Counted from the first letter of the stretch, positions 1 to 64,000 are shown. The stretch is 64,000 bases of DNA from Candidatus Bathyarchaeota archaeon (GCA_963782525.1 CAWAKC010000012.1:14703-78702); one strand, 5' to 3'. A program made the numbers and translations. The notes: generated by a model not told the origin, from the letters alone.

Positions 1-82
1 CCATGGGACAGAAGCTAACGCAGAGTGAATTGCATTTTTTGACTTTGCACTTGTCTTCGTTTAATACGGCAATTCGCGTCAT
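1..82 (-). CDS. rli: ABCE1/RLI ribosome recycling ATPase, N-terminal part (runs off the window)
   Basis: Manual translation MTRIAVLNEDKCKVKKCNSLCVSFCPM matches the ABCE1 Fe-S N-terminus (RIAV..D.C..KKC...C..FCP). Confidence 0.85.
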   Translation of the reverse strand, partial: MTRIAVLNEDKCKVKKCNSLCVSFCPM

Positions 83-257
83 GTGTGGCGTCGTTTAATG
101 ATGCCAACAGGATAGTAATAAATGTAAACCTCAAGGAAAAATAAACAAAAAGGAGAAATGGCTTTTTTCATCGGTTCAAGAAAACAACCTCAAAAACTCT
201 GGAATAAATTGAAACTTAAAAGAAAAATAATACAAAAGTGCGGTATAGGCGTTTAGT

Positions 258-329
258 TTACCATTCTTCTTCTTCCCATTCTTCATCTTCGCCTTCTTCC
301 CATTCATCTTCTTCCTCTATGAACATCAT
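258..329 (-). CDS. 23-aa acidic Glu/Trp micropeptide MMFIEEEDEWEEGEDEEWEEEEW
   Basis: Open frame ATG..TAA; SD-like GAGGTGA just upstream; TATA-like CTTAAA near 385; T-rich tract downstream. Confidence 0.6.
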   Translation of the reverse strand: MMFIEEEDEWEEGEDEEWEEEEW

Positions 330-535
330 GTGTTTTTTTCACCTCACGAATAAGTCGTATATGCTACCCTACCCTCGGCAGGGTTTAAGCGTTTAGATTC
401 GTCAACTGACGTTAAAACCGTCCAATGCAATAGGTAGAAACATGGTTTCTGCACCTTTTTTCCTATTAATTTTAGGATTTTCAGCGGTAATTTTTTAAGG
501 AAACGCCAACAAGAATGCTTCAAGAAGGCGATTGG

Positions 536-1128
536 ATGAGAAAAATCTTCAAAATAATCCTTGCAATCTTCGCAGTAGTAGTTGTTATAATAGTAGCGTT
601 CGGAGCAATCATTCAACTAGATGTAGCAGCTATCACGGCTACGGGGTCGCAAACGCTGACGCCAACTGGAACCTCCGTTGGTAAGGCATTAGTAATCTAT
701 GACCCTGGGCTATCAGGGACCGCAAAGGCGTCGCCGACAAAGTCGCCGCTGACCTGCAGGCAAAAAGCTATACTGTCACAGAGGCAGGCGTAAAAAGCCC
801 AGCAGTCGCTAACACCACAGAGTACTCAGTAGTAGTTGTCGGCGGACCCGTTTATGCAGGCGCATTGACCAGCTCAGTGAAAGACTACCTAAACAATCTA
901 TCTGCAGGTCATGCGAGTCCAAGTTACGGACCTTACATTTTTACCAGAGTTGGGGTGTTCGGAAGCGGCCAAGGTGCAACCTCTCAAAACGATATAGATA
1001 TGATCAAAAACTCCGTAACGGCGCTCTCATCAAACGGTACCTTATCGAACGCAATTGTAGTTAAAATCGGGCAGAAAGAAGATCTCAACACAAGAGCCCA
1101 AGACTTCGTAAACCAACTAGTAACTTAA
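536..1128 (+). pseudogene. Membrane-anchored flavodoxin-like protein, one frameshift near 725
   Basis: N-terminal TM helix and VIYDPGLSGTAK; the shifted frame continues GVADKVAADL...VVVGGPVYAG; one A appears missing from an A run. Confidence 0.65.
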
Positions 1129-1217
1129 AAGAGTCTATACCAACTTTACCTTTCTTTTTCAACTTCTCCGTTTTCCTCTAATCAAAATAGATAAATCCGC
1201 ACAGTCAACATTAAAGT

Positions 1218-1281
1218 GGGAATGATGTAAGGCGACGGCTTCGAGCATAAGCTGTGAGAAAACGTCAATCAACACTGACCC
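1218..1281 (+). ncRNA. C/D-box guide sRNA
   Basis: GGG...CCC terminal stem; C box ATGATGT 1222-1228; D' TCGA 1241-1244; C'-like TGTGAGA; D box CTGA 1275-1278; TATA-like AGATAAAT about 25 nt upstream. Confidence 0.7.
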
Positions 1282-1429
1282 GAAAACCTACCCGTATAAC
1301 ATACGGTAACATAGAAAAGAATCAACAGCTAAACTGTGCAAGATGCCAAATCATGGAATAATTTAAAATAACTCCTCTTGTTTATATGAAAGAAAACCAT
1401 TAAGAAAAGACGCAAGGAAGAAAATACAC

Positions 1430-1633
1430 ATGAGCGAAGAAGGCGACACATTCTGGGTATCATTAGCTGAAAGAGTCTTTGGATTAGCACTCATAATAAT
1501 TGGTGCAGTTATGATTTATTTCACAGCAACAAGCTCAAACGTTTTAGGCGGATTTACCTTGTTCTTCGGTGCATTAAGCGCCATTCTATTGATCGTGGGC
1601 ATTGTTCTGCTGCTTGTCAAACCACCAGAATAA
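1430..1633 (+). CDS. Small 2-TM membrane protein
   Basis: Two hydrophobic helices; ATG start; TTTATAT upstream. Confidence 0.7.
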   Translation: MSEEGDTFWVSLAERVFGLALIIIGAVMIYFTATSSNVLGGFTLFFGALSAILLIVGIVLLLVKPPE

Positions 1634-1639
1634 ACTTCT

Positions 1640-1956
1640 TTAGTCTCTTCTTTCAACAACAATTTTGCAGTTAGTAACTAAAGCAGCAATTACACCTAAA
1701 GCCGCCAACCATGGAGCCAAAACAAATCCAACCACACCCACAGTTGCAGGGATTTCAAGCAAAGTTTTACCTGCCTCATCCTTAACTATTACACGTGTCA
1801 CATTTCCTTCATGTAATAATTCGCCGACGCGGTAACCAAGTTTTTACCTGAAACTGTGTATTCTTCCCTTGTAAACATGGGAGCCGCAGCTCCACAAACC
1901 GTACAAAACTTGTCGTTGTTTTTTAGTGGAGCACCACATTTAACACAATATGGCAA
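1640..1956 (-). pseudogene. Zinc-ribbon + DUF4342-like protein, frameshift near 1833
   Basis: TTG start with GGTGA SD; YCVKCG...FCTVCG; the shifted frame gives ELLHEGNVTRVIVKD...LLEIPATVGVVG...PWLAALG. Confidence 0.7.
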
Positions 1957-2251
1957 ACAATCACCAATCCAAAAAAGACAGTAACAGAATAAAATGTTTT
2001 CTACCCGAGCAAAATATACAAAGTGTGGCGCAACAAAAATATACTGAGTATTTTAAGATTTCATTTTAATAAATATTTATTAAGCAGCATTATGTTGGTG
2101 CAAATTTGAAAAGAAGTCAACAGTTGCGCTCTAAATAATTTTGAAGTCAAGAAATGTCTCTAAGACACAAAGGATGCCTAAATTTTAACATAAAAGTTTT
2201 ACACAGTAGAAAAGAAAAAAGAGAAATGAAAGTTTTTTGCCGAGGTGTTAC

Positions 2252-2308
2252 TTACTTTTTCTTTGCCGGGGCTTTCTTTACTTCTTTTTTAACTGGTTTT
2301 TTTGCCAT
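2252..2308 (-). CDS. 18-aa Lys-rich micropeptide MAKKPVKKEVKKAPAKKK
   Basis: Clean ATG..TAA frame; GAGGT SD at 2316-2320; TTATAAAT TATA near 2348-2355; divergent from the histone gene. Confidence 0.65.
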   Translation of the reverse strand: MAKKPVKKEVKKAPAKKK

Positions 2309-2434
2309 TGAAATAACCTCGGGATTCAATGTATGATAGCTATTGGTATTTATAACTTGCTAAATCGAGGAGAAAACAGATAACAAAGCTTAATACTTAC
2401 TTGAAAAGAAAAAGAGACTGTGGATGAAGTTGCT

Positions 2435-2656
2435 ATGAATGAATTAGAAATATCTGTGGCTCCGATGATTAGATTATGCAAGAAAGCGGGAGCAAAAAGG
2501 GTGAGTGGGGAAGCGGCTAAGGAGCTTGCAAGAGTCCTTGATGAGATTGGCGTTAAGATTGCAAAAGAAGCATGGGATTACGCTACATATGCTGGAAGAA
2601 AGACAATTAAAGCGGAAGATATTGAAATCGCTGTTAGAAAAGTAATGGTAAAATAG
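2435..2656 (+). CDS. Archaeal histone (HMf family); alternative GTG start at 2420
   Basis: APM.RL.KKAGA.RVS and AGRKTIKAEDI histone-fold motifs. Confidence 0.95.
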   Translation: MNELEISVAPMIRLCKKAGAKRVSGEAAKELARVLDEIGVKIAKEAWDYATYAGRKTIKAEDIEIAVRKVMVK

Positions 2657-2984
2657 TTACATAATGGCACAAATGCACCTTTTCTTACCTTTCTATGAAG
2701 ATTTGTTTTAAAATCTTATTTGATTTAGGAAAAAGGAAATGAGGGTGACAGCTCCATCGAGTAGAGTGTTTCGAATTTCCCCTGAAATAATAAATCAAAG
2801 AAAATGTGTTGGCATCTTGTCAGTAAATTTTTTAGAAAGGCAGCATTTGAGAATCTAAGATAGAATTATAGCCATACAAGCAATGCCAAGTAAGCGCTTG
2901 CAACATTAATGTTCCTTAAGAAACTCAACGAATGTTAAGGCTTATAAACAAAAAACGCTAAACCACTGAACGGGGCTGAAAAAA

Positions 2985-3206
2985 TTGGTGAATGAAGAGA
3001 ACTTGGTGTCAATAAACATTAGTCGAAAAAATGGGGAAATTCGATATAAAGTAGATTGTTCTAAAAATGTGTCAAGTGATGAGTTAGCGCATTACCTGGA
3101 TGAAATAATTGAGGGCATTTGCACATGGAAACCAGAAGTTTGCGAAGAGACCATTAAAACTATAATTGGAACAATCAAAATAAAGGAAAAAAATCCCCAA
3201 AAATAA
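2985..3206 (+). CDS. Hypothetical protein
   Basis: 73-aa ORF with CTTATAAA TATA upstream. Confidence 0.5.
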   Translation: MVNEENLVSINISRKNGEIRYKVDCSKNVSSDELAHYLDEIIEGICTWKPEVCEETIKTIIGTIKIKEKNPQK

Positions 3207-3436
3207 GGCACATACTTAATTTAAACAAAAAATCAAACGAATTCCTTGGGATACCTTCCTTTCTACAAAAAGACGAAAAATTGAGGATGCTAAAAAATCC
3301 TCTTTTCGAATCATAGCATTATAGACCGGTTTTAATTAAACCAAAGTCAAATGAATACTTTGATACATGAATATTTTAATAATCATCAACCATTACAATC
3401 ATCCAGCTATCAATTGTTACAGGAGAAAAACGGAAA

Positions 3437-5221
3437 ATGCCCACGCGCCAACCAATAGTTTGTGTTTTAGGACATGTAGATGCAGGCAAAACCTCACTGC
3501 TAGATGAGTTACGAAAAACCAATGTGCAGCTTCGTGAAGCTGGAGGAATGACCCAGCACATAGGCGCGAGCTATTTCCCCGTGGAAACTCTAAAACAGCT
3601 AATTGGACCATACATGGTCAACTTTAAAACAGGCATCGAAATCCCAGGGTTACTAATCGTGGATACGCCTGGGCATGAAGCATTCACTAACCTTAGGCGC
3701 AGAGGCGGAAGCGTTGCGGACATCGCAATCCTGGTTGTTAATGCGGTGCGTGGGTTTGAAGCTCAAACCTTCGAATGTATAGATATTCTCAAAGCGCGCA
3801 AAACACCCTTCATCGTAGCGGTAAACCAAATCGACCGCATTCCTGGCTGGAAGCCTCAGCAAGGAGCGCCTTTTATGAAATCTTTTGCTGCCCAGTCAAG
3901 TTTTGTTCAGGACGAAGTAAACAATAGTCTCTACCGAGTTATGGGTGATTTTAGCCGTTTAGGTTTTAAAACTGACCGCTTTGACCATATCCGAGATTTC
4001 ACACAAAACATTGCGTTAGTTCCGACGAGCGCCAAAACTGGTGAGGGCTTATCTGAACTCGTTATGGTGTTAGTCGGATTAACTCAGCAATTCCTTAAAA
4101 AACGCCTGCAGACAACAGATGGCGCTGCAAAAGGCTCCATTTTGGAAGTTAAAGAGGAACCAGGCTTGGGAATGACACTCAATGCGATTGTCTATGACGG
4201 CACTCTTCATCGAGATGATTTGATTGTTGTCGGCGGCAAAAACGGGCCAATTTCGGCACGCGTACGAACGATTCTGGTTCCTAAACCACTCGATGAGATG
4301 CGTGACCCTCGCGACAAATTCACAAGCGTCGACTGTGTCTATGCAAGTGCTGGTGTCAAAATTGTTGCCCCAGACCTGGATGGCGCATTGGCTGGTGCAC
4401 CATTATTTGCTGTTCCTGAAGGTGAAGACGTCTCCAAATACTGCAAGCTCATCACTGAAGAAATTGGTAGAATCAGAATAACTAAGGAAATCGATGGAGT
4501 CATCGTGAAAGCGGACACTTTAGGTTCACTTGAGGCCATGGCTGAAATCTTAAAAGCCAACAATATCCAAGTCCGTATCGCCGACATCGGCGACATCAGC
4601 AAACGCGACGTCATCGAAGCTTCCGTGGTGAAGACGCGTCAACCTTTAGTCGGTGCAATCTTAGCATTCGGTGTAAAAGTATTGCCTGATGCTGAAATTG
4701 AAGCTGAGGCAAATGGAGTTAAAATCTTCAAGGACCCAATCATCTATAACCTAATCGACAACTACTTGGAATGGGCAAAGAATAAGCGAGAAGCTAAAAG
4801 CGAAGAGGAATTTGAAAGACTTGTTAAACCGGGAAAAGTCACTGTGCTGCCCAACTGCATTTTCCGCCGCGCTAAACCATTAGTGGTTGGCGTGGAAGTC
4901 TTAGCGGGCAGACTAAAACCAAAAGTTTCTCTTATGCGCGCAGAAGACAGCTCAGATTTAGGTGAAGTGGATCAGATTCAAGATCAAGGTAAAGCAATCG
5001 GTGAAGCTAAAGCAGGGATGCAGGTGGCGATTTCTATGGATAAACCAATTGCTGGACGCCATGTGTTCGAGAAGGATGTTTTGTATGTTAAGGTCCCTGA
5101 AGCTGATGCAAAAAAACTGTTAACGGCACATATGGATGACTTAACCAGCGAAGAGCAGGATCTGCTTAAAGAGTTCATTGCGTTCATGCGCAAGAAGACC
5201 CTGTTCTGGGCTGGAGTCTAA
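3437..5221 (+). CDS. infB: Translation initiation factor aIF5B (IF-2)
   Basis: GHVDAGKT, EAGGMTQHIGA, DTPGHEAFTNLRRRGGS, KADTLGSLEA. Confidence 0.98.
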   Translation: MPTRQPIVCVLGHVDAGKTSLLDELRKTNVQLREAGGMTQHIGASYFPVETLKQLIGPYMVNFKTGIEIPGLLIVDTPGHEAFTNLRRRGGSVADIAILVVNAVRGFEAQTFECIDILKARKTPFIVAVNQIDRIPGWKPQQGAPFMKSFAAQSSFVQDEVNNSLYRVMGDFSRLGFKTDRFDHIRDFTQNIALVPTSAKTGEGLSELVMVLVGLTQQFLKKRLQTTDGAAKGSILEVKEEPGLGMTLNAIVYDGTLHRDDLIVVGGKNGPISARVRTILVPKPLDEMRDPRDKFTSVDCVYASAGVKIVAPDLDGALAGAPLFAVPEGEDVSKYCKLITEEIGRIRITKEIDGVIVKADTLGSLEAMAEILKANNIQVRIADIGDISKRDVIEASVVKTRQPLVGAILAFGVKVLPDAEIEAEANGVKIFKDPIIYNLIDNYLEWAKNKREAKSEEEFERLVKPGKVTVLPNCIFRRAKPLVVGVEVLAGRLKPKVSLMRAEDSSDLGEVDQIQDQGKAIGEAKAGMQVAISMDKPIAGRHVFEKDVLYVKVPEADAKKLLTAHMDDLTSEEQDLLKEFIAFMRKKTLFWAGV

Positions 5222-5372
5222 AAACATTAGTTGGCTAAGAAAGAGCAAACGCCCTTTCTCCCCCTTCCACAATTTTTTTGTTTATCCGTTGAAAAAGTCA
5301 ATAAACTTTAGTCCATTAGGTTTCTCCGCTGAAATCTATTAGGATTCAAATTTGTTGGCTCTACTAAAAACT

Positions 5373-6422
5373 TCAACCTATCAGTTTCTTTAGAACTGGC
5401 ACTTTTTGGAAGGGAAGAATAATTCCAAGGCAGATAAACAGAGTAACCACTGTTATCAATGGGACCTCGATTATGGAATTCAAGGTGTTTCCGCTGATGG
5501 TGAAGCCCCATAAATAGCCTCTTTGTAATGTTTCAAGGACGATTACGTGAAACAGGAAAATCGCTAGGGTGCTTTTGCTGATTTGCCTTAGTAGCCAATT
5601 AATTTTTGGATGAGGCGCTTCTGCGGGGTTTGCTGGAACATTAAGAGTGTTTAGGAGCAGAAATAGCATGACTGCGGATAAAATCGTTGTTGGGCTAAAG
5701 TAGTCTTGGAAGAAATAAGTTTGCGGACCCCCAACCGTAGCAGCTATCGCGTAGGTTCCAACGGCTGTCAAAACTAATCCGAGAGCCAGCAACCCCAGCA
5801 GAGTTGAACGCTTTAATTTTACCGATAAAAGAAAAACCCCCAGCAAAAAGTATCCTACCCACAGAGGAATCGTTAGAAGGTTACTGTCTATATGGAATGC
5901 TCCAAACAATCCAGGGACAGGTGATATGATTGCTCCAAAGAACCATACACCCAGAAAATACTTGAATGTCTCGCGGTTTACATGAGCTACCACTACTCGT
6001 AGGATTGGTGTAAAAAGATACAGACCCACCAGCATGTAGAGGTACCAGAACTGGTAGTAGGGACCTGACAGAATGCCTTGGGCGATGAAGCTTGAGGTAA
6101 GGGCTATGTTGTCAGCGAAATAGTCCCATGCAAAATAGATGGCGCCCCAAAACAGGAAAGGTAGCCCTATGCGTGCCCAACGTTTCTTGAAGAAAACGCT
6201 CAACGGTTCAGTCTTGGATGGTTGAAGCAGAAGAGCACCCGTCAACATAACAAACAATGGAACTCCCGTTCGCCCCAAGGTTTGGTAAATATTAACTGCC
6301 CACCAACGGTAAATTTCAGCTTGATTCATCACTTGAGGAGCTATTCCCTCGTTGGCTGCGTGGAGCAGAATAACACCTACAATAGCGATAGTGCGAATTA
6401 GGTCCACTGGAATAGCGTGCAA
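5373..6422 (-). CDS. Acyltransferase family 3 (WecH-like) membrane O-acyltransferase
   Basis: DLIRTIAIVGVILLH, VPLFVMLTG, FWYLY; about 10 TM helices. Confidence 0.9.
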   Translation of the reverse strand: MHAIPVDLIRTIAIVGVILLHAANEGIAPQVMNQAEIYRWWAVNIYQTLGRTGVPLFVMLTGALLLQPSKTEPLSVFFKKRWARIGLPFLFWGAIYFAWDYFADNIALTSSFIAQGILSGPYYQFWYLYMLVGLYLFTPILRVVVAHVNRETFKYFLGVWFFGAIISPVPGLFGAFHIDSNLLTIPLWVGYFLLGVFLLSVKLKRSTLLGLLALGLVLTAVGTYAIAATVGGPQTYFFQDYFSPTTILSAVMLFLLLNTLNVPANPAEAPHPKINWLLRQISKSTLAIFLFHVIVLETLQRGYLWGFTISGNTLNSIIEVPLITVVTLFICLGIILPFQKVPVLKKLIG

Positions 6423-6533
6423 TCTCTCTTGAATCAGCTTTTACACCCTTTGCTTGATACCCTCAGAAGGCATTTTACGCTAATAAGATTTAACTTAAAT
6501 TGGAGAATTAAGATACGTTTCTTGATCGAGCAG

Positions 6534-7208
6534 CTAACTGGAGTTTTGTTGGCTTATAACACGGTATATTTCGTTGGCGATTAATTGTGATCCGTCGGGG
6601 TCAGGGTGAACGCCGTCAGGAAAAAACTGGGAACAATTAGAAAGAGCTGAATGCACATCAATTACAGGCGTATTGGTCTGTTGTGCAACCTGGTCTACTC
6701 CAGGAATAGTGTTGGTCTCTAAAAATTCAGCGCTTGGCGTTGATCCATTACAGAAAACTGGCGGGGGCTTAACAAGCCAGATCTTTGGCGGGGTTGAAAG
6801 CGCTTGGAACGCTTCAACCAAGCTCACGTAGCCGGCAACAAAGCTTCCGTTATTTGGAGTAATAATCGCGTTGGCATCGTTTGTTCCCAACATAATTATC
6901 ACTATGTTAGGCTGAAACTGTTTTGCCCTCTGAAACTCGATTTGGTGCATGTATGGGCTTAACGAATCAAGAGAGGCTGCAGTTCCACCAACGCCGAAAT
7001 TATCTACAGTATAGTTTGAGCCAAGCAACATCCACAGGTCATCTGGATAATAAGTTCCTCCAGTAATACTGTCGCCGACACATGCAACTCTAATCTTATC
7101 TGACGAATTATCTTTACTTCCTGACAACATGAAAAACGATGTAGCCCCTGAAAGAGTAACTAGAAGGACTAAACCGATCGCCAACAACGTTAATTTCTTC
7201 TTATTCAT
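6534..7208 (-). CDS. Membrane-anchored SGNH/GDSL hydrolase
   Basis: GDSIT, NFGVGG, LGTND, DGVHP blocks; N-terminal TM helix. Confidence 0.9.
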   Translation of the reverse strand: MNKKKLTLLAIGLVLLVTLSGATSFFMLSGSKDNSSDKIRVACVGDSITGGTYYPDDLWMLLGSNYTVDNFGVGGTAASLDSLSPYMHQIEFQRAKQFQPNIVIIMLGTNDANAIITPNNGSFVAGYVSLVEAFQALSTPPKIWLVKPPPVFCNGSTPSAEFLETNTIPGVDQVAQQTNTPVIDVHSALSNCSQFFPDGVHPDPDGSQLIANEIYRVISQQNSS

Positions 7209-7473
7209 TTTACGCTCTCGCAGTACGTTAAAGCTTAATCTGCTAAAGTAAAATCCCACTATCCATTAAACTTACCGAGAAAACTAAGGATTCTACTTGG
7301 TTAAAGCCTCAACCAGATTTGCGATTTCCAACATTCATTTTCCTTAAAATCAAAACCCTGTAATCTAAAGTTGAGAGCGAGTTTTCACTTAAGGTATTTT
7401 TCGATAAAGCTTTAAATTCTGCAAAAGTCAGAGAAAAGGTGCAAACCAACCCATCAAGAGTTGGTTTTTATTT

Positions 7474-7586
7474 GCCGGGGTATCCTAGCCAGGCAGGGAG
7501 CAAGCCTGGAGATGCACCTTAAAGGGGCACCAATTAGCTTGTGGCCTCTCGGGGCCGCGGGGGTTCAAATCCCCCTCCCGGCGCCA
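7474..7586 (+). tRNA. tRNA-Ser(GGA) with 24-nt intron at 37/38 (7512-7535), CCA encoded
   Basis: Cloverleaf with long variable arm, TTCAAAT T-loop, CAAGC/GCTTG anticodon stem, bulge-helix-bulge-like intron junction. Confidence 0.9.
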
Positions 7587-7904
7587 TTTTACTGGTTGGG
7601 GGTTGTTTTTGAGCTTATTTTGTCTAAAATCTACATATTTTAAGTTATTTTAAATTAGTGATTTGCTTCATTTGAAATCTTGCAAAAGCAGGAGGCGATC
7701 AGTTAATCGATGATTAGAGGAAGCCAAGATAATTTGCATGCAAGCAACTTCTTTGAACCCCTAAACAGGGAAGGGAATAGCACCTCAAGTCAGATGCCCA
7801 TCCCCATACCGAAACTGGGTCAAAACATTTTTTCTTGAATAGGGGCGCGGCGCTCTTATCATAAGGCACAAATGACGTTACATAGAAGAAAATGGGGCGG
7901 GTGC

Positions 7905-9044
7905 TCATGCGTTTTCCGTAGCGGCTTCTACTATTTTCTTGATTTCAGCGTTTAGAGTGTCTGGTAGTCCAAGTATCCCTACGTCCATGAAACCGCGTAT
8001 AATCACAGAAACGGCTTGATCGCGTGACAGTTTTCGCGTCATAAGATAAGTTATTTCTTTTTCTGAGATTTTTCCCACCGCTGCTTCATGCGTTATCTCC
8101 ACACCTTTCTTTTTAGCGATAAGCTCAGGAATAGATTGCATAAACGATTCATTGTCCATCAGTAAGCCGCGGCATTCCAAGTGTCCCTTGCAGTCGTTGC
8201 TGTCGCCTTCTATCATGCCTCGGATGATCATTTTTGAGCCCTCACGAGAAATGGCACGACTAATCATCTCTACCTTGCTTCCCTTTCCAGTCAGAACAGC
8301 CTTTGTTCCAATGTCCAACTGAGAGTTTTTGTATCCGTAGAGAATGCTGTTGAAGCTTGCCCGTGAGTCTTCTCCATTGCAGTATGCTACAGGATACATT
8401 TGAATGTCCTTTACGGGGCGCATGCATACATAGTTCGATACGAATGTTGCTTTGTCAGCTATTTCGGTTGCGCTTCTCGGTCGGACAAGGGTGCTCTCGC
8501 TCCATTGATGAATCATTGTGAAGTTGAGCGTAGCGCCTTTTTTGACGTAAATTTCGGATACGCCTAGGTGCGCCGCGTTTTTAACCGTTGAGTGTTGAAG
8601 GCAACTGGTGATTATGTGTGAGTTTGAACCTTCCTCAGCGATTATGATATTGTGTACTCTTTGTTCAATATTCTTCTGAGTGATCATCATGCATGATTGG
8701 AGCGGAAACGTCACTTCGGCGCCGGGAAGAATCCGCATGAAATAGCCTCCGCTATAGTCCTCAGCCACTTTCTTGGTGAATTCGTCCTTGTTTTTGTCAA
8801 CTATTTTCCACATATAATCGTTAAGCCAAGAGTACTTTTTCAGAGCTGTCTTAATGTCCAGTAGCTCGATTTTTTCTTCGAAAAGCTGGTTTACCTTTGC
8901 TTGGACAGTTGTTTGATCCAAGTGGAAATAAGTGGCTGAACGGTTTTTGTCGTCTGATTCAATGCCAGCTTTTTGCGCCTCTTCAAGAATTTTATGTGGA
9001 ACTTTTGTCAATTCATTTTCTGTTGTCAGTTTTCCAGCCTCCAA
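7905..9044 (-). CDS. sufB: SufB/SufD-family Fe-S assembly scaffold (SmsB-type)
   Basis: FPLQSC, VHNIIIAEEG, GHLECRGL, THEAAVGKI. Confidence 0.9.
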   Translation of the reverse strand: MEAGKLTTENELTKVPHKILEEAQKAGIESDDKNRSATYFHLDQTTVQAKVNQLFEEKIELLDIKTALKKYSWLNDYMWKIVDKNKDEFTKKVAEDYSGGYFMRILPGAEVTFPLQSCMMITQKNIEQRVHNIIIAEEGSNSHIITSCLQHSTVKNAAHLGVSEIYVKKGATLNFTMIHQWSESTLVRPRSATEIADKATFVSNYVCMRPVKDIQMYPVAYCNGEDSRASFNSILYGYKNSQLDIGTKAVLTGKGSKVEMISRAISREGSKMIIRGMIEGDSNDCKGHLECRGLLMDNESFMQSIPELIAKKKGVEITHEAAVGKISEKEITYLMTRKLSRDQAVSVIIRGFMDVGILGLPDTLNAEIKKIVEAATENA

Positions 9045-9789
9045 CTACTCTTTTTCTGCAGGCTACGCATTCCTCGTAACCTACCTTCTTAATATCCTTG
9101 TAGATGTTCATGGGATGTGTGTAACAGTGAAACTGCCCGTCCAAAAGAATAAACCCATACTTAGCTTTGATATACTCCAGTATATCACCCTTGTGAGTTA
9201 TCACCAAAGCTGAGCCTCCGCTGCTTTCTATGTAGCGTTCAATTTCTGTTGCAATCAGCTTCAGACTTTCTACATCCACGCCTGAGTCAGGCTCATCTAA
9301 AAGGAGAAGTTTGGGTTTAAGGAAAATCAGTTGAAGAATTTCGGAGCGCTTCTTTTCGCCGCCGGAGAAGCCAACGTTTAGATCCCTGCTTAAGAAGTCA
9401 GTTAATTTGAAGGCTTCAATTAAGCGTTGTTCTTCTGCGCTGAACGGTTCGTCGGTTTTCTTGCCCAGACAAAGTTTCAATAGGTCTGCGAGTTTGACGC
9501 CGGTGATTTCTGGAGGATTTTGGAAGCTGATAGTCACGCCGAGCTTTGCCCTTTCCTCCACAGTTTTGGTCGTAATGTCTGTTCCGTTGAACGAGATTGT
9601 TCCTGATGTTGCCTCGTATTTGGGAAGTCCCATAATTGTACTTAGAAGCGTTGTTTTGCCAGAACCGTTGGGTCCAAAAAGAATGTAATTCTCGCCGCTT
9701 TTGAGGTTGAAAGTCACTCCTTTGAGGATAGGCTTTCCTTCAACCTTAACAGTCAAATCTTTAACTTCAAGAATATCCATGACAATCAA
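9013..9789 (-). CDS. sufC: SufC Fe-S assembly ABC ATPase (SmsC-type, C-terminal CxxC)
   Basis: GPNGSGKT, GFSGGEKKRSE, LDEPDSGVD, ECVAC. Confidence 0.92.
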   Translation of the reverse strand: MIVMDILEVKDLTVKVEGKPILKGVTFNLKSGENYILFGPNGSGKTTLLSTIMGLPKYEATSGTISFNGTDITTKTVEERAKLGVTISFQNPPEITGVKLADLLKLCLGKKTDEPFSAEEQRLIEAFKLTDFLSRDLNVGFSGGEKKRSEILQLIFLKPKLLLLDEPDSGVDVESLKLIATEIERYIESSGGSALVITHKGDILEYIKAKYGFILLDGQFHCYTHPMNIYKDIKKVGYEECVACRKRVVGGWKTDNRK

Positions 9790-10138
9790 AGACTATTTAA
9801 CGTAAAATAAACCTTTTGTGAGATACAACTTGAAGGATGCTTTAAAAAAAGCACTCACCCATGAAATAAAACTTTTTTGTTAAAGCGCACGCATGCACAC
9901 ACATTTTCGAAAAATAATATCGGGCATGAAATTTTCTGGAGATTCTTAATCTAAGCAAACTATTGTTATTCTATCTCTTTGAACCATTCTTTAAAATGCT
10001 ACCTGTTTCTTCATTGGGTCCCTTAAAAACGCGTATGCCGTACGTCCCTCGGATAATTTACGAGAGCGGGTATAAATTACGAAAACTCGCAACTTCGAGG
10101 AGTGAGAAAAGAGTGCCGAGATAGCCCTCCTATTTGCA

Positions 10139-10655
10139 TTGATCGCCACTGCAGTATCATCAGGTCTTCTAATCTACAAAAGGCGTGCCACCAAGAAATA
10201 TAACTCCCTGGCATTGAAAACAGATGCATCCAACTCAATCAAAGATGTACTCACGTCCATAACAGCCTTCATAGGTATCGCTCTGACCAGGTACCTCAAC
10301 ATCATTCAGTTTGAGGCCATAGCAGAAATAATAATCTCATTGTTCGTTTTCACAATGGTGTATACAATAATAAGAGAGACCTCTTTGGTCCCTGATGGAT
10401 GCTTGCCAATGCCCAGAAATCTTAACAGACATAGAAAACATTGCCAAAAGTGTCAAGCGGGCTAAGCAGGTGCATAGCCTACGAATGAGAAAATATGACC
10501 CTACCTAATTGGCGATCTACACGTGTAGTTGACGCTGACCTAACGGTTAGGGATTCGGGCAAAATGGCTTACGAAATAGATGAACGCGTGAAAAGGAATT
10601 TGATGAGGTAATAGAGATAAAGGTGCGAATAGGCCCTGAACCCGTAGCAAACTAA
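10139..10655 (+). pseudogene. Cation diffusion facilitator (FieF-like) remnant
   Basis: SLALKTDASNSIKDVLTS TM segment; downstream dimerisation domain broken by several frameshifts and stops. Confidence 0.65.
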
Positions 10656-10808
10656 GCGCGTGCTAATATAGCAAAGCATAGATGTGTGAGAAACCTCTAT
10701 GAGATCTAAGCAGCGAGAAAAATAATCGTTTATACTTCATGACAATATTCTCGGCGCGCCTTGCTTGATCTTAAGCAGTTCGTCTATGGTGGGTTAGCGC
10801 GGTGCGCT

Positions 10809-10871
10809 TTCGCAATCGTATTCGCAGTCTGCTTCTATTAGTTGGCAAACTTCTTGTTCCGAGTTAGCTAC
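10809..10871 (-). pseudogene. Possible relic of a tyrosine integrase C-terminus
   Basis: Translates VANSEQEVCQLIEADCEYDCE, resembling the recalled VAKTVEEACxLIEAGFEYVCE tail of archaeal integrases. Confidence 0.35.
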
Positions 10872-10900
10872 TTATGCTGTACTGCCGTCACTATCTCTTG

Positions 10901-13103
<2,203 letters not shown>

Positions 13104-13170
13104 TTATGTCTTAGTTTTCTACAGATTTAAAGATTAAGCAAGTTTGACTATTTTGAACAAATAAATAATT

Positions 13171-14193
13171 TAGACGTGTGCGCAATTCATTTTTTATAGT
13201 TCCGATAGGTAAGTTATCTTTGAGCAAGTCTGGGATCGTACCCGTAAATACCATTGATTTGGTGTCTTTGAGGGCTCCATGATCATTTGTTGTTGGGTCA
13301 AGCCCAGTACTTGCTTACCGTTTTTAGACTTTGCTCGCCAACAATAAGCGATCGTATTGCTTCAGCATCATAACTAATCAAGCCAGCCATCACCATAGCC
13401 GCCTTCTTCACCAAACCCTTAGGCCTCACCCAGCAATTCCTCAAAACGTTAGCTTTAAGATGCCCATTAAACTGCTCAACCACATAACGCTTAGTCTCCA
13501 AGAGTCTAGCATGTTTGATTCTTTTGCGTTTTCCCCTTCTAGGATTAGGAGCAATAACAGGCTCAGCTTCAATGCCCTTGGCTGCTCTTTTGTTTGTTTT
13601 CGAGTCATAACCCGCATCGGCCAAAACGTATTCTGCTTCCAAATCCTCAATGAGACCGGGAAGAAAAGGCGAGTCATAACGATTACCAGGCGTAACAACT
13701 GCTCTCAACGGCAACCCCAGCTGATTTACCGCTGCATGAAGCTTGAAACCTCTGAATTTTCCACGGCTCGTGTGACCCCAGCCCGCTTCCATATCGTAGA
13801 GATCCACTAACGGCGTTGAGTCAACAATTAGAATAGTGGTCGGTGTCACTAGTTGAAGCATAGCCGATATCTTCTTAAAAGTTTCTTCAAGAACGTCAAG
13901 ATAGCGTCTCCACCATCTTCCAACAGTGGTTCTATTGGGTACTTTGAATAAACCAAGTGTTCTAGCAACGTCCGTATGCTTCTTTAGATGTTCAATTACA
14001 CGTGTGTCGTTCTCTAATCCTTTCAGTCTGGCATAAACGAGAACTCTTAGTGCTCTTAGGCGTCCGTAGCCTGGATTTCCGCGTCTTTTGGGTTCTACAG
14101 AAACGATTGCTTTGTTGACGAAAAGCCTGACAACTTCACAGGCTTCCATACTAGAACATAATTGGGAAGCAGCTTAAATTCTGCACACCCCTA
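13171..14193 (-). mobile_element. IS element (IS5/IS1182-like DDE), 1023 bp
   Basis: Imperfect terminal IRs TAGACGTGTGCGCAATT / TAGGGGTGTGCAGAATT (13/17); 7-bp direct repeat AATAATT at 13164-13170 and 14194-14200. Confidence 0.8.
13298..14149 (-). CDS. DDE transposase
   Basis: IVDST, GFKLH, LADAGYDS, RYVVEQFNG. Confidence 0.92.
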   Translation of the reverse strand: MEACEVVRLFVNKAIVSVEPKRRGNPGYGRLRALRVLVYARLKGLENDTRVIEHLKKHTDVARTLGLFKVPNRTTVGRWWRRYLDVLEETFKKISAMLQLVTPTTILIVDSTPLVDLYDMEAGWGHTSRGKFRGFKLHAAVNQLGLPLRAVVTPGNRYDSPFLPGLIEDLEAEYVLADAGYDSKTNKRAAKGIEAEPVIAPNPRRGKRKRIKHARLLETKRYVVEQFNGHLKANVLRNCWVRPKGLVKKAAMVMAGLISYDAEAIRSLIVGEQSLKTVSKYWA

Positions 14194-14423
14194 AATAATT
14201 GAGTAAAAGCGCACTAATAGAGATGCTACAAAAAATCTAGATGTAGAGATCATTGTAGACGAGAGTAATCTTCCGACTTGCCACTAATGTTTTTACTGGC
14301 AAATTGGGGCTAGGATCCTCCCCCTTCCCGGCGCCAATTAGTTCTTCAAACAGCTGATACGATTAGTTTTGAATGTTATGAAAATAGCAAAAGATAAGTC
14401 AAAAAAACACCGAATTAATTTTT

Positions 14424-15359
14424 TTATGCTATACTTTTTCTAACATAAGCTGAAGCTTTCATCGCCGCCATCGCACCTTCGCCTGCTGCTGTGACAACTT
14501 GCATGCCGCCGCAGGTGCAGTCTCCTGCTGCAAAAACTCCTTCGATGTTTGTTTTTTGTTGTCGGTTAACTGTTAGGCAACCACCGTAATCTGTGTGTAT
14601 TCCAGCACGCCTCACAACCGCTGTCATGGGCACGTTTCCCATTGCAACGAACACCCCCCTAACTGCTAGTTCAACTTCTCCCTGCACACCAGGACTTTGA
14701 AAGTGTATGGTGTTAACCATTTGTTCGCCGACTATCTTTGTAACTTGTCCTTTCACGATTTCTATTTTGGGTTTATTTTGAAGTTTAGCAAGCAATGTTT
14801 TGTCAATGGTTAAGTCTTTTCCTTGAGTAACTATGGTTATTTTGCTTGCAACGTCAGCTAAAGATAATGCGTCAGCCGCTGCATCTTCTCCATTGCCGAT
14901 CACCGCAACTGCTTTATTGCGGAAAAAGGGGCCATCGCAGACAGCACAATAACTGACGCCTCTGCCCAAAAATTCGGTTTCGCCCTGTACCGAAAGTTTG
15001 CGTCCCTGGGTTCCGGTCGCTATAATTATTGCGGGTGCTTGGTAGGTTTGTTTTCGCGAAATCACTTTTTTTGCTTCTGACTCCAAATCTAAACCTATCA
15101 TTTCTTCGTCACTTCTGAATTCAGCGTTGAAACGTTCTGCTTGCATCCTCATTCGGTCAGCTAGTTCGTTGCCCGAGATGCCGTCGGGGAAACCTGGAAA
15201 ATTCTCTATCTTAGGTGCTAACCCAGCTCTGCCGCCCGTCACTCCTGCCTCTAAAACAACGGTTTTTAACCCAAGCCAAGCAGAGTAAATGGCTGCAGTT
15301 AAGCCGGCTGGTCCAGCTCCAATGATAACAATATCGCATTTTTGGTTTTTCTCACTCAC
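14424..15359 (-). CDS. trxB: Thioredoxin reductase
   Basis: GAGPAGLTAA, GVSYCAVCDG, VFAAGD. Confidence 0.9.
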   Translation of the reverse strand: MSEKNQKCDIVIIGAGPAGLTAAIYSAWLGLKTVVLEAGVTGGRAGLAPKIENFPGFPDGISGNELADRMRMQAERFNAEFRSDEEMIGLDLESEAKKVISRKQTYQAPAIIIATGTQGRKLSVQGETEFLGRGVSYCAVCDGPFFRNKAVAVIGNGEDAAADALSLADVASKITIVTQGKDLTIDKTLLAKLQNKPKIEIVKGQVTKIVGEQMVNTIHFQSPGVQGEVELAVRGVFVAMGNVPMTAVVRRAGIHTDYGGCLTVNRQQKTNIEGVFAAGDCTCGGMQVVTAAGEGAMAAMKASAYVRKSIA

Positions 15360-15432
15360 CGTAAAACCTCACAAAAAAACATACTATAAAAAATCTAAGC
15401 TTAACTAATATCTTTTGGATACTGCAAAGTTA

Positions 15433-15789
15433 CTATATTTCTTCTTCGTCTATGTTGAGGAACTTTTTTATGGTTGCCATAATTTCCTGCAATCCCTTAT
15501 CTGTTAATGGCGGATTATATGGAATCCTAAGTACATCCCAACCCTGCGCAATCAGAAGGTCAGTGATTTCTTCGTCTCGTTCGATGGCTTTGTCTTTTTT
15601 GTGGACTGGGTTGCCGTCTAAGTAAACGATTTTGCGTTTTTCCATCCAGCAGAAGTCAGGGATTGTGGATTTGAGGATGATAGGCTGTTGCGTAACCATT
15701 CCAGTGGTCAATCCAGTAGCGCTTAAGGATTTGAAAACTTCAATTTCTGCTCGGCTAACTTTGGGGTGCATGCGTTCTTTATAGCTCAA
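15433..15789 (-). CDS. DUF559/Vsr-like endonuclease-domain protein
   Basis: PDF...YLDG..H...RD...L...GW.VLRI pattern. Confidence 0.7.
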   Translation of the reverse strand: MSYKERMHPKVSRAEIEVFKSLSATGLTTGMVTQQPIILKSTIPDFCWMEKRKIVYLDGNPVHKKDKAIERDEEITDLLIAQGWDVLRIPYNPPLTDKGLQEIMATIKKFLNIDEEEI

Positions 15790-15881
15790 ACTAAGTCACG
15801 AACGCTAGCATTGCATGTGTACCTTAATAAATTATATACTAGAACCCGATTAAATCGTAAGGGGCAATTCGTAACCAAAAA

Positions 15882-16020
15882 GTAGGCTTGGCGGATCGCC
15901 TGTGTCAACCCAAGACGCCAATCAAAAGTAGTCCCCTAATCCTTCTTTAGAGGCTCAGCGACTGCGCGTCATGGTTGGCGGCTGACCCGTCAAGCGTGGG
16001 TGTACCTCTTGGATGGCTAT
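15882..16020 (+). ncRNA. Candidate structured ncRNA
   Basis: GC-rich intergenic segment with a long G-U-containing hairpin on the + strand; TATA-like GATTAAAT about 30 nt upstream. Confidence 0.4.
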
Positions 16021-16156
16021 TTCTCGCAAATAAACAAGTATTCGTCAACTATATTTGTCGTTGTGACTGTACTCTGGTAACAACAAGCATACAAGTTACG
16101 ATTCTGCATCAAGCACAAAAAAGGTAAACGAGTTAGATTTAGGGTCACTTGTTGCA

Positions 16157-16417
16157 TTAATAATTTCTTATTTGTTCTTGTTCTTCAAAAATGATGGGCA
16201 CTAAAGTAACGTTGTCTTTGGTGTTTTGTGGTTTTTTCTGAGTGTGTTTTTGGTTGTCCATGGCGTACATGCACCAGCCCATGAAGCCTATGAAGATGAG
16301 CGCGGGAAGAAGCATAATCATTAATCCTTTACTCCGTTTACGCTTAACTCTTCGATCTACCAACTTTGAACCCGAGCAATATTCGGTAGGAAGTGAAGAT
16401 AAGCCTTGATAAGCCAA
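16157..16417 (-). CDS. Small single-TM protein (true start may be downstream)
   Basis: Basic patch followed by one TM helix. Confidence 0.55.
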   Translation of the reverse strand: MAYQGLSSLPTEYCSGSKLVDRRVKRKRSKGLMIMLLPALIFIGFMGWCMYAMDNQKHTQKKPQNTKDNVTLVPIIFEEQEQIRNY

Positions 16418-16472
16418 AATATAGATTAAAAATACACATTAAAAGAAAAAAAGAAACTGTTGGAAAGGCTGC

Positions 16473-18884
16473 TTATTCTTCAACCTTTTTTGGCTGAGCT
16501 CGCACATTAGGATATTCTTTGAGTTTATCTGCCATTTCCCGCAATTGCCTATCAACCAGGTAGTTGACTGTGCCTTCTTGGTAAGTTCCGTCTGCTCGGC
16601 TTTCGCCCGCCTTGGTTCCTGTGAGTACTTCGATACCTTCGTCGATTGTTTTAACTGAGTAGACGTTGAATTTGCCAGCTTTAACTGCGTCCACGACTTC
16701 TTCCTTAAGCATCAGGTTTTGCACGTTGCTGTCAGGAATCATCACACCTTGCTCTCCGGTTAATCCTTTGGCTTTGCAGACTTCAAAGAAGCCCTCGATT
16801 TTCTCGTTGACTCCGCCGATGGCTTGAACTTCGCCTTTTTGGTTCACAGAGCCTGTGACGGCTATGTTCTGTTTTATTGGAAGTCCACTGAGTGCCGAAA
16901 GTATAGAGTAGAGTTCCGTGCTGGAAGCGCTGTCGCCTTCAACACCTTCATAGTTCTGCTCAAAAACCAAGCGTGCTGAGAGGCTTAGTGGTTTGTCGCG
17001 TGCGTATTTGTCGTTTATATAGCCGCTGAGGATCAGGACTCCTTTGGTGTGGATTGGTCCGCCCATTTTGGCTTCTCGTTCAATGTCCATGACGCCTTCT
17101 CTGCCTAAGCCGATGCTGGCGGTGACGCGTGAGGGCATGCCGAATGCAAAGTCGCCAAGCCCCATAACGGATAATCCGTTGACTTGTCCAACCTCCGCTT
17201 CAACTGTGTCAATTAAGAAGAAGCCGCGGGTTATCATTTCCTGGATTTTTTCTTGGATTAGTTTTGAACGGTAGATTTTTTCTTCTATGGCTTTTCTAAC
17301 TTGGTCGCCAGTTATGAATTCGGAGTTGTCTTGGGTAGTGTAGTAGTTGGATTCACGGATGATGTCAGCGATTGCTGAGAATTGCGTTGAAAGCTTGTAT
17401 TGGTCCTCGATTATTCTTGAACTGTACTCAACCAGCTTTGCTAAGGCGCTGCCGTCGAGGTGTTTTAAGCCTTCTTTATCGCATAGACTACAAACAAAAG
17501 CTGCGTACTGTTGGACTTTTTCGTCTGTTCTTGGCATGGTGGTGTCGAATTCTGCTTTTATCTTGAAGAGTTCGTGGAAGTCAGGGTCTAGGCTGAACAT
17601 CATTTGGTAGAGGTAGGGGGTGCCGATGAGAATTATTTTAGCTGTTAGGGGGATGGGTTGTGGTTTCAGGGTTTTGATGCTTATGAAACCGTAGCGTTCT
17701 TCGGGTTCTTCGATGGACATTCTTGCGTCTCGGATGTCGCGTTTTAAAGCGTCGTAGGAGAAGGGGTTTCGGAGCAGGTCTTCGACGGGTACTATTAGGT
17801 AGCCGCCGTTGGCTTTATGTATGGATCCTCCACGGATCATACTAAAATCAGTGGTTAATGCGCCGAACTGTGCTTCTTTCTCGGTTCTGCCCAGCAGGTT
17901 ATGGTATGTAGGGTTAGTTTCAACAACAACAGGCGCGCCTGTGGTGTTTGAGTTGTCGATGACTAGGTTTACTTCGTATTTTTTGTAGGGTTCTTCCTTC
18001 ATCCAAGGCATGGCGAAGGGCAGTTGTTCAGGTTCTCCTCGCCTTATGAACTGCTGCAGGTTATCCAAGATGTCGTTTTGTACTTCTTTCAGATAGTTTG
18101 TAACGTCAGAGTTAGTTTGGTACTTCTCTAGGAGGCGCTCCATCTGGTTCCCCAACGCGTAGAGGGCGACTTCTTTGTTTAGTTTCTTTAGAGCCTCATG
18201 GATTTTTCTTTCCATATCGATTAGTTGGCGCATTGTGCTTCGGAATTCAGTCTCCAACTTTTCCCGTTTCTCATTAATCTTATCCTTCGTTTTTGGAGGT
18301 AACGCCAGCATTTCTTCTTCGCTGAGCGGTTTACCATCCAAAACTGGAATTAGCAAGATGCCGATGGGGGTAGTCTGAATAACGAAGCCTTCACTTTGAG
18401 CTTTGCTACTTAACTCGTCGATTAACTTTTTACGCTGGTCCTCTAAGACTTTGATGGTGGATTCTCTTTTCGCCCCATAGTCTTCGCTTTCAAACGCTTT
18501 AGGCAACGCAGTTTTGACGTTCTCAATGAAGTTTTTGAGGTCTTCACGGAATTCTTTGCCCTTTCCCGCTTGCAGCATTATTGCTTTTGGCTCATATTGA
18601 TTGCCGAAGTTGTTGACGTAGCACCAGTCGGGCGGTACAGACTGGGTTTTAGCTTGGGCTTCGACGAAGTTTTTAACCGCGGTTTTTCTGCCCGTTCCAG
18701 GGTACCCCGCTACGTATACGTTGAAGCCGTGATTTTTGATACCTAACCCGAATTTTAGGGCTCGGACGGCTCTTTCTTGACCGATGATTTCGCTGAGCGG
18801 AATTAGGTCTTTGGTTGATTCGCAATGCAAAACATTAGCATCACAGACATTCCGTAACTTTTCAACTGGTAATTGATTGACCAA
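16473..18884 (-). CDS. lon: Soluble Lon-like protease (LonC/AAA_32 type)
   Basis: IGQERA, atypical Walker A GYPGTGRKT, coiled coils, GDSAS and GGVNEK Ser-Lys dyad; TTG start with GGAGG SD. Confidence 0.88.
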   Translation of the reverse strand: MVNQLPVEKLRNVCDANVLHCESTKDLIPLSEIIGQERAVRALKFGLGIKNHGFNVYVAGYPGTGRKTAVKNFVEAQAKTQSVPPDWCYVNNFGNQYEPKAIMLQAGKGKEFREDLKNFIENVKTALPKAFESEDYGAKRESTIKVLEDQRKKLIDELSSKAQSEGFVIQTTPIGILLIPVLDGKPLSEEEMLALPPKTKDKINEKREKLETEFRSTMRQLIDMERKIHEALKKLNKEVALYALGNQMERLLEKYQTNSDVTNYLKEVQNDILDNLQQFIRRGEPEQLPFAMPWMKEEPYKKYEVNLVIDNSNTTGAPVVVETNPTYHNLLGRTEKEAQFGALTTDFSMIRGGSIHKANGGYLIVPVEDLLRNPFSYDALKRDIRDARMSIEEPEERYGFISIKTLKPQPIPLTAKIILIGTPYLYQMMFSLDPDFHELFKIKAEFDTTMPRTDEKVQQYAAFVCSLCDKEGLKHLDGSALAKLVEYSSRIIEDQYKLSTQFSAIADIIRESNYYTTQDNSEFITGDQVRKAIEEKIYRSKLIQEKIQEMITRGFFLIDTVEAEVGQVNGLSVMGLGDFAFGMPSRVTASIGLGREGVMDIEREAKMGGPIHTKGVLILSGYINDKYARDKPLSLSARLVFEQNYEGVEGDSASSTELYSILSALSGLPIKQNIAVTGSVNQKGEVQAIGGVNEKIEGFFEVCKAKGLTGEQGVMIPDSNVQNLMLKEEVVDAVKAGKFNVYSVKTIDEGIEVLTGTKAGESRADGTYQEGTVNYLVDRQLREMADKLKEYPNVRAQPKKVEE

Positions 18885-19083
18885 AACAAAAATCCTCCTA
18901 TAAGCTACTCTAGGAAACTTGCTTTTATCTTTTAACCCTTTCTGCCAAGCGCCAACATGATTGAGATCATTCCCTTTACGGAAATGACTCATAAATTCGG
19001 TCGAAAAACTAGTTCTATTTAGTATTCATATTTTCAGTTAACAAACCTTATCTCCTCTGGCTAACTAAATACAACTGAGCAAA

Positions 19084-19251
19084 ATGCGCATCAACCACAA
19101 AACCTTAGGCATCTTCGCGGTTGCATTTCTGGGTTTAGGAAGCGTACCAGCTTATTTCGGTTCAATGTTCTATGCGATAAGCCTTTGGATGATTGGTTTC
19201 GGCTTAATGAACATCCATGTTTTCATTCTTTCACATGAAAGAAAAATTTGA
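19084..19251 (+). CDS. 55-aa 2-TM membrane protein
   Basis: Manual translation MRINHKTLGIFAVAFLGLG...HERKI; CTTATC TATA-like box upstream. Confidence 0.55.
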   Translation: MRINHKTLGIFAVAFLGLGSVPAYFGSMFYAISLWMIGFGLMNIHVFILSHERKI

Positions 19252-19284
19252 AGTAGCGCCTTGAGAACTCGTTATAATCATTTG

Positions 19285-19833
19285 CTATTGGTCTGGCTGG
19301 ATGAATAGTTTTAGGATTTCTTGGTTTCGCACTTCAGGATGGAAAAGCACGCCGTAGATATTTTTTTGTTTGAGTTTTATGGCTTGGATGCATTTTGTGG
19401 ATTCGGCGAGGGTTTCAAAGTTTTGGGACGGTTCGACTGAGTAGTTGTGGAGTGTGTAAGCATTGAAGTTACCGTGGAAGAGAGGGTTTTCTTTCAGCGT
19501 TGTGATTTCAGCCGTGCCGACTTGCAGGCAAGATGCCAATGGAACATCGAAAACTAGAGCGATTGTCTGCATTCCAGCACAAATTCCCAAAATTGGTTTA
19601 TCACAAGTTTTTATCCAGTCGAATTTTTCAATCTGATTTAGGGTTGCGTGGTCTTTGAGGGTTGTTCCTGAAAGGATAATTTTACTGTAACAGTCCAGCT
19701 CAGCTGGAGTAACCTCCAAGAAATGTTTTACCACACATTCCTCAAGCGGCTGCACCACCGAAATGATTGGAGCAACAAACTCGTTAAAAGATAGCGAATC
19801 ACGCTTCCAATTCATGTCGACAACCAGAATCAT
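19285..19833 (-). CDS. Class I glutamine amidotransferase (GuaA-like)
   Basis: PILGICAGMQ nucleophile elbow and FHPE; 4-nt ATGA overlap with dph6. Confidence 0.88.
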   Translation of the reverse strand: MILVVDMNWKRDSLSFNEFVAPIISVVQPLEECVVKHFLEVTPAELDCYSKIILSGTTLKDHATLNQIEKFDWIKTCDKPILGICAGMQTIALVFDVPLASCLQVGTAEITTLKENPLFHGNFNAYTLHNYSVEPSQNFETLAESTKCIQAIKLKQKNIYGVLFHPEVRNQEILKLFIQPDQ

Positions 19834-20510
19834 TTGGGCACCAGCCGAGCCTGCTTAATTTGGAAAACGCCGCAATTACCCTTCGCTTCCACTCTGGATT
19901 GGAGGATTTCTATTTTCTGCTTAAACATCGGCGCATCCAAAACAGTCGTCTCAATCTCTCCGCCTTCCCCTGAGGGGCTGATGCCATATTGCCCTTGAAG
20001 CTCTACCAACCGCGCAATAACCTGTGCATCGATTTGTTTTCCAAGCCATTTTTCATCGAGCGGATAAGCAAAAATCCCAGAGATTATAACTTTAAACTTC
20101 TTTTCGAGAAGTTTTTCCAAAAGTGCTTTTTGGTCGTATTTCCACAGTGGGTTGAAGCACCAGACGTCAAGGCGGTTGCAGATGCGTTGAACCCGTGTGG
20201 CTTGGTAAACCGACTCCACCGCGCCCGTGACTATGCCGTCGATTTGGAATTTGGTCTTTGCCTCTGCGATTGCCTTCTCCAAGTCGGCAAGTTCCTCTTC
20301 CTTCTGCCCCTCCGTAACCACTGAAACCAGCGGCAACCCGAGCGCCTCAGCCTGAAGGGTTGTCACATCGATGTTGGGTGTATGGAACATGTAGCTTTCA
20401 GGGTTCTTTGAAACCACGGTGATTAGGCAGACGACTTCCTCTTTTTCCTTTGCCAAATGGAGGGCAAGGGTTGAGTCTTTGCCGCCTGAAAATAGGACTC
20501 CAAGTCGCAT
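19830..20510 (-). CDS. dph6: Diphthine-ammonia ligase (Dph6/MJ0570 family)
   Basis: PP-loop SGGKDS, ESYMFH, GEGGEIET. Confidence 0.88.
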   Translation of the reverse strand: MRLGVLFSGGKDSTLALHLAKEKEEVVCLITVVSKNPESYMFHTPNIDVTTLQAEALGLPLVSVVTEGQKEEELADLEKAIAEAKTKFQIDGIVTGAVESVYQATRVQRICNRLDVWCFNPLWKYDQKALLEKLLEKKFKVIISGIFAYPLDEKWLGKQIDAQVIARLVELQGQYGISPSGEGGEIETTVLDAPMFKQKIEILQSRVEAKGNCGVFQIKQARLVPK

Positions 20511-20560
20511 GTGGTTTAAAGAAGAAAAGGGTGTTTATATCCTTGCTTGAGGCGGTGCGG

Positions 20561-21754
20561 TTAGATTTTTACGTTGCAGACGTTGGGGATTGCTTTGAGT
20601 TTGCTTATGATGTCTGCTGTGACTTTTTTGTGGATAACGTAGACGGATATGGCGTAGCCGCTGTTGCCGATTTGCCGAGAATAGTTTGCTCGGATGTTGA
20701 TGTCGCAGTCCGCCAAAACCTTGTCAATGGCCGCGAACACTCCGGGAACGTCTCGGTGATGAATGAACAAGGTGTAAACAGCTTTTTCCTCAACTTCTAT
20801 GCTTTCACCTGCGTTGACAGCGTTGGTGAAGTCTCCGCCCAAAAGGTAACCTGAGACGACACGGGCAATCTCCGTTGAAGTTTCCCTCTGCGCCTCAGCC
20901 GTTGATGCGCCAAGGTGGCTGCTCATCACTATGTTGTCGAGTTCTTTGAGTTGATCTTTGAATTCGGCGCCTTCCCCTTTAGGTTCTTCCTTGTACACGT
21001 CGGTTGCGGCGCCTGCGATTTTGCCTTCTTTGAGGGCTTTGAAGAGGGCTTGCTGGTCAATGTTGCTACCCCTTGAAGTGTTAATAACGAAAGCGGTGGG
21101 TTTCATTAAGGCAAATTCTTTTTCGCCGATAACCGCGTCTTTCCCGCCCGTGTGCACGCTGATGTAGTCGGCTTTAGCGAGAACTTCCTCTTTATTCATG
21201 AATTTGATACCTGACTCAAAGCACGGCTTGATATCGTAGCCGATGACTTCCATGTCAAAGGCGCGTTTGGCGATTTGAGCAACTTTTTGCCCGATTCTGC
21301 CGCAGCCCAAAAGCCCTAGTGTCTTGTAGGCAAGTTCGGTGCCTTTGAGGCTGTCTTTTTTCCAAACCCCATTTTTGAGTGAAGCGTGTGCTTGGGGAGT
21401 TTTGCGTGAAATGGCCAGCATTAAGTCGATGGTTAATTCGGCGACTGCGTTGGTGCTGCCGTACGGAGCAATTTTTACAACAATGCCGCACTCTGAAGCT
21501 GCCGCTGCATCGATGTTGTCGTATCCGACGCCTGCGCGCCCGACAATTTTGAGTTTGCCCTTAGCGCCTGCTTCCAAAACTTCGCGTGTAACCTTGGTGG
21601 CGCTTCGGACAATTAAAGCGTCAAACTGGCCGACTTCAGCGATTAGGGCGTTGAGGTCTCTTTTTTTTGTGTCGGTTTCTATGCCTGCTTCATGGAAGAT
21701 TTTTAAGCCTTCCTTCTCTAAACCATCATTCAACAGTACCTTCATGCATAGCAT
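20561..21754 (-). CDS. serA: D-3-phosphoglycerate dehydrogenase with ACT domain
   Basis: IVRSATKVT, GRAGVGYDNID, GCGRIG, SHLGASTAEAQ, HRDVPGV. Confidence 0.9.
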   Translation of the reverse strand: MLCMKVLLNDGLEKEGLKIFHEAGIETDTKKRDLNALIAEVGQFDALIVRSATKVTREVLEAGAKGKLKIVGRAGVGYDNIDAAAASECGIVVKIAPYGSTNAVAELTIDLMLAISRKTPQAHASLKNGVWKKDSLKGTELAYKTLGLLGCGRIGQKVAQIAKRAFDMEVIGYDIKPCFESGIKFMNKEEVLAKADYISVHTGGKDAVIGEKEFALMKPTAFVINTSRGSNIDQQALFKALKEGKIAGAATDVYKEEPKGEGAEFKDQLKELDNIVMSSHLGASTAEAQRETSTEIARVVSGYLLGGDFTNAVNAGESIEVEEKAVYTLFIHHRDVPGVFAAIDKVLADCDINIRANYSRQIGNSGYAISVYVIHKKVTADIISKLKAIPNVCNVKI

Positions 21755-21827
21755 CTCCAGTAAACGTTAACTGAAAAGTTGATTGGTGTTGTGGATAATA
21801 AAGTTCTCTGCAACAACGCCGAGTTGC

Positions 21828-22136
21828 TTACGCTTTAGCCTTAGCTTTTGGAGCGTTCCTTGGTTTGGCAACTCTTGTGCTCATGATGTCATAGGTTGAT
21901 TTGACATGGCAGTAAGGACATTTTAGTTGCCGCCTACCCCTATAAACAATTGAAGTTATGGTTGCGCCTGGCACCCAATGAAAATTAAAGCTTTTTCTGC
22001 AGTTCGGGCAAGTCAGCCTTGATGTGTAGTGTGGACCAAATCTTGGAAGCAAAATGAACAATATCACAAAGCCTATGGCAACAACCAAGAACAGAGCCGA
22101 AAGGAAATCAAACGTCATGAGCTTTCTGGTTCTCAA
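21828..22136 (-). CDS. TM-anchored zinc-finger protein
   Basis: TM helix, CPNC...CPYC. Confidence 0.65.
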   Translation of the reverse strand: MRTRKLMTFDFLSALFLVVAIGFVILFILLPRFGPHYTSRLTCPNCRKSFNFHWVPGATITSIVYRGRRQLKCPYCHVKSTYDIMSTRVAKPRNAPKAKAKA

Positions 22137-22160
22137 TGCACTTTTTGGGTTTATTAATGT

Positions 22161-22793
22161 TTAGCCTTGTTTTTGGGTTTTAGGCTTTGTGTTACTTTCA
22201 TTAAGATTTGCTATTAATTCTGTGCTTATTTTCTTTCTTTTGGTTCTAACATACATGAGAGTGACGACTATTACAATAGCCATCACTGCGATTGGTACAA
22301 TGATCGCGTAGATGTCAACAGCTGAGGTTGGCGGAGGACTGGGTAACGGCGAAGGAGTGATGCTTGTTGTTTCGTTACCTAAATTTGCGTCATAATAGAT
22401 GTTTAATGTGTAATTAATCACGTTGGACACATCGATTCTGAAGGGACCATTGCCGTAACTTGCTTCATACCTGTTTGGTTCGAAGTCAAATATCCAAGTG
22501 TGCACCACGTTATCATTATCTGAGGAACCCGCACTGTTTTGGCCTGCATAGGATAACGATATGGATGGATCGCCCGTAGCCGTATAGGTGCCCCTGATTC
22601 CCCAATGAAACTGCGCCGGAACTAAGGCATCGATATCTATGCTTTGGCTTTTAGTTCCCGTTATGGTTGTAACATAAACCCGATCAGGATTCGCTTGAGT
22701 ACAAAACGCAGCCTGCAGAGCAGATGATAAAGAAATAACGACAAAAAAGGTAGTGATTGCCGCCATAATTCGTCTGGTGCCCATAACAGTCAT
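22161..22793 (-). CDS. Cell-surface protein with Pro-rich linker and C-terminal TM anchor
   Basis: Signal peptide ..QANP, PSPLPSPPP linker, TM helix, KRKK. Confidence 0.7.
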   Translation of the reverse strand: MTVMGTRRIMAAITTFFVVISLSSALQAAFCTQANPDRVYVTTITGTKSQSIDIDALVPAQFHWGIRGTYTATGDPSISLSYAGQNSAGSSDNDNVVHTWIFDFEPNRYEASYGNGPFRIDVSNVINYTLNIYYDANLGNETTSITPSPLPSPPPTSAVDIYAIIVPIAVMAIVIVVTLMYVRTKRKKISTELIANLNESNTKPKTQKQG

Positions 22794-22859
22794 GCTCCTA
22801 TCGACTTAGCACCGTAAAAGCTTTTGCAAAAAAGAGGCGAATTTCAGGGACCGTTTTGA

Positions 22860-23501
22860 GGGCTAGTTTTACCCTGCTTTTTCTTTTTACAACCAACACC
22901 GCTACCACGATTACGACAACCACGACTACAATTGCGATTGAATAGAGGGCTTTGGTAGGGATGTTTTTAATGAGTTATTTTCTGCGGTGGGCGGTGTGGG
23001 AGTTGATGGGAGGCTACAGTAAAGAAAACATAAGAGTAATGTTCACGCCAAATATACCGCCATCAGAGTATATACTATGCCTTCTGCATGGATTGTTAAT
23101 TTGTGGTTCCCCGTGGGCAAATTTAAGTTTGTGGTGAAGGTGACGTTTTGTCTTCCAGGTGCATTATCGTTAGCTGTATAAATGGAATAGACCTCGGTGG
23201 GGAGCGTCGTGGGTTGGTTGTCTAAAAGGTAGACTACCCTTGTTATACCAGTTTTAAAAGCGGTTACTAACTCTGGCTTGCTTACGTTAAAATTTAGAGA
23301 GACAACATCCGAAGAGTAAGTAGTGCCATTTTGGGGACTGATGATTTCAATGCCCGACGGAGTAGTACCTGGAACAGGATCAACGATTGGTATACCAAAG
23401 AAAGGGTTCGCCCTCGCTAAACCGAATAATTGAGCCCCAAACGCCACGCCAAATACAAGCGCCAAAATAACAAGAACTTTTAGAACCGACCGGTTACTCA
23501 T
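22860..23501 (-). pseudogene. Ig-like cell-surface protein, frameshifted near the C-terminus
   Basis: Signal peptide ARANP, IISPQNGTTY; TM anchor IAIVVVVVIVVAVLVVKRK lies in another frame. Confidence 0.6.
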
Positions 23502-23801
23502 TTTACTGTCCCCTGAGTGAAGCTTTTCTCAAAACCAGTATTGGGCACAGAGGAATAAGGAAAAAGCACGGGTTGGCGTGTACAACCACTGGAATTATTG
23601 AGATCAACATAAACAACATCAGAATTAAGCAGGCAAAAGGGTACTTTCCGCATTTCCATCAATCCACGGTATATTGTGATTACCAAATAAGCTTTTAGAT
23701 AAACGACGTGTTGTCAAGAAACTTTTCTATCTTGGACAATATTTTTTTACAAAAGATCTCTTAAGCACATTATTCCATTAACATAATATAGGGTCTTTAG
23801 G

Positions 23802-24767
23802 ATGCCAAAGAAACTCGTGGCAACAGTAATGTGCATAGCAATTATCGTAGTGGCAGTTGTTAGCACAATAGGCGTTGAGGTAGTGAATGCTAATCCCTTT
23901 CCGCAGTCTACTATGGGCATCGATTCGCCACAACCCATCACCACCAGACTTGTTTATCAAAATACAAATGTTCCACTCACAATATCTATAATTCTATTAG
24001 TTGATTCCTCAGGATCTTATTCTCCAAAAATAACTCAGGTTACTTACAGTTTGGATGATCACCAAAACATATCCATACCAGATATCCCAAAGACTGGAAA
24101 AGAATTCACAGAAACGGGCATATTTGGAAGTCAAACCCATTTTGTTAATCTCATAGTAGGCGCAACACTTAGTAATCTCTCAGAAGGACAGCACACACTC
24201 AAAGCGTATGCATTTGATAATAACAGTGGAGTAATGTCCGATTCTGTTACGTTTGCTGTTCTAACCTCCTATAGTATACCTGAAGTGACAATTATTTCGC
24301 CCCAAGACCAAGTCTACAGAACCAGCGAAATCACGTTAACTTGCGCTGTAAAAGGAGATTATGAGCAGTTATGTTATGCAATCGATTACCGATCCAACGT
24401 CACACTTGGGAGAAACACAACCATAAGCATATCCGAGTTACCAAATGGCTGCCACACAATAACAGTCTATGCCACCACTCCTGGACGCTATGGCGGTTCA
24501 AGCTGGACCTACTTCATCGTTGGAACAATAAACTATTCCCTACCTAATCCCACAGCTTACCCAACCAACCCTGCCCCTTCACCCACACAAACAACCTCGC
24601 CTACCCCAAACCAAAATTCGCCCACAATTAACCCAGGTTTACCAGTGGAGTTGAACCCCTCCAAAGTCTACATAATTCTGACTATTATAATTGGTATAGT
24701 GGTTGTTGCTTGTTTCTCGCTGATTTATTTGAATAAGCGCCGACGCGGGAAGTTGCTGATTAGCTGA
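23802..24767 (+). CDS. Cell-surface protein, tandem Ig-like domains, PT linker, TM anchor
   Basis: VNANP, YSLD, NLSEGQHTL, IISPQ, PT-rich stalk, KRRR. Confidence 0.8.
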   Translation: MPKKLVATVMCIAIIVVAVVSTIGVEVVNANPFPQSTMGIDSPQPITTRLVYQNTNVPLTISIILLVDSSGSYSPKITQVTYSLDDHQNISIPDIPKTGKEFTETGIFGSQTHFVNLIVGATLSNLSEGQHTLKAYAFDNNSGVMSDSVTFAVLTSYSIPEVTIISPQDQVYRTSEITLTCAVKGDYEQLCYAIDYRSNVTLGRNTTISISELPNGCHTITVYATTPGRYGGSSWTYFIVGTINYSLPNPTAYPTNPAPSPTQTTSPTPNQNSPTINPGLPVELNPSKVYIILTIIIGIVVVACFSLIYLNKRRRGKLLIS

Positions 24768-24916
24768 AAGGGTAAATCTTTTGAAAATGGGAGTGTCAGC
24801 GTGAATTTTAGGTGTCTTTTACTGCCAAGGTGCGAAGATAGTCGCTTTTGGCATGGCGGCCTACCGATTGTTTATTGATGAATCAAAATCGGTGTCAGAT
24901 TGAAACGCTTCCCTGC

Positions 24917-25708
24917 CTAACCTGTGCCTCTTCTCCTTAAAATCAACACAAAAACCAAGCAGAAAACAAGAATTATCGCTGCAACTATCACTAACCCTGA
25001 AAGGAAACTAATGCGAAAAACGTCGCTATTCGGTGCGACGTTTGTGGGCGTTTGTGAGGATGTTGAGTTAGGGGTTGGTGTGTGCGTTGGTATTGGAGGT
25101 AAAGTCGCCATCGGAGGATTAATAGGAACATATGTTGGACGCGTACCTGGTCTGGTTGTTTCTACGGGGTCTTGGTGAAAAGTAATTGTTTGTGCCTGAG
25201 CATCCATTGTAAAGGTTAATGTTTGGCTGACGCTCGCGTTCGAGCCATCGTACTCAATGAAGCACCAGACATCTATCCACATGATGTGCTGCTGTTGAGT
25301 TAAGTTTGTAAAGACAGCAGAATATTGATCAACGGTGTTATACGTCCATGGATAAGCATGTATCAACGCACCATCAAGATAAAGAAAGATTTGCGCATAC
25401 CCAACTTCAGGTATCGTGCCGTATTGGTATGCGTTCCAGGATTGGGGTTTGGTGACTGTAAAGTTGAGTTCCAAAGCGTTAACAGCGTAATAGGGTGAAC
25501 TGGGTTCTGGAGTCTGAACGGTTAAAGTAGGCAACTCGTTGGTCGGTTGAACGATGGGATTAGCCTCTGCAACCCACGGCACCCGTAACCCAACTGATAA
25601 CATACAGATTAAAGCAAACATAACTGCCGTTATAAAGGTCTTTTTCAGGGAGGGCTGCCTCAAATTTACATATTTTGCTCTCATCTTATAAGGTTTTTTA
25701 ATTTTCAT
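24917..25708 (-). CDS. Cell-surface protein with PT linker and TM anchor
   Basis: AEANP, LNFTVTKP, PT repeats, RRRG. Confidence 0.75.
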   Translation of the reverse strand: MKIKKPYKMRAKYVNLRQPSLKKTFITAVMFALICMLSVGLRVPWVAEANPIVQPTNELPTLTVQTPEPSSPYYAVNALELNFTVTKPQSWNAYQYGTIPEVGYAQIFLYLDGALIHAYPWTYNTVDQYSAVFTNLTQQQHIMWIDVWCFIEYDGSNASVSQTLTFTMDAQAQTITFHQDPVETTRPGTRPTYVPINPPMATLPPIPTHTPTPNSTSSQTPTNVAPNSDVFRISFLSGLVIVAAIILVFCLVFVLILRRRGTG

Positions 25709-25886
25709 GCTTTATTATCAGCCTCATCGCAGGCTCAGGCAATCTATCACTTTGGCACCTTAGCCGTTGGTACAACTATCAAGCGGTTCAAGACAACTCC
25801 TGTCAAGAGTCTCAAGCGCTAAGACTATAGCATTCTTAAGCTTGCTCATGAGTTATTTCACGCTCACCAGTTTTTTTCTTAACTAA

Positions 25887-26753
25887 CTACATAAAAAGGG
25901 GGAAAATAGGGGTTTTAGCTTTGTCTCTGACATTAGGGTTTTGTGTGGATAGGGTGGAATACGTCTTTTGAGGTAATTTGTCCGTAGGTACTATGTTGTT
26001 ATGCAGAAAACCGTTGCCATGACTGCTAAGCTGTGCTGAAACCGCCGCATCTTTGCCTGGTTGGTCTTCATACAGAGAGACTGAACCGTTGCTGATTGTT
26101 ATATAGCCAATTCTTTGGACAGCAATGGAGAGGGCATGTGGATTTCCAGCAGTCCACAATCCAAGTTGAGGAGAATCTGTAGAGAAGCAGCCTACGGAAC
26201 CAATTGGAACACTTATAATGGAAGAGTTGTCAGTCATGTTGAATTGGAAGTCACCTCTCAATGCAGTACTGAAATCTTCTGGATTTACAAGGTCATTTAC
26301 GTTTGCAAACATAGTCGATAAGTCTGAGTCTGAGAACGATGCGTTGTAATTGGTGCCGATGAAGTAGGGAAGGTTTTCCTTTATTTCATGGTCTGTTTTT
26401 ATTTGCACTCTATAGAGCTCTATGGCGGCATCGCAAGATGAAAAATGATCGCCTGTTAAACGAGTAATGTTAAATTGAACCGTAGATGGGTATTGGCTAA
26501 CAATTGACATTTTAGCGCCATTGCTTGCTATATATGAAGAATTAAGTGGTGCAGGACCTGCGTATGCATAGGCTAAATCAAGCTTAAACTGTGTTTCAGG
26601 GCCTGCAATATGGATGGTTTTTGCTGAGGTTGTAGCTGACTCCAATGAAATGGTAATAATAAGTGTAGCTAAGGCAAGTATGAGGCCTGTTATTATTAGA
26701 GAGCGCTTCATCTTTTTTGTCATTTTATTCTTTAGGATTTGTTTCTTTTTCAT
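25887..26753 (-). CDS. N-terminally anchored extracellular protein
   Basis: Basic N-terminus plus TM helix; 1-nt TAATG overlap with the upstream gene. Confidence 0.7.
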   Translation of the reverse strand: MKKKQILKNKMTKKMKRSLIITGLILALATLIITISLESATTSAKTIHIAGPETQFKLDLAYAYAGPAPLNSSYIASNGAKMSIVSQYPSTVQFNITRLTGDHFSSCDAAIELYRVQIKTDHEIKENLPYFIGTNYNASFSDSDLSTMFANVNDLVNPEDFSTALRGDFQFNMTDNSSIISVPIGSVGCFSTDSPQLGLWTAGNPHALSIAVQRIGYITISNGSVSLYEDQPGKDAAVSAQLSSHGNGFLHNNIVPTDKLPQKTYSTLSTQNPNVRDKAKTPIFPLFM

Positions 26754-28099
26754 TAAGGATACCTCACTGGAACGTATGAATTAGTTGTCGAGTTGTAGAT
26801 GTATGGTGTAGATGCAGGTGACGTGAAGCCTACTGGATAAGCGGGTGTTAGCGTTGCAGAAGTGTTTGTTATCCCTGTATCATTAAGTGGCGTCTTCGAA
26901 GATATACCGTTCATTCCGTACTCTTGCCAATTGTAGTAGATGTCGACTGTGTTTCCCCAAACGTACGTGTAGACGTTCATTGGAATTCCATAGTAGTAGC
27001 TTTCGCTGCCGCCACCCCAATTGTGAGCCATTGCATAGTTGAAGTAGTCGGTGCCCTGTCCCCACGGATCATCGATTGCGCTGTCAACGTAGTAATTCTC
27101 TCCTCCGCCTCCATGCACGTCTGAACCATGAGAGTAGTGTCGTCCACCAACTTCTTCCCAAGCAACATGCCATTCTGTCCAAGAGTTGACTAACGTGTCT
27201 CCATAGTTGTCATTATGGGCATATGCATTGAAAGTCACTGGATAGTAGTAAGGTTCTGAATTTATGACGATATGGTAGGGCGTGCTAATATCGTAAAATG
27301 GATATGATCCAGTATTTCCACAGTAACCTAATTGATCATAAAGCTGACCGCTCATGCCATAAATGTACACGCTTGATACGTAGCAATAGTAAGATCCCCA
27401 GTCATCTGCGCAAACCCAAGAGATAGTTGGATTTGTGTGAATTGTGTAAGACTGTGTCGGAGTTGCTGAAACGTCTGCCAAGGGACTGACTTCTATAGCG
27501 CTTTCACCAGAGTTGGTACTATCGCCAGAAGCAGTCATTACTCGATAATGCGAGCCGCCAGGTCCAGCAGCCACGTAGATAACATGGCTTGGATTACTGA
27601 CCTGATAGAAATAAGAGGATGATATACCGTTTATGGAAGTCAAGCGACCAGCCCACCATTCTGATAAGGTTTCAGCTTTCACATACTCGCCGAGTGAATC
27701 GTATGATGGAGAATTTGTATCATCTACTGAAAAAAAGGTTTGGTAGCTTTGAGTATTTATAGGCATTATTTGACCCAGGCAGTGCGGATTTCCATAAAAA
27801 TAATAATCATGTTGATAACCGTAGCCAACCTGTGCGTTCCAGTTCCATGTGATATAATTGTATGCATATTGGTAATTTAGATCATATTGAGCCGTCATGC
27901 CTAGAAGCGCCACGCAATCGTCGCTATACTGCCAATCCGTATGGTCGCATTCAGAGTAATAATCAGGTCCAGGAAATCCTACGGTAGCCGACCAATCTCT
28001 CTGGAAATCTGCTTTTACTTCACCTGCAGACATAAGTAGGGTTATTGATAGTAATGTCGCAATAATGATAGCTGAGACTGTTTTTGCATTTTTCTTCAT
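26753..28099 (-). CDS. Secreted Tyr/Trp/Gly-rich protein
   Basis: Signal peptide ..EVKA, very high aromatic content, several Cys. Confidence 0.75.
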   Translation of the reverse strand: MKKNAKTVSAIIIATLLSITLLMSAGEVKADFQRDWSATVGFPGPDYYSECDHTDWQYSDDCVALLGMTAQYDLNYQYAYNYITWNWNAQVGYGYQHDYYFYGNPHCLGQIMPINTQSYQTFFSVDDTNSPSYDSLGEYVKAETLSEWWAGRLTSINGISSSYFYQVSNPSHVIYVAAGPGGSHYRVMTASGDSTNSGESAIEVSPLADVSATPTQSYTIHTNPTISWVCADDWGSYYCYVSSVYIYGMSGQLYDQLGYCGNTGSYPFYDISTPYHIVINSEPYYYPVTFNAYAHNDNYGDTLVNSWTEWHVAWEEVGGRHYSHGSDVHGGGGENYYVDSAIDDPWGQGTDYFNYAMAHNWGGGSESYYYGIPMNVYTYVWGNTVDIYYNWQEYGMNGISSKTPLNDTGITNTSATLTPAYPVGFTSPASTPYIYNSTTNSYVPVRYP

Positions 28100-28393
28100 T
28101 AATCATCACTAGTTCTTTTCATTTTCTGTTCTCATTAGCTCTTCTCTTAGAGCCAGGCGGTGACACGCCCCCAAGCAGTGTAGCTTGGATGGTTTTCTTT
28201 ATCGAAAGAAAAGCTTTTAGGGTTTATTATGAAATAATATTCTTAATATTAATTGTATTATTTTTTAAAACAATTTCAAAAAAAACGTTGGTCAACCAAA
28301 AGTTGAGGGAAAGTAATTAATATCTTGAGATACAATATACCCGTTGGGCAGGACTTCAAAGCAGTTAGCGAGGCATAACGTGAGGGGTATGTT

Positions 28394-28752
28394 GTGCGTT
28401 TAGAAGAGTTTATGGCCGGTAGCAGAGAGCGAGCGGTTAAGGCGTCTTTAGATTTAATCATACTTCACTTACTGGCTAAGAATGCTATGAGCAGTTATGA
28501 AATAAACAAAGCCTTAATCAAAAAATTTGGTCTAATAATTGGTCCAACCACGATTTACTCCAAGCTATCTACACTAAAAAGCAAGAACTCCTAAACTGTT
28601 CAGTAATCAGGTCAGGCAAAGTTTACTACTTGACCGAGGAAGGAAAACAATTAGAAACAAATACTCAAACAGTAATAGATGATGTTCACAGCTACCTAAT
28701 CAACAGGTTGTCGAAACAAACGCTGAAAAAAGACGAAGCTAAGCCTTTTTGA
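28394..28752 (+). pseudogene. PadR-family regulator, frameshift near 28585
   Basis: LDLIILHLL..SSYEI..PTTIYSKL; the shifted frame gives KVYYLTEEGK. Confidence 0.7.
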
Positions 28753-30076
28753 TGTAGCTTAGGGCTTCTTCTACGGTTTGGAAGCCGTATTTGACACCGC
28801 TGAACTCTTTTTTGAGCGCCAACACATCCACCTTCACCTGTGCGGGTGTACGTTTGCTCTTGATTACGTCGAGCATGAGATCGCAGAGGTGTTTAACGTC
28901 GCCTTCGCCAAAGCCGCACCGTGTTATGTCTTGGAAGCCTATTCGCAGACCCGAGGGATCGGCTTTGCTGCTTTGGTCATCGTAGGGGAGCAGGTTTTTG
29001 TTTAGGATGATGTTGGCGTCTTCGAGGTCTTGGGCGATCTTGTTGCCGCCGCCGAAGCTGCGGATGTCGACCGCGAGTTGGTGGCTTTTGGTGAAGCCTT
29101 TATGCTCGGCTAATACTTTGACGCCGTTTTCATAGAGGTACTGCCCTGCGGTTTGGGCGTTCTTAACAATTTGTATCGCTAATTCTTTGCCGAATACTTT
29201 CATTTCTAAGCAGGCTATGCCCAAAGCGGGGAGTCTGCCTAGATGTGTGCTGGATGCTGTTAGGGGGAAGACTGCATGTTGTATTTTTCGCACGGCTTTC
29301 TCTTTAGCGGGTGTATCTGGATTGCCCATGATTACGCCGCCTTGTGGACCTGGAAAAGTCTTGTGTGTGGAACTGGTGATGAAGTCTGCACCTTCACGGA
29401 GGGGATCCTGGAATTGGCCGCCAGCGATTAACCCCAGTACGTGGGCTGCATCGTATGCTATATAGGCGCCTACTTCGTCGCAGACTGCTTTTAGCTCTTT
29501 TATGGGATGCGGAAACAGAAAGAGGCTGCCGCCGAAGGTAACTATGCCTGGTTTCGCAGCGCGGATAACATAGGCTGATTTGTCAGCGTCTATGTTGAAT
29601 TCGTTGATGTCGTAAACGTGGTTTATGTTGTCGATGCCAAGGATGCTGCCTGCCAACCCAGTGTAGTCGTGGCTTATGTGGGCGCCGCAGGATAGTGGGG
29701 TGACAACCATCTTGTTGTTTTTTGATGCCAATGATAACCCTTTGAAGGTGGCTGTGTTGGCGTGGGTGCCTGAAATTAAGCGGACATCTGCCCAAGTGGC
29801 GCCAAAGAGGCTTTTGATGGCGTCGGTTGTCAGGTTCTCGATTTGGGACATATACTTTTGCCCTTGATAATACCGCTTTTTGACATGGCCAACAGCGTCA
29901 TTTTCGCCTTCAGCATAGCGGGTGGCTAAGTCGTGGCTTTGGTCGAGCATTTGGCAGACGGCGGGGGATTTGATTCCTTCGCTGGCAATCATATTTATGC
30001 ATTCTTTGCCGCGGTACTGCTCATGTTTGCGCGTGGCTTGTACTATGTCTCCGACTATGTTGGGCAGGGCTTCCAT
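28739..30076 (-). CDS. glyA: Serine hydroxymethyltransferase (archaeal type)
   Basis: INMIASE, RYAEG, GAHISH, YDAAHVLGL, STHKTFPGPQGG. Confidence 0.96.
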   Translation of the reverse strand: MEALPNIVGDIVQATRKHEQYRGKECINMIASEGIKSPAVCQMLDQSHDLATRYAEGENDAVGHVKKRYYQGQKYMSQIENLTTDAIKSLFGATWADVRLISGTHANTATFKGLSLASKNNKMVVTPLSCGAHISHDYTGLAGSILGIDNINHVYDINEFNIDADKSAYVIRAAKPGIVTFGGSLFLFPHPIKELKAVCDEVGAYIAYDAAHVLGLIAGGQFQDPLREGADFITSSTHKTFPGPQGGVIMGNPDTPAKEKAVRKIQHAVFPLTASSTHLGRLPALGIACLEMKVFGKELAIQIVKNAQTAGQYLYENGVKVLAEHKGFTKSHQLAVDIRSFGGGNKIAQDLEDANIILNKNLLPYDDQSSKADPSGLRIGFQDITRCGFGEGDVKHLCDLMLDVIKSKRTPAQVKVDVLALKKEFSGVKYGFQTVEEALSYIKKA

Positions 30077-30370
30077 TTGGTTTCCTCACAAGTTAATCAC
30101 GGAATTGGGATTAGCAGTATTTAGCCGTTACTAAAGCCAAAATAAGGTTTTAAGGGGTTAAAAACGGCTAATTCTGATTTTCTGTCTCTCATTTTCGGTA
30201 AACGAACGAGACTGTGTAAAAAGTCAGTTCGGATTTTGAAAATTGCTTCATTGTTGTTAAAAGCCGTTTTATCAGCCATTGCTTTTTGCGAGCAAATCAG
30301 CAATTTTTTGAAAAGCAATTGAGTTATCACACAGTCTCGAACGCTCAGTAAATGGGGTTTTCATTTGGAG

Positions 30371-30697
30371 TTAAAGCATCTGGTCAATGTAATGTGGCTC
30401 AGGCGTATGCTTTATCCAAGGTCTGCGGGCACCTTCGTTGTCCCAGTAAATGCAGCACATCCGCGAGGTCACAAACACCAATACGTTCGCGTTGTTGCAG
30501 AATTTTTTTCCAGTAACCGTCTGTTTGGTGCCGGGCAGAGTTATGAGGTCTGCTTTTTTTGCTCTCTCCATGTCTTCGTCGTTGTCTGGGTCGATTCCTC
30601 CTTGGCTGTTTAACTCTTTTGGGTCGATGGATACCTCGTCCTTTGTTATGTATAGGCAGTTATAGCAGTTAGTTCCCACTATGGGTTGTTTTTCCAT
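30371..30697 (-). CDS. Cys-rich hypothetical protein
   Basis: NCYNC...FC...RMCCIYW; divergent from the dtxR-feoB operon. Confidence 0.65.
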   Translation of the reverse strand: MEKQPIVGTNCYNCLYITKDEVSIDPKELNSQGGIDPDNDEDMERAKKADLITLPGTKQTVTGKKFCNNANVLVFVTSRMCCIYWDNEGARRPWIKHTPEPHYIDQML

Positions 30698-30791
30698 GAA
30701 AAGCTCCCACTTATGGGGTTGGTTTGGAGTGATTTATAGGTTGTTGGGAGTGAGCGCTGGTTTTGCTGCTAGTGTTGCACGGGTATTATTT

Positions 30792-30847
30792 TTTAGGCTT
30801 ACCTAAACCTTTATATGATATAATGAAGAAATTTAGGCATACCTAAA
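30792..30847 (+). promoter_or_regulatory. Two DtxR/MntR-type operator palindromes flanking the TATA box
   Basis: TTTAGG-CTTA-CCTAAA (30792-30807) and TTTAGG-CATA-CCTAAA (30832-30847) around TTTATAT, upstream of dtxR-feoB. Confidence 0.8.
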
Positions 30848-30865
30848 AAACAAGTCGGGATCAAA

Positions 30866-31585
30866 ATGGAGCAAAAAACAACCCAAGACTACCTCAAAGC
30901 CATCTACAGCCTAGCAAGAAACGGAGACCTAATCAGCAACAGCGAAATCTCCCAAAAACTAAACGTAGCACCAGCCAGCGTAACCGAAATGCTCAAAAAA
31001 CTATCCGAAGAAGGCTACGTAAAATATTCACCCTATCACGGCAGCACCCTCACCGAAAAAGGGCTCCAAGAAGCACAGAGAGTGACAAGGAAACACCGCT
31101 TGCTCGAAATCTTCCTCTCCGATATTTTACACATTGGAAAAGACAAAGTCCACAAGGAAGCTTGTCAATTAGAGCATGCCCTCTCAGACGAAGCAGAAGA
31201 GTCCCTGTGCCGCCTGCTAAAACATCCAGATACCTGCTCCGATGACGGCAAAACCATACCTGCCTGCGATTTGCCCTTCTCGAACTGTGAAGAATGCATT
31301 CAACTCCACAGTCAAGGTCTAGAGGAAGTGGGAAAAAGAAAAGAAAACTTAGTTGCATTAAGCGAGTTGAAAAGGGGGCAATCAGGCAAAATCTCCTTCA
31401 TTAGAGGCGGTCATAACGTGCTTCAGCGGCTCTTAGATATGGGGTTAGTACCCAGTACAAAGATAACTCTGTTGAAAGCGGCGCCGTTTGAGGGACCTAT
31501 CGAGGTTTTGGTGCGAGGATCAAAATTAGCGCTCGGCAGAGGTATCGCATCAAAAGTTTTCGTTGAAGTTGAACATAAGAGTTGA
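30866..31585 (+). CDS. DtxR/MntR metal-dependent repressor with C-terminal FeoA domain
   Basis: QDYLKAIY, ASVTEMLKKL, RKHRLLE.FL, EACQLEH; RLLDMGL..GP..V.VRG..LALGRG. Confidence 0.93.
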   Translation: MEQKTTQDYLKAIYSLARNGDLISNSEISQKLNVAPASVTEMLKKLSEEGYVKYSPYHGSTLTEKGLQEAQRVTRKHRLLEIFLSDILHIGKDKVHKEACQLEHALSDEAEESLCRLLKHPDTCSDDGKTIPACDLPFSNCEECIQLHSQGLEEVGKRKENLVALSELKRGQSGKISFIRGGHNVLQRLLDMGLVPSTKITLLKAAPFEGPIEVLVRGSKLALGRGIASKVFVEVEHKS

Positions 31586-33579
31586 GGAGGTTACAAACTT
31601 TGTCATGCCATCCCAAAGTCAATTCGAAGGGTCTAACATCCAAAAAAAACCCGAAACAATTGACTTTTGCGCTTGCAGGAAACGCTAACGTGGGCAAAAG
31701 CGTAATCTTCAACCAACTCACGGGATCAAATCAGATAATCGGTAATTGGCCCGGAAAAACCGTGGATCGTGCAGAGGGTACATTAAGTTATGAGGGCTAT
31801 GAAATAAAAATTATAGACTTGCCGGGAATCTACTCGTTTTCGACATTTTCTATGGAGGAACTTGTTTCAAGAGACTACATTGCTCTTGAAAAACCCGACG
31901 TGGTCATAAACGTTGTTGACGCTTCAGTTTTGGAAAGAAACTTGTTTTTTACCCTGCAATTGCTTGAAATGCAGGCGCCCCTGGTCTTATGCGTAAATCA
32001 AGTGGATGTTGCCAAAAGCAAGGGCATGATACTTGACAAGGAAAAGTTGCAGCAAGCCCTTGGTGTGCCCGTCGTTTTTGTGGTGGCAACTCGGGGCGAA
32101 GGCATCTATGAACTCATGGGTGAAGCCGTAAACGTTGCCCTGTCAAAACCAAAAACCAAGAGGCTAAGATACCACCTAGACATGGAAGAAAGCATAGAAA
32201 AACTAAAACAGATTATAGCAAAAGCCAACCTTTCACTCCAGTATCCACCCCGTTGGCTTGCGATAAAACTGCTTGAAGGAGACACCGAAATCGTCAAAGC
32301 CGTATCAGCCCAATCAAGAGCAGTCATCGATTCTGCCTTAGCCATATCAAAAGAAATGTCTAGTAAATGTCAAGAAGCGTGCTTCTCTCTTATCGCTTCT
32401 GAGCGGTATGCGCTTGCAAGTTCCATCGCCGCTTCTGCTCTCCAGCAAAGTGAAGTAAAGAGCACTTTCTCTGAAAAACTCGACTGGTTAACCACCCATA
32501 GAGTGCTGGGATATTTTACGTCTGTGGGAATAATTGCTGGGTTGCTGCTTTGGACATTTTTTATAGGGAATGGGCTGTCTAATTTGATTTCAAGCGGCTT
32601 AAGCTTCATTAAACCAATTGACCCCACTTTATCCGCCTCCCAACCTATTCTGTCGATTGTTTTGAACGGTGTTTGGGGCGGATTCAACGCTGGATTAACC
32701 TTGATTATACCCTTCGTCATACCGTTTTACCTACTGCTGGCTTTGGTTGAAAACTCAGGCGTCCTCACCCGCGTAGCCTTCGTGATGGATAGCGCCATGC
32801 ACAAGATGGGCTTACACGGCAAAGCCCTAATCCCGATAATTTTGGGTTACGGCTGTAACGTGCCTGCGATTCAAGCCTGCAAAATCATGGAGACCCGACG
32901 CGAGCGATTACTGGCCGCGTTCGCGATTACTTTTGCGCCGTGTTCCGCCCGAACCATTGTGCTCTTTGGCATGGTGGGCTTGTTTGTTGGCATTCAGTGG
33001 GCGCTGTTGCTCTATGTGGTTGATGTTGCCGTAATCTTCGCGTTAGGCAGAATCGCTATGAAAGTGGTTCCGGGCAAATCGACGGGGTTGATTATGGAGA
33101 TGAGCAGCTTCAAAATGCCCTCGCTTAAAGTTGTGCTGAAGCAAACGTGGGCCAGAACCAAATCAATCATCTATATAGTGTTCCCGATTTACATCATTGG
33201 CAGCGCACTACTACAAGCCCTCTACGTTTACAACGTGTTAACGCCCATCAGCAATGCACTCTCGCCCTTGACGGTTTGGTGGCTGGGCTTACCCGCCGCT
33301 GCAGGAGTCCTCCTCATATTGGGCACCGTACGCAAAGAATTCGTGCTCCTTGGCGCCGTTGCAATTTTTGGCACCACTAACTTGGCACTGTACTTCTCAT
33401 CCGTTCAGCTGGTGGTGATGGCTTTGGTGGCGATGCTCTACATCCCCTGTGTGTCAACTGTGGCGATTCTGGGAAAAGAATTCGGTTGGAAAGCCGCAGC
33501 AACCATATCGCTGGCAAACATTGCTGCAGCAGTGTTAATTGGTGGAATGGCATTTAGGCTGCTGACTCTATTTGTCTAA
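31582..33579 (+). CDS. feoB: Ferrous iron transporter B
   Basis: [36 protein letters not shown]. Confidence 0.96.
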
Positions 33580-33590
33580 AACTTTTTTCT

Positions 33591-33995
33591 TTAGATTAAG
33601 TACATCAATATGTATACTATTTCTCCTGAGAGGAATGCAAACCACCATATCGGAAAGAGAATCTTGGCAAGTTTGCCGTGCCATTTGCTCGATGTTTTCC
33701 GTCGAACTAGTAAAATTCCGAGGGCGAGAACTGCAATTTCCAAAGCCATAACTATGACTGCGATTGCACCGTGGATTCCAAAGTAAACCGTCAAAATTGG
33801 GGTCATCGTTATTGTTACGGTGCGGAGTAGCATGTAGCCGATGGACAGGGATAAGTCCCATACGATGGCTATTGCGCCTGTGACTGGATGGATGCTTTTT
33901 TTGCCTCTTCCGCTTAGATAAGCGTGGACGAAGAGGAATGCTACGGGAATTAAGCCTATTGCGACTATTGTGCTTTCAAGGGGAGCATTGGTCAT
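33591..33995 (-). CDS. DUF420-like 4-TM protein
   Basis: Four TM helices with conserved-looking His residues. Confidence 0.65.
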   Translation of the reverse strand: MTNAPLESTIVAIGLIPVAFLFVHAYLSGRGKKSIHPVTGAIAIVWDLSLSIGYMLLRTVTITMTPILTVYFGIHGAIAVIVMALEIAVLALGILLVRRKTSSKWHGKLAKILFPIWWFAFLSGEIVYILMYLI

Positions 33996-34037
33996 GGTTT
34001 TTGCCTTTTGCTGGTATGGGGAGTTTGCGGTTGCTAA

Positions 34038-34853
34038 TTAAGTTGGTGACGCCTTTTCTTCAGATTTATTTGGAGCATCGACAATTTTTGCTATCGCAAC
34101 CGCGCCAGTGAGGACACTGTTGTTTAAGAAAACTATCTCTTTACCTGAATCTAAAAGTACGGTAGTGTGAAAACCGGTGAGTTCTTTGACTGTGCCTTGC
34201 TCATTCATGTAAGAAGTGATTACTCTGTCGCCTACCCCGTAATGCAGTCTACTTTCGAATGTAGGCTCAGGCTTACGTACAGACGTTATGATTACTCCGC
34301 CCGATGCGACGGCACTATTTGGAATAGTTATTTGCCCCACATCAGTTCTTATACGCATAACAAGAGCAGTCATGTCGACTACTTTTCCAGGCACGTTGTT
34401 CACCATCACATCTTCACCAATCTTGAACTGGTAAGTGGTGAAGACCAGGGCGCCTGAGAGTATACCGCCGACGAAGGTTGAGATGACCAAGCCGACAGTA
34501 ACCGAGATGATACCGGCACTAGTTAAAAGCGTAGAAAGCGGCACACTAAAAAATCCTAAAACAACAAACAATACGACGAGAACCGCAAGCACGAAGGAGA
34601 AAAACTGAATTATTGTCGCTACCTGAAGCCCAATGAAAGGCGTCAAGAGCGCTTTAACACGGCGTAAGAAGAGGAGTACGACTGAAGAGAAGACGAAAAC
34701 TATGCTTATATCGGCTAATCGATGCAAGAAGGTAGGCAAGTTTATGGCTCCGGCAATAAAAAGTTCAAAGAAAGCTATGGTGCCAGCAGCTATGATTACA
34801 ATGAAGATTAGGAAAGCCGCCAGTTTTTTGAGTGAATTAAAGATACTTGCCAA
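34038..34853 (-). CDS. mscS: MscS-family mechanosensitive channel
   Basis: 3 TM helices, FKIGEDV, ITIPNS, duplicated beta domain. Confidence 0.8.
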   Translation of the reverse strand: MASIFNSLKKLAAFLIFIVIIAAGTIAFFELFIAGAINLPTFLHRLADISIVFVFSSVVLLFLRRVKALLTPFIGLQVATIIQFFSFVLAVLVVLFVVLGFFSVPLSTLLTSAGIISVTVGLVISTFVGGILSGALVFTTYQFKIGEDVMVNNVPGKVVDMTALVMRIRTDVGQITIPNSAVASGGVIITSVRKPEPTFESRLHYGVGDRVITSYMNEQGTVKELTGFHTTVLLDSGKEIVFLNNSVLTGAVAIAKIVDAPNKSEEKASPT

Positions 34854-35064
34854 AGTAATTCTTCCTGTGCACTATTGTCGAGGGTATTTCTATAGTTTTC
34901 TAAGTAGCGGCATCAATGTTAGCAACTATTATATTGAATAGTAGAGTACTCTAAACTATGAGCGATAGAGCTCCGAATTGTCCTTGCCCAAAAAAAGATT
35001 GCCCACGCCATAGCAACTGCACAGAATGCGTACGCCATCATAAAGAAAAAAATGAAAATCCATA

Positions 35065-35322
35065 TTGCGCAAGGTAACCTTCATGGTCAAATGTTCAGAG
35101 GCGGAAGCGCGAAAGCAACGGGAAAAAATCCAAGCGCACTTTTGGAATATCGTTGGTGCAACCGAGCACATTAACATACCTAAACTGGAAGATGCCATAA
35201 AAAAGGAATTTAATACCGATGACGACAGGTTTGTTCAAGCACAAATTAGGCTTATGCAGACTGAGTCGAGGGTAAGAGTGCAGAACAAAGTGAAAGTTTG
35301 GATAAAACAGTCAGAAACCTAA
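35065..35322 (+). CDS. Small hypothetical protein (possible winged helix)
   Basis: 85-aa ORF with protein-like composition. Confidence 0.5.
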   Translation: MRKVTFMVKCSEAEARKQREKIQAHFWNIVGATEHINIPKLEDAIKKEFNTDDDRFVQAQIRLMQTESRVRVQNKVKVWIKQSET

Positions 35323-35600
35323 ATTCTACCGGCTGTTTGGCGGTTCGCAACAGGTTCCACAACCACCTGAGTTCATGCGTGACTTTTCACGACTGGCAGT
35401 TAACGGCAAGTTGCCACAATAATTTACCTTAGGCACAGTGCGTTAGAAGTTGTTGTTGTTGTTACAACTGCATTCTGCACACCTGGTTGCAACAACAATC
35501 AAAGACAAACCCAAAAATCGGCAATTGCGTGTCTGCAAGAAGACAGAAAAAAACTTAAATGCTTAAACGTCTGCTCCTCTCAACATAGGAAGATGCAGAA

Positions 35601-36188
35601 ATGCAAGCGATAGGTATTATCTTATTATTAATCAGTATAGGAACAGTCGTTGGTCCCGTTGGGGCAGTAGCAATCGTTTACCGTGACGACCTATCACAGC
35701 TTGTCATAACGCCACAAATTAGAGACATCATGAACGGTAACAGCAACATCTTCCCCCAAAGCAACAACGGCAACCAAAACAGCAATGGCGATTCAGGTCT
35801 TGGCGGATTGATGAGTCCAACTTTTGTAAGCGCTCAAAGTGACATAATAACCCAAACGTTTAGCGCTGTTTTCAGTGTCACTAACAGCTACAACTATGAC
35901 TTGACACTAAACAGTTTTAGCGCCAACGCACTAATTACTCAACAACAGATATCAGCCGGCAGCATAAGCCTTGCCAACCCCGTCACGGTTCCTGCTGGCC
36001 AAACTTCCCAGTTAACCCTTACGGGGCAGTGGACACAACAAGCCCAAGAATATATAATAGCTAACTATCCTACCTCGACATCAATCGACATTTTCGTTAA
36101 AGATGTAACGATAAACATCAACGGGATAACAGTCGAGTCTTCGGGCACCATAGAAGTTGGGAATGTCCCGTTTAGCATAGTAGGGTGA
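35601..36188 (+). CDS. Membrane-anchored beta-sandwich (LEA2-like) protein
   Basis: N-terminal TM helix, VTNSYNYDLTL, VTVPAGQT. Confidence 0.7.
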   Translation: MQAIGIILLLISIGTVVGPVGAVAIVYRDDLSQLVITPQIRDIMNGNSNIFPQSNNGNQNSNGDSGLGGLMSPTFVSAQSDIITQTFSAVFSVTNSYNYDLTLNSFSANALITQQQISAGSISLANPVTVPAGQTSQLTLTGQWTQQAQEYIIANYPTSTSIDIFVKDVTININGITVESSGTIEVGNVPFSIVG

Positions 36189-36781
36189 GTTTATTGTACA
36201 ACAAAATCAACATCCTCGCTTTGATTGCTGGAATATCAACCTTCATTCTAATAGTCGTCTCGATTTTTGTCCCATGGTGGCAACTGGCAGTTGGAAGCCC
36301 AGCGTTCGCCTCCGTTAACGTTTCTCCCGTTAACTTGAACCTTGACCTTTTAGGCAACGTCTTCACGATTCCAATAATTTACGCGTTGAATATAGCCAGC
36401 GCACTAACGTTAGCTGCCGGCGGCATAATTATGCTCATCTACTCAGTCAGGCCTAACCGAACCTACTCGAACAAGTTGCTTGGGTTCGGATACAAAAAAC
36501 CACTCTATGCAGTGATCCTCTTCATCATTTCAATGTTTGGGTTAAGTTATCTGGTGCAGAGATTTTCAGGTTTTGCTTTTCCACTGTTGGGTTCAAGTTC
36601 CCTCTCGCTTCCGCAGGGTATGGCTCCTGATGGCGTAAACATCAAAGTTGCTGTTTCAGCAGGGTTCGGGTGGCCGTTCTATTTTGCAATAGTGGTCGCA
36701 GGATTATGTGTTGCTGCGAGGCTCTACCATGGAAAAGTAAAGGTGGACACGGCGCTACCGCCTCCACCGCCTCAACAATAA
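36185..36781 (+). CDS. 4-TM membrane protein
   Basis: Hydrophobic helices, PWW motif; GTGA overlap with the upstream gene. Confidence 0.75.
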   Translation: MSLLYNKINILALIAGISTFILIVVSIFVPWWQLAVGSPAFASVNVSPVNLNLDLLGNVFTIPIIYALNIASALTLAAGGIIMLIYSVRPNRTYSNKLLGFGYKKPLYAVILFIISMFGLSYLVQRFSGFAFPLLGSSSLSLPQGMAPDGVNIKVAVSAGFGWPFYFAIVVAGLCVAARLYHGKVKVDTALPPPPPQQ

Positions 36782-36938
36782 ATTAAACTTGATAAGCTGG
36801 GAACCAGAAAACATCTCTAATTCCCAAAAAAGATCGGAGTTAACAAGCGCCAACACAACAGTTTAGCAAACAATTCAGTTAACACTTGGTAAAGTTATAA
36901 ATAAAACATCTACCAATATATCACGTAGGTTTTCTTGA

Positions 36939-37322
36939 TTGTTTATTTCCAACAAGCCATCTATACTAATCATAGATGACGATACAGCCATTCTGAGAAC
37001 TTTCACAAAGATTTTTCAGCTGAAAGGCTTTTGCGTAGCAGTTGCAGAAAAAGGCAAAGAAGCCATGGAAAAAATAAGCAGCAGTCACTTCGACGTTGCG
37101 TTGATTGATTTATGCCTCCCCGATATGGAGGGAACCGCACTTTTCCCATTAATCCGCCGTACCTCACCCAATACAGTAAAGATTGTGCTCACAGGAAAAA
37201 TGCTCGGGCAAAACAACATCGAAGGCGCAGATGCCCTTCTGGGAAAACCCATTGCCCCAGACGAACTGTTAAGCGTAATCGACAGCAAACTAAAGAAGAG
37301 AAATATGGAAATCAGTGTGTAA
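36939..37322 (+). CDS. Stand-alone response regulator receiver
   Basis: ILIIDDD, LIDLCLPDMEG, LTG, KP. Confidence 0.9.
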   Translation: MFISNKPSILIIDDDTAILRTFTKIFQLKGFCVAVAEKGKEAMEKISSSHFDVALIDLCLPDMEGTALFPLIRRTSPNTVKIVLTGKMLGQNNIEGADALLGKPIAPDELLSVIDSKLKKRNMEISV

Positions 37323-37572
37323 TGCGAATTTACCTTGGAAAATATTAGCGGGACTTCACCGAACACGACTACATGTTGAAATCAATGGTGAGCCAGTTGC
37401 GTCTGTTTATAATAAATGGGTTACGCTTGGAGATGAAATCGGCGTTTCAATCACAGGTGCATAGATCATAGGGTAATCTTGGATACAGTAATCGTTATCG
37501 AACATGTCGAGGTCACTGAAAGGCAAAGAAATAGTTCGTGACCAATAAAAATTTTTGCGTTTTAAGTTAGAA

Positions 37573-37812
37573 TTATTTGATTATTTCGCCGAACGCTATT
37601 TTTTTTCCGACTTGATTGATTTTTATTTTTACACGTTCTCTTGGCTTAGCTTTTGGAACCTGAATGACATAGCCTTGAATTTTGGACATGCCATCGCCGT
37701 TTGGACATATGTCGATGATGTTTACTTCTAATTCGTCTCCTACATCAACGGGGGCTTTTTTCTCAGCGTGATTAATTTTGTATTTGCCGCCACGTACTCT
37801 TCTATGGACCAA
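37573..37812 (-). CDS. Single TRAM-domain RNA-binding protein
   Basis: PVDVGDELEVNI....GDG..KIQGYVI.VP. Confidence 0.85.
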   Translation of the reverse strand: MVHRRVRGGKYKINHAEKKAPVDVGDELEVNIIDICPNGDGMSKIQGYVIQVPKAKPRERVKIKINQVGKKIAFGEIIK

Positions 37813-38254
37813 TCCAAAACCTCGTTTTATTTTACTTTTAAATGGAGACTTGAGCGCTTAAGTCTTCCGCAGGTTGTGGTAAATTAAATTGTTTTTTCAA
37901 GGTTTTATGAATCTTTGTTTTCAAAACAAGACATTAAACGCAAAAAGAGGCATAACTCCTATATGTCAGGTGCAAGTTTGAATAGCACAGATCGATATGA
38001 ACCCAGAAAATTATAAGTCGATAAGAAACAAGCCAAAACGCAACAGCGCCATTAGCAAATCCAAAATCCGAATGCTTGCAAAAGTAAAGTTGACCTCCAC
38101 GTCTACTCCAAAACTACGTTCAATCTACAACACAAAAACTGAATGGGCAATAAAGACAATGCCTAAACTAAAAGAATAGAAAATTGGCATTTTAGACTAT
38201 TATTCTAAAATTTAGAACAGTATTTTTCACTATTTTCAAAACATTGAGTTTACA

Positions 38255-39259
38255 TTAGGTTGGCAGGGGTATTGGCTGGTCAAGGTGGAATACTTCCTTC
38301 AGCAGCGGCTCTAGTGAGTAGCGCGCTAGCAAATTCTCGTTGTAATTGGTTAATATTTGGTGGTCACCGTTTGGAATTTTAATGAAGTAGGTTTCAACAC
38401 CTGCTGTCCGAAGCTTTGCCACGAAGGACTCGGCAACTTGTATGGGAACTACCATGTCGCTGGTCCCATGTATTATGCAGAAAATGGGGTCATCCGACGA
38501 GATGTAAGTTGCGGGCGAAGCCTCAATCCAAAGATCAGCGTTCGTTCTGTAACTAACGTTGCCCAAGGCAGCGGTTGTAATATTATAGATGAGGGATTTG
38601 GATTGGTATTTTCCGATATACTCTAAATCTGTAGCGCCCGAGTAATCGACAACTAAACGGACTTGACTTTTTATTTTTGCGTCTCCACTTGAGCTTATAA
38701 TGAAGGATTCATTTCCTGAAAGGGTACCTTCCAACGAGGCAAGTTGAGCCCCTGCACTATAGCCTAGAACTGCCAGCCGATCAGGGTCAATATTCCAAAA
38801 ATTAGCGTTCTCTTTGATGAAACGAACTGATTCAACCAAATCCTGGATGTTATCTGGCCAGGCAGTTTTGTTCGGTGTTGAAAGTGTATAATCGATTGCG
38901 AAGCCAGCTATGCCTCGTTGAGCGTAGAAAGTCGCTGTGTAGTTGTAGTCACTTCGGCTACCTCTGACCCACCCACCCCCATGGACATATATGATTGCAG
39001 GGAAAGGTCCCTTGCCTACCGGAAGATAAACATCCATAACACGATATGGGCTGGAATCATTCGAGTATGAAACACCAGTCTGTACGGTGCAGTTTGTGAT
39101 TTCCGGAAGCAAGTTTGCGACGTTTTCATTAGTTGAAGGGGAGTTTACTCGTTGATTGGCTAAAAACGCAAGTAGGGAAAGCATAATAACTGCTAGAAGG
39201 ACCAAAGCCGATACGACAAATTTGGTCTTCACTACTTGTTTTCTCCTTGAACCGAACAC
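38255..39259 (-). CDS. Membrane-anchored alpha/beta hydrolase (HSL-like esterase)
   Basis: HGGGW, GYSAG, HGTSD.VVP, GDH. Confidence 0.9.
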   Translation of the reverse strand: MFGSRRKQVVKTKFVVSALVLLAVIMLSLLAFLANQRVNSPSTNENVANLLPEITNCTVQTGVSYSNDSSPYRVMDVYLPVGKGPFPAIIYVHGGGWVRGSRSDYNYTATFYAQRGIAGFAIDYTLSTPNKTAWPDNIQDLVESVRFIKENANFWNIDPDRLAVLGYSAGAQLASLEGTLSGNESFIISSSGDAKIKSQVRLVVDYSGATDLEYIGKYQSKSLIYNITTAALGNVSYRTNADLWIEASPATYISSDDPIFCIIHGTSDMVVPIQVAESFVAKLRTAGVETYFIKIPNGDHQILTNYNENLLARYSLEPLLKEVFHLDQPIPLPT

Positions 39260-39277
39260 TGCGTCCCTAACCTATAT

Positions 39278-40441
39278 TCAATCCTTCAAACTTAATTGCT
39301 TTACCCAAAACCCTTCATCTGGCATAGCAACTGCAGGAACCTGTGCAGGCGCCCCAGTTTTATGATATTTTTTCCACGCGATAAATACAAGCGGCAACCC
39401 AAAAAGCAAAACAACAACTCGTACAGCTTGATAAGCATAGAATTCTATGCCTCCATCCAAAAAGAAACTATCCGACGCCCCAAAAATATAGGTCAGTATT
39501 AGGTAACTGATGAAGGGCTCTAATAGATAGATGAAGGCGCTTCTAGTTGCGATTTGTTTTGCGAAACCGTTTTTTGGCACCTTTATTTTTCTTAGGAACA
39601 GCAAAGCCAGCAAGACTAAACCTAAAGTTAGAACGATGCTTCTAAAGTTAAAGTAGAGTTGTGACTCGAAGCCTGCAACAACGTTAGCGTAAGTGAATAA
39701 CCCTGAAAAATCAAATGAAAAAAAGATGACCAGCGGAATTACCAGCGCAGCCATCTTGAAATTCATGATGCGGTCGTAAATTTTGAATTTACTTACATAA
39801 AAGCCAAATATGAACACTAAGAAAAACTGGCTAAACAGTTGACCCGGCCGAAAAGGCGAATCGTAGACCCAGAGCGTAATGGTGCTAAGCCACATCAGTG
39901 AAACTGCGAACACCTGAATTTTTAAGCTCTTGAAACATTTTTCTGTTAAACAAATAATCAGCATAAATGCTAAAAGATACGGAATAAACCACAGCGATGA
40001 CCAATTATAGATTGAATTTAGACGGTCAAAAATATTCAGCATCGAAAGCTGGGATCCAAGTTTAATTAGGTCAAAACTTTTTTGGGCCAGAATATTTTGA
40101 AACATAAAATAGAAGATGGTGGCTCCCATAAACGGAATGTATAATTTCTTGGCTTTGGTCTTAAAAAACTGTTGAAGGCTGTTTTCTCGAACGTGAAATG
40201 AATCGTATACTAGGAACCCACTTATGAAGAAGAAAGCACTCAACAAGAACCATTGAACAGGATAAACGACCCCCGGATAAGCGAAGATGAGGTCACTATG
40301 AACGAAAAGCAGCAGAATCAGCGCAAAAATTTTCAGGTAGTTGAATTCAGATACTAAACGTGAACGCGGCGAGTCATGAATCGTGTGATTATTCTTTAAA
40401 GATATCCCCCTCGTCAAAGATAGGTAATTTCTCAAAAGCAA
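39278..40441 (-). CDS. Acyltransferase family 3 membrane protein
   Basis: LKIFALILLLFVH, FFFISG, LWFI; multiple TM helices. Confidence 0.8.
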   Translation of the reverse strand: MLLRNYLSLTRGISLKNNHTIHDSPRSRLVSEFNYLKIFALILLLFVHSDLIFAYPGVVYPVQWFLLSAFFFISGFLVYDSFHVRENSLQQFFKTKAKKLYIPFMGATIFYFMFQNILAQKSFDLIKLGSQLSMLNIFDRLNSIYNWSSLWFIPYLLAFMLIICLTEKCFKSLKIQVFAVSLMWLSTITLWVYDSPFRPGQLFSQFFLVFIFGFYVSKFKIYDRIMNFKMAALVIPLVIFFSFDFSGLFTYANVVAGFESQLYFNFRSIVLTLGLVLLALLFLRKIKVPKNGFAKQIATRSAFIYLLEPFISYLILTYIFGASDSFFLDGGIEFYAYQAVRVVVLLFGLPLVFIAWKKYHKTGAPAQVPAVAMPDEGFWVKQLSLKD

Positions 40442-40679
40442 CCATAATGTGCATAATTAGCGTTGCGGTTTGGAAAAAAACAAACCTAAGGGGGCAATAA
40501 CTCGTAAATCAAGCGAGAGAGCATCCATAGCGATAATGGAACACGCTTGACCCGTTTGGAAGGTGATTAAAACAAGGATGCTTTTGAGCCAGCAATTTAA
40601 CCCTTCAGCTCAAACTATGCTGCAAAATAGGAACCTTTTATAATCGATAATTCTCTTCATCAAAGGAAAGTGAAATTGT

Positions 40680-40913
40680 ATGACTGAATCTGTCCAAAAA
40701 AGAGTTCAAGCAGCACTCGACGAGATCAGGCCTCAAATCCAACTTGACGGCGGAGACGTAGAGCTTGTTACAGTTGAAAAATCGACTGTGAAAGTTCGAT
40801 TAGTTGGACACTGTGCAGGCTGTCCCATGTCGGCTATGACGCTTAAAAACGGTGTCGAAGCCCTCATCAAAGAACGCGTGCCAGAGATACAGAAGGTTGA
40901 AGCGGTAACATAA
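40680..40913 (+). CDS. NifU/Nfu-like Fe-S carrier domain protein
   Basis: IRPQIQLDGGDVELV, GHCAGCPMS. Confidence 0.92.
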   Translation: MTESVQKRVQAALDEIRPQIQLDGGDVELVTVEKSTVKVRLVGHCAGCPMSAMTLKNGVEALIKERVPEIQKVEAVT

Positions 40914-41230
40914 GTTAAGCTTCGCAATCTTCATCTACCTATTTTCTTATTCCTTTAAAAATAAATATCTTTGGATTTTGCTTTTTTAATAATTATTTGT
41001 TCTGTAATAAAACCGAATATCATATTTATTGTTCTGGAAGAAAACAATTATGGAAGGCTCGGGAATTTTTGAGAAATGTAACACTTACGCTCAGCGCTTC
41101 CAAACCAACCATGGGGAAAACCTATAAAGAAAATCGCTGAATGGACAAATAAAATTAATTCCTGATATAAGCAAGCGCAAAAATTTTTTATTTTTTTCTT
41201 ACTATCGTTTTCATAGACCGAGGCTGTTGA

Positions 41231-41557
41231 TTACCTGGCCAGATTTGGCATCGATGACCAAACGATTTTGTTACCTTTATGGTCGTACTTCGCGAACCAG
41301 ACCGGAGCATGAAGCGACTCAACGTCGCCAACATCTGAGTCAGTGTGCAACGATTGAATCATAGGGAACTTTTCAGGAGCCTTTTGTGACTGAAGCTGTT
41401 CAACCAAGGTTTTCGCTTGTGATTTGGCTACTTCTTCGCTGATGTCCCCGTTAAGAATCCGAACGTCCTTTGGCAGCTTAGAAATGTCAAAGAGCTCTCT
41501 GCCCTCCAGGTTGAATTGGCACTCACGGCTACTTCTCTCTATCATTAGCACCCTCAA
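41231..41557 (-). pseudogene. Gene fragment of unknown family
   Basis: No plausible start; LHAPVWFAKY motif; adjacent to other gene debris. Confidence 0.35.
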
Positions 41558-41622
41558 CTGACATTTTACTGTATATTTTCCTGGATCTGGTTACAAGCGA
41601 GTATTACCCTGTTTCAGATCAA

Positions 41623-42143
41623 GTGTTTGAAAGGCTTGAAGCATTCAATCAGAAGGCTTTGAGGCTTTTTAGGGAAAGATCAAGACAAACTTATGGTGAC
41701 TTTGGGCTGCAATTAATTGAGGTTAGAGAAAGGCTTGTCGCGCTTAGACAGAGGTTAAGTCCGTTCCGCGAGATTATGGGAAGAATCACAAGAGGAGAAT
41801 TTGCCTTGGTGCAGGGAGTTAACCTTCCCCATTTCGGAGACCTCTACGACCGAACAATCCAACTTGTCGAGTTGTTGACGCTCACAGAGAAGACACGAGC
41901 AACATCAGAGACATCTTAGCCAACGTTCAAACAATAAACACAAACAACATAATCAGGGTTCTCACGATAATTTCAGCTATTTTCCTACCGTTAACTTTGA
42001 TTGCTGGAATTTATGGCACAAACTTCACCTCAGGAGCTATTCCAGAAACAGGAAACCCTTACGGCTTCTATATAATGCTGGGAATAATGGCTACGATAGC
42101 TTCTATTCTTGCATTGATTTTCAAGCTGAGAAGATGGATCTAA
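41623..42143 (+). pseudogene. corA: CorA Mg/Co transporter 3' fragment, frameshifted
   Basis: FGDLYD; the shifted frame gives NNIIRVLTIISAIFLPLTLIAGIYGTNF...PE. Confidence 0.75.
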
Positions 42144-42227
42144 ATCGGGTCAATGGATTTGAATTGGACCTGAGAAGCTGCAATTTTATAAAATGACGGC
42201 AGTCTAATAAGGACAATAAACCAATCA

Positions 42228-43667
42228 TTGGTTAGGGAACCACGTTTGAAAGTCATGTTCATCGAGCCGCCTAAAGACATATGGTTCGTCATGGGCGAAT
42301 ACCTGCCCCCGCCCTATGGCATCATCCAACTCGCCGCCTACCTGGAAAGAGAAAACAAAAACGTCCAACTGGAGATTCTAGATTGCAATGCGGAGAAAGT
42401 TGATTGGAAGAAGATGGAGGAGCGCATTGCCGCTTCGAACCCAGATGTGGTGGCTTGTGCTTCTCTTGCGACCTGCAACACTTATGCTGTCGCAAAAACT
42501 CTTCAAACCGCTAAACGCATGGCGCCAAAAGCCCTCACTGTTACAGGCGGACAACATTTCACCGCAACCGCCCAAGACAGCCTTCAACTTTACCCAGAAA
42601 TCGACGTCATCATCCGTAATGAGGGTGAACAAACTTTAACTGAATTAGTTAAAGCACACCAGCAAGGAATAGGTTTCCAAAACATTACTGGCATCTCCTT
42701 TAGAAGCGGCGGAAAAATCGAAAATATCCCTTCGAGACCGTTGATTGCAAACCTGGAGGATTTGCCGTTTCCTGGCTACCACCTCGTCAAAGATAACATG
42801 CCCAAATACCATTTCTCCGCCATGTCCGGCAAAAGAGCACCGTACGCATTCATTGAGGGAGCACGCGGCTGTAACCATCAATGCACCTTCTGCACTCAGT
42901 GGCGCCACTGGCAAGCCTGCTGGCGACTCAAACCTGCGAAGCGTATCGCTGACGAAATGGCTTATTGCAGTCGGGAGTTTGGAAGTGAAATGATCTGGTT
43001 GACCGACGATAACTTTGGGACTGGACAACGTCCCATGGAAATCGCTGAAGAAATCATCAGCAAAAAGTTATCGGATGTGTCGTGGTTTGTTCAGGCTCGA
43101 TGTGACGACATAATCCGCAATAAAGACATTCTTCCACGGTTGGCTAAGTCAGGGTTAAGTTGGGTGCTGCTTGGAGTGGAAAATTCGAGTCCTACCACGC
43201 TGGACTACTTCAAAAAAGGGATTACGCCTAATGACGCAAAGAGGGCGGTTCGGCTGCTGCGTGACAACGGCATCTTCTCGCATGCCATGGTTATCATTGG
43301 TAACCGCAAAGAAACGCACCAATCCATTCTTCAACTGCGAGAGTTCGCCAACGACTTAGACCCCGACTTCATAATGTTCGGTATCCTAACGCCTTTTCCC
43401 GGTACAGAAGTTTACGCTGAGGCAGAACGTAACGGATGGATCGAAGACCGCAACTTGAACCACTACGACATGATTCATGCAATAATGCCGACCGAAATGC
43501 TGTCCACACATCAGGTGCAGGAGGAGCTCTACGGCTGCTACCGCGACTTCTACGGCTCTTGGATCAGGCGATTCCGTGGGCTATTCTCAAGTAAACCCAT
43601 GAAACGGCGCACGTACTGGCACATGTTACAGTCGGGCGTAATGGGCAAAATCAAATCAATGTTTTAG
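42228..43667 (+). CDS. Cobalamin-binding radical SAM enzyme
   Basis: N-terminal B12 domain (PPYG, GGQH), RGCNHQCTFC, DDNF, TPFPGT. Confidence 0.92.
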   Translation: MVREPRLKVMFIEPPKDIWFVMGEYLPPPYGIIQLAAYLERENKNVQLEILDCNAEKVDWKKMEERIAASNPDVVACASLATCNTYAVAKTLQTAKRMAPKALTVTGGQHFTATAQDSLQLYPEIDVIIRNEGEQTLTELVKAHQQGIGFQNITGISFRSGGKIENIPSRPLIANLEDLPFPGYHLVKDNMPKYHFSAMSGKRAPYAFIEGARGCNHQCTFCTQWRHWQACWRLKPAKRIADEMAYCSREFGSEMIWLTDDNFGTGQRPMEIAEEIISKKLSDVSWFVQARCDDIIRNKDILPRLAKSGLSWVLLGVENSSPTTLDYFKKGITPNDAKRAVRLLRDNGIFSHAMVIIGNRKETHQSILQLREFANDLDPDFIMFGILTPFPGTEVYAEAERNGWIEDRNLNHYDMIHAIMPTEMLSTHQVQEELYGCYRDFYGSWIRRFRGLFSSKPMKRRTYWHMLQSGVMGKIKSMF

Positions 43668-43676
43668 GCGAAAACT

Positions 43677-44369
43677 TTGCCGAAATCTGAACCTTCCAAG
43701 TTTTTCGTGTTGTTTTTGGTGGCTGTGGCAGTTTTTGGGTTGGCGCTTATCCCGCTTCTTTTGCTTTCGCCTAACCTGCAAACAGACCAAACACCTCTTC
43801 GACGTCCACTCGTAAGCGCAATTTACAGTATCGTCTGCATAATGGGCATAGTTGCGGTGTTTTATCCGGGCAAGTGCCGCATGATGTTCAAAAAACCCAA
43901 TGTGCCCCCCGACTCTTCGAAACCATCTTCTTCAACTAAGCAGTTTAAAGGGCACCATCCAGACTGCGAATACTTCTCGGGTAATCGGATCACAATGAGG
44001 GGCTCGGTTTTTTGCGCTGCATGTAGTGGCTTGTTGATGGGGGCAATCGCCGCAATGGTGGGGGTAGTTTTGTTTTCTTTAGGTTTTTTTAGTTTGAGAA
44101 TTGGAAACTTTTGGGTTCTGGCGGCTGGTGAAGTTTTGATGCTTGTTGGATTGGCTCAGTTAAAGATGGGAGGTTACGTCAAAATGGCGATGAACGCTCT
44201 GTTTGTTATCGGTTCATTCATTGCTTTGGTTGGAGCGGATTTGGTGGGGCAGAGCTTGCTCGTTGATGTGTACGTTCTTGGATTAATCGTTTTTATGTTG
44301 TGGTTTAGGATTTTGCTCTCAGAATGGAACAATAAACGAACCTGTTTGGCGTGCGGACGTTGCAGTTAG
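43677..44369 (+). CDS. Multi-TM protein with His/Cys metal motifs
   Basis: GHHPDC, FCAACSG, CLACGRC; starts 10 nt after the rSAM gene. Confidence 0.75.
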   Translation: MPKSEPSKFFVLFLVAVAVFGLALIPLLLLSPNLQTDQTPLRRPLVSAIYSIVCIMGIVAVFYPGKCRMMFKKPNVPPDSSKPSSSTKQFKGHHPDCEYFSGNRITMRGSVFCAACSGLLMGAIAAMVGVVLFSLGFFSLRIGNFWVLAAGEVLMLVGLAQLKMGGYVKMAMNALFVIGSFIALVGADLVGQSLLVDVYVLGLIVFMLWFRILLSEWNNKRTCLACGRCS

Positions 44370-44716
44370 GATGGTGGGTTAGGAGGGACGCCATATCGTC
44401 TGCGTCTTCCAAAAAGTGCGCCTAACACGATGAGCACGCCGAAGATGATTATTATGAATGGCCACAAATCTATCGTTATGCCGTAGGTAGCTTGCAAGAA
44501 CAAGCCTAACCCGACAAGGACTATGATGACGCCAATTATGATGCCAACAATCATCCCACCGTTGGGCAAACCAAAGCATTCGTTTTCCATGCGTCGGTAG
44601 TGTTCTCGGTCGCTCCCAGGGTAGCGTTGACCGACTGTGTATAAGGGCGCGCCACAGTTAGTGCAATTGATGTTTGTGTCGGGGTTTTGGGTGCCACATT
44701 TGCTACAGTAAACCAT
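44366..44716 (-). CDS. Zinc-ribbon membrane protein
   Basis: YCSKCG..CTNCG, ECFGLP, 2 TM helices. Confidence 0.85.
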   Translation of the reverse strand: MVYCSKCGTQNPDTNINCTNCGAPLYTVGQRYPGSDREHYRRMENECFGLPNGGMIVGIIIGVIIVLVGLGLFLQATYGITIDLWPFIIIIFGVLIVLGALFGRRRRYGVPPNPPS

Positions 44717-45183
44717 TAGAATTCCTCAAACAACAGTAAAACAGTATTTGGTTTTAAGATTTGCGGTAATAAAAAATTCGGGATGGTCAAATGCCCAGAT
44801 TGAGGGGCTTAAACTCCATTTGTCCAGCGAAGCAGCTTAAAAGACTCAGTTTATGGAAGTTTTTTGGGGTGTTGGGGTGTTAAATTTTTCATTTTGATTG
44901 AAAGAGAAAGACAAGAATTTAATCATGAGGGCGTATGCGGAATTCAGATATTAAAAGTTCAAGCCAAGAAAGGATGAAACTTGAAATCAGTTTTCAGGTA
45001 ACAAATCAAAATAACGGCGAGCACTATCGAGACCTCCAGTCTTCTCCAATTGACAAGGCATTATTTGACTGATTTATTTTCCTGAGAGTTAAATCGAATA
45101 TCGATCTTGCTAATACGCGGCTTTGAGAGCCTCAACCTCTCCGATATCTTGCATTTCCACATGGCAGTTGAAGTAAGTGTAGA

Positions 45184-45612
45184 TTATTCCTGGATTATTT
45201 CATAAGAATTTGTGATTTCTGCCGTTTTCTTGAGCATTGCTCCGACTGAACAGTATTTGTCGTTTGACAATTGAAACGCTCGCTCCACAGCTTCTCTACT
45301 CACGTTTTTCCATTTAACTACATATTTTATTTGGATTTTAGTGTAAACTTCGGGCGGTTCATCACGCCTCTCCCCTTTAACTTCAACCCAGTAACCGGAA
45401 ATGCTCTGACGCCTCTTTCTTAGAATGTTATCAACATCAAAACTTGTACACCCAGCAAGGCAAGCCAAAAGAGTTTCCATAGGTGAAGGCGCTGTTTCGT
45501 CGCCCCATATTTCTTAGGCGCATCAAAGTTAACTGTGAGACCATTGAGGTTTTTGCTTCAAAACGAAAATTGCCTTTCCATTCAAGAGTCATTTTCTTTT
45601 TTCAGCAGACAT
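45184..45612 (-). pseudogene. OsmC/YhfA-like protein, frameshifted in the 5' part
   Basis: PSPMETLLACLAGC...KYCSV; about three single-base deletions upstream. Confidence 0.75.
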
Positions 45613-45847
45613 AACTTCTATTTTGTTCTGGCAGAGAAAAACGTTACTACTTTGAAGCGAGCTTAGTGTCTTCTACGTTCCAAGCTTTGGTTTCTTCAGC
45701 TATGCAAAAATATTTGTGAACTGGCAATCAAAGAGGCATTCTAAAAAATTTGTTTAACAGTCTTTTGTCGGACATATTTCCAGTTTTGAAACTCCCTTTA
45801 ATAGCAAGCATATGAAGTAGTACGATATATCAAAAGGTGGATAAATC

Positions 45848-45985
45848 ATGAACGCATTCAGGAAAATAAGCCGCGGTCTTACTGTCCTTGCAATAGCTCC
45901 ATTGTCTGGGCTTGAGAAGAAAGAGCGAGACAGAAGACTTGCAGAACGAATCAAACATTTAGAAGAAAAAAATCGGTTCGCTTAG
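45848..45985 (+). CDS. 45-aa basic hypothetical protein
   Basis: AGGTGG SD; MNAFRKISRG...KNRFA. Confidence 0.4.
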   Translation: MNAFRKISRGLTVLAIAPLSGLEKKERDRRLAERIKHLEEKNRFA

Positions 45986-46233
45986 ATTCCGCGCTTGCCA
46001 TAATGTTCTCTTCCAGCATTCAAACAGATTTTCAATTGTCTTTTAACAATTCCAAGAAAGAAAATAATGTAAGGGTGAGTAGTACATCCAAGCCTAACTG
46101 ACTGCTTATAGTATGCCTAAAGCGTAACTTGACTAAGCTGATTTGCATATTTAGAGAATATAGTTTCATTTTGCTAGCTTTTCTAAAAATTCAAATATGC
46201 AAACATACTTTGGTCATTGGTGGAATGATAGAA

Positions 46234-46479
46234 ATGAAGAAATTATCAAAAGATGATTTCAAAAGATTGCTTAAACAATACAAAACGTTAAGCGTTGAGA
46301 AGTTGGAAATAGAAAATGAGATTCTTAAGGTGTATGAGTCTCTAATTGCTGACAGTTTTTTAAAAATAACTTCTGATAAACTAAAGACAATAGAATCTTT
46401 GAGGGAGAGATTGGATATCGTAAACCAAGAAATGAAGAAGACAGATAAGAAGATTTTAAAATTATTCAAAGATAACTAA
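46234..46479 (+). CDS. Small coiled-coil protein
   Basis: K/E-rich heptads; low-GC region. Confidence 0.55.
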   Translation: MKKLSKDDFKRLLKQYKTLSVEKLEIENEILKVYESLIADSFLKITSDKLKTIESLRERLDIVNQEMKKTDKKILKLFKDN

Positions 46480-46499
46480 TCTTATCTTTTTCTTTACCC

Positions 46500-47338
46500 T
46501 CAAAACATAGTTCTTATTATTAGTCGCTTGACTTTATTCCACATGCCGGTGAAATTAGCGTTTAGTTTGTCTAAGTCCTCAGGGTTTAATGTGTTGCTAA
46601 ATTTGTTACATCTACCGGCGTCCAGCTTTTTGCCGAATTCAAGAGCTTCGTAAGCTACTGTTTGGATTTTGTCCCACCATTCGTCATAGCCCTCCAAGAT
46701 TATACCCAATAGTGACTCATGTTTTTCATCAGAGAGCTCAACGGTTGGTGTAAGGCCAAGCAAACCAGAGGTGTATTCATCAAAGATTACTAAGTCAGCG
46801 GTGCTAAGTTTTTGTAAAACTTCTTGTGAAACCTTGCTGAATTCTTTGCTTAGCATTAACGCTTTAAGCTTCTGATAAATCAACACCAGCACAACGAAGT
46901 CGTTACAGTTAAGAATCTTCTGAAGCGCACATGCAGGGTCATTGAAAAACTCGCATTTCTCACAATCCGATGGATGTAGTAGCCACTTCATTTTTTGTAA
47001 TCTCTGGTTTTTACCGCATTCATCAACAAGTTTTTTGCAGACCTCAGTATTTTTTAAAAGTTGAAGTACCTTCGCGTTTTTGTTGTTTGAATGTTTTACC
47101 GAGTAACAGTGTAGTCACCTATACGATACGTTAGCTCAACAATTACGACTTTCTTGCCAGCATTGACTGCCTGCTTAATCAAACTGGTTGTTGCACCTGC
47201 TCGGGTAACTTTTAAGACAGGCACTATGCCGTTGAGCTGTAGAACTTGTAAAGCTAAGCTGTCTTGCTTCTCAAAATTCGATGTTGAGGCTTCTAAGCTG
47301 ACTTCAATCGGAGTTAGCGGTCTCATCATGCTTTTCAT
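46500..47338 (-). pseudogene. Degraded helicase-like protein of a mobile element
   Basis: TRAGATTSL (motif I-like), VVIVE.T (Ia-like), Cys cluster, IFDEY; frameshift near 47095 and truncated. Confidence 0.5.
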
Positions 47339-47898
47339 CCTCCCAAGCGGGTAGGTTTTTCACCACTAACTTGCGGTTAACATCGGTTTGCTTAACAAAA
47401 ATTACGGTTGCACCAATGCTGTCAAGGAAATCCTCGACTTGTTTGCGCCTCTAAGGGACGCTTCTAAAAACAATTGCAGTAATTTTTTCGTTCATTTTTT
47501 CACCAATCGGTCTTTCGGGAAGCTCCTAAATGAACACCCACACCAGAACTGTGTTTAATTAGTCAGCGTTTTTATGCCACTAAAATCAAGAAACCTAAAA
47601 CGTAAAAACAGAGGGAGAATGAATAGTACTAATTTTGTATTTTAATTCTACTGCTTAGAAATGATACAGTTAACACGCGGCACTCGTTGCAATAAAAACC
47701 GAAGTGGGTGAGGTGATAAACTTGACCCACAAAAAAGATTTTAAACGCTGGCTAACCAGCCTATTGATTACTTTGAAGATTGCGGAAATTCTGCTGAACA
47801 TAAGCCAAGCAAACAAAATTGGAGCAATCACCGCGATTTTTTCTTTGATATGTCTTTACGTTTCCACCAATGCAAAAAACACCGAAGAGCGGGAATAG

Positions 47899-48834
47899 CT
47901 AAAGAATATCAGCCATAGTGTTCAACATATTTATCATAAAGTCAGGCGACCTATTGTAAACACCCAACGGGATGCCCAAATCCACTATTTCTTTAAACTT
48001 ATCTCTTGGGAAAGGCGGCTGCAAAAAATAACGTTTGACCCTCAAAGCCCAACCGCCATTCTCTTTTAACAATTCATAGGTCTTTGGATGTATGATTCGT
48101 GCCACAAGAACAGGTCTAAGCCGCAAATAGCCACAAATGCTCAAAAGTGAGTTAACCTCAGCAAGCGAAGGATGCTGCATTTTGTTCTTAACTTGAATAC
48201 CAACAAAAACATCTTTTTGAGGAACTTTTGCAATAAAATCTAAATCAGTCGGTCTGCCTGCTTTTGAACTTGGACGATATGAGCGCCCATTAAACGCATA
48301 CGCATCCTTCGCCACAACAACATAGGACGCTTGGATTAACGCTTGCTCAACAAGATATTCTGAGTAATCCATGTAAGTGATTCCGTCTTTTTCAAAGGAC
48401 CGAGGGTACTTCTTGTAAAAATGAGCTAACTCAGATTTTGTTTTTGCAATCGCTTCGAAATCTTCCCATTTTTCACCCTTGTTATAGAACCACCTGTTTT
48501 CAAACGCAACCGAGGTCTTAATCTTACCCTTTTTTAGTAGATTTAGCAATGCAAGGTAAGTATCCTTATGTAAACAATCTTCCTCAAGACAAACTTGGAG
48601 CTCTCTAAGATACGCAACCCGCTTAGGTATAAGAAGACCTAAAAGTTTCTGATTTAGACCCTGTTTTTTTCCACGAAGCTCAATGACTAAGCGGTTAATC
48701 TCTTGCTCATCAATTCTCCACCAGCCTCGCTCATCTTTAACTGCCTTGATTTTACCTGAATATACCCATCTCTTAAGAGTAATGAAACTGATTCCAATCC
48801 GCTTAGCTGCTTCTTGCGTTGAGTATTGAACCAT
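47899..48834 (-). CDS. Excisionase/MerR-like HTH fused to a PD-(D/E)XK nuclease-like domain
   Basis: YSTQEAAKRIGISFITLKRW..SGKI; TDLDF...IQVKN. Confidence 0.75.
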   Translation of the reverse strand: MVQYSTQEAAKRIGISFITLKRWVYSGKIKAVKDERGWWRIDEQEINRLVIELRGKKQGLNQKLLGLLIPKRVAYLRELQVCLEEDCLHKDTYLALLNLLKKGKIKTSVAFENRWFYNKGEKWEDFEAIAKTKSELAHFYKKYPRSFEKDGITYMDYSEYLVEQALIQASYVVVAKDAYAFNGRSYRPSSKAGRPTDLDFIAKVPQKDVFVGIQVKNKMQHPSLAEVNSLLSICGYLRLRPVLVARIIHPKTYELLKENGGWALRVKRYFLQPPFPRDKFKEIVDLGIPLGVYNRSPDFMINMLNTMADIL

Positions 48835-49002
48835 GCACTACCAAGTTAGTTTCTTACTTAAGTTGTATATAAAATACCCATAGAGCCCCTACTCCAATAA
48901 ACTTAAGATATGTTTTTGGCTCTATCAACGCATAATTTAGGCTACAGCAAAACTTTTAAGCCCAAAACTGCGCTTATATCTACCAACTGAGCCTAAAACA
49001 AG

Positions 49003-49311
49003 ATGCTTAGCCAAAAGGAGATTGAATTTCTGCGCTCTCCCGAGAACTTCTCAATAGACTACTCTTACGTTCTGAAGCACAAAATTAGAAGTAAGGTAAA
49101 AGCTTTGAACGATGAACTTGTGCTTCTTGAGCAGGCAGGTCTTATTGAATTTAGTAAGATTACGGAAATCAGTAAGAATGAACCAAGCTCAAAACAAGCT
49201 TCTTTTAAGAATTGTGTGGTGGGGCTCCCCGGATTTGAACCGGAGTCTATAGAGCCCAAGTCTACAAGCCTAGACCAAGCTAGCCGAGAGCCCCAACTAT
49301 TTACTGATTAA
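49003..49311 (+). CDS. Probable N-terminal fragment of an SSV-type partitioned integrase
   Basis: ORF reads antisense through tRNA-Pro (VVGLPGFEPES), the arrangement typical of int(N). Confidence 0.5.
   Translation: MLSQKEIEFLRSPENFSIDYSYVLKHKIRSKVKALNDELVLLEQAGLIEFSKITEISKNEPSSKQASFKNCVVGLPGFEPESIEPKSTSLDQASREPQLFTD
49217..49294 (-). tRNA. tRNA-Pro(TGG), CCA encoded
   Basis: GGGGCTC/GAGCCCC acceptor stem, GTAGA-CTTGGGC-TCTAT anticodon arm, TTCAAAT. Confidence 0.93.
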
Positions 49312-49966
49312 GGCGGGTCGCACAGTTTTTTAGGTCATCAACCTTTATGTGACCACGTAGTTGACCATCATTAGCCTTTTCAGTTGTCAGAGAGATAGAT
49401 TGTGTTTTTAATAAAGTTTTCAGATAATCTATGCTTTGGTGATGACACTCAAACCCTCACGCATTAATCTTCACACAGATACGTCTTTAGACTTGGATGG
49501 CTGGAGTGCTGGAAGAGCTATTTAATGACTATTAAGAACTATTTTTGGAGTGTATAATTGGTTACTTTGTTCAAAGGTTATTTAAAGCAACAAACAACAA
49601 TTTAGTCGAGGTTTAGATTGTCCCTAAGAAGGATGAAAGCAGGTTATGCAATTGGCGTAGGAATTGGATATTATTTGTATTATTAGGCATCAGCAGCTCA
49701 ATAGTGTATTTTTTTACTGTTAGGCAGTTATGGCATCTTTTCCGGTTTAATGATTTACAGTGGGTTTCACATCAAATACCTCTATAGCATTAGATCAAAG
49801 TATGCACTATTCTTTTTAGCAATCCTGTTAGCAACAACTCTGAGTTTCATTTTCATCTTTTGGTGGATATGGAATCAACCTTTTTACATCTAACAACAAG
49901 TTTTGGAGCATAAAATAACTTGAGAGCGAGTTAATCTAATAAGTAAACGGCAAATAATAGAGAAAT

Positions 49967-50290
49967 ATGTTAAAGATTGCTAATTATGCAATTATTACCA
50001 ATATTCTTCTTGCTTTACTGTTTATCTATTCTAATTTTGCACTTTGGAATTCAATAAATGGAAATAGCACAACTAAGCTAATCACAAGCCATTGGAATCC
50101 TCTATTCGTTACAGCTAGACATTATAGTTATATCAACGGCATTTTCGCTACAGTACAAGGCATATTCTCTTATTGCAATACACCGTTTTGGATATTCTTA
50201 ATGTTATTAGCTGTAAACATATTCTTTTTACTTAAACTGTCAAAAGACAAAGTGAGGGTGTCCAATTTGCCCCTTAGTGCCGGTTTATGA
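49967..50290 (+). CDS. Small 2-TM protein
   Basis: Two hydrophobic helices. Confidence 0.6.
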   Translation: MLKIANYAIITNILLALLFIYSNFALWNSINGNSTTKLITSHWNPLFVTARHYSYINGIFATVQGIFSYCNTPFWIFLMLLAVNIFFLLKLSKDKVRVSNLPLSAGL

Positions 50291-50294
50291 CGCG

Positions 50295-50525
50295 CTATTC
50301 CTCTTTAACTGGAGAATAGATTGCTAAGTCAATTTTATTGTCCAAGACTGCTAAAGAATAGTTTTTTGCAATTATTTTGATTTGTTCTATACTATCGGTG
50401 GATAATCCTTTGAATTGCACTGTGCAACCCGTTTGCTTTGGATTGTTGGATTCATTTTCTACAATAGAAATTGCTTGAGGTCCCAACTCTGGAATTTTGA
50501 ATGCAATTTCTTTGAGAAGATTCAT
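50295..50525 (-). CDS. Small hypothetical protein
   Basis: 76-aa ORF, compact alpha/beta-like composition. Confidence 0.45.
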   Translation of the reverse strand: MNLLKEIAFKIPELGPQAISIVENESNNPKQTGCTVQFKGLSTDSIEQIKIIAKNYSLAVLDNKIDLAIYSPVKEE

Positions 50526-50913
50526 AGCTTGAACTCTATCTATTACTTATTCCCCATTTGGGTTTTGCTGGCCGATCTTTGATTTTCGCAATTTTTGATT
50601 CATGAAATAGATGTAGATGCCACCGTAGTAGCTTTTATTTTCAAGAGCCGTTTTGTGGTTGCTCATATTCTTGATTTGCATAAATCACCCTCCATGCGTA
50701 CAGTCTAAATCCAGTTATCTTTAATGCCAATTAACACTTCTTAAGAAAACTTATTCGCCAAATCTGCAAAGAATTCTTTACCTCTTGCCAAATCTAATTT
50801 GCAAAATATGAGAACGCAGCTTCCCACCAAGAAACTTACTAATCTCAGAAAAGAGAGCTTGATAAAAAAAGCACTTAAGCAAATCTATTCTCATAGCATG
50901 ACAGGTAATTTAG

Positions 50914-51621
50914 ATGCCAAAGAAACTGTTGGCAATAACAATCATCATACCATTAGCATTTTCAATTTTATCTTCAGTGTCTATGGTGAGTGCAAATTTT
51001 GCTCCAGCGGAAGGTTTGTATATCCAAGGTCCAGGTCACCTAATATACTCTGGAAATGATAGCGGTTCCATTCCACTATGGGTTGAAGCTGTTGTTCCCC
51101 CAGGAGTACCTATAGTTATTGCCATCAGCTACAGCGTTGATGATGGAGCAAACACTACCTTATCTAAATTGGATTATACAACCTATCACTCTTCAGGAAC
51201 ATATTACAACAGGGATGTTTACTTTGATAGAAATGAAAAACTGAATAACTTAACTGAGGGCACACTTACTGTCAGGACTTATTCACTTGACATTAGTGGC
51301 AATAAAACGGTGTCAGATTTAGCTGTTTTCACAGTTCAAAAAAATGGAAAAACGAATATTTCTAAATGGATTTCCAGATGGTATGCCACAGCCTACAACC
51401 ATAGCCCCCAATTACCAACCCTGACTCAAACGCCTTCAAAAATTCCCACCACAACTTTAGCTTAATCTTCAGGTTCTAATTATTGGTTAAATTCAACATT
51501 TCTTACTTCAATGACCATCATGATTGCAATAGTAGCTGTTGCTTCAATCTCACTAGTTTATTTTAGGAAAAGAAAAAACAAGCTAACAAGTAAGCCAAGT
51601 TATCTCGAGTTTTGGCAATAA
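50914..51621 (+). pseudogene. Cell-surface protein, frameshifted before the TM anchor
   Basis: Signal peptide VSANF, YSVD, NLTEG; anchor IMIAIVAVASISLVYFRKRK lies in another frame. Confidence 0.6.
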
Positions 51622-51760
51622 TTCAAAAATTTTATCACTAATCATATAATCTGTACAATTAACGCCTGTTATTGAGCCTACAAATGAGGGGACTTTAGAA
51701 AAAAGTGTCCGTTTGAATGCGAGAAAGCGCTTTAAAGCAACCAGCACATAGCTGTATGCA

Positions 51761-52339
51761 GTGACCGATTTGCCACGTGAATTCATCCTTTTCTCGCGCA
51801 TAGGACAAACTGACTCAAACTTCCTCAACCTCCACGACGCAGGCAGACTCGACATAGTCCATGAATGCATAGTCAGCAGCCTGTTTTTTTCCCATGGTTT
51901 GCGCAGGGATGTGACATTCCACGCTATCCTTAATGGTCCACCGAACCCGCCAGTGCATGTTCAAATTGATGGCAGCACCCTCTACGATGTACGAACCGAC
52001 ATGGACACCTGGCAAGTAATCCTCAAAAAAACCCTATCAGGCAAACCCCACCCGGGAATAACCAAAGACAAAACCAGCTTCGAAGCACTCGTTAAAATCA
52101 AAGCGCAAACACGTCAGGTCTATGTTCTTGAAGAAGACGGAAAAAACATAAGTGAGGTATCGCTTGGCGATAACTGCCTCTTCATCCTCGGCGACCACGT
52201 GGGCTTACCCAAGAAAGCCGAGCTTTTTGCGCAGAGGTTTGGAGAAAAAATCAGCCTCGGCAAACAACCGTATCTAGCAGCTTCATGCATCACAATAATC
52301 AATTACACGTTGGATCAAAAGGCTAAACTTCGCTCTTGA
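51761..52339 (+). CDS. trmY: tRNA (pseudouridine54-N1)-methyltransferase (SPOUT)
   Basis: REFI, AGRLD, SHGLRRD, GPP.PP, FILGDHVG, ISLG..YLA..CI. Confidence 0.9.
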   Translation: MTDLPREFILFSRIGQTDSNFLNLHDAGRLDIVHECIVSSLFFSHGLRRDVTFHAILNGPPNPPVHVQIDGSTLYDVRTDMDTWQVILKKTLSGKPHPGITKDKTSFEALVKIKAQTRQVYVLEEDGKNISEVSLGDNCLFILGDHVGLPKKAELFAQRFGEKISLGKQPYLAASCITIINYTLDQKAKLRS

Positions 52340-53330
52340 AGTGCTCCCAACCGCGAGGCTCTATTGGAACCAGCTTATCGTCGATGCGCAAGACTATTTG
52401 TTTTTCTTCAGTAACTTTTCCGATGGACAAAAGTTTTCCGCCGACAGCTTCCACAGCCGCCGCAGCAACATCCCACTTTTCAGGCTTAACGGTTACAACC
52501 AACTCGTATTCTTCGCCGCCATAAAGCACCAACTCAGATGCGTCAAGGCTGTTTAGTTCTGCAAACCTCTTAACTTCTGGAGCCACTGGAACCTCATCGA
52601 GTTGAAAGCCCACGTTACTTAAACGTGCAAGTTCATGCAAAGTCCACGCCAAGCCATCGCTGGAATCCATCGAAGCTGAAACCACATCGCAGCCGCCAAG
52701 AGCCAAACCTTCCGCTAACCTTGCTTTGGGCATGAAAACTGCATCTAAGAGGGCCTTCGCGTTTTTGGAAGCTACACATTCGCTAAGTAGCAAATGTAAC
52801 CCCGCCGCTGATTTGCCGAAGAATCCTGTGACTGCCAAGACATTACCGGGTTTTGCACCGCTGCGAAGCATAATCGCCGATTTTTGTGCAGTTCCGTAGA
52901 GTGAGATTGAAATTATCAGTTCTGAGGTTTCGCTTGTGTCGCCGCCGATTATGTAAGCGCCGTATTCTTGTGCTCCGGCGTTCAAGCCGTTTGCGACTTC
53001 CTCAATGTTTTTTTGGGTAAAGCCGGCTGGTAACCCCAACGCAACGAGGGCAGCGGTGGGTTGGACGCCTTTGGAGGCGAAGTCGCTTATGTTCATTATT
53101 AGGGCTTTTCTTGCGGCTTGGAAAAGAGTCATTTCGTCTGGCACATCTGTTTTGCCAACGAGCATGTCGGTTTTAAGAACTGCAACTTTATTTTCGTCTA
53201 TGTTGACTGCGGAAACGTCATCTCCAAATGGCACAGGCATATTGGGCATGGCTGCTAAATTCTTCTGGATGATTTGGATTATCTTGTGTTCGCCCAAACT
53301 TTTAGCTGTTGGATTTCTACTCTTGTTCAT
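52323..53330 (-). CDS. thiL: Thiamine-monophosphate kinase
   Basis: GDD, NISDFASKG, IGGDT, RSGAKPG, DSSDGL, GGEEYEL. Confidence 0.95.
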   Translation of the reverse strand: MNKSRNPTAKSLGEHKIIQIIQKNLAAMPNMPVPFGDDVSAVNIDENKVAVLKTDMLVGKTDVPDEMTLFQAARKALIMNISDFASKGVQPTAALVALGLPAGFTQKNIEEVANGLNAGAQEYGAYIIGGDTSETSELIISISLYGTAQKSAIMLRSGAKPGNVLAVTGFFGKSAAGLHLLLSECVASKNAKALLDAVFMPKARLAEGLALGGCDVVSASMDSSDGLAWTLHELARLSNVGFQLDEVPVAPEVKRFAELNSLDASELVLYGGEEYELVVTVKPEKWDVAAAAVEAVGGKLLSIGKVTEEKQIVLRIDDKLVPIEPRGWEHFKSEV

Positions 53331-53426
53331 TTGCGGTTCCCCATTTTTATTGAGTTGTTTATTGCTTTTAAGTTTGGGGTTTGTGAAACTTTAAAAATTG
53401 GTTCCGTGTTGATAAGCGTCTGTGGC

Positions 53427-53500
53427 GCCTCGATAGCTCAGCCCAGTGGAGCGGCTGCCTCGTAAGCAGCAGGCCGCGGGAGCAAAGCCCGCTCGAGGCT
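53427..53500 (+). tRNA. tRNA-Thr(CGT) with non-canonical T-loop
   Basis: All four stems perfectly paired; anticodon loop CTCGTAA; T-loop AGCAAAG; TTTAAAA TATA upstream and T-run downstream. Confidence 0.85.
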
Positions 53501-53605
53501 TTTTGGATCTATTTGTCGTTGTGTTGTGCAATCTTTGACGTGGAGCAGACTGCAATAACGTTTATTAAATGTTACGACATGAACTTTTTTTAAAGGCGGA
53601 GCAGA

Positions 53606-53935
53606 ATGCATCTTTTCCACTCCCATGGATCAAGCGAAAAGCTTCAATGCCCCTACAAAGGCTGCGAAAAACGCTTTGATAAACCAACGATGATTACAGA
53701 TGACTCTGTAATTCCACGCCAAACGCATTATGCCTGCCCATTCTGTATGTCAAAACTTGACCTAGCAGCAGAGAACTCCAAAGTCATCAGCGTAAGAGCA
53801 ACCGAGTACCCTATGGTTTTTGATTCCCCAGCCAAATGCGCACACTTCAGCGGGTTACTCAATGCGCCGTCAGGAAGCACGGATGAATGTTTAATTTGCC
53901 CCAAAGTCCTGCAATGCAACAACCGCAAAAAATGA
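53606..53935 (+). CDS. Multi-zinc-finger protein
   Basis: CPYKGC, CPFC, CAH, CLICP..C. Confidence 0.75.
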   Translation: MHLFHSHGSSEKLQCPYKGCEKRFDKPTMITDDSVIPRQTHYACPFCMSKLDLAAENSKVISVRATEYPMVFDSPAKCAHFSGLLNAPSGSTDECLICPKVLQCNNRKK

Positions 53936-53939
53936 GTTT

Positions 53940-54248
53940 TTAACCGCCGCCGACAGGTGGAAGAATAGCTAAAACATCGCCAGCTTTAAGCTGTGTTTCT
54001 AAACCGTTGAGGGTTGAGGTGCTGGTTCCGCTTACGAGGAACTGGAGAAAATTTTTAGGCGTCCCCGTTTTTTCATCATAAACGTATTCAGTGAATGGTG
54101 TGCCGTATTTTTTGGATAGCGTTTTAAGAACCAAATCAACAGTAACACTCTCACCTTCAGAAAACGACAGGGTTTCTTCTCTTTTACCGACCATTTCACG
54201 TAAGCTAGTGAAGAAGCGAACTGTAACTTCCACTTTTCGGTTCACCAA
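53940..54248 (-). CDS. MoaD/SAMP ubiquitin-like protein
   Basis: VRFF..LRE..G, GD.LAILPPVGGG C-terminus. Confidence 0.92.
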   Translation of the reverse strand: MVNRKVEVTVRFFTSLREMVGKREETLSFSEGESVTVDLVLKTLSKKYGTPFTEYVYDEKTGTPKNFLQFLVSGTSTSTLNGLETQLKAGDVLAILPPVGGG

Positions 54249-54345
54249 CAGAACATTGCAGTTTGTAGAAATTAACCATTATGCAAATGGTGAAACAGTT
54301 TGATACCACAAAGCCTTATCCAGCAAGGAAACGGGTTTTCTAGGT

Positions 54346-54462
54346 ATGAGCACAAAAAAGAAGCAACCGAAAATCAGGGGTTTTAGGCCTCCTATGGATG
54401 AAGCCAGCGACCCCAGCCACGACGCACACATAAAACGACTGCGTGAACAAGAAAAGAAATAG
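54346..54462 (+). CDS. 38-aa charged micropeptide MSTKKKQPKIRGFRPPMDEASDPSHDAHIKRLREQEKK
   Basis: ATG..TAG frame; CCTTATC TATA-like box about 30 nt upstream. Confidence 0.5.
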   Translation: MSTKKKQPKIRGFRPPMDEASDPSHDAHIKRLREQEKK

Positions 54463-54516
54463 CGGTTCTCCAACAACTTTTAAGCGAACTTCAACAAGAG
54501 TAGTTAGAGGGCTTGC

Positions 54517-55287
54517 TTGATGATACTGAGTCTATCCAACGGGATATTCAGCAAACTACGTTTAGACGGAAACTTCGCGGCTGTCAAACAGCTCGGGTTC
54601 CACGACATCGAGTTTAATATGAAATCCATCAAAAAAGAACACGACACCGACGTTTACCGCGAACAGAAAGCGTTGGCTGCTTCAGGCTTGAACTGTTTAA
54701 GTCTTCATTCAGCGGTCCTACACGTGAAAGACCCCATCGAGGTTCATCAAGCGGTTTACTACGGAAAAATCTCGCTTGAATGTGCCAGAGCTCTGCGAAC
54801 TTCGCTTGTGACCGTGCATTCGAATGTTTCGAAGAAGCTGCCGAGAGAGATCAGGGAGAAGTGTTTGCGGGAGGTTTTTGGGGAAATCAAACCTTTTGCC
54901 AAACAACTTGGAATCAAGTTGTCTTTAGAGAACCTGTCTTATACTTCAACTGGGTTCGGCAAGAACGTTGAGCAACTTGAAGAGGTCCTCGGAGTCATCG
55001 ACCCGAAGGGCGAAATGGGGATCACTTTTGATTTGTGTCATGCTCTTGAAACCAAAGAAGTTGAAAATCTACTTGACGCTTATGTCAAGCGAGTATGCAA
55101 CGTGCATATGGCAAACAAATCCCACCGACCTTTTACAAAAGAAACTCCCGAGTTAACGGCTTTTTTAAGCAGACTTCATGATTACGGCTATGATGGACCG
55201 ATAACTTTGGAACTTGAACACAGCACAACCATGGAAGAAATTGCTAAAAGCAAAGCCTTCTTCGAAATACTGCTAAAGAAATTTTAG
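54517..55287 (+). CDS. Sugar phosphate isomerase/AP endonuclease 2-like TIM barrel
   Basis: SLEN, FDLCH, VH, H, LE metal ligands. Confidence 0.85.
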   Translation: MMILSLSNGIFSKLRLDGNFAAVKQLGFHDIEFNMKSIKKEHDTDVYREQKALAASGLNCLSLHSAVLHVKDPIEVHQAVYYGKISLECARALRTSLVTVHSNVSKKLPREIREKCLREVFGEIKPFAKQLGIKLSLENLSYTSTGFGKNVEQLEEVLGVIDPKGEMGITFDLCHALETKEVENLLDAYVKRVCNVHMANKSHRPFTKETPELTAFLSRLHDYGYDGPITLELEHSTTMEEIAKSKAFFEILLKKF

Positions 55288-55346
55288 ATTTATTTTGGTC
55301 ACATTTTTAAATCATTAAACCAAATACTATTCAAAAATACTTACCA

Positions 55347-57683
55347 GTGGAGAGCATAAAAGACTCAATGTCCTCTAAAGACCAAAGTTTTAACGACGGC
55401 AACGGGCAAAACAAAAGACCAGAAGCAAAAAAATCAGCCCTCCTAAAGAACGCTTTCCTCGTCACTGCCGGGGTCGTAAGTTTAGGACTACTATACATTT
55501 TAAGCCGCCAAAACTACCTGCTCTTCCACAGCATCGTTGAAATCTTCAGCATAGTCATCGCCTTTGCAATCTTCGCCGTAGCATGGAACAGCAGACGAAT
55601 AGTTCAGAACAATTATTTCATTTTTATCGGCATAGCATTCCTATTCGTAGCTGGACTGGACGTTTTCCATACTTTAGCGTACAAGGGAATGGGTGTTTTT
55701 CCAAGTTTTATAGGCCCCAACCTTGCCACTCAACTTTGGATCGCCACAAGGTATGTTCTTGGCTTTTCTTTTCTGATTCCGTTACTATTTACTCAACGCA
55801 GAATTAAACCAGCCATAATCGTAGTTGGATACGGCATAGTTTCGGCTTTGCTTTTGGCTTCAATCTTCGTGTGGCAAAACTTCCCCGTAGCTTATGACAG
55901 CAACACTCTTAGCTTAACGGTTTTCAAGATAGGCAGCGAATACGCCATATCAATCATAATCTTAGCAGCCATCGGCTTATTGATAAAAAAGCGCAAAGAA
56001 TTCAGCGCTGACATCTACAAGCTACTATTAGCTGCTATGACATTGGCATTTGCAACTGAAATGGCTTTCACGTTATACACAGATGTTTATGGCATCGCAA
56101 ATATGGTTGGACATCTTCTTAACGTTCTCTCCTTCTACCTAATTTATAGGGCACTAGTCCAAACTGGCCTCACTAAACCCTACGAACTCTTATTCCGCAA
56201 CCTCAAACAAAACGAAACAGCCCTAGCAAATCATGCACAAGAATTAACACAAGTAAACGAGAAGCTTGAAAAAGAAATTACCGAACGCCGAGCTGTTGAA
56301 ACTGCACTACGAGAAAGCGAAGAACACCTGCAACTAAAACTAGATTCCGTACTCTCGCCAGAAGTAGAATTAGCAGAAACTGACATAGCCAACATAATAG
56401 ACGTACCTAAACTCCAAGCAACCATGAACCACCTCTACACTGTAACGAACATGGGCTTTGCACTAATCGACCTCAAAGGAAACGTACTTGTAGGCACAGG
56501 TTGGCAAGATATATGCACTAAATTCCATCGCGTCAACACGTTAACCTGCAAAAACTGCATCGAAAGTGACCTTGAACTCACAGGTGGACTACAAAACGGC
56601 GAAATCCGCCTTTACAAATGCAAAAATAACATGTGGGATGTAGCTACACCCCTTTTCATCGGCGAGAAACACGTTGCTAATGTTTTCTTTGGTCAATTCT
56701 TTTTCGTCGATGAAAAAGTTGACCGTGCACTATTTGCGGCTCAAGCAGAACAATATGGGTTCGACAAAGAAGAGTATCTCCAAGCATTTGATAAAATTCC
56801 AAGATTTAGTAGAAAAGAAATCCAAGACCTAATGGTTTTCTATTCGAGAATGTCAGAGTGGATTTCAAAAATAAGCCTCTCTAACCTCAAACTCGCTAAA
56901 TCCCTCTACAACCAAAAAGAGCTACAGGGAAAACTCGAAGAAAAAGCCGCAGAAGTCGAAGAATTTGCCATGCAAATGGAAGAGTTAGCTGAAGATAGGG
57001 CGAAAAAACTCAAAGATGCTGAACGATTATCTGCAATTGGCCAGACTGCCGGCATGGTTGGACACGACATACGGAATCCCCTGCAAGCGATAACCAGTGA
57101 ACTGTACTTAGAAAAACTAGAAATTGATACGTTACCAAACGGCGAAGCAAAAACTAACTTGTTGGAAAGCATACAGAGCATCGAAGAAAACCTGTTTTAC
57201 ATCAACAAGATTGTGGCTGACCTACAGGATTTCGCTAGACCCCTCAACCCAAAGAAAGAACAGGTCAATGCGGAACAAGTAATCAATGAATCATTAGAGA
57301 TGATAATTATTCCCCAAACTATCAAAACCAACGTTTCAGCTCAAAAAGAATTGTCAAATCTCATCCTTGACTCCACTCTAATCAAGCGAATACTCATAAA
57401 CCTCATTCAAAACGCTGTACAAGCCATGCCTAACGGAGGAACCCTAACCGTTAGCGTCACTAACCAGAAAGGACAAACCAAAATTGAAATAGAAGACACT
57501 GGAGAAGGAATACCCGTGGAAGTACAAGGCAAACTTTTCACGCCCTTAATGACCACTAAATCGAAGGGTCAAGGCTTTGGTTTGGCAGTCGTTAAACGCA
57601 TGACGGAAGCAATGAACGGCACAGTGACTTTTGAGAGTGAAAGGGGCAAGGGCACAAAATTCGCACTGGAATTTCCAAATTAA
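55347..57683 (+). CDS. Sensor histidine kinase (MASE3 + PocR + HisKA + HATPase)
   Basis: NYLLFHSIVEIFS..HTLAYKGMG; WQDICTKFHR..C..SD; HDIRNPL; DTGEGI, GFGL. Confidence 0.92.
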   Translation: MESIKDSMSSKDQSFNDGNGQNKRPEAKKSALLKNAFLVTAGVVSLGLLYILSRQNYLLFHSIVEIFSIVIAFAIFAVAWNSRRIVQNNYFIFIGIAFLFVAGLDVFHTLAYKGMGVFPSFIGPNLATQLWIATRYVLGFSFLIPLLFTQRRIKPAIIVVGYGIVSALLLASIFVWQNFPVAYDSNTLSLTVFKIGSEYAISIIILAAIGLLIKKRKEFSADIYKLLLAAMTLAFATEMAFTLYTDVYGIANMVGHLLNVLSFYLIYRALVQTGLTKPYELLFRNLKQNETALANHAQELTQVNEKLEKEITERRAVETALRESEEHLQLKLDSVLSPEVELAETDIANIIDVPKLQATMNHLYTVTNMGFALIDLKGNVLVGTGWQDICTKFHRVNTLTCKNCIESDLELTGGLQNGEIRLYKCKNNMWDVATPLFIGEKHVANVFFGQFFFVDEKVDRALFAAQAEQYGFDKEEYLQAFDKIPRFSRKEIQDLMVFYSRMSEWISKISLSNLKLAKSLYNQKELQGKLEEKAAEVEEFAMQMEELAEDRAKKLKDAERLSAIGQTAGMVGHDIRNPLQAITSELYLEKLEIDTLPNGEAKTNLLESIQSIEENLFYINKIVADLQDFARPLNPKKEQVNAEQVINESLEMIIIPQTIKTNVSAQKELSNLILDSTLIKRILINLIQNAVQAMPNGGTLTVSVTNQKGQTKIEIEDTGEGIPVEVQGKLFTPLMTTKSKGQGFGLAVVKRMTEAMNGTVTFESERGKGTKFALEFPN

Positions 57684-57685
57684 AA

Positions 57686-58537
57686 CTATTTTTTGAAGCT
57701 TACTGCAGCGTAGCCAACGACGCTTGAGTGGTCGCCTGTGATGTCGCCGCTGTTGTGGTAGCTTAACAGTTGAGCTTTAGCACACACGCCTACGCCATAG
57801 GTGATTAGGGAGGTTATGGGAGCGTAGCCACAGGCGGTTATGTTTTGGGTTTCGACGGTTTCGTAGAAACGTTTGGCGTCCATATCGGTTATGGCTTTGA
57901 GGGCGGCTTGGTCTTTTGAAGCGGCAGTTTTTGCTGGTTCGTAATGGGTCATGTCTGAAGAAGCTATGACAACTGTATTGGATCCGTCTAAAGCTTCGGT
58001 TAAAGCAAGTCCAACTTCGACGGCTGAATCGTAATCCTGCAGCAAAAAGCAAATCGGCACAATCTTGAATGAGTTGCCAAACAGAAATTGTAGAAAGGGC
58101 AGTTGAACCTCGATTGAGTGCTCATAACGGTGTGCAACGTCGTCTACATCGACTATGCCGGTTTCATGCAGTATCGCGTCAGCGATTTTTGAATCAACCT
58201 CAACATCGCCGAGCGGCGTACGCCAGATGCCTTCCCGCATAAGTGCTAACCCGCTTCCATAGCCCGTGTGGTTAGGACCCAAAAGCACAACGGTATCGGG
58301 TTTGCCATCGATAGCTAACTCATAATAAGAATGCGCCGCCACCGGACCAGAATAAACGTAGCCTGCATGGGGACAAATTAAACCCACGACATTGCGTGGG
58401 TGGCTATGAAAATTAATTTGGGGAAGTTTTTGTGGTCCGAGTTGATGGAGAAAACAAGAGGTAATTTGTGCTCTGAGTGCTTCGGCGTCGCCCTCATAAA
58501 ATTGAGAAGCAACAACTGGACGCCGAATCGTTGGCAA
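57686..58537 (-). CDS. MEMO1-family protein (AmmeMemoRadiSam protein B)
   Basis: PHAGYVYSG, GPNH, EHSIEVQLPFLQ, SSDMTHY, CG, VVGYA. Confidence 0.93.
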   Translation of the reverse strand: MPTIRRPVVASQFYEGDAEALRAQITSCFLHQLGPQKLPQINFHSHPRNVVGLICPHAGYVYSGPVAAHSYYELAIDGKPDTVVLLGPNHTGYGSGLALMREGIWRTPLGDVEVDSKIADAILHETGIVDVDDVAHRYEHSIEVQLPFLQFLFGNSFKIVPICFLLQDYDSAVEVGLALTEALDGSNTVVIASSDMTHYEPAKTAASKDQAALKAITDMDAKRFYETVETQNITACGYAPITSLITYGVGVCAKAQLLSYHNSGDITGDHSSVVGYAAVSFKK

Positions 58538-58541
58538 ACCC

Positions 58542-59318
58542 TTAGCCTTCTTCGTCGTCTTCGCGTGTCACTTTAGCTTCGAAGTCTTCGATGGATACTG
58601 GTGGGTCTTTGTCTGGGCCGAGTTCGCCGCGTTCTCTAAGTACTTGTCTTGCAAGTAGCCAGAATACGACTGCTAATGCGCGTCTGCCTTTGTTGTTGGT
58701 TGGGATGACTAGATCTACGCCTTGGAATTCGTTGTCTGTGCTGCATAGGGCTACGATTGGGATGCCGACTTTGGATGCTTCTTTGACTGCTTGTGCGTCT
58801 GCTCTTGGGTCGCATACAAGGATGACTTCAGGGTCTATGCGGCTTGAGTATTGTGGGTTTGAGAGTTGCCCTGGGATGAATCTGCCGATGAGTGGTGTTG
58901 CACCTGTTAGTTTGCAGAACATTTTGACTGGTTCGTGAGCATAGAGTCTTGTGGCTGCAACTGCTACGCGTGCTGGTTCGTAGCGTGAGAGGAATTTTCC
59001 TGTAACTCGGATGCGGTCATCTGTTTTTTTAACGTCTAAAACGAATAAGCCGTCTGGGCGTACGCGGTAGATGAATGGTTCCATGTCGAGGGTTTTCATT
59101 CGGGTGCCGATGTGGATCCCTGCGGACAGTAGAGTGTCTCTGGGTAGTAGAAGGGTTTCTTCTGGAGCTTGAGCTGCTGAAGTTTCCTCTTCAGCTTCTT
59201 CCTCTTCGGCGTCTGTGCTAACTTCTTCAGTTGCTTCTTCTATGGGAGCCTCTACTTCTTCAGGTTCCTCTTGTTGATCTTCAACTGGTAGATTTTCTTT
59301 TCCTACATCTTCAGACAT
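58542..59318 (-). CDS. rpsB: 30S ribosomal protein uS2 with acidic N-terminal extension
   Basis: AGIHIGT, RPDGL, GRFIPG, PTNNKGR. Confidence 0.96.
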   Translation of the reverse strand: MSEDVGKENLPVEDQQEEPEEVEAPIEEATEEVSTDAEEEEAEEETSAAQAPEETLLLPRDTLLSAGIHIGTRMKTLDMEPFIYRVRPDGLFVLDVKKTDDRIRVTGKFLSRYEPARVAVAATRLYAHEPVKMFCKLTGATPLIGRFIPGQLSNPQYSSRIDPEVILVCDPRADAQAVKEASKVGIPIVALCSTDNEFQGVDLVIPTNNKGRRALAVVFWLLARQVLRERGELGPDKDPPVSIEDFEAKVTREDDEEG

Positions 59319-59334
59319 ACTGGTTCATCTTCTC

Positions 59335-60588
59335 TTAACGTATTTTTAAATCAGCCATTTTGGCTCTGTCACCAAGGAAATGTTCAATGCGGATGAGCTC
59401 GTTTAGTTTGGCTATGCGTGCGCCTTCAACTACGCCCGTTTTGATGAGGGGGCATTTGTAGGCTACTGCCAAATGAGCTATGTGCCAATCACATGTGTCG
59501 CCGCTGCGATGAGAGACGACGGTATCGTAACCATGCCTTTGTGCTACCTCGATTGTATCAGCTGCATCGGTTAAGGTGCCTATCTGGTTGACTTTTATTA
59601 TGATGGCGTTTCCCGCGTTAATCTTAATTCCATTATTTAACCTTTCAGTATTAGTTGTGAACAAATCGTCTCCGCAAATCAAGCAATTCTTGGCTTTGCG
59701 AGTTAACTCTGCGAAGCTGTCAAAGTCGTCTTCATTGAAGGGATCTTCAACGTAGGCCAAGTGGTACTTTTCAATTAACTCCATCATAAACTCTAACTGT
59801 TCGGCAGTATCCAGTTTTTTACCCAAGTTCTCGTAAACGTACTTTTCTTCTTTGGACTTCCAAAAAGAAGAAGCTGCAACATCAAGACCAAACCCGCATT
59901 CGAAGTCCATTTCGTTGCCGACTTCTTCACAGGCTTTCGCAATAACTTCAAAGGCGTCAACTGTGTCGATGTTAGCTATCCATGCGCCCTCGTCGCTTTT
60001 GCCACCGTTAAAAGTGCTGCTTTTCTTTTTAAGCGAGTCTCCAATTTTTTTGTGGATCAGTGTGTTAGCGGTTTGGGCTTCAAGAAAACTTTCTGCACCA
60101 TGAGGCAACGCAAGGTATTCTTGGATGTCTGGTGCTTTGCCACGGGCGTGTGCTCCGCCACTTATGCAGTTGCCTAAAGGATAAGGCATAGTTGTTGCGG
60201 CGTTTCCTCCAAGAAACTGGAATAATAGTAAACTGTGACTGTTTGCGGCGGCTTCGGCGTTGGCAAGAGATATTGCGAACGCAGTGTTTCCGCCGATGTT
60301 CTTAAAATCAGTGGTGCCATCGATTTCATGCAGAGTATTGTCGATTTCTTCTTGAAAATCAGCATTTAACCCTGCCAATTCAGGGGCAATTAAATCATCA
60401 ACTTTTTTTATGGCGGCCTCAACGCCGCCCTGCGGATAATAGACCACTTCAGCTTTTCCACGACTTTTGCCTGCTGGAGCAGCGCTTCTTCCGAACCCGG
60501 AAGCAGTAATTACATCGACCTCTATGGTTTCTTCTCCACGATTGTTGAAAACTTTTCTAGCAATGAGGTCTTCAATGATGGATGACAT
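59335..60588 (-). CDS. eno: Enolase
   Basis: RG.ETIEV, DEG, EDPF, GDDL, IKVNQIGTL, SHRSG. Confidence 0.95.
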   Translation of the reverse strand: MSSIIEDLIARKVFNNRGEETIEVDVITASGFGRSAAPAGKSRGKAEVVYYPQGGVEAAIKKVDDLIAPELAGLNADFQEEIDNTLHEIDGTTDFKNIGGNTAFAISLANAEAAANSHSLLLFQFLGGNAATTMPYPLGNCISGGAHARGKAPDIQEYLALPHGAESFLEAQTANTLIHKKIGDSLKKKSSTFNGGKSDEGAWIANIDTVDAFEVIAKACEEVGNEMDFECGFGLDVAASSFWKSKEEKYVYENLGKKLDTAEQLEFMMELIEKYHLAYVEDPFNEDDFDSFAELTRKAKNCLICGDDLFTTNTERLNNGIKINAGNAIIIKVNQIGTLTDAADTIEVAQRHGYDTVVSHRSGDTCDWHIAHLAVAYKCPLIKTGVVEGARIAKLNELIRIEHFLGDRAKMADLKIR

Positions 60589-60682
60589 GGGGTAATTAAA
60601 CCTCAAGTGGCTATAATTTTGTTGCGCACTTATTTTAGGTTTCGGAAAACAAAACTAATCGGTCAAGTGGTCGGATTCGCGC

Positions 60683-61339
60683 CTAAATTGATTCCCAGCG
60701 GTTCATTGCTTGCTGCCTTTTCTTTTGTTCTTTTAGTTTTTGAATTTCTTCGAATAGTACTATTGCAGTTGTGTATTGTTCATTGTAGTTACGGATGGTT
60801 TCTTGCATTTTTTCAGACCATTTTAGCAGGTGCGGATAGTACGGATTAGAGGTTGATTCGTTGCCACTTGGGTGGTCAAACCAGAATTCCCCGTAAGAAA
60901 CTGTTTTGCCGCTTGCAGTGACATTAAACTTGTATTCCTCCAAAATCAAGCCCAAACGCCCCAGAACCAGCCTAACGGCGCGATCAAGAATTTCAGGGTA
61001 TTTATCAGCTACCTGAAGATACTGAGCACTTGAATCATGCAAACGCGGCTTCTGATGCCACCACAAACCAGGTTTTTCCAACTCTTTGCTGACAATTTTT
61101 TCGGCATCCAAGATTAATTTGTTAACTTGGGCTTTCATCTGGGTTATTTTTTCCTCTTTCATACCCAAAGTTACTTCTGGATATTTTGATACGTATTCTT
61201 TGGTTGTTTTTTTGTACCATTCAGAGGCAAAACTTACTGTTTCCCCTAAAAATTCAAGTTTTAATTCTTCCATGCGCTTGCAAAATAGCGAGAGTTCTGT
61301 TTCTTTTCGAACAATCAATACATCAATGTCTTCACTCAT
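60683..61339 (-). CDS. Helical hypothetical protein
   Basis: 218-aa ORF with coiled-coil termini. Confidence 0.7.
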   Translation of the reverse strand: MSEDIDVLIVRKETELSLFCKRMEELKLEFLGETVSFASEWYKKTTKEYVSKYPEVTLGMKEEKITQMKAQVNKLILDAEKIVSKELEKPGLWWHQKPRLHDSSAQYLQVADKYPEILDRAVRLVLGRLGLILEEYKFNVTASGKTVSYGEFWFDHPSGNESTSNPYYPHLLKWSEKMQETIRNYNEQYTTAIVLFEEIQKLKEQKKRQQAMNRWESI

Positions 61340-61577
61340 GTTTAGGGGACCTCCGCTGGTTTTTCTGCAAACGCCTTTGCCATTTTGAAGGTATATGCCT
61401 TAATCTCATAAAAGATTTTGGAGAACAGGATACTGTTCCAGGAACTCATCTTAATTGAAACAAAAATTTTGAAAGGAAACTTCCCAAAATATTTGAGGCC
61501 TTAACGTAGAAAGCACCATCTTGAAAAGAACATTTTTATCCAAACAACCCAATACCTACCCATCAAGGTGTACAGTT

Positions 61578-62522
61578 ATGGGTAAAGGCTCAGGATATGG
61601 AAAAGTAATCTTGTTCGGCGAACACTTCGTAGTCCACGGCGTCCCCGGCATCGTATCAGCCATCGACTCCACAACAGACGCAGAAGTCAAGAAAGCAACT
61701 AAAGGAATCACCGTTCGAGATGAACGCAAAACCGCCAAGGGTTACAGCGAGGAAAAACGTCTCCAGCAACTCGAATCAATCCAAAACATGCTCAAAGCCA
61801 TGGGCATTGACCCCAAAATCGCTTTGGACATTTGGGTAGGCGGCACACTTCCAGGCTTCAGCGGACTTGGCGCTTCAGCAGCCAGCAGCGTCGCTATCGC
61901 ACGTGCCATAGCCCAAGAGCTGGGCATGAAAGTTGCCGAAGAAAAAATTAACCAAGTTGCATACGAAGCCGAAAAAGCCTACGCAGGCAATCCCTCAGGC
62001 ATCGACAACACCGCAGCCACCTACGGTGGTTTGATGTGGTTTAAAAAGAACATGGCAGGCGGCCAAGACATGATTGAACATTTAAACATTGAGTCACCTG
62101 TTGAAATCGTCATCGGCAGCACCGGCAAAGTCGCCAACACCAAAGCCATGGTGGAAGGTGTCGATGAACGCAAGCGCAAAAACCCCCAAAAATACAATGC
62201 AGCCTTCAAACGAGCCGAAGAACTTGCCTACGAAGGCAGAGCAGCCCTAGAATTCTATAACCTAAAAAAAGTCGGCGAACTCATGAACGAAAACCACCAC
62301 CTGCTCCAAGAAATAGAAGTTTCAAGCAAAGAACTCGACCTACTAGTTGACGTAGCCCGAAAACAGGGAGCATTTGGCGCTAAACTAACGGGCGGCGGAG
62401 GCGGAGGCTGCATGTTTGCGTTAACACCAGGCAAAGAGTTGCAGGGCAAAGTCGCGTCTGCATTCAAGACGGCTGGCTACGAGTTCTTAGCTACCAAAAT
62501 CGGCGTCGTAACCCAGCATTAA
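61578..62522 (+). CDS. mvk: Mevalonate kinase
   Basis: GKVILFGEHFVVHG, SGLGASAA, PSGIDN, KLTGGGGGG. Confidence 0.95.
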   Translation: MGKGSGYGKVILFGEHFVVHGVPGIVSAIDSTTDAEVKKATKGITVRDERKTAKGYSEEKRLQQLESIQNMLKAMGIDPKIALDIWVGGTLPGFSGLGASAASSVAIARAIAQELGMKVAEEKINQVAYEAEKAYAGNPSGIDNTAATYGGLMWFKKNMAGGQDMIEHLNIESPVEIVIGSTGKVANTKAMVEGVDERKRKNPQKYNAAFKRAEELAYEGRAALEFYNLKKVGELMNENHHLLQEIEVSSKELDLLVDVARKQGAFGAKLTGGGGGGCMFALTPGKELQGKVASAFKTAGYEFLATKIGVVTQH

Positions 62523-62708
62523 AAAAGAGGCGGACAAACCGCCCGACGGCGAATACACCCTACCGAATCGGCAAGCTAACATTGCACCTGCTGCCAGCCC
62601 TCGAATTCACCTACCAATATAAGAAATATTTCTCCTATTCTATCATCCAAAGATTAACAAGAAAAACCATCGGTCACGAAGTTAACAGAACCAAAATGCC
62701 CTACTCAT

Positions 62709-63041
62709 TTAAGATTGTTGTCTTAGCCCAACCACGTTACCGTCAACGTCCTTGACCTGAGCTATCAACAAACCACCACCTACTTCCTTAACATCTTGTA
62801 CAACTTCAGCACCGACCTTAACCATTGCTTGAAGACTACTTTTAATATCCGCTACATCTGTATAAACAATAGGTCCCACCTTAGAATTTGGGTCCAATCC
62901 GACTTCCAGATTGCCCACCCTATAACCTACATAGTAGGGGCTTGCGACATACGGTTCTGCATCTAGAAACTTGCCATAAAATGTTTTTGCTTTTTCTATA
63001 TCTTTAACCGGATAAACGATGAACTTAATGTTTTGTACCAT
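62709..63041 (-). CDS. VOC/glyoxalase-family protein
   Basis: PVKDIEKAKTFY, V.DI, A..KD.DGN.VGL. Confidence 0.85.
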   Translation of the reverse strand: MVQNIKFIVYPVKDIEKAKTFYGKFLDAEPYVASPYYVGYRVGNLEVGLDPNSKVGPIVYTDVADIKSSLQAMVKVGAEVVQDVKEVGGGLLIAQVKDVDGNVVGLRQQS

Positions 63042-63496
63042 AAAATGTCTCCCATCAAAATTAGTAACTGATAATTGTATAATCAATTTACTTGATAAAG
63101 TTATTGTCAATGAGTTTGCGTTGGGGATTCAAAGAAGGATTTAGAAAAACAAGCAGCTTTCCATCCTTCCAAAGTTTTGTGCTTCCGCAATAAGGACATT
63201 TTGTCTTTTCTTAACTCATGTCTTTCATTTCTGGCAAACTTCTGTCAATGGAAACAAAAAAGGGGAAGATATTGCTGATCAGACAGTGCGATGAAATTTT
63301 CTTCGGTCGCCAAGGGGCAGAGTTCAAATCCCGTCGGCTCACTCTTAGTGTCTTTTTACCAGTAAATTGGGGCTATAATCCCACGTTTTTAGGTTAGCAA
63401 CAAGCTAAATATCATATCATTGTTTCGTAACGAAATGTGAGCCAATAGAGTTATATTGACAACGCAACCATCTCACAGTATAGGAGAATTTTTGAA

Positions 63497-63892
63497 ATGA
63501 CCACCGATGAGAACAAAGCCATCGTCCGCAGATTTATCAAAGAAGTGTTGGGCGGCGGCAATACCGACCTTATCGACGAATTGCTTGCAACAGACTACAT
63601 GAATCCGAGTATGGGCGTAACGAATCGCACTGGCTTCAAGGCTGTGATTTCCGGTCTAAAGGCTTCTGCGCCGGCACGCGATTTTGAAATCGCGGATTTA
63701 GTAGCCGAAGGCGATTCAGTCGTATTTCGGGGCAACATGAACGTAACCCTCGCCAGCGGGAAAAAAGTCTCTGCCCGAGTTATCACATATTACCGTCTCG
63801 TTAACGGGAAGATCGTGGAAGATGAACCGATAAGTACCCCGCCTCTGACCGAATTGTTAGCCGGCATGATGCCGCCAAAGTCAAGCTCCTAA
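63497..63892 (+). CDS. SnoaL-like/ester cyclase (NTF2-fold) protein
   Basis: ENKAIVRRF, LVAEGDSV, YRLVNGKIVE. Confidence 0.85.
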   Translation: MTTDENKAIVRRFIKEVLGGGNTDLIDELLATDYMNPSMGVTNRTGFKAVISGLKASAPARDFEIADLVAEGDSVVFRGNMNVTLASGKKVSARVITYYRLVNGKIVEDEPISTPPLTELLAGMMPPKSSS

Positions 63893-64000
63893 GCCGTATC
63901 TTCGTAAGTTAGGGGCTTCGAGCTCTTTTACTAGTGAAATGGTGTAGGATTACCAATCAACTCCCGTATCGGTAAATTGGGGTGAGTATCCCCCGCCCAG

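Follow-up and report, generated by a model that had tools for sequence, protein, structure and literature searches.

Linker histone H1 joins a winged-helix globular domain of about 70–80 residues to a C-terminal domain in which the motif S/T-P-K-K is often present, and it binds linker DNA and compacts chromatin. H1-like proteins that do without the globular domain are tens to hundreds of residues long. Two published accounts describe charge as the means by which they bind DNA or chromatin (PMC8015243, PMC9769792). For archaea, a review reports that homologues of linker histones are not known and that the histones are mostly tail-less, and it notes one tailed Bathyarchaeota histone (PMC6136690). 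Lysine-rich N-terminal tails that are fused to the histone fold are known from Asgard archaea, for which a preprint gives a length of about 16–32 amino acids, a lysine content of more than 30% and a pI of about 10.5 (bioRxiv 10.64898/2026.07.02.735847). Because archaeal histones mostly have no tails and an archaeal linker histone is missing, how such tail-less, linker-less chromatin tunes its packing is an open question.

Bathyarchaeia are among the most abundant uncultured archaea of soils and sediments. In a stretch of 64,000 nucleotides from the genome of one of them (G000:C12:14703-78702; hereafter, the window), an initial annotation had singled out a very short lysine-rich frame next to a histone gene as either a histone tail supplied in trans or a minimal linker-histone analogue. 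An 18-residue oligolysine gene that accompanies a variant histone offers a concrete and cheap way into the question of packing, and we describe here its signals, relatives and genomic surroundings.

Organisation of the micro-gene

The micro-gene occupies the minus strand of the window (Table 1), where its ATG (2308–2306) and its TAA (2254–2252) are read directly. Apart from nine lysines, its 18 codons specify methionine, three alanines, two prolines, two valines and one glutamate, and the resulting peptide is predicted to be unstructured with a net charge of about +8. The initial annotation had described an 18-residue frame with nine lysines, a GAGGT Shine–Dalgarno sequence and a TATA box that lies head-to-head with the histone gene at a distance of about 125 bp. 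All of this can be read directly, the two start codons being 126 nt apart with the histone ATG at 2435. When ATG frames of 12–80 amino acids were counted across the whole source genome (2.87 Mb, 43% G+C, 96% complete), 13 contained at least 40% lysine, and the micro-gene, at 50%, was the richest of them. That the frame is not a product of chance is shown far more forcefully by its recurrence, with matching signals and location, in many other species.

The GAGGT element (2320–2316) is located seven bases 5′ of the ATG and is complementary to the 3′ end of the genome's own 16S rRNA, GGATCACCTCCT. It is part of a 7-bp inverted repeat, the two arms of which bracket the micro-gene (Table 1). In histone-linked copies, the ribosome-binding site lies within CCGAGG(T) and the stop codon is followed a few bases later by (A)CCTCGG; the 3′ CCTCGG is missing from most of the ferritin-linked copies described below. 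RNAalifold returned CCGAGG/CCUCGG as the sole consensus stem, invariant except for a C to U change in three sequences in which a G·U pair is kept; as the stem practically never varies, this is conservation without support from covariation. By pairing with the ribosome-binding site, the 3′ CCTCGG may dampen translation, affect its timing or make the short mRNA more stable; masking of that site and protection of the two ends of a very short transcript are likewise conceivable roles for the stem.

Further upstream, the TATA box TTATAAATA (2355–2347) lies 47 nt 5′ of the micro-gene ATG. It belongs to a block, AGCAA-R-TT-W-TAAATA, which is kept between genera and which, going by the archaeal promoter consensus, we take to be the promoter. 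A degenerate version of this 15-mer occurs four times in the source genome, and two of the occurrences are those of the two micro-gene copies. On the other side of the gene, the alignment between species falls apart 3′ of the T-run. The micro-gene therewith appears to have a promoter, a ribosome-binding site and a terminator of its own.

Elsewhere in the window, a 52-aa zinc-ribbon frame (1798–1956) and a 53-aa DUF4342 frame (1640–1801) overlap by four bases on the minus strand (1640–1956 in all) and could represent either two paired genes or a single gene that has been split. Positions 238–396 are of low complexity on both strands, with Ser/His runs on one and Glu/Trp/Asp runs on the other.

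Table 1 Features of the micro-gene locus and of related loci. Positions are those of the window unless a contig of the source genome (G000) or another locus is named.
Feature	Position	Strand	Remarks
Micro-gene, histone-linked 'type I' paralogue	2252..2308	−	18 codons + TAA, 9 Lys; conserved with ATG/GTG switches
CCGAGGT, ribosome-binding site (GAGGT) and 5′ arm of inverted repeat	2316..2322	−	GAGG invariant in 31 of 31 sequences of alignment A1
ACCTCGG, 3′ arm of inverted repeat	2240..2246	−	Complementary to the ribosome-binding site; 5 nt past the stop; in histone-linked copies
Putative promoter, BRE-like AGCAAG + TATA box TTATAAATA	2347..2361	−	Conserved across genera; function presumed from consensus
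T-rich run, likely archaeal intrinsic terminator	2208..2230	−	T-runs 3′ of every copy
Histone gene, 73 aa	2435..2656	+	Fast-evolving paralogue travelling with the micro-gene; Pfam PF00808 CBFD_NFYB_HMF, E 8e-13
Probable histone-gene TATA box, TTAATAC	2390..2396	+	About 40 nt 5′ of the ATG
Second histone paralogue	G000:C1:599809-600024	−	
Second micro-gene copy	G000:C4:119034-119084 (locus L207:3035-3085)	−	nhmmer E 6e-14
Ferritin-like gene, example	L187:2220-3209	+	22 other loci
Ferritin-like gene, source genome	G000:C5:5164-6144		
Ribosomal-protein tails	G000:C1:194001-203000 (L267)		
Ribosomal-protein tails	G000:C11:123001-124000 (L268)		
Ribosomal-protein tails	G000:C9:204001-205000 (L269)		

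Coding potential and conservation within the genus

Histone loci from 60 relatives contained this small frame in 8 of 31 cases, and a strict back-translated pattern matched 38 of 120 genomes of the genus, its reversed control giving no matches. The view of the initial annotation that the ORF is a conserved, independently transcribed small gene is upheld by this count and by the putative promoter and terminator, insofar as sequence comparison can speak to it. A second pattern, composed of the last eight codons and CTCGG after the stop, was run against one genome per species for 185,579 species and returned 43 loci. Forty-one of these are labelled Candidatus Bathyarchaeota or Bathyarchaeia (bog, palsa, fen-type and soil MAGs), and the other two are bacterial and correspond to the ends of long unrelated frames. 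The first half of the frame, which this pattern leaves unconstrained, opens with an in-frame ATG or GTG in all 40 archaeal loci read. A loose pattern made of the flanks only matched as often as its reversed control, so that its count is worthless; it supplied extra variants.

The 54 distinct coding sequences encode 29 distinct peptides and have only three lengths: 54 nt (11 sequences), 57 nt (38) and 60 nt (5). Among the 38 sequences with 18 codons, 18 start with ATG and 20 with GTG; all nine lysine codons are kept, with AAA/AAG variation only; the Ala-2 codon is GCT, GCA, GCC or GCG in 7, 11, 9 and 9 cases, respectively; all four CCN codons are in use for Pro-14; and the variable sites at codon positions 1, 2 and 3 number 6, 5 and 11. 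The stop codon is TAA, with TAG in a few distant copies. Since the collecting expression demanded lysine at codons 3–4 and 16–18 (five of the nine) and at least eight lysines in total, the lysine counts are partly circular, a circularity of which the start, alanine, proline and length evidence is free. On this comparative evidence, the coding status of the 18-codon frame is close to settled.

Across copies, the residues other than lysine all come from a set of eight: Ala, Pro, Val, Glu, Gly, Thr, Ser and Asp. This limitation to small or acidic residues, together with a length of 13–21 amino acids in most copies, argues for selection on the peptide, whose length is held near 13–21 residues and in which lysine is kept while only small or acidic residues are tolerated between the lysine pairs.

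Three other explanations of the conserved stretch were rejected. A structured non-coding RNA was discarded on three counts: a search with Rfam 15 at E values of up to 1 gave no match in positions 1–8000 of the window save a tRNA at 7474–7583, the fold energy of the micro-gene RNA equals that of shuffled sequence (z −0.06), and the stem found by RNAalifold is invariant. A detached piece of a longer gene is at odds with the terminator directly 3′, with the end of the alignment at that point and with the lack of a conserved downstream frame. An antisense frame of 60 aa (2154–2336, plus strand) lies partly in sequence that cannot be aligned between species. The micro-gene is, as these comparisons indicate, a real and conserved gene of soil and peat Bathyarchaeia.

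As a separate observation, the tRNA match at 7474–7583, which is on the plus strand, spans 110 bases compared to the 71 positions of the model, which suggests that this tRNA gene contains an intron.

Representation in RNA libraries

In metatranscriptomes, 4–9% of the sampled words were present in five runs from four studies, and four of these runs were aligned at 85% likeness. Short contigs from the runs of three studies cover the micro-gene at 85–95% likeness (for example, positions 2204–2330 with six differences), which shows that the micro-gene sequence of relatives is present in RNA libraries; these contigs give no strand, ends or level. One contig extends from inside the micro-gene across both promoters into the histone gene, and because it spans the two divergent promoters, DNA carry-over into the RNA libraries is possible. 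Stretches without metatranscriptome cover carry no evidential weight. The micro-gene is probably well expressed.

Pairing with a histone variant

At the promoter of the histone gene, the block AAGCTTAATAC is kept in seven of eight aligned loci, and the histone itself begins directly at its fold both in the window and in relatives. A histone gene lies at most 1.5 kb from the micro-gene in 28 of 30 loci of the genus. In 22 of these 28 loci the two genes are head-to-head about 130 nt apart, in four they diverge at 420–770 nt, and in two they are in tandem on the same strand; one of the two loci lacking a histone is at a contig end. Eight of ten further copies in the genus are histone-paired, and three of these copies share a single genome of 3.5 Mb. 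Two other genera, g36 and g44, show the pairing as well, in each case together with the 3′ CCTCGG, and the pairing has outlasted a local inversion and duplications. A scan of histone flanks for lysine-rich small frames, as the initial annotation had proposed, gave none in 20 genomes from eleven other families of the order.

In a tree of 77 histones (73 columns), 40 of the 45 linked histones fall into one long-branched group, the support for which (84/75) is not strong, and this group is separate from the near-invariant paralogue of the same genus. Identity between species is 72–93% for the histone on the micro-gene side, whereas the other paralogue (Table 1) is almost invariant across the genus. 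With the same net charge as unlinked histones (2.7 versus 2.3), the linked histone is not marked as a special partner of a polycation. No fused lysine-rich tail was found in the 20 histones of the class with the longest open frames. The pairing seems to go back to a single ancient event and to have been inherited ever since, so that the many paired loci are not independent and should preferably be scored once.

A wider family of oligolysine genes

The second copy in the source genome (Table 1) has 16 codons, ten of them for lysine, and a GTG start, and it shares its promoter block, GAGGT and T-run with the window copy. A gene for a 275-aa membrane protein diverges from it, with a dihydropteroate-synthase-like gene (TIGR00284) and pyrD/pyrK-like genes nearby. 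A sequence-only covariance model (R1), which was built from 31 sequences and runs from promoter to terminator, matched 76 of 151 genomes and 47 of 70 genera of the family, most matches being of full model length; as the filters were strict, its misses are not absences. Of 30 loci read, 29 have a start codon, mostly GTG, that is led by GAGG and opens a lysine-rich frame of 13–20 aa in which lysine is accompanied by Ala, Gly, Pro, Thr, Glu, Val or Ser. One copy (L236:1498–1641, plus strand), with GAGT instead of GAGG and a 1-nt deletion in its run of lysine codons, is either decaying or the product of a homopolymer sequencing error.

Matches of R1 extend to other families. In the same order, 9 of 60 genomes of family f7 have a match, and four of six inspected contain such frames of 15–21 aa; in family f11, there are matches in 2 of 47 genomes and such a frame in neither of the two inspected. 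In families listed only as being of the same class, matches occur in 7 of 71 genomes of f24, where four of seven inspected hold frames of 20 or 27–28 aa, and in 2 of 59 genomes of f35, where the loci inspected contain one doubtful frame. The f24 frames start with Met-Ala/Val-Lys-Lys and end with Lys-Lys-Lys, and one has the TATA block of the window's family. Several other R1 matches in other families are Lys/Ala/Pro-rich ends of longer proteins. A narrow protein-level pattern that was run across the class had no matches in families other than the window's, which is a limit of that pattern given that R1 found relatives there. Oligolysine peptides of 13–28 residues are thus spread through one family of Bathyarchaeia and present, as weaker relatives, in at least two others.

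At one locus of an f24 genome (L274, about 1500–1600, plus strand), R1 matched the Lys-rich half of a 24-codon frame that has a Cys-Gly run first and a Lys/Glu-rich end, followed by a T-run.

The initial annotation had put the locus forward as a candidate for an undescribed system, and our full-text searches of the literature found no description of such oligolysine peptides; catalogues of small frames (e.g. PMC11364881) may hold them. The family is apparently undescribed.

Ancestral context of the micro-gene

In most other genera of the family, the micro-gene is situated between a divergent membrane-protein gene and a co-directional gene for a 326-aa tandem ferritin-like protein. Across 30 family loci, a ferritin-like gene is the neighbour in 23 and a histone in four, the search for histones around ferritin-type loci having reached about 1.5–2 kb. 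The membrane protein gives a weak ECF-S-type match under the Pfam cut-off. The ferritin-like protein has two bacterioferritin-like domains (Pfam Ferritin, E 1e-37) and bacterioferritins as its best PDB matches, with Dps models remaining under the cut-off. Its gene has a conserved BRE/TATA of its own about 50 nt 5′ of the ATG, and the micro-gene is therefore not its leader. The second copy in the source genome keeps the membrane-protein neighbour, and the ferritin-like gene of that genome is on another contig. Four copies from f7 adjoin neither of these two genes nor a histone.

On this distribution, the ancestral micro-gene locus is without a histone link and is flanked by the membrane-protein and tandem bacterioferritin-like genes. 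Because most genera carry the micro-gene at that locus, the histone-linked form is a derived paralogue; the copy in the window belongs to it, and its distribution covers three genera or more. The histone partnership claimed at the outset consequently holds for the genus, for g36 and g44 and for the extra copies, but it does not describe the family, which is older and wider and mostly keeps company with the ferritin-like gene.

Discussion

Our preferred reading, which we put forward tentatively and at somewhat less than an even chance, is that the peptide is an abundant free polycation that acts on DNA and histone fibres. It would be made in quantity and bind the phosphates of nucleic acids without sequence preference. 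The copy in the window would most likely act on DNA wrapped by its partner, the fast-evolving tail-less histone variant, where it would neutralise charge and promote closer packing or bridging, as a fused lysine-rich tail or the H1 C-terminal domain does, only as a separate molecule. This reading is favoured by the long-kept pairing with a variant histone and by a size and composition like those of fused Asgard tails and of H1-type Lys/Ala/Pro sequence. It has to accommodate the histone-free ancestral context, the lack of a fused form among the 20 histones, the absence of lysine-rich small frames beside the histones of 20 genomes from other families, the equal charge of linked and unlinked histones and the likeness of ribosomal-protein tails.

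Since ribosomal proteins of this organism carry similar Lys/Ala/Pro tails, a role at RNA or the ribosome is as easy to argue as DNA binding. In the source genome, the proteins uL24 (domain 8–121 of 230 aa), eL32 (23–128 of 186), uL29 (4–61 of 95), eL31 and eL13 have long Lys/Ala/Pro/Glu-rich tails outside their Pfam domains, and the uL24 tail of about 110 residues contains stretches that closely resemble the window peptide. The micro-peptide could then be a trans version of such extensions, its adjacency to a histone being a historical accident. An autonomous gene in at least three different contexts is what might be expected of a general housekeeping factor, and eL41, Thx and bL37 are examples of tiny basic peptides that serve as ribosomal components. 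However, eL41, Thx and bL37/bS22 are Arg-rich and have aromatic residues, and the window peptide has neither. A profile of 12 members matched no PDB chain at E values of up to 10, archaeal ribosomes included, and none of the loci read had a ribosomal-protein cluster around the micro-gene. About half of the family genomes are without a match, which is odd for a core part of the ribosome, even if the filters were strict. A search with Pfam PF05162 (eL41) gave nothing over the cut-off in the genome, which says little because 14 control genomes, archaea included, were empty too. On balance, we consider a ribosome- or RNA-associated polycation less likely than the chromatin reading, but a competitor to be taken seriously.

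It is improbable that the frame is a cis-regulatory device in which translation of lysine codons senses the supply of Lys-tRNA or ribosomes and controls termination or the neighbouring promoters. The small frame with an immediate terminator does have the layout of an attenuator, the 3′ CCTCGG is able to pair with the ribosome-binding site, and the lysine codons are the most conserved feature of the frame. Yet the downstream genes vary with context, the ferritin-like gene 3′ of the ancestral copy has its own BRE/TATA, and no lysine-pathway genes are among the neighbours. No alternative hairpins were found, the z-score being near zero and the sole consensus stem being without covariation, and the restriction of residues and of length in most copies points to selection at the level of the peptide.

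The ancestral neighbourhood suggests another partner. Some Dps proteins bind DNA via a lysine-rich tail, and the micro-peptide could be such a tail made as a separate molecule for the bacterioferritin/Dps-like protein, or it could bind a polyanion (polyphosphate or an iron-phosphate core) and organise polyphosphate in the manner of AlgP. The position directly 5′ of the tandem ferritin-like gene at 23 of 30 loci, in many genera, and the weak Dps matches under the cut-off speak for this, and for AlgP, which is H1-like and rich in Lys, Ala and Pro, one report describes an association with polyphosphate granules (PMC9239181). The two genes have separate promoters, though, and in the genus of the window they have parted, the micro-gene remaining in place and the ferritin-like gene now lying elsewhere. 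The f7 copies are without a ferritin-like neighbour as well, and we think the idea quite improbable.

Hardly tenable, finally, is an untranslated element, that is, a conserved promoter with a purine-rich short RNA or a decaying remnant whose frame is a by-product of T-poor sequence. In its favour, stop codons are few in any frame of a purine-rich stretch, and in distant copies conservation is higher in the promoter than in the body. Against it, an ATG or GTG start is retained at constant spacing from GAGG (none of 31 sequences departs from T60, G61 and G62), every length class is divisible by three, fourfold sites have reached saturation although codon positions 1 and 2 are fixed, a TAA or TAG stop is kept, and Rfam matches and excess structure are missing.

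The reading as a free polycation on histone-bound DNA can be taken further. In some archaea, a basic 'tail' or 'linker' function of chromatin might reside in a separate oligolysine micro-protein whose gene is passed on together with that of a variant histone. Such a micro-protein would represent a forerunner of, or an alternative to, fused tails and H1, and the family as a whole would furnish a gene-encoded polycation that serves DNA, ribosomes or a Dps-like ferritin. We regard this broader proposition as doubtful. If the target is the ribosome or the ferritin-like protein, the peptide would still be a new small component of a central machine, and, whatever its target, a class-wide set of tiny Bathyarchaeia genes is missed by gene callers and a possible protein-encoded counter-ion joins the polyamines and Mg2+ that are usually considered.

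Comparison with known systems

The ribosomal peptides eL41, Thx and bL37/bS22 are likewise tiny and highly basic, and they too are products of stand-alone genes that gene callers easily overlook. Leader-peptide attenuators of the trpL and hisL type also consist of a small frame enriched in one codon and a terminator that follows it; they differ from the micro-gene, which has no common downstream operon and no alternative hairpins and whose downstream gene has its own promoter.

The H1 C-terminal domain and the H1-like proteins of kinetoplastids, Toxoplasma (TgH1-like) and bacteria (AlgP) are, like the window peptide, rich in Lys, Ala and Pro, disordered, basic and devoid of a globular domain. 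In contrast to them, the window peptide is archaeal, measures 18 residues and has no S/T-P-K-K motif. The resemblance is one of composition, the sequence being too short and of too low complexity for homology to show. With no globular domain, and with all relatives at 13–28 residues, the micro-peptide is not a member of the linker histone family (Pfam Linker_histone).

Fused archaeal tails, as in Asgard HLoB/HMpB, Heimdallarchaeota LC_3 and one Bathyarchaeota histone, B23, are similar in length and composition to the 18 residues and 50% lysine seen here. The window peptide, on the other hand, comes from a separate gene on the opposite strand with what appear to be its own promoter and terminator, and most members of its family are not adjacent to a histone; not being fused to a histone fold, it is not a tailed histone. 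For the initial proposal of a tail supplied in trans or a minimal linker-histone analogue, the match in size and lysine content to fused Asgard tails is in favour; the peptide does not belong to the linker-histone family. By analogy, the micro-peptide may nonetheless work as the domain-less H1-like proteins do, or as a detached tail.
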